A stretch of DNA of 62,923 bases, counting the filler, from Octopus bimaculoides (taxonomy: Eukaryota), in assembly GCF_001194135.2 (NCBI RefSeq). It is 4 parts of 4 records of this genome, joined end to end, with 100 filler letters (N's around TTAATTAATTAA, not from the genome) between each part and the next. Parts side by side here need not be neighbours in the genome. Positions count along the whole stretch, not along the records: positions 27,782 to 53,788 come from NC_068983.1; 3 more parts are not named here. The stretch is one strand, 5' to 3'. Positions 1 through 62,923 of the stretch are shown one piece after another. Numbering within the stretch: the stretch's first letter is position 1; each line of letters opens with the position of its first letter. The position numbers were made by a program, and so were the translations under genes. The notes below the pieces were generated by a model. It ran no database searches. It saw nothing but the letters and a program-made list of their open reading frames with translations, and had not been told where the DNA came from.

Positions 1-149
1 CTATTCCACGAGTTTATCTCATTATTAAGTTTTTCATTTCCTCCATCGTACATTATAACATATTTTTCATTACTGAGCAAGGGTGGGGAAATTTGGGGCT
101 CCTGTGTGCTTGTGCTTGTCTTTATGTCAGGTGGGGTATGGAAAGGGTT

Positions 150-560
150 GGTGTCTGTAGGGAATTGTTGGAGCAAAGTGGGTGTGGGTGGGAGTCGGGT
201 AGGCGTGGGATGAGGGTCATCATTTGCAACGTGTACTCTCTTCTGTTTCTTTTTTCTTCCCATCCGTTCCTTCCCTTGTTCACTTCCTCCTCCTCAACGC
301 CGGTACTGGTTTTCGTCGGTGAAGTCTCAATTTCCTTCTCGTTCTCTTGTTTCTTTTTATCCTTCACGAGTGGTGGAGGACCACCACCTTCTCCTCAATG
401 CCTAGCGGTATGGCAGCCACCAGCCAGGCTACATCCACTTCTGGGGGTATTTGCTCTACCCTAACCCTGGAAGCACGTCTCCCAAAGTATGCAGGTAGAA
501 GAACCACTTCATCAGTTCTCAGCGGTGAATTATTTCCTCCATAAATTAATTTGGTATCTA
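150..560 (-). mobile_element. Possible ORF1 fragment of a Tx1/L1-clade non-LTR retrotransposon (decayed)
   Basis: Minus-strand reading SPLRTDEVVLLPAYFGRRASRVRVEQIPPEVDVAWLAVAA, then a K/E-rich stretch (ORF 122-367). It resembles ORF1 of Tx1-like LINEs as I recall them; no catalytic motif is available to confirm. Confidence 0.35.
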
Positions 561-1514
561 AAAGACCATAATAAACAATTTAATTTTGATTGGTTGATTC
601 TCTCAATTTCGATCCCTTATGCTAAAGGCAAGGAATTCTGTCTTTGCAATTCTGAACTATTTTTTAATTCTTTTTTCTAAAGATCCCCTTGTAAACACGG
701 TTACAGAGCGTGCATACCGATGTAAACATTGGCAGAAACAAACCTTTAGTTCATTTAAGTGATATCTATCATTATATATAATTTAAACATTAATTTTCTT
801 CTTACATTTCACATTCCCTAGATATATCTTTTTCCAAGACTTTAGGATTTTATTTAATTTACATATCGTTATATACTTCTCATTTATTTGGTTTTTTCTT
901 TCCTTTACCCCTCCTCTTTATATAGGCTACCTTTGACGTTATATCCTCTAACGTTTTTTGGAAACAAACTTAATAGCGTTCAGTTCATCATTTTACATTT
1001 ACATCATATTCTGTTAAAATGCCTTATTGGCGATTTTTATTTCTTCATTTCCCTGAAGAGATTACATTGTTTTACACCATTTTATTCCTTTGGAATAATA
1101 CCAGTTATATCTTCGAAACATGTGTCGGAAGTAAAAGAATTTGAATAACACCTGCGTTTAACTCCATTTATATATATATATATATGCGCGCGCGCGTTTG
1201 TGTGTGTGTGTGTGAATACGAAGCAAATAATTTACGAGAAAAAATAAGTCACGAAAAAATAATTTGCGTCTCAATCATGGTAACGCGTGCTGAGCTAGCT
1301 GAGGCTATTTTTGCCAGTGTAGAAACCGGTCCATGTGAGTCCAAATACTTGAATGTACGTTGGAAGATTGTCTTTGTTTGTTTGCCATCGGACGGTTGAT
1401 TTCTGTAGTTATTGTCAGTATTTTGGCGATTTAAATAAGAGTTTTGATTGTTATTTCCCGTAGGTAGACATATTTAGTATGTCCTTTGATTAATTTTAAT
1501 CTTTCAGTTATATA

Positions 1515-2959
1515 CAGTGGGGGGGGGGTAAATATTCTTACATGTCAAAATTCTTTATTTATTTAATTTCTAATCAACATAAATGGGATATACCAATACT
1601 ATATTTGAATACACATGCATAAACTAAGAATATGCAAAAGAAACTAATAAATTATAGTAGCTAATGAATTTATATACAATTATAAATATTTAGGGATGAA
1701 AAAAGTATTCGTACAGAATAAATTTATGAGTTTCTATGCCACAAAATGCTGTTAAAATAATTCTTTTTTACTAGAACTTTCTCGTTTGCTCCAATAATCT
1801 TATCAGTGGTCATTTTTAAGTGTCAAAACGCTAGCTTCTTCATTCAGCACTGAAACAACATAAAGTAGTGTCGTAATAATGGCGAAAAGTAAAGAACTCA
1901 CAAATTCAGTGAAAAACTTAATTATTGAACAGTGGAAAGCAGGTAAAAGTTACAGGAAAATATCAGAGACCATTTGTATTCCATTTTCTACCATATCTTC
2001 ATTTATTCATAGATATAAAAAATCGGGAACTGTTGAAAACAAAATAAGATCCGGTGCACCACGCAAGATTTCTCCTANNNNNNNNNNNNNNNNNNNNNNN
2101 NNNNNNNNNNNNNNNNNNNNNNNNNNNNNNNNNNNNNNNNNNNNNNNNNNNNNNNNNNNNNNNNNNNNNNNNNNNNNNNNNNNNNNNNNNNNNNNNNNNN
2201 NNNNNNNNNNNNNNNNNNNNNNNNNNNNNNNNNNNNNNNNNNNNNNNNNNNNNNNNNNNNNNNNNNNNNNNNNNNNNNNNNNNNNNNNNNNNNNNNNNNN
2301 NNNNNNNNNNNNNNNNNNNNNNNNNNNNNNNNNNNNNNNNNNNNNNNNNNNNNNNNNNNNNNNNNNNNNNNNNNNNNNNNNNNNNNNNNNNNNNNNNNNN
2401 NNNNNNNNNNNNNNNNNNNNNNNNNNNNNNNNNNGTTTTACAACAGGATAACGACCCTAAGCACACGGCGAAGTCTGCCAAAACTGGATTGTCAATCACA
2501 ATATAAAATTATTAGAATGGCCAAGCCAGTCACTTGACTTGAACCCCATTGAAAATTTGTGGCATTATTTGAAAATTAAAACTCATTCAAGAGCCCCAAT
2601 TTGCATTTCAGATTTGAAGAAAATTTGTCAAGAAGAATGAGAAAAATGTCTAAAGAAACATGCGAATCATTGATTAAGAACTACAAAAAGAGATTGGTTG
2701 AAGTGGAACTGAATAATGGTTATGCTACGAAGTATTAAATCAGAATTATCAGTTATTTATGTTCTGTACAAATACTTTTTTACCCCTAGATATTCTTATT
2801 TGTATATAAATTCATTAGTTACTATAATTTATTAGTTTCTTTTGCATATTCTTAGTTTATGTGTGTGTATACAAATATAGTATTGGTATATCCCATTTAT
2901 GTTCATTAAAAATTAAATAAAGAATTTTGGCATGTACGAATATTTATTTCCCCCCACTG
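1515..2959 (+). mobile_element. Tc1-family DNA transposon, full-length but decayed, ~205-bp TIRs, TA target duplication
   Basis: Termini TA|CAGTGGGG... (1515) and ...CCCCACTG|TA (2959). Inverted repeats span about 1515-1720 and 2755-2959 and enclose a transposase ORF. Confidence 0.95.
1879..2738 (+). pseudogene. Tc1 transposase (paired-like HTH plus DDE), frameshifted, middle in an N gap
   Basis: MAKSKELTNSVKNLIIEQWKAGKSYRKISETICIPFSTISSFIHRYKKSGTVENKIRSGAPRKISP; after the gap QQDNDPKHTAKS, then in shifted frames WPSQSLDLNPIENLW and ...GYATKY* (stop 2736-2738). Confidence 0.93.
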
Positions 2960-2975
2960 TATATATATATATATC

Positions 2976-3890
2976 CAGCTAGCCATCTTCTTCGCGCCCT
3001 ATTCCTGTGAGGGGCGTGGGAGTAGATGTCCTCATGTACCTTTTACACAGGGCCCTATCAGATGCAACCGTCATTACACTTTCTGGTCAGTTTCCCAATC
3101 GTGGAGAACTGAGACTATGGATATTATTCAACCATCTCGTTCTTGGTCTACCACTCGGTTACCTTACTTTTGTCTCAGGTTCAAAAATCAATGTAGTGAA
3201 CATTGTCCTGTGATATTCTAATCGCATCTGCGTAGTGCCGGTGCTGTGTTCTCTCAATGCGATGAAGTGACGACGCAACCTGGAGACACTCACTGATCTC
3301 CGAACTACACACCTTAATGGGTAACGTTATTACAGAGAACCTTCAGAGGAACCCCATTTCGGTCGCTTGTATTCACGATCGTACTCTTTCGGCCATTACC
3401 CAACATTCATAGACACAAGTGAAGATAGGCACAAAACCCCAATTGAAGGTAACGAGTTTGGCTTTTTACCACTCCCTCCTCTTCTGACGATGAACGCTGG
3501 AGCTGGCGCATTACTGTGCTAGCACCTGCAATTTTAACATCCATTTAAACTTTGTGTTTCCCATCACTCGTAAATACTTAAGCTTCTACACTTGTCTCGT
3601 GATGTTCCACTAAATGCAGAGTGCACTGGGAAGACTTCCCTAAGAGGACTAATACCTTAGTCTTCACAACTTTACTCCTCATCCCTGCCTTACTTCACTC
3701 GACAGCAATGCCCTTCAATGCAGGCTGGAGATCACCAGCTGATGAGTCAAGTAGCACCATGTCGTCTACAGACATTAACCGCCGGATTCTACATCCAGTG
3801 ATTTTAATCCCACTTCCACAACAGCTGCACGTAACAATTCAGTTCATAGAAATTTTGAACAGGAGAGGGGACAACACGCACTACACCCAC
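2976..3890 (-). mobile_element. RTE-clade LINE 3' fragment (Expander/Rex3-like), RT C-half and C-terminus, decayed
   Basis: Minus-strand RRLMSVDDMVLLDSSAGDLQ (degenerate FADD), KAKLVTFNWGFVPIFTCVYECWVMAERVRS*IQATEMGFL and GRPRTRWLNNI; many stops. Confidence 0.8.
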
Positions 3891-4252
3891 GTTAAAATGT
3901 TTTGATTTAGCTCCATTTATCCGTGTAGGAAACGAATATGAAAAAAATGCGTGGAAAGCAACGGTGGGGGGGAGGATTTCAGAAAATTCACAAGAGTTTT
4001 TCCCTCATAACTTTTAAGAAAATGTTTTTTTTTTACATGAAATTTTATATACGATTATAAAGGAATTTGTGGAAAAATCTTTTCCAACGTGCGGGGAAAG
4101 GACTTCGGAAAATTTACAATTCCGAGTTTTTCGCCCATAACTTGGTGACAGTTTATCGTGGATAGCGGGTATAAATCCAAATTTTAGATATTCTTCTGAA
4201 TATTGACGAACTTTTTTTTACTTGCACTACTCATTTTATGTATTTTGGAATC

Positions 4253-5426
4253 GGCGTAACTACAGATTTTTACGCCCCCGACTTTGGATGATCGTAACTT
4301 TCAGAAAAAAGGATATATTTAATAACATTATCTACGAATATGTGGTATATCATGTAGATTCCGAATATACAAAATTTTGGTGGGGTGGGTGTTTTAGGAG
4401 GGGTTGAGGTGGGGAACTTCGGAAAATTCACAGGAGTCCACTTCAATTCGTCTTAACTTTCAAGGAAATGGATATTTTTTAATGAAATTCTCTACAAATA
4501 TACCTCGGACCATGTGGATTCCGAAGACATGGGAATTTGGGGGCAAAACAATTGGGGGCTATTTTTGAGAACTGTTCCTCACTCGCAGGTGTATCTGGAC
4601 AAGTCGTCCATATTTGTTTCATTTTCTCCGTTTTGTGCGTTTATGCATCCGTAGATTTCTACCACACACACACACACACGCACGCACGCACATGCATACA
4701 CACGTATATATATGTGCAATTAAAAAAAGTTCAAACGGTGAATTATTCCATTCAATATCATTATAGAGATTATGTAACAAATTGTGCTTGACCCTTCTAT
4801 ATTTAACTGTACGTGTATATTATTTATTTTTGCTTCTGGTGTCTTCTGTCTTTCAATTAGAAACGTTTACCTGGGAATTTACTTAAAGTGAAAAAAAATC
4901 CTATGCAACAAATAAGTCGTCTTAACATATTTCTGTGTACCAAACCTTTAGCTGTTATTTTTAACATAACGAGTTTTCTGGTGAGGGCTTCATTGCTTGT
5001 TTGTTGCTTCTGTAGAAATCTACGGAAGCACAAACGCACAAAACGGAGAAAATGAAACAAATATGAACGTCTTGTTCAGATACACCCACGAGTGGGGAAC
5101 AGTTCTCAAAAATAGCTCCCAATTGTTTTCCCCTCAAATTCCTATGTCCTCGAAATCTACATAGTCCGAGATATATTTGGAGAGAATTTCATTAAAAAAT
5201 ATCCATTTCCTTGAAAGTTAAGACGAATTGAAGTGGACTCTGGTGAATTTTCCAAAATTCCTCATCCCAACCTCTCCTAAAATACTTTTCCCCACCAAAA
5301 TTTTGTATATTCAGAATCTACATGATATAACACATATTCGTAGCCAATTTCATTTTAAAAATATCCATTTTTCTGAAAGTTACGATCATCCAAAGTCGGG
5401 GTGGGGCAGAAATCTGTAGTTATGCC
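4253..5426. mobile_element. Foldback/MITE-like element with ~410-bp inverted arms (4253-4662 and 5012-5426)
   Basis: Left arm GGCGTAACTACAGATTTT...CCGTAGATTTCTAC is the reverse complement, with scattered mismatches, of right arm GTAGAAATCTACGG...AAATCTGTAGTTATGCC. Arms contain internal sub-repeats; the spacer has a CA microsatellite and no ORF. Confidence 0.85.
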
Positions 5427-6169
5427 TTTGAATCAAACACGAGATTGCATTTCAAGCAAATCTTTACAATTTCTTCAAAATGATTTCAGTATAAACTTTC
5501 GGAAAATGTGCTCAAAAAGAAACAAAATATTCCGTGAATCTTCTCAACAGCAAAAGCCTTTGTATCAATGATGAAAGTTTTTTCTTAGCTTTTTGCTGAA
5601 TTCACAAAACTGACTGGTGGGAATAAAATGACCTGTTAATTTTCATCTCTGTTCATATACATACGTGTGTATGTGCGTTACCAGTACCATAAATCTCTAT
5701 CTATCTCCCTCCCTCCCTTTCTCTCTTTATGCCTCTCTCTTCCTTCACTGACGCTACCCCTCACTTCCAGTCCATTTCAACCCTTTTCATACCATTCAAT
5801 TCTTTCATCCCTCACTATCGCCAGAGATAAGACTCAATACTCTTAGACACACTCGCACACATAAGTTTGTCTCCAGTTTATTTCTCCATAGGAAATTAAG
5901 ATGGTATTGCTTTCAGTACTGACCAGTTCTATACTATATACACGCACACTCACATATGCGTTTGTAATTACCTACATGTTTTCACATACCACTAAATCGA
6001 AAGAAATAATTTATTCCCTCTTTAGTGACGTCAGATCTTATGAATATGATGAAAACGACCTGTTGTCTCTAAAGTGTCCAAAATTTTATAAAATTGTCTA
6101 CAGAAGGGATGTAAAGAATTTTTTTTTTAATAACTCATTCTCGAATTGCCCCCTTTCTCTATTGGTATA

Positions 6170-6860
6170 CTAAACATTGTGTACAAAAATTATAAAAATT
6201 CAGCATGCTTCACCAAAATATTACCATTCCCCACTGGTGGGGCATGCGCTCCACGTTGGGAATCACGGCTCTAGAGGAAACTCCAGTCGAGTTCTTAATG
6301 GCAAGTATGGAAATGCGCTTCTTGTTCCGAAGTCAAGAATGGTCTGGCAAAATACTTTATTGGCCAATCTGAAATCAGAGTCCATTTTAGTCCCAAAGTC
6401 TTGCTCTGGCTTAGCATTGGACGCTGTTACTCTCTCTGCTGCAACTTTACGCGCCTCAGTGTGCACATGCGCAAAAGGGTAAATGTGTTTCTGAGCCAAG
6501 CTTTGTAAGCCGCCTTCTGTGCTTGGATAGTATCTTTAGCTTCTTGGTTAAACCAGGGAATTCATTTACAACTTGACTACCTGACATCACACCAAACCGC
6601 TTTCATCCACAGCACTGTACAGTCGAAGAAGAAACAGCCGAACTAAACAATCTCCACTCCGTTTCAACATCCTCAGTTTATTCAAGGTCTCTGAATTTGG
6701 ATGCAATAGTTTCTGAATATTTCTTGCTAATCCCATCATCCACCAAGGCTTCCCACTTTATCCTGTAAGTTGCACTGGAGTTATCTGTTTGGAGGTTTGT
6801 GCCTCCTGTGGATAGACTCAGAAAGTAGACAACTAGGCTGATCAGTTGTCTTTCCCTCCC
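6170..6860 (-). mobile_element. RTE-clade LINE fragment (endonuclease-RT linker), Expander/Rex3-like
   Basis: RIKWEALVDDGISKKYSETIASKFRDLE and EARKVAAERVTASNAKPEQDFGTKMDSDFRLANKVFCQTI match the linker pattern RVCWERL.../EEFGEAMEKDYRSASKKFWQT recalled from Rex3/Expander ORFs. Confidence 0.65.
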
Positions 6861-7779
6861 AGTCCCGGAAAATAGGAAAATAATAACTTTATATTTGGCA
6901 TTGATGTGCAAAAGATATCGTTTCATTCACTGATTTTTCGCATCATTCATCTCAAGTTTACAGGTTTTTGACTTTAGTGTTTCAATCGAGGTGGGGGGGG
7001 AAATACTACTTTCGTTATTGTTTGAAGCAGGAAAAAGTAAACACTTTGAGGAATTGAAATTTATTATGCTTAAAACACACACCTCCGAAAAAATTATCAT
7101 AATCCACATACAATTTCCGACTTTTTAAGATCGTACTAGAATAATTTCCGACTCTGTTGTACAGGATTGGCTATACTTTGTTTTCGCTGTGGTCGTAGAG
7201 GGAGAGTAAAGTCATTAGACAATTGCTGCCGCCGCCTTAGGGCTCTTTAGCCGTTTCAAGTTATGCTTGCCTTGTCATAATTCAAATATTTTCCTTAGAC
7301 TGCTTTCTGTCTCATTATTCTTTTTCTTTTTTTTTTCTTTCTTTTTTTACTTTTCGGTTTCTTTTTAATCATTTTTGCGGAGAGAATCGAACGAGGTGGT
7401 TTTCGTTTATTTTACGTCCGTGTATATCTATATACACCCGCGGCTCTCATTATGCCCATACCTCTTCCGAGTATGTTATCTCCGCAGCCCTATACAACGC
7501 AGGAGTTGATCAATGTCATACCTGTACCATGTACACCAGGTGAAAGAAGGGCAGAAGTTGCTCAAACTGTAACAATTTCTTTCACCACTCTTGTGTCAAA
7601 CTCATTCGAGGAAGCTTCGAATATTTGCACCAGTGGCACTGTCCGAACTACTTAACCTTCTGAGGTGGCATAACCCTCGCAACACTACGAGCGGACACAG
7701 GTGCAGCATAGTTGTGATTTGATCTTCTTCAACCCGGACGAAATTTTGGCGTCAATCTCCCGTTCGGACAGTCGCGGAG

Positions 7780-7841
7780 AATCAACCCGGAACTATATGG
7801 TTGGGAAGCAAGCTTCTTACCGCACAGCCACTCCTGCGCCT
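7780..7841 (-). mobile_element. SINE family A, tRNA-like head fragment
   Basis: Reverse complement AGGCGCAGGAGTGGCTGTGCGGTAAGAAGCTTGCTTCCCAACCATATAGTTCCGGGTTGA; same head as 58118-58255 and 40241-40392. Confidence 0.75.
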
Positions 7842-9184
7842 GTAATATTAAAACAATATAGATATTAGGTATCTAAGTTGGAGATAAATTTTATTTGAAA
7901 TAAAAGACAGAATAGTCACGGTTAGAACATCTGTCCTAGATTAAGTAATAACTACGGAAATTTACATTCCACATATTCAGACAATGAATTCTCATTCATA
8001 TCTGATGCTGCCGGCGCAGTAGGCTTCATAACAAAAGGCTTTTGTTATGAACATTTTGCGCGAAAATATCGGAAACACTCCACTCCTACTCTTTATAACC
8101 TTTTGTTCACGTGATTAGTGATGCAGAGTTATACTCATTTTATAAACTCTCCGTTTCATTCAAGTGGGGTAACACGTGAACACAGATACACGGACACACA
8201 CACACACCCCACAACCACTACCACCACTACACCATACCACACCACACCACACGAGATGACGACAACGCGCTATCGAGCATTGTCCTTGTTTGACTGTTCT
8301 CTTAAGCAGAAGCAGGACAGATGTGACTTTTGAGTCATGCTCGAACCTACACTCTTTTGCAGAGATGTGGCAATGATGGGTGCTTCTTGTTCAAACAGTT
8401 ATCACCCACGGTAATGCATGCTTTCGTTCCATCACAGAATTTTTTATTTAGTGGGGGTTTTTTTCGGTTATGAACAGCCGTAGAATGTAACACATATCGG
8501 TTTAGCTTAGAAACGCGCGACTGCGTAGACATATCTCTCCTCCTGCAACGGGTCTCTTCGGCTGTGAAAACTCTTTTATCAAGGAAAGCAGTCTTGGAAA
8601 CCCACCAGAATGGATCCTGGTGAAAGGACAAAGGAAAAAAAATTACAACATGAAAATCACAGTACAAGACAAAAGAGAGAGAGGGAGAAAGAGATTAGTG
8701 GAGAAGACACAGAAACCAACAAACTGTCACACACACACACACACACATACACACTACACCAACACTATTACAAACATCTTCAACAGTAAAAACACCACCA
8801 GCATTAAAAACACCCCAACAAACGAAACACATAGCAATCTAGACCAACAATGCGAACAGCACTCCCAAGGCATCACTAATTACATGGTCATTAATGCAAT
8901 TAATAAAAATTTAATAAAAGCATATTCAAAAATACTCATTGCTCTAAATGAATACGTCTCACCTCCTGCATAACTCACCTATTCACATAAAAGCTATAAA
9001 AGCAACGCGACAAATTTACAACAAGCTGAAAGCAAAATATCTCAAAGGAATGGGAGATTGCTGTAGGATCATAAATAAGAGATTCTACAAAGAAGTGCTA
9101 GTGGAGACACCCACAAATAGCTCGAAGGACAGAACATGTTTCATCACAGTAACCGTGTCCCTGCCTACGAAGTCTCTCTAAGTC

Positions 9185-9810
9185 GACCGCGCACCTAGGC
9201 TAAAATTTTTAAATCTGCGTTCAGCAGCGTTATGGGCTAACATTTTCTCTTTGATCTCCCTTGTTTGGGTCCTTTCTTTGTAGTTTCACCGCTCATCGAC
9301 TCACAGAAATAAGAATTCTCCCGTTTTGTTGCCAGTTACGGCTGAGATTTGGCAATAGGCCACCAATTATGTCTGGCATAAAAAAGCAAAGTTCGTAAGG
9401 TAGACCATCCAAACCAAGCGATTGGCCACTGTGCAGCACATCATCGCATCCCGTATTTCCGCGGCTGTTTTCGACATGTCGCAACGCTCCACCCCACCTT
9501 ACCGAGAGTCTGGAATGCCGTCGAGGTAGGCACTAAAGTCCATTCTGTGTTCCAGACTGCCATTTGTCACAAACAGTTAAGCGAATTGCTGTTGAAATGT
9601 CGCACACATTTGCTCGGGCTCGAGGACCATGCACCCATTTTTGTCCACCAAAGACAAAAGAGTGGAAGAGGCGCATCTTTACCACGTTGCGCCTCTGCTA
9701 CTCGGGTCCATCGAGCGACTTTCTTTCTCTCGTCTCTTAGAGCACACCCTTTCGCTCTGACAATGCATTCTTTGTACTTAACGTTGAAGAATTGGTCCAG
9801 AACCAAGGAA
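9185..9810 (-). mobile_element. Tx1/L1-clade ORF2 fragment (linker and RT N-terminus), decayed
   Basis: LDQFFNVKYKECIVRAKGCAL..., GQSLGLDGLPYEL, NWQQNGRI, RKDPNKGD and a frameshifted ITLLNADLKILA-like motif (ataacgctgctgaacgcagatttaaaaattttagcc on the minus strand). Confidence 0.8.
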
Positions 9811-9824
9811 AACTTGTATAATTA

Positions 9825-10355
9825 ACCACAAGGCATGATCAAAACAAAAAAAAACTGTTTTCTGTCATAAAAGGAAGCTGAAAAATACAAGATAGAGGTC
9901 ATAATACTTGACAACCATGAAGAAAAAATAACAAAAGATGTAAAGCAGCTAAAATCTAAATTAAACCTGGAACTACAAAATGCCATGATAAGACCATGGC
10001 AAAAGAATCCCTTAAATGACAAATACCGGGATAAGCTAAACAGAAAAGAAATAGACAAAGTAAAATTCCAACGATGGTTGAGAATCTCAGAGACTGAAGG
10101 GCTTTTAATTGTGGCACAAGATCAAAGCCTCCTCACCAGAATCTACCAGAGACATATTTTCTCTTTTATTCTCTTTTACTTGTTTCAGTCTTTTGACTGT
10201 GGCCATGCTGGAGCACCGCCAGGACTTATTCTTTGGAAGCCTAGTACTTATTCTATCGGTCTCTTTTGCCGAACCGCTAAGTTACGGGGACATAAACACA
10301 CCAGCATCGGTTGTCAAGCGATGTTGGGGGGACAAACACAGACATACAAACACAT

Positions 10356-10415
<60 letters not shown>

Positions 10416-11072
10416 GACAGGCTTATTAAAGAAAAATACAAGTAATTGCCGAATATGTGGTGATAGGGAAGAAACAACAATTCTCTGGCTAACCAGTCTT
10501 AGTCAAGAAAGAATACATCGACAGACATGACAGCGTTAGGACTTACATATACTGGGAGCTATGTCAGCACTATGGAATGTTGACAGGGAAAGATGGTATA
10601 AGTATATCCCAGAAAAGGTCTCAGAAAATGACAAAGCAACCATGCTCTGTGATATACTGATTTACACATCTAGAGAGATCAAGGCTAATGAACAAGATAT
10701 AGTTGTCAGAGACAACCAAGAAAATGATGCCTCCTACATCTAAAAGAAAGGGGGGAAACTCTCGAAATACAAAGATCTACAAATAGAGATAACCTAAAAA
10801 CAGAAACAACCCCCATAATGATAGGTGAATTAGGTATGATTAAAAAAACGCAGAAAATACATAACCAAAACACCAGGACTTACGAATGTACATAACATGC
10901 AGAAAATAGCACTACTGGGCACTGCACACATCCTACGCAAAACATTTTCAATACAGTAACCATAAGAGCATCACAGCAAACCACAGCACATACCCAAGGC
11001 ACACAGAGCTGCGCTCGGTAGTGAAGTGAAAGCACGTTATAAAAATAAAACTACTGAATGATAATAATAATG

Positions 11073-11143
<71 letters not shown>
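9825..11143 (+). mobile_element. 5'-truncated RLE-type non-LTR retrotransposon (R4/Dong-like) with (TAA)n tail, interrupted by a SINE
   Basis: ETEGLLIVAQDQSLLTRIYQRH, [SINE], CRICGDREET (zinc knuckle start), RHDSV..YWELCQHYG, KANEQDIVVRD (degenerate PD motif), KYKDLQIEIT, LLGTAHILRKTFSIQ* (stop 10957-10959), short 3'UTR, (TAA)n at 11058-11143. Confidence 0.85.
10158..10427 (-). mobile_element. SINE family A, 5'-truncated copy (3' half plus internal microsatellite) inserted in the R4/Dong-like ORF
   Basis: Near-identical to 57690-57960 (tcttttacttgtttcagtc...gagcaccgcc...ccgaaccgctaagttacgggg...ggacaaacacagac), followed by (TA)n. The LINE ORF resumes on the other side. Confidence 0.9.
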
Positions 11144-11145
<2 letters not shown>

Positions 11146-11149
11146 AGCA

Positions 11150-11585
11150 AATATTCTGCTTAATACCACAGATTTGCTTGTCAGTTGTTTCACCATAACC
11201 AATTGAGCATATCCCTTGATCGCTGACGATATGTGCATCTCTGATCATGAGCAGAAGTAGTGGGGGAGCATCATAGTCATGCGTTGAGAGGAATTCTTTG
11301 GGGTTTGAATAATTCCCCTTTGGAGACATGGGTGTTTTGCTCAACATCCTTATTCAGGGACCTTTTGAGCGGAATGGGCTACTCGACATGAAGAAAATTC
11401 TAATTGGGCCCCACCTGCGAGGTCATGCGCTGTTTATCTTGATATGAGATCACCATGTCGCGTACATATGGTTGTGATGCATGTGCCTGGTGTACCCTTA
11501 TCAGACGGGTAGTCATGATGGGTATAATGGGCTTCGTATATTTTAGTCCAGTGTCACTTTGATGGCATGCACTGCTCTCTCACTC

Positions 11586-11647
<62 letters not shown>
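11150..11647 (+). mobile_element. Unclassified retroelement 3' end ending in (TAA)n
   Basis: ~440 bp of GC-balanced non-coding sequence bounded by (TAA)n arrays on both sides and ending ...tgcactgctctctcactc(AAT)n; no recognisable protein motif. Confidence 0.4.
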
Positions 11648-11649
<2 letters not shown>

Positions 11650-12349
11650 CTACGTATATATTAAAAGTGTTGGCGGCAGAATGACCGATTAAATCAACTT
11701 TCACATAGGTACTATGTTTGTTGCAGTGAAATTAAAATCGCATTAATGGTTGTTTGTTTACTTAACCCTCCAGCATCGACAGAGTTTCAACACATGACAA
11801 TGAGGCATTTAACTAAATACAACTAAGTACTGAACTAGATATAGCCAAATATTAAACTACATTCAGACATCTCTTCTCGCGATCTATTATCTAAGTGAAT
11901 TGACGCAGATTTCCTATAATAGTTATATGTCGTTTAGGCGCCAGTTTTGATGCTACCTGTAATCATATAACAAATTTCTTGCTATTTTAAACCATGGTTT
12001 GTGTGTGTGTGCATGTGTGTAATAACTGTCTACTCGTTAATCGTGTATGGCTCTTCTCAACACCAGCACTAACAGATTATATACACATAGCCATCATACT
12101 AGTTAAAAACCAACACAAACTCGCAGGCAATATGGAACTGAATAGTTAGTTTAAAATTACTAGATGGTCTGGGATAGACCGGAAATGACTCTTTAGTCCA
12201 GCAACAGACTTACAACCTTTTTACATTTTTGATTTCGCGGTAAAGATTGCTGGAAATTGTCGTAACATTTCATGTGACTTGTCAGATCTTATGGCAAACA
12301 GAGCGAGATAGTTCATCAGACTGTGACTGTGAAAAGTCAGTAGAGAGCC

Positions 12350-13620
12350 TAGATACGTGCTTCCGCTTATGACTAACTTGTCCAGCTTGAGAGAGTCAAA
12401 TACGGTTGCAGGTATCACAAGTTAGGAGAGAAGGATCACTGGCCACATGCAAACCTTTTTTTACCTCTTTTTTATCAGTCCATGTTTCTGCTTATTATCT
12501 TCAAACGAGACAGCACCTTATCGGATTTTCTCTTCCATTTTGGTCAGCCCATTGCATCACTCTTCCAGTTTGCGTGCATCATATTGAAAGTCTTTAGCGA
12601 TGTACTTATTAACTCTTTGAAACGCATTTTTGGTTTAAATTGAGGCATTTTTGCTCCTTGTTATCTGACGATAAAATAATTGTTTGGGTATGCGTTGATC
12701 AGATTCCCTTATCAGATGGCCAATCAAGCGAAGTCTGTGTCATTGAATTTCAGCTTTAATGTCATCCACACCAGCACTTCAAGTACTTTAGAATCTGGTA
12801 CCTTGTGCACCCATTTGATTTTCAGTTTAGAGCACAATTATCAGAGTAATCTCTCTATTGCGTTAATTAATATGTTACGAATTGGAGAATCAAACCAATC
12901 CCGATTATCAGCTTTTTGTAACCAAGGAATTCAGAAGAGATATCATATAACGTGTAGTTCACTCCCTTGAAGGTAGATCCTGAATTGATGCAAGATGTTC
13001 CTGGAAAGCATCCTGCACATCAGGGTTTTTAACTTTTCCTGGATTAATACGTCCTGGTAGGCTTTTATTGTAAAGCTGCTTGTGTCTAAGATGTATTGTC
13101 ATTTTATTTTTGCTCTAACAAGTGCGTCACTGGAATAACAGTCTGCTCCTTTTAAGGAACGCACATTAAGTATATCTTTTATATCTCTGTCTAACAACTA
13201 CAAAATCAATTAGATGCCGCTGTTTGGATCGAGGATGTATCCATGTGACATTCTTTATGATTAAACTGAGTATTCGATATCAATAAGTCCATTTCTGTAC
13301 AAAGTTGACTGAGTAACAAACCGATATCGTTCATTTTCCCAACCCCATACCTTCCAAAACACCTGTATGTGTTCTAATCAGTGCCAACTCAAGCATTAAA
13401 TCACTAAGCAAAATAATTTAATCAGAATTCGTTACACCATGCAAACACACTTTTAAAGCTTCATAGAATTCGAGTTTTGCTTCTTCACTGCTATCTAGAG
13501 TCAGTGCATATGCTCTTATAATTGTCGCATAGCGATCATCTCTTAATTTCATGCGTAGAGCCATGATTTTTTTCATTACTACAAAAAGACATACATGATT
13601 ACAAAAGAGTATAAAAGGAC
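12350..13620 (-). mobile_element. Old RTE (BovB-like) LINE: endonuclease domain joined to the C-terminus, RT core missing
   Basis: YATIIRAYALTLDSSEEAKLEFYE (endonuclease), ...NRDWFD, then LKIKWVHKVPDSKVLE, RLRLIGHLIRESDQRIPKQLFY and a terminal TCDTCNRI*LSQAGQVSHKRKH zinc-finger-like end. Confidence 0.7.
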
Positions 13621-13639
13621 AATATGACATAGCAATGAA

Positions 13640-15480
13640 AATAACACAGAGTGCTAACAATGATGTGAGAAAAGCCTGTGCAGCATTTAAGCCTTGTGTC
13701 ACTTGAATTGCTATCTTATGGTGCAAGTATTGCACAGATAGCACGTGAAAGGTTTCAAGTTTCCTTATATGTCTGTAGTAGGAACTCGACGCTTCTACCC
13801 CGTACAAAGGCGTGCTCAAAATACAAAATTTGGATACACTTTATTTTTCAAACTAACACCGTGTTCACCCCACAAGCGATGGGAAAGTTTTCTAAAACAC
13901 TTGTAGCCTTAGGTATTTTAATATTTATTTCATCATGAAGAATACTCTTAAAGTTTATTGGACTTTCAGGATATTTAAATGACCTGACCCATTTGAATGG
14001 CATACTGTCGATCATCACATTTGAATCTTGAGTGTGTTCTGTCCCAAGAATAAAACTTCAGTCTTCTTAATGCTGAGTAAGTCCAAATGCACGAGCTGCT
14101 GCAGCAAACCTGTCGACTGTTTCCTGAATTCCTTAAAATGTATGAGAAATCAAAATGCAACTATCAACGAACAGACAATCATGTACAATCTCTTCCTTGA
14201 TCTTTTTCTTTGATCTGAAGCTTTGCCCATTTACATTTAGTAGACCTAAATTTTACACCATGTTAATCCCTAAAATCATGTTGGAGCATTACAGAAAAGA
14301 ATTTTGCAAATAGTACTGGGGCTAAAAAGCAGCCTGGTTTATTTCCTGTGGAAACAGAAAACGCTTCTGAACATTGACCGTTAGATATCACTGTTACCCT
14401 CATTCCTTCGTGCAAAGATTCTATTACCCTTATCATTTTATCAGGAAGACCAACTTTTGACACAATTTCCCAAAGCGCCTCACAATTTACTGTATCAAAA
14501 GCCTTAGTCAAGTCAACGAAGACCATGTACAAGTCAGTATTTTGCTCACGTGCTTTTACTTGAACTTACCGACAGGTAAAGGTCATGTCACCTGTACCTC
14601 TTCCAGCTTGAAATCCACATTAGAATTCAAGATATATGCTGTTTACTACATGCTTATCTATAAGGTTAATAATCACCCTCGCAAGAATTTTCCAGCTATG
14701 CACAGCAAACTAATTTCCCTGTGATTATCACATAGACAGATCTTCCCTTTTTTTTTGTACAAGTTCGTCATAAATGCATCTTTGAACTGTTGGAGAACAG
14801 ATCCACTTTTGCAGATCAAGCAGATCAACTTGCGTAGATTTTTAAGTTATCTACCACCATGTTTGTACACTTCTATTGGGATGCCATCTTGTCCGGGAGC
14901 TTTACCATTGGAATCTATTTTTTTAATAGCAGCTCTTATTTTTTCTCAGAAAGGATCTTCCGCAAGTTCCTCAATTATAGGCTTCTGAAGGATTTTATTG
15001 ATTACTTCAGGATCGGTAGTGGATTTTTGATTTAATACAGATTTAAAGCGTTCAGTCAATCTTTTCATTGTTTAAGCATTTTTTTTTTTTTGGCCTGTCG
15101 TTAGAAAGAATAGGTTCGCCTTTGGGACCAAATACATCTTTCAGACTATCATGCAATGCTCTGAAGCTGTAGGAGTTAGCAGCCAATTTCCAATGCTTGA
15201 GCATTTTTTACCCACCAAGAATTTTTCATCTCACACAATTTTTATCTGAGCAATTTTCTTAGAGGAAATGTACAGAGGTTTTAGTGATATTGAGTTTTCT
15301 TTTGTTTTGTTTTTTTTAATCCATGCCTTGTATCTTTTGTGCATAGATTTTAGGAGAGGTTTGACTTCAGAATCATTCCCATCGAACTAATATTGATGAT
15401 TGCGTTTGACAAATCCTTGAACATCTTCAGCAGATAATTTGATGCTGTCACGAAGATTATGTCACAAAACTTACCTCTAT
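13640..15480 (-). mobile_element. Old RTE (BovB-like) LINE fragment: linker plus reverse transcriptase
   Basis: FDGNDSEVKPLL, GKAPGQDGIPIEVYKHGG, MYMVFVDLTKAFDTVNCEALW, GNKPGCFLAPVLF, LFVDSCILISH (FADD-like), VDRFAAAARAFGL, LYGVEASSSYYRHIRKLETFH. Confidence 0.85.
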
Positions 15481-15494
15481 ATTTTTAAGTTTTG

Positions 15495-17885
15495 AATTTA
15501 TATTTTTCTATCTTTCCTTAATACTGGTTCCCATATGCTGCTCATATCTGCACTCGGTCTGCTTCGGAGGTTGTTTTGTCCTAGCATATGTGCTACTTCT
15601 TTTAGTTTTCCTATTTTCTAATGGTGTTCTCTGTCTATTATTTTGACTTCATCTCACGGGGGGGAGATGGTCTCCATTTTTCCATACATGATCAGCTATA
15701 CCCGATTTATCAATATCTCCTTGTGTCACAGCTTTGCGATATTCTTCTACCCTTATTTTGAGGGGACGACATGTTTCGCCTTTTTATAACCTACCACAGC
15801 TGCATGGGATGGAGTACACGCAGTCTTTGGTCATATTTTCTTCTATTGGTGGTTTTACCCGAATGAGATATTTGCGAAGTGTTGTATTACTCTTGAATAC
15901 TGTCCTGATGTCATATGGGCCGCATTTCTTTCGTATCTTTTCGGAGAGGCCTTTCACATAGGGTAGACAGACTGTGGACAGTTTATTGTCTTCATCCTCT
16001 TTTTTCTTCATAATTGGAGTAGATAGTATACTTTTGGGGTAGTTGTTGCTTAACAGATCGTTATTGAGCTTGATCATTTCTTCGTGGTGGGTATCATGAT
16101 CGCTACTTATATTCTTTGCACGATGTTTTAGGCACTGAGCAATCCCTCTTTTTACACGGTATGGATGGCGGGAATTGAAGTTGAGGAATCGTCTAGTAAA
16201 GGTCGGCTTGCGGTATACGGATGTCCTGAATCCATACTTGGTGCGTGTTATTAATACGTCCAGGAATACTAGCTGATTGTCTTTTTCCTTTTTCATTGTG
16301 AACTGTATGGATGGCTTTTTTGAATTCACATGATCTAACAGCACTTGGGCATCTTCCTGGTGGGGCCAGAGTATAAATGTGTCATCAACATATCGTAGCC
16401 ATAGTGTTGGTTTTAGTGGTGTTGATCCTAAAGCCAAATTCTCAAAGTATTCCATGTATATATTGGCTATTACCGGTGATAATGGCGAACCCATAGCTAA
16501 ACCCTCCTTTTGTCGATATATATCAGCGTCCATACTGAAGTAGGTAGCTACTACACAGAAGGTCAACATTTCCATCAAGTTTCTTATTGGTATACTAGTG
16601 CATTCTTTTAGATGGGTGTCTGTCACTAGTTTTTCTTGTATCACCGATAGTGCTTCACCAGTTGGGACTTTTGATGAACAGGTTTATCACATCTAGACTC
16701 ACCCTCTGGTTGGATTCAATGGGGGTATCCTTGATCAATTCTGTGAAGTGGGTGGAATTCTTCACGTACGATGTTGACTTTCCTGCTAATGGACTGATTA
16801 TATCCACAAAGAAGCGGCTCAGTGGATGTCATGCTGAACCTCTACAGATCACTATAGGTCTAAATGGAATACCATCCTTGTGAATCTTAGGGAAACCGTA
16901 CATGTGTGGTAGTTTACTGTAGTGTTGAGTCAGTTGTCTGTACTTGATTGGTGTAAAGTGATCTTTGTTCTTGATCAAGATCTGTGACAACTTCCTCTCT
17001 GTTTTCAGAGTTGGGTCTTTTTTTTTCTTTGCTGTAGCTACCATCACTTATAAGACTTACCAATTTTTCAGAATAGTTAGACTTGTTCAACACCACTGTA
17101 GAATTTCCCTTGTCCGCTGGAAGTACTATGATGGAATTGTCACTCTGTAGTCTTTTGGTAGCGAACTTTTCTTCCTTAGTGATGTTTGGTTTAGAAAGTT
17201 TTGCTTTTTCTAGTATGTCGCACTTTCCGTCTTCGTTCATCTCCCTGAGCTTTTGGTATCTTTACGGCTATCCCTTCAATAGGGGCTATTATGTCCAAGT
17301 ATGGAATACACTTGATGGTTGTCGCAAAGTTGAGACCTTTGTTCAGAACTACTTCTTCAGAGCTTTCTAAATGTCGGTTACTTACATTAATTACTGTTTT
17401 CACGGGTGGGTGACGGATTTCAGTCTTCATTCTCTGACCTTTGAGTTTCATAAACTTCTTAATCTGGCGTGTCTTCACCATTTGAAATTCTTTCATGTAT
17501 GACTTTTCCAGATCTTGTTGGATTCTCTTTCTATCATCAGCTCTGGTTATTTTTCTAAGTGATGAAGATAACCTCTCTTTGATTTCGCTATTTAGTTGAT
17601 GTTTTTTCCAACGGTTGTAATGGATCCTCTCACGGACGTGGGCATGTCCTGCCCTTTCCGCTCCTCTTTTAGCTTTATGTGAATCGACTGGTGTCATTAT
17701 ATTCAAGCCAGGTGGTATTAACTTTGTGTCTCTACATCTACATAAGAAAGTTAGATGGTTTGAAAGACGAGCTAGTTTTTGATGGAGTTTCTCTATATGT
17801 CTTCATGGAAGTCTAATGTCGGCTCCGTACCGATTAGATAATACAGTTCTATATTTAAGAGATGAGTAATTATGTGCATTATTTA
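15495..17885 (-). mobile_element. Penelope-like element: RT plus GIY-YIG endonuclease ORF, frameshifted, 3' pLTR absent
   Basis: VINVSNRHLESSEEVVLNKGLNFA; VLPADKGNSTVVL; PHMYGFPKIHKDGIPFRPIV; GLAMGSPLSPVIANIYMEYFE; WLRYVDDTFILW; IQFTMKKEKDNQLVFLDVLI; CVYSIPCSCGRL*KGET (GIY-YIG). Confidence 0.95.
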
Positions 17886-17918
17886 ATAATAATAATAATT
17901 ATTATTATTATTATTATT

Positions 17919-17974
<56 letters not shown>

Positions 17975-17996
17975 CAACAATAATAATAATAATAGC

Positions 17997-18032
<36 letters not shown>

Positions 18033-18040
18033 AACAACAT
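17885..18040. repeat. Compound (TAT)n(TAA)n(CAA)n microsatellite between the Penelope ORF and its inverted pLTR
   Basis: Direct reading. Confidence 0.95.
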
Positions 18041-18215
18041 CAAAAAATACCTTAGGAATGAGAACTCTGGTTCGAAATTTCCCCCAAGACACCTGATGAA
18101 GGCTGGAGGGTATATCAGCCGAAACGTTGTGTTAACAACAAACAAGATGAGGACAAATACCTGATGAATGTAAATAATGTAAATAATGTAAATAATGTAA
18201 ATACTGTAAATAATG
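18041..18215 (+). mobile_element. Penelope pLTR fragment, inverted relative to the adjacent ORF
   Basis: Contains AAGATGAGGACAAATACC..AATGTAAATAATGT, the same segment that precedes the ORF on the sense strand at 62199-62240; ends in (AATAATGTA)n. Confidence 0.8.
18088..18133 (+). ncRNA. Minimal type I hammerhead ribozyme (PLE-type)
   Basis: GACAC-CTGATGA-A-GGCTGG(agggtata)TCAGCC-GAAACGTT-GTGTT: stem I GACAC/GTGTT, core CUGAUGA and GAAA, stem II of 6 bp, palindromic ACGU in place of stem III, predicted cleavage after GUU (18128). Confidence 0.8.
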
Positions 18216-18644
18216 CCCCCAGAACGTTGTTGAGATGTCATTTTTAATTACCGCTTCTAGCTTACTAATTCATCTTCCAATCTATTGCTTTCTATCACTA
18301 CCTCTTTGCTAAACGCCGTTGTCTCACATTGAATTGCCCAAAAATACCTGTAGGATTGTGTCTTTTTTTATTTTCTTTGGGACAACATTCATCTTTATTT
18401 CTGCCTGTTGGTAATATTGTCAATTGGATAGACATTTTTTTATTACTACTGAAAGTCCTCCCTTCCGACAGATGTGATGACTTCACTAAAAAACCAGAGG
18501 ATAACACTTAGGAATCTTAAATAATTACAAACGAAAGTAGAAGTGGACAGGATAAGATACGCCACCGGATACGTCAGCACATCTCACTCAGCAAAAAGCC
18601 ATATTTAGCAGTAACCACTGACTCCAGACTATTGAATATTTTCA

Positions 18645-21402
18645 TCTCTAAAATAAGAATAATGGAAGTCTGTCGGGGTTCGACAATGACGTCAGTGACG
18701 CCAGAGGTGGGAGCGGAACCAAAAGGCAGACGCGCAGATGCGGCCACATGTTGTGCACGTAACAGCAGAAGTAGGGTTGGGGATCCTCTCTTTTCGGGCT
18801 TGTCGCTTCAACTGCAGGCTCTTGGGGCACTTTTCCTCGAACAGCCTAACACCCTTTTGGATAGCTGGACGCCAGGCGCCGCGGTCAGAGGCAAGCGATT
18901 CCCAGCCACAGGCTGAAATGCCGCAGACCTCAAGGGAAGTTTTCTTGTATCTGCCGTACTGAAAAGACCATATCTATTGTCCCCCTGTTGTTCCTAAATC
19001 CACACTGGCTCTCTGAGACCACGTCATCCAGCAGGTGATGTGTGATGCGGTTCAGAAAAACACGGGCCATGATCTTTNNNNNNNNNNNNNNNNNNNNNNN
19101 NNNNNNNNNNNNNNNNNNNNNNNNNNNNNNNNNNNNNNNNNNNNNNNNNNNNNNNNNNNNNNNNNNNNNNNNNNNNNNNNNNNNNNNNNNNNNNNNNNNN
19201 NNNNNNNNNNNNNNNNNNNNNNNNNNNNNNNNNNNNNNNNNNNNNNNNNNNNNNNNNNNNNNNNNNNNNNNNNNNNNNNNNNNNNNNNNNNNNNNNNNNN
19301 NNNNNNNNNNNNNNNNNNNNNNNNNNNNNNNNNNNNNNNNNNNNNNNNNNNNNNNNNNNNNNNNNNNNNNNNNNNNNNNNNNNNNNNNNNNNNNNNNNNN
19401 NNNNNNNNNNNNNNNNNNNNNNNNNNNNNNNNNNNNNNNNNNNNNNNNNNNNNNNNNNNNNNNNNNNNNNNNNNNNNNNNNNNNNNNNNNNNNNNNNNNN
19501 NNNNNNNNNNNNNNNNNNNNNNNNNNNNNNNNNNNNNNNNNNNNNNNNNNNNNNNNNNNNNNNNNNNNNNNNNNNNNNNNNNATCGGCAGAGCCCACAGG
19601 TGCCATTGCATTTAGCGTGGGGCCATACACGTCTTTCAGGTCGGCAAAGAACTTGGAGTTGTGCTCGTCTGCATACTGCTGTAGTTCTGCAGCCTTGTTT
19701 TCTCACCACTTGCCTTTCATCTGTCGCAGCTCAGTCTGCACCTTTCCTCTGATGTTCTTGAGGAGATCGTGCTTGGCTTGGGAGTCTTTGTCGCTGAGCC
19801 AGGCTGTGAAGGCTTCTTTCTTCTCCTGGAGGAGGTTGGTGATCTCCTTGTTGTCAAACCAGTCTTGGTGTTTCCGTTTTGTGTGGCCAAGGGTAAGGCT
19901 GGCAGAGTATTACACTGCATCCCGGAAGTTGGCCCTCTGCTGGCAGACGTTCAAGCTGGTTCGCAAGTTTGGCAATGAGGGTCTCTTTTGTTTTTGGTTC
20001 AATAAGTTTCTTTTTAACATCAGCTTTCTGGAGTCTGTGTCTGCTGACGATGGAAAAGGACAGCCTGCACATCAACAGTAGGTGATCTGTCCAGCAGTCA
20101 GCTCTCCTCATTGCCCTAGTGATGCGAACATCATGGATGTCAGGGCGCCTGGTGATCACATAGGCAATCAGGTGCCAGTGCTTCGACTTTGGGTGCATCC
20201 AGGTAGCCTTGTGGAGGTCAGGCAGTTGGTACAGGATATTGGCGATGGTGAGTCTCTGTTCAGTGCAAAAGATGAGTAGCAGTTGACCGTTGGTATTCTC
20301 ATGTCCGATGCCATGTGGCCTGATGACATCTGTCTAAGACTGGGCATCTCAGCCTACACGGGCATTGAAGTCCCCGGAGTATCAGCAGCTTGTCGTCTCT
20401 AGGAACATCCCGTAGCACTTTAGTGAGGTTCTGATAGAACAGCTCTCTCTGCTCCAGAGTGTAGGTCGCAGTGGGGGCGTAAGCACTGATGAGTGTCAGG
20501 TGCATCTTGCCTTGGAGAGGAATTCTCATCAACATCAGGCGGTCGCTGATTTCTCTTGGGAGGGACCCCAGGTTCTTGACGAGGGCGGTGCGAATGGCAA
20601 AGCCAACTCCTGATTCCCTGCGTTTATCCAGTGCTTTCCATGAGGGCAGCAACATCAATGCTGTATCTCTGCAGTTCACGACCCACAAGTACTGTTCGAT
20701 GTTCTGGTATGTCACAGTTTTAGTTGTCTATGAGTGTCCTGATGTTCCAGGTTCCAACACATAAAGTGCTTTTCCGACAGGGGGATTTTGGGTTCTTCTT
20801 TCGTATTTCTTTCATGTTTCGACCGCGTGGTAGATGACCAGNNNNNNNNNNCTAGACCCTTCCTCCTAAGGGGGAGAGCAGTGCTATCCCTGAAGAGGCT
20901 GCTCCGTCGTCAGAGTGACTGCTAAACTATGCCCTTGCCCCGGTAGGCTGCAGAACGACCATCCTTCCCTGACCGCCCGAGAGCAGGTCCATGGCTAGCA
21001 GCTCCCAGCGCCATCCTGCACCTGCCACCGTCACCACTCACCCATCGCCTCAGGACTTGGAAGAGGAAGAAGTAGAGGGGTGGAGTCACTGAATCCTGGG
21101 CAAGAGAACTGTGGAAGCCTTGGGTTGCCCAAACCCAGGACCCCCCCTCTCGGTCCAGCCGATCTAGCCAGGAGGGACGCAGGACGACACATCCTAGCCA
21201 TAACTAGACTGCGGGCTATGCCGGAGAGATGATGGACTTCATCACCTAACCGCCTTTGGGGCTCCACTCTGGATTTGGATGCAGTTTACTCCCTAGCCTT
21301 TGATTAACTAAAAAAAAACCTACCCGCAAGGCAGTGGGAGACTCTTGGTGGGCGGGGACGTCTCACTACCCGTACAGGATCAGGAGGACCTGCCCACTGC
21401 CC
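18645..21402 (-). mobile_element. RTE (BovB-like) LINE with 5'UTR, endonuclease, linker and 3' end; RT core internally deleted
   Basis: ATG at 20815; CVGTWNIRTL, SGVGFAIRT, LISAYAPT, WMHPKSKHWHLIAYVI, DCWTDH; after a gap KIMARVFLNRI...SQCGFRNNRGTIDMVFSVRQIQE joined at ~18940 to LEVCGIS...SDRGAWR...CTTCGRICAS..RSHLWRH*. GC-rich 5'UTR at 20870-21402. Confidence 0.92.
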
Positions 21403-21499
21403 ATACTATATATACAATTTAAAAAAAAACACTATACAATACACACACACAGAATCCAAAATGCAACATACACAATACACACACACAAACACACATAGT

Positions 21500-21705
21500 T
21501 GAATGGCCGTTGACTACTTTGTAGTTCCTCCGCCCTTTGACGGGTCTTATTTTTTGTCCCACAGGGTGTTCAACAAGCACCCATCTCACCAAAGCAAGCC
21601 TGGTGGGGTTGCCAGTTTAGTCGCCGACGACCTGACCATGGAACAGGTTGTACTGGGCTACATGGTACCAGTAGCACTCGAGAGCGACCTGACATAATCT
21701 CTAAA
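21500..21705 (-). mobile_element. Possible 5'UTR fragment of another RTE family
   Basis: GC-balanced island with minus-strand GTCAGGTCGTCGGCGACTAAACTGGCAACCCC...CCCTGTGGGACAAAAAATAAGACCCGTCAAAGGGCGG. The assignment rests on recalled similarity only. Confidence 0.3.
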
Positions 21706-23424
21706 AATACCATACATCTCTAATATACCATACACGCAATTATTAGTGTTCGTGTACAGCGGAGCTTCAGTATACGAACTTAATCCGTTCCAGAAACCTG
21801 TTTTTTAACCAAATTGCTGAGTAATTGAAATACACCAGACCAAAATTCCATATAAAGGCATGAAATGATGTTTTATTTTTCAATCTATCAATAGCAAATA
21901 CATAAATGTATACGTATATGTATACATGCGTGCATGCATGCGTTTCTCCCTTTGTCTTACTTCTGTAGATCCATGATTTTAGCAAAAAATATGATAGAAT
22001 TTATTAATTTCAATATGAAATATGAAAACCTGCAAGTTACATGAAATGCGTACATGGACGTTCATACACGCTCTTCCAGCCACCTATATGTGTTTGTAGC
22101 CTTCTCGTGGCTTGTTGTTCAAATTCCAACCCACTAAGCGAATGGGCTTCCAATCATTTATTTGCGTATGTAGTCTCCTTGTAGTTTGTTGTCCAAATTT
22201 CAACTCGCTAAGCGAATGGCCTCCTAATCAATACGCGTGCGTAGTATACTCGTTGTTCGTTGATCACATTTCAGCTCGTTACCTGAGTTTAATTTTCTAC
22301 AGAAAAACCTTTCGCTATTCAATCAGAGAACCGTTCGTATATATGTACGCTACTGTATAACCTTTTTATTAAGGACTGTTTAAATTCATCCCTTAGAGCC
22401 TTCAGTAAACAAATCTCTTGTTTCTTAGAAATTGCTTCGATGCCTTCTCTAAAAAAAACAAAAAAAACACTGCAAGTGGGGTGGGGACTGTACGAAATGA
22501 AGAGGGACGGACTAATTACCATGCTTAATAAAATTAAGCTAGTATTTTATACTTTTTAAATTCATCCAGCCTCATGGCGGAGGAAGAAGGCTTATATGAA
22601 TGCAAACAATTCTATCGTCACACTAATAAAGAGGGGTGGCGATAAGAAACAGAAAAGTTTCCTAATAAGTTTTAATGGAGTGTATATGGTATTTTTCAGT
22701 TCAGAACCTTGGTGTTTAACGATGTACTGTTTATATTTCTGAATAATACATTTTATTAGTGTTCGACAATTTATATTCTCAAATAATACGCCTGATTAAT
22801 GTACAGCCGTTTAAATTCCCCAATGATGCATCTGCTTCGTGTTCTGCTATTTATACTTCAAAACAAGCCACCAGTTTCTTTCGGGATTTCCGTCAGCAGA
22901 ATCTTTTCCCGTTGCAGACATTCGAAGCAAACCTCCGGTATGCAAATAATTCGTTAGCCAGTGTTTGTTCCATCAGTCTCGGTTGTCCTTCTGTCAAGGA
23001 AACTGATAAAATCAAAAAATAAAATAAAAAATAACAAGAACCAATTAATTCAATCAGACATGCTCAATAAAACATCATGACAAAGGTATTTATATGGGAT
23101 CTCTTCATTTACTAGAAATCGCTAAGAAATTACTATAAAATCACACCCTACTGTCTGAAAAAAGATAAAGATATATTCTACAACGTAGGCACAAATACAT
23201 TATATCTCAAAAGATAAGACGGCATGGTCACAGATAGAAGGTTTACAAAAATAGCCGTCCAAAAAGAGTTATCTATTAAGTTAAACATGGACAATTACAA
23301 GAAATCCTTATCACATGAGCCAAGGAAATGGGATAGAGCTCAGGAAATAAGACTGCCAACTCTTCCTCAAATTAAACCCTACAGCTTTAAAAGAGGTCAC
23401 GTACAATGCAGTCTTAGATATTGG

Positions 23425-23630
23425 TATCAAATTTTGGCACAAGGCCAGCAAGTTTAAGGATGGGGTAAGTCGATAACATCAACTCCAGTTCTCGACTAGT
23501 AATTTTTCATCGAAAGGATGAAAGACAAAGTCGACCTCGGTGGAATCTGAATTCAGAACGCTAAGACGGATAAAATGCCACTAAACATCTTTGCCCAGTG
23601 CGCAAATGTCTACTAGCTCTCTGCCTTAAC
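23425..23630 (-). mobile_element. SINE family B (tRNA-like head plus central domain), decayed
   Basis: Shares GAAAGGATGAAAG.CAAAGTCGACCTCGG.GGAAT.TGAA.TCAGAA with 28418-28929 and 40575-40750. Confidence 0.75.
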
Positions 23631-23945
23631 ATACGGTCTTTGATATCAAAATAATCGGAATAGTCGCGATACACACTCCTGTCACAGCGTGGGACTTTGA
23701 AGACTGCTAAAATGCAAGAAAGTATACTAGTTCCTAAATTTTCAATACTTAATATTTAATATTCAATATTCAATATTTCATTTATTCAATAAGACAATCA
23801 ATACTTAATTTCATTTTACTGAATATATTATATATTCTATATCCTACATTAATATTATAAGAATATAAATAAAGCATAAAAAACAGACAGATTTGGAATT
23901 CCTTTGAATAATATATTCCTCTATACACTATCATACAAACCCCTT

Positions 23946-23949
<4 letters not shown>

Positions 23950-23998
<49 letters not shown>

Positions 23999-24072
23999 TA
24001 CACATTCACACATATACACACATAATGAAACATACATACATATATAAATACACATGTATATATGTACATATA

Positions 24073-24119
<47 letters not shown>

Positions 24120-24125
24120 GTGTGA
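23950..24125. repeat. (TA)n/(TG)n microsatellites, representative of dozens in the window (e.g. 11058-11143, 25026-25084, 38790-38860, 44510-44700, 54490-54645, 58256-58350)
   Basis: Direct reading. Confidence 0.95.
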
Positions 24126-25299
24126 TTATAAGATCCACCGAGCTAAGTATAAGAAGCATGTAAGGTTTTGAGTAGTCTGTGGTTGGTATAAAAACAATGT
24201 TCAGGAACAATAATGATTTATTGGCGCTGCAGGTTGTAAGCTTTTCACATATCGAAGTTCGATAAGCTGAAAAAAAAGTTGAATTGCTATGAATGCAAAT
24301 AAAAATCCAAATTAGGGGAGTAGAGGAGGTAAAATTCAGGCTGCATATGTTTCTTAGTTAGCAGATCCTCTGATGTAATAATTACTCAACAAAGAGTACT
24401 CAGCCAGCTACTCATCATAATAATTACACGTGGGGCAACTCGCCGAGGATCTTCGGCGAGTTATCTTGGGATTCCTTAACGACAATGTAACCTTTATATA
24501 ATTAAGGTGTTTTCGGCCTGATGACTATAGCTAGCTCTCAGCTAGCTATACTCTTTATTTGTGTGAGTGTGCGTGTGTGTGCGCGCGCGCGTCGTGCGTG
24601 CATATGTGTGTGTGTATGTGTGTATGTATGTATGTTCGTATATAATGATGAAAAAGAAGTTAAAGAATAGTTTATAAACACTGTGCAAGCATCAAATCCG
24701 ACTAAATTGTCTGAATGTCACAGTAATCCACATTGGTTGTAAATTCAGTTTCTGACTCCTGTTCAATTTGTAAATTCAAACACTGTATGGATACAGTTTA
24801 AATGCAGTATATAGTCACAGAGTATAATAGCAAAGCACGAAAGAATGGTGATTTATTCATGATCGATTAGCTAAATACGTTTCAAACAGAATAGCGTATC
24901 TCAAAATGCAGCAATGAACACTTAGACACAAATTAATCGATTCCATATTTGATCGATTAAAATACTACAGAGGGGAATTCAACACCACCCTATTCTTATC
25001 AGAACAAGATACATAGATAGACAGGTACATACATACATACATACATACATACATACATACATACATACATACATACATACATACGGTCTGGATAAGCTTG
25101 GATTTTCAGAAAAAAAGTAACCAGCCAACTAACTCACGCATTAAAAATGTAATCTGTAAGCAGAACTCTTCTAAGGTTTAAAATAGGACATTTTTTCATT
25201 ATCTACATTCCAGCATTCTTTGTTAGAAACCAGCCAGCCCTCTCTTCAAAAGGAGAATCTAAATAATGAAAAACTCAAGAAAACATCCATACATACACA

Positions 25300-26275
25300 T
25301 GGAGGATGTATGTATGTATGTTATCAATCAGTTTCGTTTCTGTATTTCTTGTCCATAGAGAAAGAGCCGGACTCTAACATAGATTCAAGGCTCCTTCATT
25401 GGAACTTTTATCAACATCATCTAGGTATTTGTGCATATGTGTGTGTGTGCAGTATTTGGTGTTAGTGTATGCGCAGATTTGTATGTTTGTTTTATGGATG
25501 CGTTTTTATGTCTAGATGCATGCATATGTATTTATGTGCTAAATTTTTGGAAAGTTTTACATATCTTTACAGTTCCATTGATGGCTTGAATCTGTAGTCT
25601 TCTAATCAGCCTTTTTCTTTCAGGTTTTGAGAACCCTAATTTTTCCAGGTTTTTGTTGAGGCNNNNNNNNNNNNNNNNNNNNNNNNNNNNNNNNNNNNNN
25701 NNNNNNNNNNNNNNNNNNNNNNNNNNNNNNNNNNNNNNNNNNNNNNNNNNNNNNNNNNNNNNNNNNNNNNNNNNNNNNNNNNNNNNNNNNNNNNNNNNNN
25801 NNNNNNNNNNNNNNNNNNNNNNNNNNNNNNNNNNNNNNNNNNNNNNNNNNNNNNNNNNNNNNNNNNNNNNNNNNNNNNNNNNNNNNNNNNNNNNNNNNNN
25901 NNNNNNNNNNNNNNNNNNNNNNNNNNNNNNNNNNNNNNNNNNNNNNNNNNNNNNNNNNNNNNNNNNNNNNNNNNNNNATGTCTCATAGGTAGGTAATACC
26001 GTGATGACATTTTTGGACAGCTGCTAATGATGTGGGTGATATCTTCGATACTGATTCCACAGAGTCTGCATCGATTATTACATTGTGGCGCTTTGCCCGC
26101 CTCTCTGTCCTGTTTGTTTATTAGGAATTTGGTTGCTATTTCTTGTTCTTGAATAGCAAAGGCATACCCTTCAAAGTGAGAGTTGGTGACCCGATTGTTT
26201 GTCCACGATAGACTGCTCTGGTTGTCAATGTTGTTATCACCCTGGAGCTTTCTGTTAACGTATCCTTTCTGTTAA
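25300..26275 (-). mobile_element. 5'-truncated RLE non-LTR retrotransposon copy 1, (CATA)n tail
   Basis: NSHFEGYAFAIQEQEIATKFLINK, CRLCGISIEDITHIISSC (CCHC), gap, NLEKLGFSKPERKRLIRRLQIQAINGTVKICKTFQKFST*; 3'UTR ends in CATACATACATAC at ~25310-25322. Confidence 0.85.
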
Positions 26276-26276
26276 C

Positions 26277-27205
26277 GTATGTATGTATGTATGTATGTAT
26301 GTATGTATGTATGTATGTATGTATGTATGTGTATGTATGTATGTCTCTTCTTTTTCTTAACTGTTATAAATCTTCCACTGAGAAGGGAGCCGGTTTCTAA
26401 TAAGGATACAAGGCTCCATCTTTGGGATGTAGTTAATACAGACAAATTCATATTTGGAACTTGAGAAATGCCTTGCATATTTTTACTGTTCTACTCACAG
26501 ACTGAACTTGTAATGTACGAATCAGCCAGTTAGTTTCTCTTTCTGAAAACCCCAGTTTATCTAGATTCTCCTTTAAGCATTTACTAACAAAACCTAGTGT
26601 TCCAATTATTATTGGTATAAATATGAATTCATAGTCTGGATATAGAAGCTGAAGGTTTCGAAGCAGTTGTCCATAGGTATCCTCTTTTTCTTTGATATTC
26701 AAAGAGATATTTATATCTGCAGGTCAGCTGACCTCTATGACAGTACATACCTTTGTCTCTCTGTCCCAAACAACAATATCCGGCCTGTTACGTTTACATT
26801 TGACAGAAGTTTTGAGAGGTATATTCCACCAGTATTCCTTCAGTTGGTGTTTATGAATGCATTCTATCACAGAGGGATTTTCTAAGTTTATTTCGGGACA
26901 GTCTTTTTTGCAGATGGCATTGTAAAATGCTTTAGCAACATGTTGCTGCATAGAGAGGTAGTACCGTGACGACATTATAGGGTAGCTGCTAATCACATGC
27001 GTAATGTCTTCTACAGAAACATGACATAGACTACACATGTGGTTGCACCTTAGTATTACAAAAGCATCACTGTCTCTTTTGTTCACCAGGTGCTTTGTGG
27101 CAATCTCCTCTTCCTGGATTGCAAACTCATAGCCTTCAAAGTGTGATGTGATGTGGTAGTCTTGTGTCCAAGTGAGGCTGCGCTTCGTGTCAATTCTACT
27201 GTCTG
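26277..27205 (-). mobile_element. 5'-truncated RLE non-LTR retrotransposon copy 2 (diverged subfamily), (CATA)n tail
   Basis: TSHFEGYEFAIQEEEIATKHLVNK, CSLCHVSVEDITHVISSY (knuckle), NRPDIVVWDRETKVCTVIEVS (PD..E RLE motif), KEKEDTYGQL, IPIIIGTLG, TVKICKAFLKFQI*; (TATG)n at 26277-26345 and 27210-27276. Confidence 0.9.
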
Positions 27206-27207
27206 TC

Positions 27208-27239
<32 letters not shown>

Positions 27240-27293
27240 TGCATGTATGTATGTATGTATGTATGTATGTATGTATGAAAGGGCAATCATTGT

Positions 27294-27586
27294 AACTTAA
27301 CGTGGATGTATTGCTATAGTGCCGAATACACAGTTATTTATCTCTCATATCGATGCATATACATAAAAGAACACATGTCTATTGTCGCTGGTAGTGAGAT
27401 TTTATTGGTATTTCAAAACCAAACTTATAACACGTGATCTGGCAATTCTGGCACCCACAGTAGATGATTCTCTTCTGCCAGCGACATAATTATGCGTGTT
27501 TTTATGCACCCTGCGTCCATATGAGAGGTCACCTCAAGGTAAATAAGGCAGAATTCGGCGCTGTAACAATACATCCACGTTAAGTT
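27294..27586. repeat. Small inverted-repeat (MITE-like) element with nested inner repeat
   Basis: AACTTAACGTGGATGTATTGCTATAGTGCCGAAT (27294-27327) versus the reverse complement of 27553-27586 (3 mismatches in 34); inner TGTCGCTGGTAG / CTGCCAGCGACA. Confidence 0.6.
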
Positions 27587-27831
27587 GGATATAAAGATCA
27601 CCTTTGGCATCAATACTGCTTATGTCGCTAATGATATTTATTTTTACACGCATGTATGTAGTAGGTAGGTAGGTAGGTAGGNNNNNNNNNNNNNNNNNNN
27701 NNNNNNNNNNNNNNNNNNNNNNNNNTTAATTAATTAANNNNNNNNNNNNNNNNNNNNNNNNNNNNNNNNNNNNNNNNNNNNTATATATATATATATAATA
27801 TATATATATATTTACATATATATATATGTAT

Positions 27832-27883
<52 letters not shown>

Positions 27884-27888
27884 ATGTA

Positions 27889-27928
<40 letters not shown>

Positions 27929-28417
27929 TGTGTGTGTGTATTATAGACTTCGTATCATGAATTTAAATGACCATGTACACAGTCAGAAAAATAGTTAGAT
28001 AAAGAAAGAGAGAGACACATGGTCGGTAGTGTTGTTTATTTCTAAATCAGATCTAATCGAACATAGCAAAATTCAAAAATATCTCAACCATGACTTCTCC
28101 GTCTCATTCATATAAACAGGGAAACCAGGACTCCATCATCCAATTCATTCCTTTTCTTTACTTTTCTTTTAATTTAAGTTTCTCATTCGTACAGATGATA
28201 TTGTCTGACTTAAGAAAAGATTTCGGTGTGATATCTAGAACGGCTGATAATTACTTATATGCCAAACCCCTGCAAAGCCGAGATGATGGATGCTATTTCG
28301 ATGATAACTATAATGTGTAATAAGTCTGTTACGCACATTAGCTATCACCTTCACAGTGAGTAATCAAACTGAGTGTTCGAAATATATTATAATGTTACAA
28401 TACCAGTAATTTTAGCG

Positions 28418-28929
28418 GATGGGACCAGTCAATTAGATCGACCCAGTACGCAACTGGTTCTAAATTTATCGACCCCGAAACGATGAGTGGCAAAGTCAAC
28501 CTCGGCGGAATTTGAACTCAGAATATCAAAGCAGACGAAATACCATTAAGCGGTTCGCCCGACGTGTTAAAGTTTCTTATTTCTTTACTGCCCACAAGGG
28601 GCTGCACACAGAGGGAACAAACAAGGACAGACAAACGGATTAAGTCGATTATATCGACGCCAGTGCGTAACTGGTATTTAATTTATCGACCACGAAAGGA
28701 TGAAAGGTAAAGTCGACCTCGGCGGAATTTGAACTCAGAACGTAACGGCAGACGAAATACCTATTTCGTTATTGCCCACAAGAGGCTAAACATAGAGGGA
28801 ACAAACAAGAACAGACGAACGGATTAAGTCGATTACATCAACCCCAGTGCGTTACTGGTACTTAATTTATCGACCCGGAAAGGATGAAAGACAAAGTCGA
28901 CCTCGGCGGAATTTGAACTCAGAACGTAA
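28418..28929 (-). mobile_element. Tandem array of SINE family B units (~184-bp period, at least three cores, runs into a gap)
   Basis: Repeated GCCCACAAG.GGCT...GGATTAAGTCGATT...GGATGAAAG..AAAGTCGACCTCGGCGGAATTTGAACTCAGAACGTAA; GCCCAC starts at 28590 and 28774. Confidence 0.9.
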
Positions 28930-29350
28930 NNNNNNNNNNNNNNNNNNNNNNNNNNNNNNNNNNNNNNNNNNNNNNNNNNNNNNNNNNNNNNNNNNNNNNN
29001 NNNNNNNNNNNNNNNNNNNNNNNNNNNNNNNNNNNNNNNNNNNNNNNNNNNNNNNNNNNNNNNNNNNNNNNNNNNNNNNNNNNNNNNNNNNNNNNNNNNN
29101 NNNNNNNNNNNNNNNNNNNNNNNNNNNNNNNNNNNNNNNNNNNNNNNNNNNNNNNNNNNNNNNNNNNNNNNNNNNNNNNNNNNNNNNNNNNNNNNNNNNN
29201 NNNNNNNNNNNNNNNNNNNNNNNNNNNNNNNNNNNNNNNNNNNNNNNNNNNNNNNNNNNNNNNNNNNNNNNNNNNNNNNNNNNNNNNNNNNNNNNNNNNN
29301 NNNNNNNNNNNNNNNNNNNNNNNNNNNNNNNNNNNNNNNNNNNNNNNNNN

Positions 29351-29384
<34 letters not shown>

Positions 29385-30926
29385 GAACAGGCACACAATC
29401 TCGGTTACTTTCTCTGTCTGTCTCTCTGCCTCTCTCTCTCTCTCACTCGCTCCCTCTCATACATATATGTTTCATGCGAGTCTGAGTGAGCATATGCGTA
29501 TTTAGACGTATATATGAATATAATTGTGTGCGTATAGGTATATGTACGTGTGTGTGTGTGTGTGTGGACGTGTGTGCGGATATGTAAATTGGTACATGTG
29601 TATGGCTTCATATATGTGCACACAAATAGGAGTGTGTGCGGGTGAGCATGTATATGTTTCACGCAAGTGTGAGTGAGCATATGCATATACGCACATGTAC
29701 GTGGGTGTGCGTGCGCGCATGTGTATGTATGTACATACGCGCATACGCGTATTCTATGAGCGTTTTTCACTTTCTCCCCTTCGGGTTTTTCCCTTTATTT
29801 AACGGTCATTTTCGTAGTATTTCTGTTTGTCTTAATAACTGACGAGATGCCGGAGCTGATTTCGCCCCCATCCCGATATCTCGTAGTTTTATGATGGCAA
29901 CCGAATAATTGTCACATATTATATTACAGATAAATTCCTCTCTTTTCATAATATCGAGGTCTCATTCATTCTTTTGTTGTCATGCTATTACTATTGATAT
30001 ATGTATATATATATATATATATATNNNNNNNNNNNNNNNNNNNNNNNNNNNNNNNNNNNNNNNNNNNNNNNNNNNNNNNNNNNNNNNNNNNNNNNNNNNN
30101 NNNNNNNNNNNNNNNNNNNNNNNNNNNNNNNNNNNNNNNNNNNNNNNNNNNNNNNNNNNNNNNNNNNNNNNNNNNNNNNNNNNNNNNNNNNNNNNNNNNN
30201 NNNNNNNNNNNNNNNNNNNNNNNNNNNNNNNNNNNNNNNNNNNNNNNNNNNNNNNNNNNNNNNNNNNNNNNNNNNNNNNNNNNNNNNNNNNNNNNNNNNN
30301 NNNNNNNNNNNNNNNNNNNNNNNNNNNNNNNNNNNNNNNNNNNNNNNNNNNNNNNNNNNNNNNNNNNNNNNNNNNNNNNNNNNNNNNNNNNNNNNNNNNN
30401 NNNNNNNNNNNNNNNNNNNNNNNNNNNNNNNNNNNNNNNNNNNNNNNNNNNNNNNNNNNNNNNNNNNNNNNNNNNNNNNNNNNNNNNNNNNNNNNNNNNN
30501 NNNNNNNNNNNNNNNNNNNNNNNNNNNNNNNNNNNNNNNNNNNNNNNNNNNNNNNNNNNNNNNNNNNNNNNNNNNNNNNNNNNNNNNNNNNNNNNNNNNN
30601 NNNNNNNNNNNNNNNNNNNNNNNNNNNNNNNNNNNNNNNNNNNNNNNNNNNNNNNNNNNNNNNNNNNNNNNNNNNNNNNNNNNNNNNNNNNNNNNNNNNN
30701 NNNNNNNNNNNNNNNNNNNNNNNNNNNNNNNNNNNNNNNNNNNNNNNNNNNNNNNNNNNNNNNNNNNNNNNNNNNNNNNNNNNNNNNNNNNNNNNNNNNN
30801 NNNNNNNNNNNNNNNNNNNNNNNNNNNNNNNNNNNNNNNNNNNNNNNNNNNNNNNNNNNNNNNNNNNNNNNNNNNNNNNNNNNNNNNNNNNNNNNNNNNN
30901 NNNNNNNNNNNNNNNNATATATATAT

Positions 30927-30979
<53 letters not shown>

Positions 30980-31749
30980 TACACACATATAGATACATAT
31001 GTAATAAATGCATTATATATGAATACAAACACACGCACACATGGATACATCACACATCACATACACATGATAACTCAAATATGTACACCACCCTACACAC
31101 ATGTATAATATACACGCATATGAATACACATTTATATCTATATATACATTCATACGTACAAACACAGCACAACCGCGCACACACGCAATACACACACATA
31201 TGTGTATATGTATGTGTGTGTGTGTGTTTGTGTGTGTGAGTTTTTGCGTGTGTGTGTGTTTGCATTTGAGTGTATGTACGTATGTATTTATGTATATATG
31301 CCAAGTGAAAGAAAATAATGGAGGAGATGGTGTTATTCATTGAAAGAACTCCACCTGCTCTTTTTGTTTTCACTCTTCACAAATATGTGGTTTTGCCACT
31401 TCTGGAATCTCGAAATGAGATCTTCCCACAACTGGTCTGGCAGGTGAAACAACAACAACTATTAAGACTTGGCAATGGTAAATGTATTAAAGTGATGTAT
31501 TAGAGATAGTGATGTAGCGGAGGCATGTGACTGTGCGTGGGTGATGTAAGGGGATGTTGAGCTGTGCGCTAATACGGGTTGTAAAGATTTGAATATTTCA
31601 TTCCCTCGCTCAACACGTTATTTCAATTCAAATGACTCGAGATTCGAAAGTGACAGTTCAGTATGCCGTCAACAGCTACAAACATTGAATGAAATTATTC
31701 ATCTCAACAGTGAGACAGTTTACCTAGAGCCAGTCAAGGTTCTCCAACA

Positions 31750-32320
31750 GATGCGGGATTATTAACTGAGCTACTGCTAAGGCAGGCATACTGCTCCATA
31801 TTCAGAAAAGGCCCATTACCCGAGCCATTCTCGTCGTTCTTCTTCAACTTCCAGTTAATTCACTGGAAAGAGAGCACGTTCCCATCTAACCTAATTTTTT
31901 TCCAAGTGGGACTTGAGAATATTAATGGAGTTCGGACGAAACTTTTATCCTTTATTCTGATAGTTGGATCTGTCATAAATGCGTCATCAGTTGTTTAACA
32001 TACATCCTCAAATCAGTAGACACCAAACGGATTTGTAGATACCAAACGCTCACTCTTTTCGTTGACTGCGTAAATGACACAATATTCTTTACGCAAGTCC
32101 ACATTAGCAGATTCGTAAAATCGAGTCAGATCTTGTAACACTGTGGGAAATGACTGAGTAAGTTTAAGAGATTTTTGAAACACCCTTCGCCCCAATGGGA
32201 TATTCAAACACACAAACACATTCCACACCGAATGACATTCTTGGTAACGACCCATCCGTTGATAAATTGACTCGAGAGACCTGAATTGGGGCATAAATAA
32301 ACTCTACTATAAACACACCT
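31750..32320 (-). mobile_element. Highly decayed Tx1/L1-clade apurinic endonuclease fragment
   Basis: RYQECHSV (QETH-like), CVIYAVNEKSER (VYAPN-like) and DDAFMTDP (DWNAILDP-like) occur in the expected order; weak. Confidence 0.4.
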
Positions 32321-33254
32321 CCCTTCTGCAAATAACGTCCAAAATCACAGAGTTTTCTTTTGGGGTCAAAAAAGATGACCTCATATTTCTCTCAAACCTT
32401 TTCCCTACCTATTCAATCCTTTTTCTACCATCCCGAATAATCAAGCATCTCTTCGACTAAACTTTTCTTCTCTTTAACACTTTCGACTTTTCTTCTATCA
32501 ACTCATGAGTCATTGTTAGGATGGCCTTGCTTTTATTTCTATAAACAAGTACTTCAGCACCTTTCAGCTCATGCTATTTCCATTACAGACTGACTTGATA
32601 CTGGTCTTAAAAACAAACAAGCTTTTGCAGCGCTCTCGCTGTAGCTATTAATTTTGCTATTGATGATGGTGGTGGTAGCGGTCAGGTGGCAGCGGTGTTG
32701 ATTATGTTGACGATGGTCACAGGAAGGAGGTAGAGGTGGGGTGCGAAGTACTGGCGTTGAATATAATTGCGTTATTTCTGTATTGACGCTATTATTGTGT
32801 CACTGTTGTAGTTGTTGCTGCTGTTATTTTAGGGTTGCTACTGGCAACGCTGGTGCTTACATTGCAACTGTTTACGTATTCCTCCTTTGAACTTTGAACT
32901 AGTGGGACAAAATCGTCCTTCGTGAGTATAAAAGGGAGAATCTCTTATATTCCCAACTCTCTCTGTAATTTTGCTCTCGTCATATACGCGTCTTTGACAC
33001 ACGACGCCATTTTCTGAAATTGTGATTTCAATATATATGTAAATAAAATATTCTTTTAATATAATTTTGACATATATGGGACGGGAAAATTTATTGACTA
33101 GTCCTCCTTTTTCACATATTTCCACAATAAAATTCAAATCAAAAATGTATAACAAAACTATAATCAGGCAAAGTAATAATAATATATTCACACTCAGAAC
33201 GAACCGGAACACCTGTTGTTCTGACACCACCACCACCACCACCAACAACAACAA

Positions 33255-33500
33255 CTACAATAACGAAATTTTCTTTATTGGCAACAAGAGCCGAACACAA
33301 AACGAAAAATATAGAACAATACAAGATAAGGGAGAAGTGATACTTAGTACAAAAATACTTGTAAGTAATAAAAACAATGATAATTAACAACAAAATATAA
33401 ACAATAAATTCCCCCAAAGATAGGGAGTTTCATGCAGGGCCGAGCGATGAACCCCACACATTCTGGTTGCCTGACCGCCAAGGGCACCTCAGGCAGGTAC
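33255..33500 (-). mobile_element. Second, shorter Tx1-like 3'UTR/3' end
   Basis: Ends TTTTGTGTTCGGCTCTTGTTGCCAATAAAGAAAA, homologous to the 3' end of the 33530-34690 element; followed by (GTT)n(GGT)n. Confidence 0.55.
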
Positions 33501-33529
33501 CTAGTAATAATGATGATGATGATATAATG

Positions 33530-34690
33530 GTAATAATAATAATAATTATTATTTCATTTATTAGCCACTAGAGCCGACACATAGGGGACAATACATTAGA
33601 CATGGACAGTGGGGATTTTACACAGAAACAACGAATACACAATTAAAACAATAACAATGATATCAAACAAAAGAACATAACAATGAAAGTTCCTCAATGG
33701 GGGGGGGTAACCACCTGCAGTTGGATCAGGTACTCCACTAATCCTCAACCACTCGACACTTCGAGGGCATCCGGGAAGCACATCCTTCTCTCTCAAATTC
33801 GCTAGCCTACAGGCGAATTTTTAAACTAGGTTCACTCACACGTGCCATTTTCGCTACATTCACCCATCTTTTAGCAATTGTACTAAGAGGAAGCACTTCT
33901 CTTTCCACCTTCATCTTCCTTTCCAAATGAAATTTGAAAACTTGATGAGTGATTGGCCGAAGAGAAAAGTGTCTGTCTTCAGTCCTTTCAACCTGGTCCA
34001 CCATACAACCTCTTTCGCTACTGCTATCAGACAGAGGAAAATTGCCTAACCTTCCGGACCGATGGAAAGCGGCGGATCGATCTTTACTATGGACTCGGCT
34101 GATAGCCGAATCCGTCCTACACATGATAAAAGGTGTTCAACATAACACCACAAGCCAATAATGCAAGGACACTGGACGAGTTCGTATATAGCGGTTTCGT
34201 CGCTCTGCACGCATCTCGGACAGATCCGTCTGAAAGCACTTCCGTACCTGTAGAGTTTACTCGAACCGGCAGTGCCCTCCGGTAGCACTACCAAGCTAGG
34301 GTTTACTGGAAGTTATCCATCGTCGCCGGTTCGAAAGTCCTCCTGAACAGACTGGTTAGTTCGGCTTCGTCAACACCTAGTGTTTCTCCAAATGCGGCAT
34401 CGCTCTTTCCCACCACTAATCCTCTATAGAACTCAAGAATGGATGTTCCACTGATCGCATTGCCCACCTGGTAGAGGGCAGTGAGTGCCTGGCAATATTT
34501 CAGATGCCAGTCACCCTTCCTCGGTCTCTTCTTGACCAAGAACTGCAGCTTAGTCAAGGAGACGAGCTGTGAAAAACCCGTTTGACAAACCGTGACCACA
34601 CTTGTTCACCGTTTAGGCAGAATATCTGGAGATGCCGCAGCTTCAGCGCATGTCAGCACATCATTGGCCATGGCATGCACTGTCACGTTT
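33530..34690 (-). mobile_element. Tx1/L1-clade LINE 3' portion (ORF2 C-terminus, zinc finger, 3'UTR)
   Basis: KLYRYGSAFRRICPRCVQSDETAIYELVQC (zf-RVT-like), AVAKEVVWWTRLKG, FKFHLERKMKVERE..KRWVNVAKMARV; 3'UTR ending GTCCCCTATGTGTCGGCTCTAGTGGCTAATAAATGAAATAA. Confidence 0.85.
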
Positions 34691-35588
34691 TGGTTTCCCG
34701 TCTATTATATATACTTCGCCATTTTATTCATTTAATACGTTCTTCTCTCTTCTCCTTATAACGCCATATTGTCACGTGATTTACATATTTTAATTCTACA
34801 TGAGAAGTTTAATATTTGTGGTCACGAAGCAACGCCTTTTTGTCACATGAAACACGTATAAATTTCTATGCTTCATGGTTAATACTACAGTTAACAAGGA
34901 ATCTTCGATAAGATAAGTGATGCTGTTCTTTTTATTAATACTGTTGAACGTCCGAATTCATTTAATAGTTAATAACACTATCTTTTTATATGTTTTCCTA
35001 TTCTTAATCCACAGAAAGTATTTCTTCATTAGACGAATTATGCCTTTAACGTGACAGATGATTATTATTATAAAACCTTGACATTTTATGTATTGTACTA
35101 ATAATTGCTTTCCTAAACGTACAGATATTTCTACTTTTTCCTATTTTATTTGCATTTTTAAATATTAGGATACGTCTTTTGAATTTACAAGACCTGAAGA
35201 GTGTTCTCATTCTAAGTGGAACTTATCTTGATCGATTTATTGTAAATTGCATAGATATTTTCTACTATTATGTGGCCACGAATCGCGCGTAGTCTCTTAT
35301 TCACTTTCGTTTTTATGAATTTACAAAACTGAATTACATCTTTAATCTAATAATTTATAGATTTTATGGATTATAAATTTTCTTTTGGATTCTATAGTTT
35401 TTTAAATCAGTATTTTGTAGAGTACGTTTTTCTTGATGGTGTCTGATCTCCTTCAATGTTTGAATTGCATCTTGGTGGTTCTTCTCTAAATTACTAATAT
35501 ATTTTTCATTAATAAATTCCATTTGATATTATTAAATTGTATATCCTTGTAAGTTCGGATTTCGACTTTCCCTAATATTATAATATTT

Positions 35589-35647
<59 letters not shown>

Positions 35648-35669
35648 GGTATGTATGTATGTATGTATG

Positions 35670-37300
35670 CATTTCAATGTCTTGTGTAGTATTTATGCTA
35701 GATGCTTGAAATTTTTTGCCTTTATAAACAGAAATTCGTTGATAGCTTTCACAGATCTGTCGGTTACTATTCATTCTGTAAATGATAATGATCTGTGCAT
35801 CTTTGAATTATTGGGAATGGTTACTGCATTGCCAATATTCTTTGACGAAGTGGATAAGCAAATCCCTCTCGCCTCATATCTAAAGGGAAGCTTGATTTTG
35901 TCTCATAGATGACAGTTTCTTCTTCCTATTTGATAGACCTTTCAAATTTATATCCTCTGGAATTTTTGCGATTCAGCTGGCTTTTACGAGAAATACTTGG
36001 AGGTCGATTTAGCAGATCACTAAAGTTCTGCTAACATCACTTCATCATGTTGGAGTAGAGATGTGAATTAACCTTACTTCTCACATAAGATCATGTCCAT
36101 CTCACATACCGAGCCATAAGATTTTCACATTATGTATACCAACAAGAGCCAAAATCTTTTGATCTCTTGTCGCATCGTTGTTTTTTGCAGGCGTCATAGT
36201 CCTTTTTATATCAAAGCATTTACGTCTTTGAATCAGCTGGTAGAATTCTGTGTACCTCATTCATTCAGAATAGCTTGATAGAATTTCTGTGCTTCAGAAA
36301 ACAGTTGTTCTATTTTGACATCATTTTCACAACACTAGTCAGCAGGCCTGCATTTTGAGAAGCATTTTTGATGCAGCTGCTACTTTATAGAGTGTATTGC
36401 ACAAGCTGTGACCAGCAAGAACCGAGAGCTGCTCTGTCAATTCGTGTGATGTCTGATAGCACTTTTGATTGAATTATCAAGGTACGCTGAAATTGTATGT
36501 AACACTTCATGGTTTAAGTTGCAGACTTTCAGTTGTTTTTGTGTAGTTCTTCCGGACTTTCTTATTCTTCTGTTTTACAAACAAATTGCATGCAGTGCAT
36601 ATCAATATCTGGTCACTGCGCATATGTTTGCAATATTGTCCCAGCAGTTAGGCGTGTAGTCCTATGGATGAGTGAGGTCTTTCCGAATGCGGATGGCACC
36701 GGCTTTAAAAGCACTTTGCAAAAGGCTGAAAACAATGTTTATTACAGCCAGATCATATTTTGTGCTTAGATCAAGTAGGATATTTTTTCTATCTCAGCGG
36801 TAATAATCATTCCCAGAATGACCTAGAGCTTTGCCCCATAACTGGTAACTCTTCCCAATTCTTGGAGCTTGTCATTTGTCTTCACGGTGTCTAGATGTCT
36901 ACGTCTACATCATAGAACTCCTCATTCTGCTCGTTTATTATCGCAGTTCATAGAGATTAAATCCAGTTATTTACCGATTTCCAGTTAGGGAAAATATCAA
37001 GAGGAACGACATTAAGTTACTGACAAGATTGCTTAAGTAATCTAGATATGTAGGTCAACTCTAGGTTCACTCCGTGTAGCGATCTCATATCTCTCAGTCG
37101 TGTCTTTGAGAGAGCAGCAGTATCTATAGAAAAAGTACACCAAATCCGTATTAAGTATTGTATTTCTCTGTTCGGTTCTTCCCAAAGTGGTTTCATCCAG
37201 CAAAGAAGCCAAAAATTAGTTTGGTTTGTTTACTCTGATTACTTCTGGCTTTTCTCCGAACACACAAATAAAGAACACACTGGACTTGGTACCCTGTTCA
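35670..37300 (-). mobile_element. Ancient RTE LINE (endonuclease, linker, RT N-terminus), heavily mutated
   Basis: IDTAALSKTRL, KYDLAVINIVF, CENDVKIEQLFSE, FSDLLNRP and FKDAQIIIIYRMNSNRQICESYQRISV occur in colinear order. Confidence 0.6.
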
Positions 37301-38795
37301 GGTTAAGTTGAGCGAGCAGTTTTTATCCATTCTTTTATTGGCTTGTTCTCAGATCGCTTTTCCAGGGCAAGTTCCATTCATCTGCAGGAAAATGAGCATC
37401 GCGCTTTAATGAGCATCGCCAGTATGAAGGCTTCATCATAGCTAGCAGCTTTCAGCTTCGCGACTAAACCTGCTCATTTAACTATCGCTATTGGGTTTTC
37501 TCTTCGCGCGCACCTTTCTTTCACTACTGCTCACAATGTTGATGTATCACACGCAAATATAAGCCTCCTCTTAGCCAAGTGTGACATCAGAAATATCATA
37601 ATTGGAACAGGAGAAGACTACGTTTATTTATCTCTCAGAATGAAAAACTATTTGCAAGGCGATCTTCAAATAAACCTCATATACATGTGTGCCTCTATGT
37701 GTGTATATGTACATACATTCAATCATTCCTAAATACATATATAACTGTAGAGTGTGTATGCAGAAAAGCGTAATTAATAGTAAAATGTTACGTAAGTTTC
37801 GTAAGCTTGATTAACACAACTACATAACATATATGCGTGTGCGCATGTATGCTGTGTGTGTGAGTGTATGTTTGTGTGTGTGTGTGTGTATTCTGAAATT
37901 CTGGAACTGTCTGCTCAAATCATATCCGTGGTACCGTTTTGGACAATCAAATACCATTTCTACTCTCCATTCACTGTCGCTTGCATAATGTTTTTAGTTG
38001 GTTTAATTTTTTTGCTCCTAACACATTTCATTCCATCTTTCTGTCATCAGTGTCCATCCCATTCCTGCTTTCATTCACGCGAATACATAATATATACAAT
38101 ACAATATAATATATTACCATTTTATATATTATAAATACATGTATGTATATAAATATATATATATAAATATGTGGAAAGCGTTTAAATTACTGTCTATATG
38201 ATTGCACTATAAAACATCCTATACGCCCCAATTTCCAGTACGTTAGACGTATTAATAAGAATTCTTCAGCATTTTTCTCAAGCTTAATGTAGCAAAGATC
38301 TTGAATTAGCTTTGTTGATGACTTTTTAAAATCGTTTATCCATGTTCTACCCATAAGTATTTACTGGTTACAGAACAACTTTGACAATCTCTATCTTTCT
38401 TCTGAGATATTCCAGTTCCACCTCTAAGAAATTATCTTTCGTTATTTTCGCCTTTGCATTAACCGTTCATCTCTTCATGCCTCTTTTAAAACAATTTGCA
38501 TTTGTAGAACTCGTAACTCGAAGAAGGTTGAAAGAAAGAAGTATTTCAATAGCTTTGGTTCCTGTGGATAAAATTGTCTGTTTGTTTATTGACAAACGAT
38601 TTTGTTTTCCGACATTGTGATAAAGACTCACTTATTCTCATATATACTTGCATTATTATTAAATATGCTATTTATTAGATAAGAACAAGTTATTAAGTGC
38701 TGCTTTACGAGATAAAGGATATTGATGAACGCAACAAAATAAAGCAGAAATAACTAGTAGAAGTATTAATAATAATAATAGTAATAATAATAATG

Positions 38796-38856
<61 letters not shown>

Positions 38857-39574
38857 TAACATCAATAGGAATATTTAAATAGATGTGATAATGTTAATTA
38901 GTGCAACAATCTGCGGTGTGTGTGGGTGAGGCAAAGCAGCTAACAATTATTGTTATTTGAGAAGCGTGGGTCATTTAGTGTAGGGTGTAGAACTTAGGCA
39001 TAGAGAAACCTGAAGGCATATATTATAGGTTTATGTAACTAAGTTGAAAAGAAAAATTAATGAATGTAATAAGTCTAGTTACGTAGAGATAATGAATCTC
39101 CCAGCTGAGGTAAATATACTTAATAAGTGTAATAATATAAGACGAATAGTGTTAGTAATCAGAGTTACACGTGGCAAATATGATTGTGCAATCTATGATC
39201 TTGAAACAAGGTGAAGTATATTGAGAGCAAACTGCTCACAATACCAAATATGTAATTACATAAACAGATTTAAGAAGGGTTAATTATATATGGTAAAATA
39301 AGAATACAGGACTAAATGGATTAGCGCAGGCATTGCTGTGTACCTAATGAGTTCGCGGTCATTGGCAGATCCTACTGCGCGGCGTCTTCAGTAAACTTTC
39401 TCCTGCTACAGCCTAAGAAAAATTAGGTAGACCGAAGGTGCTTGTATTCCTAATATTGGAGACTACACTGGATCTTAACATGTTGTTCGGTTTAATACGG
39501 TCATAATGCAGTTGGAGTATCTTCATCAGTGTGGAGGCGCGTTGATTAGTGTGTGTGCGCGTAGATAAGGCGCG

Positions 39575-39790
39575 TAGATTAGTAGTTAGGGTCTTGGATT
39601 CATAATCATAAGATTGTGGTTTCCATTCCTGGACCAGGCGACGTGTTGTGTTCACGAGGGAAACATTTTATTTAATGTTTCTCCAGTTATCTCAGCTGGC
39701 AAAAGTGAGTCATCCTGCGACTGACTGGTGTCTCGTCCAGGAGGTAGTATATGCGCTACGGAAACAGGAAACCGCTCCTATGAGTTTATA
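39575..39790 (+). mobile_element. SINE family C, decayed
   Basis: AAGGCGCGTAGATTAGTAGTTAGGG (A-box-like)...TCCATTCC (B-box-like)...TTGTGTT...CTCAGCTGGCAAAAGTGAGT; homologous to the reverse complement of 43554-43874. Confidence 0.65.
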
Positions 39791-40240
39791 TGTCCCGGGA
39801 ACAATCTTTATCCCATTTATCTTGTCTTTAGCAGAGTCCTCTTATTAGGAAAGGTTCTGGTCAGATCACCAGTCTGAAGATACTTCAACGTTTTCACAAA
39901 GAAGCATGCTTTGTGCAACAACACATGAGCCGTGATACAATAATATTCTTTATTTCAAGGGGCAAATGTATAATTTGAGGGAAATTTGGTGGTTAACCTT
40001 AGTAAGTCGATAGAAATCGCGTAGAACTACCGTATAAAATGAGTTTCAACCAGAAGGCTAAAGAGCACATTGTCTACCTGAACTCTTTGATAATTGCTGG
40101 ATCAGCATTCACGTTAAGCCATGGTCAAAGCCAGAAGCAGGAGCAATATCAGCGGGACGAATACGAAAGAGGAACGAAGAACAGCTACAACAATTACAAA
40201 ACGTATGATATATGAGAATTATATAAATTGATTAACGTCT

Positions 40241-40500
<260 letters not shown>

Positions 40501-40574
40501 AGAGAAAAAGTAACGCACACACACATGCATATATTCTTTTCTACTCTAGGCAGAAAGCCTGAAATTTTGTGGAG

Positions 40575-40750
40575 GAGACTAGTCGATTAGATCGACCCCA
40601 GTACGCAACTTGTACTTAATTTATCGAACTCGAAAGGATAAAAGGTAAAATTGACCTGGGCGAAATTTGAACTCAGAATGTAAGGACAGATAAAATACCG
40701 ATAAGCATTTCACCCGGTGGGCTAACGTTTCTGCCAGCTCGCTGCCTTCA
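40575..40750 (-). mobile_element. SINE family B copy with tRNA-like head
   Basis: Reverse complement starts AAGGCAGCGAGCTGGCAGAAACGTTAGC...CTGAGTTCAAATTTCGCC (A/B-box-like), then the central domain. Confidence 0.85.
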
Positions 40751-40879
40751 CACATGTATATATTGCAATGTCTTGTGTTGTATCGTTGCTAGATGCTAGA
40801 ATTTTTCCACAACTTTTTCATAGATTCACATCTGATGAAATCAACTGTACACATTATATACTATATCTTTTGTGTGTTA

Positions 40880-41150
40880 TCGTTTATGTATTTCAGTCAG
40901 TGGAATTCTGCCATGCTGGAGCACAGCTTTGACGCGTGTAGTCGAGTACATCAACCCCAATATTTTCTTTTAAGCCTGGTACTTATTTTAACCGGTCTAA
41001 TATGCCGAATCGTTCGCCAAACTCAAACACAAAGACATACATACTCACACATAGATACCCATGGATATATATGTACACACATTCAAACAAACGCACACAC
41101 ACAAGCGCTCACACAAACACACACATACATACACACACACACATATTCAG
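40880..41150 (-). mobile_element. SINE family A 3' half, diverged
   Basis: TTTCAGTCAGTGG...CCATGCTGGAGCACAGC...GGTACTTATT...GCCGAATCG, followed by CA-rich repeat. Confidence 0.6.
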
Positions 41151-41979
41151 ATAGCACGTGTGTCGATAAAAGAATTAGTCTTCAATGTCATTGAAAGTAT
41201 AGGGCTAAATTTATCAAATAACATAGGTATGGAACACCTATAGACAAGACTCTCACTTTCTGTGCGAACAATTCAGTGAATCAAGCACTTCATCACCTTT
41301 TGTATGTTTAATATTCAACACTTGTAAATGTTCATTAAAGATGCAACGGCTCTGGCTGATATGCATATATATANNNNNNNNNNNNNNNNNNNNNNNNNNN
41401 NNNNNNNNNNNNNNNNNNNNNNNNNNNNNNNNNNNNNNNNNNNNNNNNNNNNNNNNNNNNNNNNNNNNNNNNNNNNNNNNNNNNNNNNNNNNNNNNNNNN
41501 NNNNNNNNNNNNNNNNNNNNNNNNNNNNNNNNNNNNNNNNNNNNNNNNNNNNNNNNNNNNNNNNNNNNNNNNNNNNNNNNNNNNNNNNNNNNNNNNNNNN
41601 NNNNNNNNNNNNNNNNNNNNNNNNNNNNNNNNNNNNNNNNNNNNNNNNNNNNNNNNNNNNNNNNNNNNNNNNNNNNNNNNNNNNNNNNNNNNNNNNNNNN
41701 NNNNNNNNNNNNNNNNNNNNNNNNNNNNNNNNNNNNNNNNNNNNNNNNNNNNNNNNNNNNNNNNNNNNNNNNNNNNNNNNNNNNNNNNNNNNNNNNNNNN
41801 NNNNNNNNNNNNNNNNNNNNNNNNNNNNNNNNNNNNNNNNNNNNNNNNNNNNNNNNNNNNNNNNNNNNNNNNNNNNNNNNNNNNNNNNNNNNNNNNNNNN
41901 NNNNNNNNNNNNNNNNNNNNNNNNNNNNNNNNNNNNNNNNNNNNNNNNNNNNNNNNNNNNNNNNNNNNNNNNNNNNNNN

Positions 41980-42046
<67 letters not shown>

Positions 42047-42104
42047 GTGCGTGTGTGCGTGCGTGTATGTATTTATAAATGTATGTATGTATCTGCATTT
42101 ATGT

Positions 42105-42270
42105 ATGAGTATGAGAAGGTTTACTTCAGTTTTTGCCTATCAAATCCACTCACAAGTCTTTGGTCTGCCAGGTGCTACAGTTAAAAAACTTGCTCATGGT
42201 GCCGCACAGCCGGACTGAATCCAAGGCCACATTGTTGGGAAGCAAGCTTCTTAAAGACTCAGCCACACAG
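42105..42270 (-). mobile_element. SINE family A head, diverged
   Basis: CAAATCCACTCACAAG...GTTGGGAAGCAAGCTTCTT...CAGCCAC, adjacent to (TA)(TG)n. Confidence 0.7.
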
Positions 42271-42985
42271 ACGAGATAAAAACTGAAAAATCTTCTGTAT
42301 CACATATCCTTGGTATTTTGAAAAGAAACGAAATTGTTGTCTTATCAACTCTTATCGTTGAAACGAAAAAACACGACCAAGTACAAATATTACATAACAC
42401 CACGGTTATCGGGTAAGATGATTTATATGAACTCCGAAATAAACTAGGAAAAAATTTGGTAGCAGGAAATGCTGCGTTTATACATTCCCGTCCTGCTCGT
42501 TTTCTTCATGTTTATTTTATATTTAGTTTGAGTTTAATTTTGATGTCCACGGCATGTTTTGGAAATAACACTCAGTCTGCCCTCAATTCTCTATCTCTAG
42601 AAAGGAATGTAACTCTAGTTATAAAATGAATGAAATAAAAGACCGAAGTCTGGAATTAAACAACAACAACAACAAAAATAATTTGCTGAAGTGTGAGCTT
42701 CTGCACATTTGCTCAGGTTACGAGAAATAGCAGTCAAGTAGCTCTAAAATAGCGTATGTGTTGCACGTAGAGTGTAAATGAAGAAAAAATGGAAGTGCAT
42801 GTGTATGTGGATGGGTGGGGGTATTGTCGTGTAGTTGAAGGTTGTGTCTTCGTTCTCGCTTGTACACCATCTTAGAGCGGGTGTTGATAAAGAAACTGCG
42901 AATGATAGGTGCCAGATTTCAACGGAATGTACTAGGATTCAATGGATTAGCTGAACTCTCTCAAACTGTAGACTTAATCGAATCT

Positions 42986-43023
<38 letters not shown>

Positions 43024-43553
43024 GTGTGTGTATCTATGTATTATGCGTGTTTATGAAGGGCTTCTTTCAATTTTTCTCTACGAAATTCACTCACGAGGTT
43101 TTGGTCTGCTTGGTACAATAGTTAAAGACACTTGAAGTTTTTTCAGAGCTTAAAATGTCTCCAGGGCACAGCTGAAATGGCGGGGGAATGAATGATCATA
43201 TGTTACCAGCTGGTACATGTTGAGTTCGTGTCCACTTTTGACAGAACAGGACACTTAAATCCACATTTCTCATCTCAATAAAATACCTGTTGCAGAAAAA
43301 ATAACAGGTGGAATTTTAATGGATATATTATCCACGAATCTACGAATAATCCAAGATGTAGTAGTTTCATACAGCATCCCAACCTGGTGCATAACCACAA
43401 CCCATTTTCCATCTCTCTTCTCATTTATATTTTCTCTTTAACAGCCCCTTTATTTTTCTTGTAAACATTTCATCTGATGAAGTACTTGCGTCCAAATCGC
43501 TAAGATTTCTTCCGTCCCTTTGAGACAAATACAGCATGCAGAGATATTATCTA

Positions 43554-43874
43554 AGGAGCACTTCGTCGGTTACGACGACGAGGGTCCCAGCTGATACGAT
43601 CAACGGAACAGCCTGCTCATAGAATTAACGTGCAAGTGGCTGAGCAATCCACAGACACGTGTACCGCCTAACGTAATTCTCAGGGAGACTCAGCGTGACA
43701 CATAGCGTGACAAGGCCGGCCTTTTGAAATACAGGTACTACTCATTTTTGCCAGCTGAGTGGACTGGAGTAACGGGAAATAAAGTGTCTTGCTCAAGGAC
43801 ATAACGCGTCGCCGGGAATCGAACTCACACCCTTACAATCGTGAGCCGAATGCCCTAAACTACGCGCCTTCATC
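43554..43874 (-). mobile_element. SINE family C, full-length, 13-bp target-site duplication
   Basis: Minus strand: tRNA-like head (B box GAGTTCGATTCCC), CORE-like TCCTTGAGCAAGACACTT, tail ...CCTCGTCGTCGTAACCGACGAAGTGC. TSD GAGATATTATCTA at 43541-43553 and 43875-43887. Confidence 0.92.
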
Positions 43875-44609
43875 GAGATATTATCTATTTACACATAAAC
43901 ATACTAATTCAGTTATTTAAAATAAATTTGGAGAAGTGATTTTCTCATTCACCAATTGAAGATGCGTGATGTGTATTTTTCATTTCAAAGTTTCAGCTCA
44001 GAGCTGCGGCCATGCTGATGCACCACCGTGTATGTAGACATCTATTAAGAAACAGGTAGAATAAAATATTTCATGCGACAATTTGCCAGTACATTACAAT
44101 GAAGATTACCATTGTGTTAGACGAGCAAATAAATAATTCTCAAGTCTTTCTCAAATCTCACTGTTGAATCATTTAGAATATAAAAGGGAAAATGACACTG
44201 AAGATAATTAGTCTAAGATAACACATCTCAATATAAAAGACGTGATGGACATGACTGGAATGACTTTGATAAGAATTTTCCTCAAATAGAACTGATGGAG
44301 CACAAAGCAACAACACAGCAACGAAAAAAAAAATAAATAAATAAACGACAGCAACCAGAAGGATGACGACGACAACGATAGCGAGGCTTACAACATCTGC
44401 CCCACTTTCATGACATAACTCAGACATTAAACAGGTGAAGTAGTGTTTGACAGAAATAATACTAAATTTACAAGATACAACGAATCAGAAACGTGAGTAT
44501 CAATTCGCACGCACACACACACACACACACGCACACACAAACACACACATACACGCACCCACACATGCATACACACATGTATGCATGTACACACGCACGC
44601 ACACACACA

Positions 44610-44646
<37 letters not shown>

Positions 44647-45059
44647 GTATGCACGCATACACATATGCAAACATATACATAAACATACACACATACAATG
44701 AGTTTGGGCGTAGAAACGAGAGAGGTTACACAATGCGTCTTTATTTATTCATTTGTTCAAAGCTGAAACAACACTATAAACATAAAAATCAAATATATTG
44801 ACTACGAAGATACATAGACAACTACGGATATATATATATAAGTATATCTATGCGTCTATGTGTGTATGGTTATGCACACACACACACATACACAAACAAT
44901 TAGACACACAAATACATAAGTATACACAAGCGCACATATATTTTTACATTGGGCGTTCAAAAAGCGACAATAAGTGAAAGCCACTACAATTTTCAGTGTT
45001 TCTTAGTAGCAGTTGCTTATAAGGGTGTGTAAATACACGTGGTTGTATATAAATCCACT

Positions 45060-45212
45060 TTATATAGCTTACTTCCAAACCTCATGGTTCTGGATTCAGT
45101 CCTACTGCGTGACACCTTGAGGAGATATTTCTACTACAGAGCTGGGCCGGCCGAAGACTTGTGAGTGGATTTGCTAGGGGGAGACTGAAAAATTCCCCTC
45201 GTGTATATATAT

Positions 45213-45245
<33 letters not shown>
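45060..45245 (+). mobile_element. SINE family A head running into (TA)n and a gap
   Basis: GATTCAGTCCTACTGCGTGACACCTTGAGG...GCCGAAGACTTGTGAGTGGATTTG...CTCGTGTATATA. Confidence 0.75.
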
Positions 45246-45771
45246 NNNNNNNNNNNNNNNNNNNNNNNNNNNNNNNNNNNNNNNNNNNNNNNNNNNNNNN
45301 NNNNNNNNNNNNNNNNNNNNNNNNNNNNNNNNNNNNNNNNNNNNNNNNNNNNNNNNNNNNNNNNNNNNNNNNNNNNNNNNNNNNNNNNNNNNNNNNNNNN
45401 NNNNNNNNNNNNNNNNNNNNNNNNNNNNNNNNNNNNNNNNNNNNNNNNNNNNNNNNNNNNNNNNNNNNNNNNNNNNNNNNNNNNNNNNNNNNNNNNNNNN
45501 NNNNNNNNNNNNNNNNNNNNNNNNNNNNNNNNNNNNNNNNNNNNNNNNNNNNNNNNNNNNNNNNNNNNNNNNNNNNNNNNNNNNNNNNNNNNNNNNNNNN
45601 NNNNNNNNNNNNNNNNNNNNNNNNNNNNNNNNNNNNNNNNNNNNNNNNNNNNNNNNNNNNNNNNNNNNNNNNNNNNNNNNNNNNNNNNNNNNNNNNNNNN
45701 NNNNNNNNNNNNNNNNNNNNNNNNNNNNNNNNNNNNNNNNNNNNNNNNNNNNNNNNAGATATATATATATA

Positions 45772-45983
45772 CGAGGGTGCGCTGAAAAGTGACTGGTTTT
45801 AAGGGTATCGCGAAAGGCCTGGTTGTAGGCCCGACTTTCCAATTTCTTTTACAGGGCTTAGAAAAACTGAAGGACGCTGAAATGTGTGTGGATTTGAAAG
45901 GGGAATGTATTAAATAAAATCATAATTAACCGATTCTCCTGTATTTTCTTTTACCCAAAGCTAGGAACTTTTCAGCACCCCTC

Positions 45984-45984
<1 letters not shown>
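45772..45984 (+). mobile_element. mariner-derived MITE (213 bp), ~30-bp TIRs, retains the transposase C-terminal remnant
   Basis: TA|CGAGGGTGCGCTGAAAAGTGACTGG... and ...CTAGGAACTTTTCAGCACCCCTCG; internal GLRKTEGR*NVCGFERGMY-type sequence aligns, with frameshifts, to the mariner C-terminal KCVELKGEYVE* motif. Confidence 0.85.
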
Positions 45985-46017
<33 letters not shown>

Positions 46018-46878
46018 CCAAAAAGGTGAGCTATCGTATCTTCAAATGTCATGTGTATTTAATAAGTCAGCAATTATCCAAACCGCTCCTGTATATAAAG
46101 TCTGTGTATTTCTTAGTCTTTTTCCTTTATTTTTTTTCGAGTTCTGAAACATCAAGTAGCGATGTGGAGGTAATTATCTTGGGATATAACATAGAACACA
46201 ACCGAAATTCAATAAACTTTTTCTTTAGTGCAGAAGAGTTCTAGAATAACATCTAAACTCCGTTGTAATTATTACATTTGCGCGACCATAATGTTTCACT
46301 GAAGCAGCAGATGGTTTCAGATTAGAAATGACGGCTATAGCTATATGACGTTCATTCAAAATAAATAGCTATTTACTTTTTCAAGACCATATCCATCGAT
46401 CCTCATTATATTACAGGGTTATATAACTTCAGCAAAATCGATCTATGCGAGGTTAAACAAGTTTAACTATGGGAGTAACTCGAAAACTTAATGAAAAAGA
46501 CAAGCACAAAGACATGTAGACGCATATAAATATATATACAAAGAATTAATAATTATATATATATGTATATTAATATATATATATATTAAGGAAGAAAGTT
46601 GAGACATGCCTTATCTCATCCATACTGAATTAATATCTAAAACATTACGAAACTACCAAGAAAATCTGCATAAATACATGCGATTGAAAGTGGGCTAGTG
46701 AGAAGACATTTAAAGAGACTCCACATTAATTGCGAATTAGTTTATTTCAACATTAAAATCTTAAATGGAATTTCTTCTGTCATCAGCGCAATACGGGTAA
46801 ATTTATACGAACAAGTGTTAATACATACCATAATATAGTGAGTTTTATATATGAATTTATATTAAAAAATTTATATAA

Positions 46879-46910
<32 letters not shown>

Positions 46911-47784
46911 NNNNNNNNNNNNNNNNNNNNNNNNNNNNNNNNNNNNNNNNNNNNNNNNNNNNNNNNNNNNNNNNNNNNNNNNNNNNNNNNNNNNNNNNNN
47001 NNNNNNNNNNNNNNNNNNNNNNNNNNNNNNNNNNNNNNNNNNNNNNNNNNNNNNNNNNNNNNNNNNNNNNNNNNNNNNNNNNNNNNNNNNNNNNNNNNNN
47101 NNNNNNNNNNNNNNNNNNNNNNNNNNNNNNNNNNNNNNNNNNNNNNNNNNNNNNNNNNNNNNNNNNNNNNNNNNNNNNNNNNNNNNNNNNNNNNNNNNNN
47201 NNNNNNNNNNNNNNNNNNNNNNNNNNNNNNNNNNNNNNNNNNNNNNNNNNNNNNNNNNNNNNNNNNNNNNNNNNNNNNNNNNNNNNNNNNNNNNNNNNNN
47301 NNNNNNNNNNNNNNNNNNNNNNNNNNNNNNNNNNNNNNNNNNNNNNNNNNNNNNNNNNNNNNNNNNNNNNNNNNNNNNNNNNNNNNNNNNNNNNNNNNNN
47401 NNNNNNNNNNNNNNNNNNNNNNNNNNNNNNNNNNNNNNNNNNNNNNNNNNNNNNNNNNNNNNNNNNNNNNNNNNNNNNNNNNNNNNNNNNNNNNNNNNNN
47501 NNNNNNNNNNNNNNNNNNNNNNNNNNNNNNNNNNNNNNNNNNNNNNNNNNNNNNNNNNNNNNNNNNNNNNNNNNNNNNNNNNNNNNNNNNNNNNNNNNNN
47601 NNNNNNATACAAAACATGTCATAACATTTCTATAACATAATCATTCTTACGGCCGTTTCCGATTCCAATGACAATCGGTGCTGAGGAAGCAATTACGAAA
47701 ATAATACTCTTTACCCTCATGGGACATTCGATCTATTACACGGAACTTCATTAGAGTGAATACAAATGTGTGTATATATATATA

Positions 47785-48286
47785 TACGTGCATAAGGGAT
47801 GACCACTAGGTGGACATCCGATATGCTAGAAAGAGGTCATCAACGACCCAACCACAAAGAAAAATAATGTTCTCCAGAAAAATTTCGCTAAGCACCAGAA
47901 CAGGACAAAATGAGAAATATACAGAATAAAGAATTATCTATGTACTGCAGTTTCGAACAGTAACGTTTTACTTACGTAACAACATCCGTGTTCTCATCAG
48001 CATAGACGTTCTAGAATCAATATAATTTGCAGAACTATACACGAATTGTCTTCATGAAATAAGACTTGCATATAGTTCTACCGATTACATTGGGGCTATT
48101 TTTCAAAATGCCTCAGCTCCGGCGCGCAAATAGATAATTCTTTGTTCTGTATATTTCTCAATTTGTCCTGTTCTGGTGTTTTGCGAAATTTTTCTGGAGA
48201 ACATTATTTTTCTTTGTGGTTGGGTCGTTGATCACCTCTTTCTAGCATATTGGTTGTCCACCTAGTGGTCATCCCTTAAACACGTG
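47785..48286. mobile_element. 502-bp TA-flanked inverted-repeat element (157-bp arms) carrying a hammerhead ribozyme
   Basis: Arms 47785-47941 and 48130-48286 are reverse complements with 10 mismatches by my count; TA on both flanks; no ORF; hammerhead in the spacer abutting the left arm. Confidence 0.9.
47936..48007 (-). ncRNA. Type I hammerhead ribozyme, intact catalytic core
   Basis: Minus strand GTCTATG-CTGATGA-GAACA[cggatgtt GTTACGT aagtaaa ACGTTAC]TGTTC-GAAAC-TGCA-GTA^CATAGAT: 7-bp stem I, G-C-closed stem II, stem III with palindromic UGCA loop, GUA cleavage triplet. Confidence 0.9.
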
Positions 48287-48498
48287 TAATACAATTTTTT
48301 TCTGAATTTTCAGATTTTTTTATATGCTACGCCACTTGATTTTGAATTAATATTCAATTTATCACCCTATCCAGTAGTACTATTATACTTACTTCTAGGT
48401 TCGTGTCTGGGCTACTGTGGTGTGTGAAGAGATAATTGAAAAAAATGGAGTCAATAAGAGAGAGAACGGTTGGATATTTATTTGCAATCACTACAATT

Positions 48499-48955
48499 GT
48501 TTCTACGCAACGTAATTCTCCAGGCGTGCAGGTACTCGATTATGCAAACGTTTCTTTGCCTTATGAGATCTAGTTTCCTCAGACAATATGTAAATATTGT
48601 TTCCGTAAGTTCAAATGCTTCAAGAGCAACCTTTTTGTCTGTCGTGGCCTGAAGTTAGTAATCACTGAGTTTATCAAGGTGTGTTTTTGCTGAAGGACCG
48701 TTGGCAAACTGCTGAAGGACCGTGGGCAAATTGCTTGCCAACAGTCTTTCAGCAACAACACACTGTGATACACCAATGACTACTACTAAATTCAGGCCAA
48801 GACAAACACAGATGAAATTCTTGAAGCCGAGAATTTGAACTTACGGAGACAATATTTACATATCACCCGAAGAAACACAAGTAGATCTCGTAACGCAGGG
48901 AAACTGTTGCATAATCAAGTACCTGCCCGCCTGGAGAACTAAGTTTGAAAGAAAC
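48499..48955. repeat. Old inverted-repeat element (~160-bp diverged arms, 48499-48660 and 48784-48955) with a 22-bp tandem duplication in the spacer
   Basis: Shared blocks TTTGAACTTACGG.ACAATATTTACATAT and TTGCATAATC.AGTACCTGC.CGCCTGGAGAA in opposite orientations. Confidence 0.7.
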
Positions 48956-51827
48956 GTAGGTAAATTTGTCTTCACAGTTCGACAAATGAATGTAAAACTC
49001 TGAACTCTGAATCGACCTAAAACCCGAGTTCATTTCAATAATTATACTAATCTCCCGAGAGTTAACCAAGTGGTCATCATAATATAAATTATTAATGGAA
49101 AAGTAGGCAGTTTCTATGCTTTACCAGTATTGCATTGAATTCGTAGCCATGACACAAATCTCAATCCAGTCAGCCTAGATAAATTTAATATGAATAAATC
49201 GTTATTACTCAAATCAAGTGTACCGTAATATTGGCGTTTGCTTAATTAAATTTTAGTACCGAGTTCAACTTTCCTTGGTATAACTAGGAGAAGATTAGAC
49301 TCCGGAACATCTAGTTCGTTTGCCTGAGGTACACATAGACTCCCACACTCCATCTTTTCATTGCTGCCCTTTCCATTCAGTATGTTAAGGAACTTGTTTC
49401 TCCATAAGCTTCTCAAATATCAATGGCCCTTTCTTTTTCAAGTATCCCTTTACCTAACAGCAGACACCCACAAAAGGTGTTTTTCTAACTAAATTCTTGT
49501 AAATTTAATTATTTGATTTCATAACAGGAAAGAAACAGAAATATCAAATGTTAAAAACTTGTAGTTGTTTGTGTCTTAACCGGAAGTCATAAACCTTACT
49601 GAATAGCATCCGGTGACATCAGTAGAGGGAATTAAGAGATAAGGGATAATTCGGTTGGAACTTCTTATCTTCGTTTCCTTTTATTCAAAATAAACATCAG
49701 GAATTACGTTGTTTTTTTAATATTATTTATCTTCCAGTCATAGAGGATGTCTCTACCTACTAAAGTTTCTTTTATAATTTCATTAAACATTAACAACGCA
49801 CACAATACATTTATTACGTTGAAGCTGCTATCTGATTTGGGTTGGTATCAAATTAAAAGAAAATTCTGCTTCGAAATCGAGAAAGTTCTCTGAAGAATTA
49901 AGTTTCTTTGTCTTTTAAGTTTCTAGATTTTTATTCATCTTATTATTTTATACTTTTATATGTTTTAGCCCAAAGAATGTGGCTTTGCCTGAGCACTGCC
50001 AGTGTAATCACCTTTTCAATGGTCATTCTATTGTAATTTCATCTGGAATCGTGGAGAGCAGACACCAGAAGTTCTTCAATAAAACTTTTAAGTCTGATCA
50101 GGAAAGCAGAAGATTTGAAAATAGATGCCAAAATTTATAAATTCGAAAACGTTTTTAGATATTTCAATTCACGTGAAGTGTTGTTGAATTGCTGTATTAA
50201 TGTGAAATGATTTTGTGGAATATGCCAGAAGAGTTTCTAGTGGAATATGTTAGAAGAGTTTCGATCTGTACAATTGAGGGTTCTCAAGCAGATAGCTCAC
50301 AACGATTAGAAATTTAACGTTTTGAACAAACTTAAAACAAATTTGTCGAAGCCCTGAATAATGATTTGCAGTAAATTTGAACGCAGCAGGAAGCTCACGC
50401 TATCTCATTGTACTAACTTCCTCAGCATTATAACGACAGTATCTCTTTGAAGAAACATTTATATATTATCTACTGGTAAATAAAAAAAAGAGGATTTACA
50501 AAGTTTACATGAATGTTGACAACAAATTCAGCCGTCAGAAAGCCATACTATAACTAGCAGACAAGAAACCCATAGAGACAATATTACTTGTTTGTGTAAG
50601 ATTGCAGCCACTGAAAACATCAAAGCTAAAAATACGACTTTCACATCCGGGTGGAAATTCTCTTTATCAAAATGAAATCAAGCCACATACGTACAGCTGC
50701 TCTTTTCGGAGGTTGGATGTCGGTATTGCCGTTACATATAATTTTTATTCAGTACGACTCAGAATCCAACGATAGGATAGAATTGCTATAACGGTGATTA
50801 TAAAATGCGTTACGCAGTGATATCTTCAAATACAAAGTTGTTACCTGTTGAAATCTACTTGATGCATATCCGATCCCTTAAGCAAGCCATTCATTGTGTT
50901 TTGTCATGGAGAAAATTTCTCACTGTATAGTAACAGTTGTAAATACAGCGAATCGGCTCGCAGTGCTACCTGACCAGCCTGTGGGGTGCATTGCATTTCG
51001 GAGTTGTTATCTCCTCTTTAGCCACAGAAACCAGACAAGGCGGGCTCTGCGAGCAGCCAACAGAGACTGTATCTCTCTTATGATATACCCGCCATCGTAC
51101 AATTTTCAACATCGTGTTAAAGCTTATGCAAACGTTTAGAATAGTTACGCAGTATTTTAAGTCGTCATCAACAAGTGAAAGGACTTGGAGGAAACAAGCT
51201 AAAAGCTTCTAGTCGTTGTAAGCACATTCTCAGTGTGGGAATTCTTAAGTGGATACGGCTAAAAGTATTAAATACTTAGATAATTGACGAAAGCCGTTTT
51301 GGAATTTAGGTATTCAGCAAATCTATTGTTCACACTCAATGCTAAGAGCTACGATAAGGATATCTGTGATTTCTAAAGATAAAAATCATACTGAGTAGCA
51401 TCTCTTTTTTCCACAAATATCGTTGTAAATTAGAAGTGCGTCATATGCGCATCTTAAACTCCAGTAAATAAATACAGTATATATATATATATATNNNNNN
51501 NNNNNNNNNNNNNNNNNNNNNNNNNNNNNNNNNNNNNNNNNNNNNNNNNNNNNNNNNNNNNNNNNNNNNNNNNNNNNNNNNNNNNNNNNNNNNNNNNNNN
51601 NNNNNNNNNNNNNNNNNNNNNNNNNNNNNNNNNNNNNNNNNNNNNNNNNNNNNNNNNNNNNNNNNNNNNNNNNNNNNNNNNNNNNNNNNNNNNNNNNNNN
51701 NNNNNNNNNNNNNNNNNNNNNNNNNNNNNNNNNNNNNNNNNNNNNNNNNNNNNNNNNNNNNNNNNNNNNNNNNNNNNNNNNNNNNNNNNNNNNNNNNNNN
51801 NNNNNNNNNNNNNNNNNNNNNNNNNNT

Positions 51828-52484
51828 ATTGCTCTCAGTTGTGGTCACCAAACAGTGTTAAGCGGACAGCAGAACTCGAGGCGATTCAGAGGCACTATAC
51901 AAAAAAGATCGCCACAGTCCAGCAGATGAACTACAGGGAGCAACTGCAGGCACTAGGTCTCTACTCGCTGGAGCGCAGGCGGGAGAGATATGTAATAATA
52001 TACATATGGAAAATACTGGAAGAACTGGTACCAAACTTTGGCATCAAGTACTACACGAATGCCCGCACAGGTCGCCACTGCATGGTACCAAGGGTATCGT
52101 CCACTGCATCTCGCATAAGAACAAGGTACTGCAACAGCCTCGGTTTCAGAGGACCTCAGCTCTTTAATGCCCTGCCAAAACATTTGAGAGACCTGCAAGA
52201 CATGGATATAGAAGTCTTCAAAACAAAACTCGACGCTTTCCTCTCCACGATACCAGACGAACCAATGGCTCGAAATGAGACACAGATTAGGGCAGCGATG
52301 TCAAATTCTCTTATACACCAGATGTGCCATCAAAATTCTTTATTTGATTATATCAGGTGGAGGAGAAGAGCCATGCAAGGAACGTGAAGAGAGCACAGCA
52401 TGAAGACGGAAAGTCACGGTGGTGCTCCAGCATGACCACAGCCACTTGGCTGAAACTCATAAATAAATAAATAAATAAATAAAT
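51828..52484 (+). mobile_element. CR1-clade LINE 3' end with (TAAA)n tail
   Basis: YCSQLWSP...LEAIQRHYTKKI...YREQLQALGLYSLERRRERYVIIYIWKIL...FNALPKHLR...FKTKLDAFLSTIPDEP; ORF open from the gap to the stop at 52387; 3'UTR and (TAAA)n. Confidence 0.93.
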
Positions 52485-52491
52485 ATGTGTG

Positions 52492-52569
<78 letters not shown>

Positions 52570-52839
52570 TAAAAAGTAATGTAAAAATACATTACGGAGG
52601 ATATATTATAAACAATTAACTATTTATGAATATATCAATGGCCAAAGATGTTATCATAAAATAGATAGAAGCAGATATATCATAAACAATTATTAGTTCT
52701 GAATATATCAATGGTCAAACATAGAAGAAGAATGTATATAATTATGAACAAGTCACAATTATAACTATATATATTATAATTATCTTCAGTTCCTTACAAA
52801 AATCTCTATTCGTCTAAAGATCAAAATTCAAAGTCAGAA

Positions 52840-52876
52840 GTTTTAACGTTTCGCGCGAAGTACTTCATCAGAAAAA
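52840..52876 (-). ncRNA. Degenerate minimal hammerhead ribozyme motif
   Basis: TTTTT-CTGATGA-A-GTACTTCGCGC-GAAACGTT-AAAA: same layout as 18088-18133; stem I is only U/A pairs and stem II has one mismatch. Confidence 0.5.
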
Positions 52877-53691
52877 AAAAACAAACATATAAGTAAAATA
52901 TCTGTGTGAGCGCTGAAGATAGATTAAGGAGAGAGTAGGAGAGAAACGGCCAATCGATTACGGGTCAGGTGAGAACGCGTGCTATGTACTGAGTCGAGAA
53001 GGGTGAATGTTGGGGGTGTGGATGTGTGTCCGTTTGTAGTGTATAGGTATATACATATATATATATACATACATATGTGCGCACACACACAAGTACACAC
53101 ACATACACAAACACACACACATATATATATGCATATGTGTATGTGTACACACAGGCACAGACAGGTGCACACATAGGCACGCACAGGCACACACTCATAC
53201 CTTAATGATTCGTGCGTTTATTATTCTATTTATACATCCTTCATCGTTTTTATAGACGTTTATCTATATGACTCAATCGTTATCACTTTGTCTTAATACA
53301 CTTTTCTCTTTCTTTTCCCTTTCTTTCTTTCTTACTTTTTTTCGTTCTTGGTCTCTCTACAAACATGCATGTGCAGAGCAGTTTCAAGGAAACGTAAACA
53401 CTCACATAAACACTACGAAAACATCCACAGAAAAACATACGCACTACCACACGCACACATCACATCAGTGTAGAAATATATGCAAACATGAAAAGGAGAG
53501 AAGCAAATAAACACAAATATATCATATACATACATACATACATACATACATACATACATACATGTGTGTGCATGTGCGCGTGTGTGTATGCTTGTGTGTG
53601 CGCGTGTAAGTAATGTATGTAGGCATATATATATTTGTATATATATATATGTATATATTTATATATATGTGTGTGTGTGTGTGTGTGTATG

Positions 53692-53730
<39 letters not shown>

Positions 53731-54005
53731 GTGTATATATATATTTATATATATATATATTTATAAATATATATATATGTGTATATATNNNNNNNNNNNN
53801 NNNNNNNNNNNNNNNNNNNNNNNNNNNNNNNNTTAATTAATTAANNNNNNNNNNNNNNNNNNNNNNNNNNNNNNNNNNNNNNNNNNNNTCTACTTCATTT
53901 TGGCTAATATATAAAGGATTGAGGTAACTCCTCCTGAAGGTATAGAGTCAAAATTAAAAGATGACAATGGCACTTTTCTTCTAATTTTGACTCTATATCT
54001 TCTGG

Positions 54006-54067
<62 letters not shown>

Positions 54068-54484
54068 TTTTTTGTCAACCATTGAGGTTTCATATAAAAG
54101 ATTGGGACGGTACAATAATAGTAAGGTCGCTAAATTATAGCGCTACTCAAATACAAGGTTCGATGTGATCCACTAACCTTTCTCCGTAAAATTGCTGACC
54201 TTCTGCCAAAGTTAGAAATAAGTAAATAGTAATAATAAAATCATCATCATCATCATCATGTTTTTTGTTTACTTCTTTCTTCAAATTTTCTTCCATTTCT
54301 CGCCGAGTGTTTTCCGTACACCTAGGGCAAAGAAGCTCATTGTATGCATTCCCAGTTTACACACGCAAATTCACAGGTAAAATATGTATGTAAAAAAATT
54401 AATAATTAAATAAATTAATGAATGGATGTTGTTTTCAAAGCGATAATGCTCTTCTCAGTACATGAGTCGTTCCAGTTAACACGA

Positions 54485-54542
<58 letters not shown>

Positions 54543-54582
54543 GATTATGATTATTATTATCATCATCACTATTATTATTCTA

Positions 54583-54645
<63 letters not shown>

Positions 54646-54943
54646 GCGGTATAGTACAAGCGGAAGTAGAAACCGCAGTAAAGAAAGCATATTTTATGTG
54701 AGTTGGAAAGGGATCGAGTGCTGACCGGAACCTGGTCACTAATACTCAAGTAGGTATCCGGAAAATACAACTTGAGAGCTTTCTTTCTGCGTATATACGT
54801 ACATGTAGCGTCTGTGGCAGCGGTGGCGGTGGCGGTAGTGATGATGATATATAAATAAACACGACTATCACTGACAAACGTTTAACGTAATAAAAATGAT
54901 GCATTTTAAGATAGACACAATAGCATAATATTCGTAGCCACTT

Positions 54944-55073
54944 CAACATGGCCGTTCCGTTCGAACAGACTTTACTGTGATTTTTTAACCCCCATCGTTA
55001 ACCAGCTAGAGGAGATGTCCTCTTGGGGTTAAAAAATCGCAGTAAAGTCCGTTCGAACGGAACAGCCATGTTG
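54944..55073. repeat. 130-bp near-perfect hairpin element (~49-bp arms)
   Basis: CAACATGGCCGTTCCGTTCGAACAGACTTTACTGTGATTTTTTAACCCC...GGGGTTAAAAAATCGCAGTAAAGTCCGTTCGAACGGAACAGCCATGTTG. Confidence 0.9.
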
Positions 55074-55659
55074 CGAACATTACTTGCTAGTACAACTACT
55101 GCGTTCATCTCTTAGAGAGATTTTAGAACTAGCTATTTTGTTTGTCACAATATCATATATTTTCTCGTTTTTGACAGATTAAGAAATCGATTCAAATATT
55201 TAACTCGTACAAGGCATCGATCTGTTAGGATCGTTAGCCCATCAAGCAAAAGGCTTCGCGGCATTTCTTCCGGCTTGTTACACACACACACACACACACA
55301 TATGGGGGTGGTCTTTGTGTCTGTTTGTCCCCCACCTCTGCTTGACAACCTGTGTTGGTGTGCTTACGTCCCTCTGTAACTTAGCAGAAAAGCAACCAAC
55401 GAGCTATCTACATCGAATAAAAGGATGAAAATAACAAGAAATATTAACAAACAGCTAATAAATAATCGTTACAATACAGAACAGCAAAACATAAACAGGA
55501 AACCTTAAAAAGGAGGGTTAACTGCATAGGGTACCTTATTGCTCACCTACACAAAACCATATCAAAGGCTAATACCTTCTCCCAGTTCTTACTGTTATCC
55601 TACAGCAAAATATTTAGGCCATAAATGTGTTCTATTTCTTTTTGTATAAGTCTGAGTTA

Positions 55660-55925
55660 GTGAAGTCGCGTGGCCTCGTGGTTAGGCTGTTGGACTCACG
55701 ATCGCTAGTTCGTGGGTTAGATTCTCTGACTGGGCAACGCGTTGTGTTCTTGAGCAAAGCACTTCATTTCACGTTGCTCCATTCTCCACTTTCGGTCAGG
55801 GTGGAATGTTGGCCTGCTCGCCTAGCCAGCGGAGTGGCATCATTTGAAGGCTAAAACAATGCAAAAACGCATTGTGACAAGCGATATGTAACAGAATCTG
55901 ATAACCCGGTCGGTCACGTGATAAG
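55660..55925 (+). mobile_element. SINE family C head variant
   Basis: GTGAAGTCGCGTGGCCTCGTGGTTAGG...GTTAGATTCTC...TTGTGTTCTTGAGCAAAGCACTTCATTTCACGTTGCTCC. Confidence 0.8.
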
Positions 55926-56109
55926 TCTAAGTTATTTGGCTACTGGAGACGAGGTCGAACAATTGTCGTGCTGAGGCCATTGAGCCAGAAATATATTGTC
56001 CTCGACTCTAGACAAGCCTGTCCTTTTCCTTAATGGTATACCAACTTTGAAGAATTCCTGATTCTTGAGATTATCTCCCCTTGTCATGTGGAACTGGTCT
56101 TAATTGCCA

Positions 56110-56500
56110 TTTAGTAGCTATGATACATCTTCTAGAGGTGGTAATAATTTTAATAAATTAGCAATTTATATCGTATGGTATTTAACATACCTGTTTTTGT
56201 CTCTGTTATATGTTTGTTTAGCTATGCCAATTTCTCTACTTTCACCCACGTTTCTTAAACTTTACTGGAGAGCAGGACCTCTTTCTCTACCCCCACTTTC
56301 TCCCTCAAGTGATACTTGAAGATGATGAGTGCTAGTCCTGGAAACAATAGCTCTGTCATCAACCCTTCCAACAGCATCCACCTGCATCCTCTTCCAACAG
56401 CATCCTCTTCCTTCAATATTGTCATCTGACAGAGGAAGACGAGGAACACTGCCCACTCTTTCTTGCTAAAGAAAAACGATATTATGGTCGTCACGATATC
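56110..56500 (-). mobile_element. Decayed Tx1-like ORF2 C-terminal fragment
   Basis: AVFLVFLCQMTILKE...IIFKYHLREKVGVEKEVLLSSKV*ETWVK aligns with FKFHLERKMKVEREVLPLSTIAKRWVN of the 33530-34690 element. Confidence 0.6.
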
Positions 56501-56559
56501 GTACCCATCTGCTGATAACTGCCACGTATGTGGTGTTCGATATAATCTTTTTACCTTTT

Positions 56560-56945
56560 ACTTCTTTCTGTTATTGTACTGTGGCCAAGCTGGGGCAGCG
56601 CCTTCAAAGGTTTAATCGAATGAATCGACTTACTTTTAAGTCTGGTACTTATTCTCTAGGTCACTTTTGCTGAGCCACTAAGTTACGGGGACAGAAACAA
56701 ACTAACACCTGTTGTCCAGTGGAGGGCAGGGAACATACACAAATACAAAACACACACACACACACATACACTTACATTCATACATACACGATGGGCTTCC
56801 ACACAGTTTGCATGTACCAAATTCACTCACAAGGCATTGGTCATCTCGGAGCTATTGTAACAGACGCTTGCCCAAGGTGCCACGCAGTGGGAGCGAACCC
56901 GAAATCATGTAGTTGCAAAATGAACTTCTTCACTACGCAGCTATG
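56560..56945 (-). mobile_element. SINE family A, near full-length, diverged
   Basis: Tail, central domain, CA microsatellite and head (CTTGCCCAAGGTGCCACGCAGTGGGAGCGAACCC) in the same order as 57690-58255. Confidence 0.8.
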
Positions 56946-57285
56946 GGTAAAGACCCCCTTTGGTCATGAATGACCGTGGGATAGCACCTAGAAAGTTCCT
57001 CTATGAGGCACAAGTCCGGGCAAGGTTGTTTATGGAAGACTAGTAGTCGCCCATGCATACCAGCCTCCCCACTCCATGTCACCGATATTATCCTAGGGAT
57101 AGGCAAAGACCGACACAGCTTGGCACTAGTGGCGCTACAACTCATTTCTACAACTGAGTGAACTGGAGCAACGTGAAATAAAGTGTCTTGCTCAAGAACA
57201 CAACACATAGCCCGGTCCAGGAATCGAACTCACGACCATATGATTGGGAGCCCGTCGCTCTAACCACTAAGACATGCGCCTTCAC
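56945..57285 (-). mobile_element. SINE with family C head but a different 3' half
   Basis: 57140-57285 matches 43735-43874; the rest (56945-57140) differs and ends ...TTCATGACCAAAGGGGGTCTTTACCC on the minus strand. Confidence 0.8.
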
Positions 57286-57689
57286 TGCCATACATGCACC
57301 TATAAACCCGAATTTGCAACACACAAACGCCATTGAATGAAAGCGTACCTGACGGTTTCGCCACTCCGTGCACATCTCGAACATCTTCGATTGCTGTTAA
57401 TTCCTGTACGGCCATGACTACAGATTTATTCCGATCGAAGTATATTCCCTCACTTCACTATAGTATTTCCAGGCCAATCATTTTGAAAATTGCCTATATT
57501 ATCCAACTTCAAAATCCTCTAGATATTCCTCGTTGACGTCCAGAGCTACCCCCAGACCCGTTGTTACTAATATTTTCTGCTAATCCATTATAGATCGTAG
57601 GGGTTTACTTTCCATTGACCACAAGAGTGATGGTATAGGGATGTCATTAATAATTATTATAATAGTTTAAACATTTAGTTCATAGTTGT

Positions 57690-57947
57690 TACTCTTTTAC
57701 TCTTTTACTCTTTTACTTGTTTCAGTCCTTTGACTGTGACCATGTTGGAGCACCGCCTTTAGTCGAGCAAATCGACGCCAGGACTTATTCTTTGGAAGCC
57801 TAGTACTTATTCTATTGGACTCTTTTGCCGAACCGCTAAGTTACGGGGACGTAAACACACCAGCATCGGTTGTCAAGCAATGTTGGTGGGGGGGGGGACA
57901 AACACAGACACACAAACATATACACACACACACACACACACACACGC

Positions 57948-57991
<44 letters not shown>

Positions 57992-58254
57992 AGATAGATA
58001 GATAGATAGATAGATANNNNNNNNNNNNNNNNNNNNNNNNNNNNNNNNNNNNNNNNNNNNNNNNNNNNNNNNNNNNNNNNNNNNNNNNNNNNNNNNNNNN
58101 NNNNNNNNNNNNNNNNNACCAAATCCACTCACAAGGCTTTGGTCGGCCCGAGGCTATAATAGAAGACACTTGCCCAAGGTGCCACGCAGTGGGAATGAAC
58201 CCGGAACAATGTGGTTGGTAAGCAAGCTATTTACCACACAGCCACTCCTGCGCC

Positions 58255-58255
<1 letters not shown>
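57690..58255 (-). mobile_element. SINE family A, full-length (tRNA head, CORE-like motif, internal microsatellite, CR1-like tail)
   Basis: Minus strand AGGCGCAGGAGTGGCTGTGTGGTAA...GGGTTCATTCCC...CCTTGGGCAAGTG...[gap/(TATC)(TC)(TA)(TG)]...GGCGGTGCTCCAACATGGTCACAGTC...CTGAAACAAGT(AAAAGAGT)n. Confidence 0.92.
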
Positions 58256-58331
<76 letters not shown>

Positions 58332-58931
58332 TTATCATTATTATTATTATTAGCATGGATACAAGAGCTCTAATTTTCAGAGACGGCACAGTCAATTTAA
58401 ATCGATGACCCGCATGTACAAGACTGTGTATAAGGTTATGTGACGATTATTATTTTGTTCATCTTCCTCTTTTAACCATACTCAGTCTACCAATGTCTTA
58501 TTGGTACAATTTTTACTTTCTGTTTTCAGATCTCATACTATTTATATTTTGATAGCTTTTCGACTTCCTTCCGGGAGACGTTTTGGCCGGAAGAGATAAA
58601 GCTATGCATTAGATTGTATGGGTTTTCTTTAAAAAATCGTTAATTATGATATCTGGGCGGTTCACTTTGATCTTCTTGTTAGTCTAAATAAGCATTTCAG
58701 AGATTATCGAAGCGGTGTCATTGTCCCGTACCGGATTTGGCGTGTGTTTATAACATTAATTTTCTGTTTGATGTAGCTTGACCGACTTATTGGTTGCTGC
58801 CAACCAACCTAGTCGTATCAGTTGGATATGTTTTCTATTTTTTTTTGGAATGACGGGACAGGGAGACATGGAATTGCTGGTTTTTTAACGCTTATTACAT
58901 ACGTTCAAAAATGTGTGTATGAAATGTTATC

Positions 58932-59247
58932 CTGGTCCAGTGGTTAGGGCAGCAGACTCGCGGTCATAGGATCGCGGTTTCGATTCACAGACCGGGCGTT
59001 GTGAGTATTTATCGAGCGAAAACACCTAAAAGCTCCACGAGGCTCCGGCAGGGGATTGCGGCGAACCCTGCTATACTCTTCCACCACAACTTTCTCTCAC
59101 TCTTACTTCCTGTTTCTGTTGTGCCTGTAATTCAAAGGGGCCAGCCTTGTCACTGTGTCACGCTGAATATCCCCAAGAACTACGTTAAGGGTACACGTGT
59201 CTGTGGAGTGCTCAGCCACTTGCACGTTAATTTCACGAGCAGGCTGT
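58932..59247 (+). mobile_element. SINE with tRNA-like head and family C 3' half
   Basis: TGGTCCAGTGGTTAGGGC (A box), GGTTTCGATTC (B box); 3' half GAACTACGTTAAGGGTACACGTGTCTGTGGAGTGCTCAGCCACTTGCACG matches the reverse complement of 43620-43700. Confidence 0.85.
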
Positions 59248-59493
59248 NNNNNNNNNNNNNNNNNNNNNNNNNNNNNNNNNNNNNNNNNNNNTTAATTAAT
59301 TAANNNNNNNNNNNNNNNNNNNNNNNNNNNNNNNNNNNNNNNNNNNNATATATATATATATAAAGATGTGTGTGAATATATATATGTGTATATATATTTA
59401 TATGTACATATTTATGTATACGAACATACATATATATACACACACACATATATGTGTATGTGTATATATGTGTATATGTATGTATATACATAC

Positions 59494-60849
59494 ATCATCG
59501 TCGGCGTCATCATCATCATCATCATCATCTTCAGCAGCAGCAGCAGCACCACCACCACCACCAACATCGTCGTCGTCATCATCATTAACCTCCACCATCG
59601 CAACTATCACCATCTACTGCAATCACTATCAAAACAACAACAACAACAACACAAACAAACAAACAAACAAACAACAGTAAAACAACAAAAACGGCAATCA
59701 TCTCCGCCATCGTCATCATCGCCAAACACAACCTGTTTCCCTGCACCGCCATCGCCATTACAAATACCACCCCCACCACCTCCACCACCACCACCACCAC
59801 CACCANNNNNNNNNNNNNNNNNNNNNNNNNNNNNNNNNNNNNNNNNNNNNNNNNNNNNNNNNNNNNNNNNNNNNNNNNNNNNNNNNNNNNNNNNNNNNNN
59901 NNNNNNNNNNNNNNNNNNNNNNNNNNNNNNNNNNNNNNNNNNNNNNNNNNNNNNNNNNNNNNNNNNNNNNNNNNNNNNNNNNNNNNNNNNNNNNNNNNNN
60001 NNNNNNNNNNNNNNNNNNNNNNNNNNNNNNNNNNNNNNNNNNNNNNNNNNNNNNNNNNNNNNNNNNNNNNNNNNNNNNNNNNNNNNNNNNNNNNNNNNNN
60101 NNNNNNNNNNNNNNNNNNNNNNNNNNNNNNNNNNNNNNNNNNNNNNNNNNNNNNNNNNNNNNNNNNNNNNNNNNNNNNNNNNNNNNNNNNNNNNNNNNNN
60201 NNNNNNNNNNNNNNNNNNNNNNNNNNNNNNNNNNNNNNNNNNNNNNNNNNNNNNNNNNNNNNNNNNNNNNNNNNNNNNNNNNNNNNNNNNNNNNNNNNNN
60301 NNNNNNNNNNNNNNNNNNNNNNNNNNNNNNNNNNNNNNNNNNNNNNNNNNNNNNNNNNNNNNNNNNNNNNNNNNNNNNNNNNNNNNNNNNNNNNNNNNNN
60401 NNNNNNNNNNNNNNNNNNNNNNNNNNNNNNNNNNNNNNNNNNNNNNNNNNNNNNNNNNNNNNNNNNNNNNNNNNNNNNNNNNNNNNNNNNNNNNNNNNNN
60501 NNNNNNNNNNNNNNNNNNNNNNNNNNNNNNNNNNNNNNNNNNNNNNNNNNNNNNNNNNNNNNNNNNNNNNNNNNNNNNNNNNNNNNNNNNNNNNNNNNNN
60601 NNNNNNNNNNNNNNNNNNNNNNNNNNNNNNNNNNNNNNNNNNNNNNNNNNNNNNNNNNNNNNNNNNNNNNNNNNNNNNNNNNNNNNNNNNNNNNNNNNNN
60701 NNNNNNNNNNNNNNNNNNNNNNNNNNNNNNNNNNNCACCACCACCGCCGCCACCCACACACGTACACGACGACCCCTACCACATATATCTACCTATACTG
60801 CTCACCTATACTATATACCTCTCCAGCACCAGCCCCACCATCGCAACAT

Positions 60850-60892
<43 letters not shown>

Positions 60893-60974
60893 CACTACTA
60901 TTACTACTACTACTACTACTACTACTATTACTACTACCACTGCCCCTCCACTCCTCCTCCTCCTCCTCCTCCTT

Positions 60975-61032
<58 letters not shown>

Positions 61033-61035
61033 CAC
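59494..61035. repeat. Compound trinucleotide microsatellite block (CAT/CAG/CAC/CAA/TAC/TCC) spanning a gap
   Basis: Direct reading; it generates spurious homopolymeric ORFs. Confidence 0.95.
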
Positions 61036-62149
61036 GTTGCTGAAAAACTGCATTCATCTGTTTGGAAGCAGAGATTACGCGCCAGTTGTAGATTATTACT
61101 ACGGAGAAGAGGCTTAGATATATGTACTATATCTAAGCGATACTGTTCTAATTTTTCCCTTCAGAATGTCCCGTGCCCCGTTGTCGGTGGTAGCATCCCT
61201 GTCAACTCCAGCTGAACTAGTTAGGTGGTCCTGTTTTTGAAATGTTTGCGCACCGGAAAGGTCACGTTCAGCTTCCCGTAGCCAATTCCTGTCTACCGGT
61301 CTTTTCTAGTTGACAGAATTGAGACCAAAGTTTGTGCGATTGTTACTCAATTCAGAGAGGGTAGTTAGTGTCATTCATTTCGACAATCGAAATTTTTCCA
61401 TGTGCCTACATTTTCTACAAAATTCTGATCTGAAATTAAGTAGTGTGGTTCAGTTATTGTATCTAAAAATGTCAGATCTTTCAGTTACGTATAGCTTACA
61501 TCCCTTTCATTGATTTATATATGGCGTAGATTTGCTCACGATTTTATGATTATACATCTCTTTGATCAATTTATATATGGCGAAGATTTGTTCACCATTT
61601 TATAAATGATTATATGTTATGTGCATTTAGTCTTTAGATTCCATATACGAGTAGCCAATTTAGTGGCTTAATTTTTATTAATTTGTCAGAAAGACCACTA
61701 GTGGTTTGCTTAATGGCTTTTAAAATTGCCTTCGCATAAACGGACGTAACTTTCCTTTTCGATTCTCGTTTACCTTCTCGTGTTTTCTTATGTTTTCTCA
61801 AAGACCACCGTTCTGGTTTTTACATAAGACTAACAGCATGCACTGAACCTGAAGGATTGCTTTGAGACACACGTCATGATATATAAAACCAGCCAAATTA
61901 TTGTGTTCCTTCGGCATGAAACGACTAGTAGCGTTTTTTAAAGCCTATTTTGTATATCATATGATATTTATCTTTAATTAGATGGATTATATACTTTGTT
62001 GATGCTATAAATGAATCAAATAAATTACGAAAGAGCAAACTTTGTGTGTGTGTGTGTGTGTATGTGTGTGCGCGTGTTTTTGTATGTGTCTTTTTATTTG
62101 AAAATGTTGCCAGAGGAAGAGTGCCGAAAAGCAATTTTTTGTTATAGGT

Positions 62150-62840
62150 CTGCTTCTATTTACATTATTTACATTTGACGGATATTTATGCTCATCTTGA
62201 TGAGGATAAATACCCGTCAAATGTAAATAATTTACATAATTCCTCATCTCTTAAATATAGAAGTGTATTATCTAATCGGTACGAGACCGACGTTAGACTT
62301 CAATGGAGACGTATAGAGAAACTCCATCAAAAACTAACTCGTCTTTCAAACTATCTAACTTTCCTGTGTAGATGTAGAGACTCAAAGCTAATACCACCTG
62401 GCTTGAATATAATGACATCAGTGGATTCATATAAAGCTGGAAGAGTAGCGGAAAGAGCAGGACATACCCTCGTCCGTGAGAGGATCCATTACAACCGTTG
62501 GAAAAAAAAAAACATCAGCTAAATAGCAAAGCCAAAGAGAGGTTATCTTCATTACTTAGGAAAATAACCAGAGACGATGATAGAAAGAGAATCCAACAGG
62601 ATCGAGAAAAGTTGTACATGAAAGAATTTGAAATGGTGAAGACACGCAAGATTAAGAAATTTGTGAAACTCAAAGGTCAAAGAGTGAAGACTGAAGTCCG
62701 TCACCCACCTGTGAAAGCAGTAATTAATGTAAGTAGCCGACATCTAGAAGGCTCTGAAGAAACAAGATGAGGATAAATATCCGTCAAATGTAAATAATGT
62801 AAAGAATGTACATAATTCACCATCTCTTAAATACGGAACA
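62150..62840 (+). mobile_element. Second Penelope locus: head-to-head pLTR stub, ORF N-terminus, then a restart of the same pLTR segment
   Basis: SLKYRSVLSNRYETDVRLQWRRIEKLHQKLTRLSNYLTFLCRCRDSKLIPPGLNIMT...VINVSSRHLEGSEE, homologous to 17370-17880; GATGAGGATAAATA.CCGTCAAATGTAAATAAT occurs inverted at ~62160-62196 and direct at 62199 and 62766. Confidence 0.9.
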
Positions 62841-62923
62841 TTGAGGGCACAACTAGTGTAAAACAACAACAAGACCAAACTAGTCAAGCGCCAATACTTT
62901 GATAAATACAAGGTCGGCCATCA

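What the first reader, a model, noticed from the sequence alone, without database searches (positions are those of the whole stretch)
47785..48286. MITE-like palindrome containing a hammerhead ribozyme, with its second arm starting at the cleavage site
Seen in sequence: the element has 157-bp inverted arms (10 mismatches), TA on both flanks and no ORF. The minus strand of the spacer holds a type I hammerhead with an intact core (7-bp stem I, CUGAUGA, stem II, GAAAC-UGCA-GUA^). The predicted 3' cleavage product starts CATAGATAATTC at 47942, and the right arm starts ATAGATAATTC at 48130, within 1 nt of that product's 5' end. Both arms end at the same outer point. Established: type I hammerheads with palindromic stem III loops typify Penelope-like pLTRs and retrozymes, and PLEs form head-to-head inverted structures. 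Inference: this is a non-autonomous ribozyme-processed retroelement whose insertion joined a cDNA of self-cleaved RNA head-to-head with a longer uncleaved copy, mimicking a DNA MITE. The alternative is a true MITE family that has captured a ribozyme.
Basis: partly seen in the sequence, partly recalled or inferred. Interest (0 to 1): 0.9.

Follow-up and report, generated by a model that had tools for sequence, protein, structure and literature searches.

The report
Hammerhead ribozyme retroelement inserted head-to-head
A 506-bp palindrome in an octopus-like genome holds an intact-looking self-cleaving hammerhead ribozyme, and its second arm begins 1 nt from the predicted cut site, which suggests (from this one locus only) that ribozyme-cut RNA was copied back into DNA.

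Summary
Arms 47783-47941 and 48130-48288 are 159 nt with 10 mismatches and flank a 188-nt spacer. The minus strand carries a complete type I hammerhead (48012-47930). It is the only descriptor match in the 26-kb piece and none appeared in 400 simulated pieces. Predicted cleavage is between 47943 and 47942. The right arm starts at the base matching 47941, and homology stops abruptly there.

Helix I of the ribozyme spans the spacer/left-arm junction. So spacer plus left arm (347 nt) is the original unit, and the right arm is an inverted partial copy of the part 3' of the cut site.

The best reading is a non-autonomous ribozyme-bearing retroelement (retrozyme or Penelope-dependent kind). It would have inserted head-to-head by reverse transcription primed on both DNA strands, with the short copy a run-off on self-cleaved RNA.

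This fits published Penelope-like element behaviour but rests on a single locus. I found no other copy anywhere. No Rfam family reached its gathering score. The TA flanks are uninformative, and a 7-bp AATACAA duplication is an alternative. A MITE, or a chance boundary after local inverted duplication, is not excluded. I rate it a new member of a known kind, of moderate interest.

The parts
47783..47941 (-). Left arm. It is the 3' part of the long (347-nt) copy, downstream of the predicted ribozyme cut. Its inner 12 nt form the 3' strand of helix I.
   Evidence: Inverted repeat I1; arm alignment with 10 mismatches.
47930..48012 (-). Type I hammerhead ribozyme motif, 83 nt. Helix I is 48007-48001 paired with 47942-47936, plus an AGAA/UUCU extension. 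Core CUGAUGA is 48000-47994. Extended helix II is 47993-47955. GAAA is 47954-47951. Helix III is C-UGCA-G, 47950-47945. U16.1 is 47944 and A17 is 47943.
   Evidence: Sequence; fold; unique descriptor hit with 0 in 400 simulations; dimer cofold with an 8-bp ACUGCAGU helix III. Rfam gives only a sub-threshold RF03152 match.
47942..47943 (-). Predicted self-cleavage site, between A17 (47943) and C1.1 (47942).
   Evidence: Position follows from the hammerhead core numbering. Cleavage itself was not tested.
47942..48129 (-). 188-nt spacer. It is the 5' part of the long copy and holds the ribozyme core and an upstream 22-bp hairpin. It has no counterpart next to the right arm.
   Evidence: no homology upstream of the right arm.
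48018..48092 (-). Strong hairpin inside the spacer, upstream of the ribozyme.
   Evidence: Inverted repeat I5; present in the MFE folds.
48130..48288 (+). Right arm. It is an inverted partial copy that begins at the base matching 47941, 1 nt after the predicted 5' end of the 3' cleavage product. It ends at the same outer point as the left copy.
47790..47826 (-). Hairpin 7 nt from the 3' (outer) end of the long copy (GCAUAUCGGAUGUCCACCUAGUGGUCAUCCCUUAUGC). It is a candidate site for reverse-transcriptase recognition or initiation. It is degraded in the right copy.
   Evidence: Folds. The role is inferred by analogy with the stem-loop RT start of the Anolis Poseidon PLE 'PAc' (PMC11167929).
47759..47765 (.). 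Candidate target-site duplication AATACAA, left copy. It is separated from the arm by the 17-nt (TG)3(TA)n tract at 47766-47782.
   Evidence: shuffle p about 0.04.
48288..48294 (.). Candidate target-site duplication AATACAA, right copy. It overlaps the last arm base, 48288.

Best explanation
The locus is one insertion of a short, non-coding, hammerhead-bearing retroelement. It is of the animal non-LTR retrozyme or Penelope-dependent kind, in an octopod-like genome.

The functional unit is the 347-nt minus-strand sequence 48129 to 47783. It comprises 188 nt with a hairpin and the ribozyme, then 159 nt ending just after a 3' hairpin. Its RNA is highly structured. It can cleave itself between 47943 and 47942, most likely as a dimer through the palindromic ACUGCAGU helix III.

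At integration an element-encoded or borrowed RT/endonuclease nicked both strands of an AT-rich target. It then primed reverse transcription on both strands from the same internal start point in the RNA. One cDNA copied an uncleaved RNA for 347 nt. The other ran off the 5' end of a self-cleaved RNA after 159 nt. Joining the two cDNA ends produced a head-to-head structure that looks like a MITE.

Shown directly: the sequence anatomy, the chance statistics, the sharp breakpoint, and the direction of copying (helix I spans the junction of the long copy only).

Inferred: ribozyme activity, the RNA intermediate, dual-strand priming, and which protein did the work.
For: - The hammerhead is complete and is the only one in the piece, with 0 hits in 400 simulated pieces.
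- Core, G10.1-C11.1, A15.1-U16.1 and GUA^C are all canonical.
- Helix III of 2 bp plus the palindromic loop UGCA matches the description of metazoan type I hammerheads (PMC4209133). The predicted dimer forms an 8-bp intermolecular helix III, at -48.1 against 2 x -20.4 kcal/mol.
- Per PMC7229834, most classical animal type I hammerheads lie in non-LTR retrozymes. The mussel units there are about 350-390 bp, of low GC and highly self-paired. This unit is 347 nt and 38% GC, with fold z = -5.2 linear and -5.3 circular.
- Geometry: 3' ends outward and identical, 5' ends inward and different. PLE insertions often carry an adjacent inverted 5'-truncated copy and prefer (TA)n or AT-rich targets (PMC8557442). 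The purified PLE protein of Anolis ('PAc') cleaves and extends both strands, starting RT at a fixed internal stem-loop about 85-92 nt downstream of the hammerhead cut (PMC11167929).
- The inner breakpoint lies 1 nt from the cut site and is sharp. A random breakpoint along 347 nt would land within +/-1 nt about 1% of the time.
- A candidate 7-bp duplication in AT-rich DNA fits target-primed insertion better than a TA-only duplication.
- The arms are 94% identical, not 100%, so this is not an assembler-made palindrome.
Against: - This is a single locus. No second copy was found in the 26-kb piece, in 82 kb of Octopus vulgaris and other invertebrate DNA, or in protein or DNA collections. Family structure, covariation and a 5'-end pile-up are therefore untested.
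- No Rfam hammerhead model reaches threshold.
- There is no tandem repeat, no pLTR-like direct repeat, and no RT or GIY-YIG ORF of a PLE nearby.
- The first base of the expected run-off copy (C) is missing or changed to A at 48129.
- In the only biochemical study, hammerhead cleavage was not needed for insertion in vitro, and no RNA-seq ends mapped to the cut site (PMC11167929).
- The coincidence was noticed post hoc.
- A second, unrelated palindrome lies 220 bp away. Local palindrome formation by DNA-level processes is therefore plausible here.
Confidence: 0.5

Rival explanations
1. A retroelement unit with a later DNA-level inverted duplication. The 347-nt hammerhead unit is a genuine retro-insertion or remnant. 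The right arm arose afterwards by replication template switching or break repair, and its boundary next to the cut site is coincidence.
For: A second palindrome with no ribozyme lies 220 bp downstream (48509-48945, 75% self-complementary). This shows that inverted duplications form locally. Short palindromes sit at both ends of the spacer (ACTGCAGT at 47944-47951 and a GCGCGC tract near 48119-48126). The coincidence was found post hoc.
Against: A random breakpoint within +/-1 nt of the cut site has about 1% probability. Fold-back priming at ACTGCAGT would place the symmetry axis at that palindrome. In fact the junction lies 188 nt away, at the far end of the spacer. Both copies also share the same outer end, which a random segmental duplication does not predict.
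Confidence: 0.22
2. A true DNA-transposon MITE or foldback element whose loop has acquired a hammerhead. It would be moved by a transposase that recognises the terminal inverted repeats.
For: Long, well-matched inverted arms, small size, no ORF, TA at both ends, and an AT-rich target.
Against: - Helix I joins the spacer to one arm only. The spacer and left arm were therefore one contiguous ribozyme unit before the second arm existed.
- 159-bp arms with a sharp inner edge at a ribozyme cut site have no explanation under DNA transposition.
- The termini (TACGTG / CACGTG) match no superfamily signature I know.
- TA is uninformative here, and AATACAA is an alternative duplication.
- No transposase remnant is in the piece.
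- A full-text search found no report of a hammerhead in a MITE.
Confidence: 0.15
3. The hammerhead-like motif is inactive or fortuitous, and the palindrome is an ordinary inverted repeat or hairpin-RNA locus.
For: No Rfam hit at gathering score. The best hammerhead match is 18.6 bits, E = 2.1. Helix II is unusually long (39 nt), and the monomer helix III is only 2 bp. No conservation data exist.
Against: All invariant core positions and three helices are present. There were 0 matches in about 18 Mb of simulated sequence, even with a relaxed descriptor. The palindromic helix III is the typical animal form.
Confidence: 0.08
4. Assembly artefact. The inverted copy was created by the assembler in a gap-rich draft scaffold.
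For: A 696-nt N gap ends 177 bp upstream (46911-47606). PLE-type structures are known to trouble short-read assemblies (PMC8557442).
Against: The arms differ at 10 of 159 positions, and the flanks are unique sequence. Assembler palindromes are normally identical.
Confidence: 0.03

Closest known systems
Animal non-LTR retrozymes (Cervera & de la Pena 2020, PMC7229834), such as the mussel units of about 350-390 bp
   Same: - Type I hammerhead with a tiny palindromic helix III.
- Non-coding unit of 347 nt at 38% GC.
- Strongly self-paired RNA (z about -5).
- Mollusc host.
   Different: Retrozymes are defined by head-to-tail tandem repeats from which monomers are excised and circularised. Here there is one unit plus an inverted partial copy and no tandem. 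Helix II is much longer than the canonical 4 bp. No circRNA evidence is available.
Penelope-like element (PLE) insertions: pLTR with hammerhead plus an adjacent inverted 5'-truncated copy (PMC8557442, PMC4209133, PMC11167929)
   Same: - Hammerhead-bearing retroelement.
- Head-to-head arrangement with common 3' ends.
- AT-rich or (TA)n target.
- An RT start a fixed distance downstream of the hammerhead cut, as shown in vitro for the Anolis Poseidon PLE 'PAc'.
   Different: - No RT/GIY-YIG ORF and no pLTR direct repeat.
- The element is only 347 nt, so at most a non-autonomous dependant.
- The inverted copy's 5' end sits at the ribozyme cut site. The PLE papers I read do not report this, and PAc did not need cleavage for insertion.
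Schistosoma Sm-alpha and newt satellite 2 hammerhead repeats
   Same: Short (about 330 nt) non-coding repeats carrying an active type I hammerhead that works best as a dimer. This comparison rests on my own knowledge and on mentions.
   Different: Those are dispersed SINE-like or tandem satellite copies. No inverted head-to-head copy bounded by the cleavage site has been described for them.
Tc1/mariner-type MITEs and foldback elements
   Same: About 500 bp, long inverted arms, no ORF, TA at both ends.
   Different: One arm is contiguous with a ribozyme whose helix I spans the arm boundary. The termini are not of a recognised superfamily. No family copies or transposase were found.

Membership tests
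Hammerhead ribozyme, type I | Invariant core C3 U4 G5 A6 N7 G8 A9 / G12 A13 A14 / A15.1-U16.1 / H17 | tested here: met
   CUGAUGA at 48000-47994, GAAA at 47954-47951, U at 47944 and A17 at 47943.
Hammerhead ribozyme, type I | Three helices around the core, helix I open-ended, G10.1-C11.1 closing helix II | tested here: met
   Helix I is 7 bp plus a 4-bp extension. Helix II is 5 bp plus an extended hairpin. Helix III is 2 bp plus the UGCA loop.
Hammerhead ribozyme, type I | Score at or above the gathering threshold of an Rfam hammerhead model | tested here: not met
   No hit at gathering score. RF03152 gave 18.6 bits against a threshold of 56.3, and RF00163 was absent even at E <= 10. The 39-nt helix II and minimal helix III probably explain this.
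Hammerhead ribozyme, type I | Conservation and compensatory changes among homologues | not testable with these tools
   No homologous copy was found.
Hammerhead ribozyme, type I | Site-specific self-cleavage | not testable with these tools
   Needs in vitro transcription.
Animal non-LTR retrozyme | Head-to-tail tandem repeats, each with a hammerhead | tested here: not met
   There is only one hammerhead and no direct repeat of the unit in the piece.
Animal non-LTR retrozyme | Non-coding monomer of about 170-400 nt, low GC, highly self-paired | tested here: met
   347 nt at 38% GC; MFE -106.4 with z = -5.2, and circular fold z = -5.3. The monomer length is assumed, not proven.
Animal non-LTR retrozyme | Expressed as linear and circular monomer RNA | not testable with these tools
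   No transcript data are available.
Penelope-like element insertion | ORF with a telomerase-like RT and a GIY-YIG endonuclease | tested here: not met
   No Pfam domain in any six-frame ORF of the piece. The element could only be non-autonomous.
Penelope-like element insertion | pLTR formed by partial direct tandem duplication | tested here: not met
   No direct repeat of the spacer or arm.
Penelope-like element insertion | Adjacent inverted 5'-truncated copy sharing the 3' end | tested here: met
   The right arm has the same outer end and a shorter inner extent. Feature as described in PMC8557442.
Penelope-like element insertion | AT-rich or microsatellite target, with an optional 30-40 bp tail at one end | tested here: inconclusive
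   The left flank is (TG)3(TA)n. A 17-nt simple-repeat stretch lies between the candidate duplication and the arm, and it may equally be target DNA.
MITE (Tc1/mariner-like) | Terminal inverted repeats | tested here: met
   159-nt arms, although far longer than typical.
MITE (Tc1/mariner-like) | TA target-site duplication | tested here: inconclusive
   TA is present at both ends. However, it is self-complementary and lies inside a TA microsatellite, and AATACAA is an alternative.
MITE (Tc1/mariner-like) | Many copies with fixed ends, and termini shared with an autonomous transposon | not testable with these tools
   The host genome is not searchable here. There are no copies or transposase in the piece.

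The most novel reading that the evidence does not exclude
The palindrome records one 347-nt retrozyme RNA used in both of its topologies at a single integration event.

The long copy (48129 to 47783) would be exactly one full turn around the circular RNA, from a fixed internal RT start. Synthesis would halt when the polymerase met its own primer. The short copy (48130-48288) would be a run-off from the same start on the hammerhead-linearised monomer. The two would be primed on opposite strands of one staggered break.

If so, such MITE-like palindromes are genomic footprints of in vivo hammerhead cleavage and of circRNA templating. They would give a sequence-only way to measure how often ribozyme-processed RNAs feed retrotransposition.
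Probability: 0.15. Interest if true: 0.7.

Novelty: new member of a known kind. Interest (0 to 1): 0.42.

Why it matters
The role of hammerheads in the life cycle of Penelope-like elements and animal retrozymes is unsettled. The one biochemical study found cleavage dispensable for insertion in vitro, and saw no RNA ends at the cut site (PMC11167929). An integrated copy whose 5' end sits at the cleavage site would be direct genomic evidence that self-cleaved RNA is reverse-transcribed in vivo.

If the pattern recurs genome-wide, it would turn an open mechanistic question into a simple survey of junction positions. It would also warn annotators that some apparent MITEs are head-to-head retro-insertions. 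As a single locus it is only a lead.

Tried and rejected
- **Rfam.** The gathering-score scan of the piece gave nothing. The E-value scan of 47700-48400 gave only weak matches.
- **Other copies in the piece.** blastn with word size 7 found none, and the self-comparison found none.
- **Copies via spurious ORF calls.** All open segments of 20 codons or more from six frames of the element were joined with X spacers and searched against 5.8 billion proteins. There were no hits.
- **Exact arm 19- and 20-mers** in metagenome, prokaryote-genome and viral contigs gave 0 hits.
- **Generic pattern CTGATGAG-N10-40-CGAAACTGCAGTA in metagenomes.** This gave 22 bacterial contigs. In the 20 scanned, none was an Rfam hammerhead, so I treated them as chance matches.
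- **Host identification.** The RT-tail ORF 51839-52387 hits an Octopus vulgaris protein at 65%. SINE-like repeats match an O. vulgaris chromosome at 75-86%.
- **More host-like DNA.** 82 kb of O. vulgaris and another invertebrate assembly held no element copy and no hammerhead.
- **Pfam on six-frame ORFs of the piece**, to find exons for an orthologous empty site or transposase or PLE remnants, gave nothing.
- **tRNA and bacterial promoter/terminator scans** were uninformative.
- **Rejected: spacer inserted into an older palindrome.** The 7-bp helix I between spacer and arm would then be a chance match.
- **Rejected: fold-back priming at ACTGCAGT.** The junction is at the other end of the spacer.
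- **Rejected: twin priming.** That yields non-overlapping segments, not duplicates.
- **Not done.** I did not use the third protein search to fish for octopus PLEs. The hit list would be dominated by other taxa, so the expected yield was low.

Full report
**Observation.** The repeat finder reports arms 47783-47941 and 48130-48288, 159 nt, 94% complementary and 188 nt apart. A base-by-base comparison gives 10 mismatches.

On the minus strand the spacer and the inner end of the left arm read AGAA-C-GUCUAUG CUGAUGA GAACA...UGUUC GAAA C-UGCA-G UA^CAUAGAU-AA-UUCU, spanning 48012 to 47930. This has every invariant hammerhead position, a G10.1-C11.1 pair, an A15.1-U16.1 pair and a GUA cleavage triplet. 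Predicted cleavage is between 47943 and 47942.

**Is it more than chance?** I wrote a relaxed descriptor: CUGANGA, helix II of at least 4 bp, GAAA, helix III of at least 1 bp, UH, and helix I of at least 5 bp. It finds exactly one hit in the 26-kb piece, this one, with helices of 7, 5 and 2 bp. It finds none in 400 first-order-Markov simulations of the piece.

Rfam does not recognise the motif. There is no match at gathering score. In E-value mode the only hammerhead match is RF03152, at 18.6 bits and E = 2.1. I attribute this to the 39-nt helix II and the minimal helix III, but it counts as a failed formal membership test.

Thermodynamic folding recovers helices I and II and a 4-bp extension of helix I beyond a 1x2 internal loop. 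Two copies of the domain are predicted to dimerise through an 8-bp intermolecular ACUGCAGU helix III, at -48.1 against 2 x -20.4 kcal/mol. This is the architecture described for animal type I hammerheads (PMC4209133).

**The boundary.** The arms are identical over their first 14 inner positions. Immediately beyond them the two sides share nothing: the local alignment score of the 80 nt upstream is 10, below the shuffle mean of 13.2. The inner edge is therefore a real breakpoint, not decayed homology.

The 5' strand of helix I lies in the spacer and its 3' strand lies in the left arm. Spacer plus left arm must therefore have been one contiguous ribozyme-bearing unit of 347 nt. The right arm is the derived, partial, inverted copy of the segment 3' of the cut. 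This argues against the spacer having been inserted into an older palindrome. A breakpoint placed at random along 347 nt would fall within +/-1 nt of the cut about 1% of the time, although the coincidence was noticed after the fact.

**The unit.** The 347-nt RNA is 38% GC and folds far better than shuffles. The linear fold is -106.4 kcal/mol with z = -5.2, and the circular fold has z = -5.3. It has a 22-bp hairpin upstream of the ribozyme and a hairpin close to its 3' end (47826-47790), which is intact in the long copy and degraded in the short one. It has no ORF. The longest open frame is 43 codons, and the arm differences are all non-synonymous.

**Surroundings and host.** The piece is gap-rich draft sequence. 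One N run ends 177 bp upstream of the element. It is full of TG/TA microsatellites.

An ORF at 51839-52387 is the C-terminal tail of a LINE-type RT, and its named relative is an Octopus vulgaris protein at 65% identity. SINE-like repeats in the piece match an O. vulgaris chromosome at 75-86%. So the host is an octopod or a close relative. No Pfam domain is found in any six-frame ORF of the piece, which means no transposase, PLE RT or GIY-YIG nearby.

The only other palindrome in the piece lies 220 bp downstream (48509-48945). It is 75% self-complementary, has no spacer and has no hammerhead.

**Flanks.** TA is present outside both arms. It is uninformative because TA is its own complement and the left flank is (TG)3(TA)n. 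A 7-bp direct repeat, AATACAA, lies at 47759-47765 and at 48288-48294, overlapping the last base of the right arm. A match this good and this close to the arm end occurs in 4% of shuffles. If it is real, it favours target-primed insertion over TA-specific transposition. It would also leave a 17-nt simple-repeat stretch at one end only.

**Search for other copies.** None was found:
- in the piece;
- among 5.8 billion predicted proteins, queried with all open segments of the element;
- by exact arm 19- and 20-mers in metagenome, prokaryote-genome or viral contigs;
- in 82 kb of O. vulgaris and another invertebrate assembly.

A generic hammerhead-like pattern scan of metagenomes returned only bacterial contigs. 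In the 20 scanned there was no Rfam hammerhead. The host genome is not available to these tools. The tests that would decide the matter (family structure, 5'-end pile-up, covariation) could not be run.

**Comparison with what is known.**
- Most classical animal type I hammerheads lie in non-autonomous non-LTR retrozymes. Their monomers are 170-400 nt, of low GC and highly self-paired. The mussel units are about 350-390 bp (PMC7229834).
- A 2026 preprint argues that these derive from PLE pLTRs (10.64898/2026.07.22.740005).
- PLE insertions often carry an inverted 5'-truncated copy head-to-head and favour (TA)n or AT-rich targets (PMC8557442).
- The purified PLE protein of Anolis cleaves and extends both DNA strands. 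It starts reverse transcription at one internal stem-loop about 85-92 nt downstream of the hammerhead cut (PMC11167929).

This is the geometry needed here: two cDNAs primed from opposite strands, both starting at the same RNA position (the shared outer ends), with their 5' limits meeting in the middle. A full-text search found no report of a hammerhead inside a MITE.

**Mechanism proposed.** A 347-nt (or longer) hammerhead RNA is transcribed from a source copy, and part of the pool self-cleaves at GUA^C. At an AT-rich target both strands are nicked. Reverse transcription starts on each strand at the 3' hairpin region. One cDNA copies uncleaved RNA through the ribozyme to 48129. The other stops at the 5'-OH end created by the ribozyme, after 159 nt. 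The two cDNA ends are then joined.

The anatomy, statistics and direction of copying are shown here. Activity, the RNA intermediate, dual priming and the mobilising protein are inferred.

A bolder version holds that the 347 nt is one full turn of a circular monomer and the 159 nt is a run-off on the linear form. It predicts that in tandem copies elsewhere ...CACGTATA is followed by TTGCGCGCCGG.

**Rivals.**
- A later DNA-level inverted duplication with a chance boundary. This is supported by the neighbouring palindrome. It is weakened by the 1% coincidence, the shared outer end, and the junction lying 188 nt from the ACTGCAGT palindrome.
- A true MITE. This is consistent with shape and TA, but it does not explain helix I spanning one arm boundary or the breakpoint at the cut.
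- An inactive, fortuitous motif. The simulations make this unlikely.
- An assembly artefact. This is unlikely because the arms differ at 10 positions.

**Verdict.** The element is best filed as a new member of the known class of hammerhead-bearing animal retroelements, in a PLE-like head-to-head insertion. It is not a tandem retrozyme, and it is not an autonomous PLE, because those defining features were tested and not met.

The point of interest is the breakpoint at the cleavage site. If it recurs genome-wide, it would be direct evidence that self-cleaved RNA is a template for retrotransposition.

Noticed in passing
window 48509-48945 (arms reported from 48499 to 48955): A second, older palindrome lies 220 bp downstream of the element. 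It is about 75-85% self-complementary over about 440 bp and has no spacer. Its centre holds two direct copies and one inverted copy of a 22-nt unit (48688-48731). It has no hammerhead, no similarity to the element and no clear target-site duplication.
   Followed up: partly
window 47759-47765 and 48288-48294: A 7-bp direct repeat AATACAA brackets the element plus a 17-nt (TG)3(TA)n tract. It is a possible target-site duplication (shuffle p about 0.04).
   Followed up: partly
window 51839-52387 (+): A 182-aa ORF that is the C-terminal tail of a LINE-type reverse transcriptase. It has no Pfam hit. Its best named relative is an Octopus vulgaris hypothetical protein at 65% identity. It lies just after an N gap (51495-51826), so it is probably truncated by the assembly.
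   Followed up: partly
window 28408-28929, 40530-40748, 45061-45243, 42066-42256: SINE-like dispersed repeats, partly tandem at 28.4-28.9 kb. They match an Octopus vulgaris chromosome (L023) at 75-86% identity. ARAGORN finds no tRNA-like part.
   Followed up: partly
window 28930-29350, 30025-30916, 41374-41979, 45246-45756, 46911-47606, 51495-51826: Six N gaps, mostly bordered by (TA)n. One ends 177 bp upstream of the element, so the local assembly is incomplete. The long 'repeats' reported are N runs and microsatellites, not real repeats.
   Followed up: yes
L001-L022 (metagenome contigs): The pattern CTGATGAG-N10-40-CGAAACTGCAGTA matches a 53-nt stretch recurring in many human-gut bacterial contigs, several with a T-box leader nearby. 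No Rfam hammerhead was found in the 20 loci scanned. It is probably a conserved bacterial gene segment unrelated to this finding.
   Followed up: partly
L024-L026 (ENA assembly ERZ26052378): This 'metagenome' assembly holds Mb-scale contigs at about 30x coverage. They carry LINE RT and endonuclease fragments related (40-49% identity) to the window's RT tail, so they come from a eukaryotic host genome rather than from microbes.
   Followed up: no
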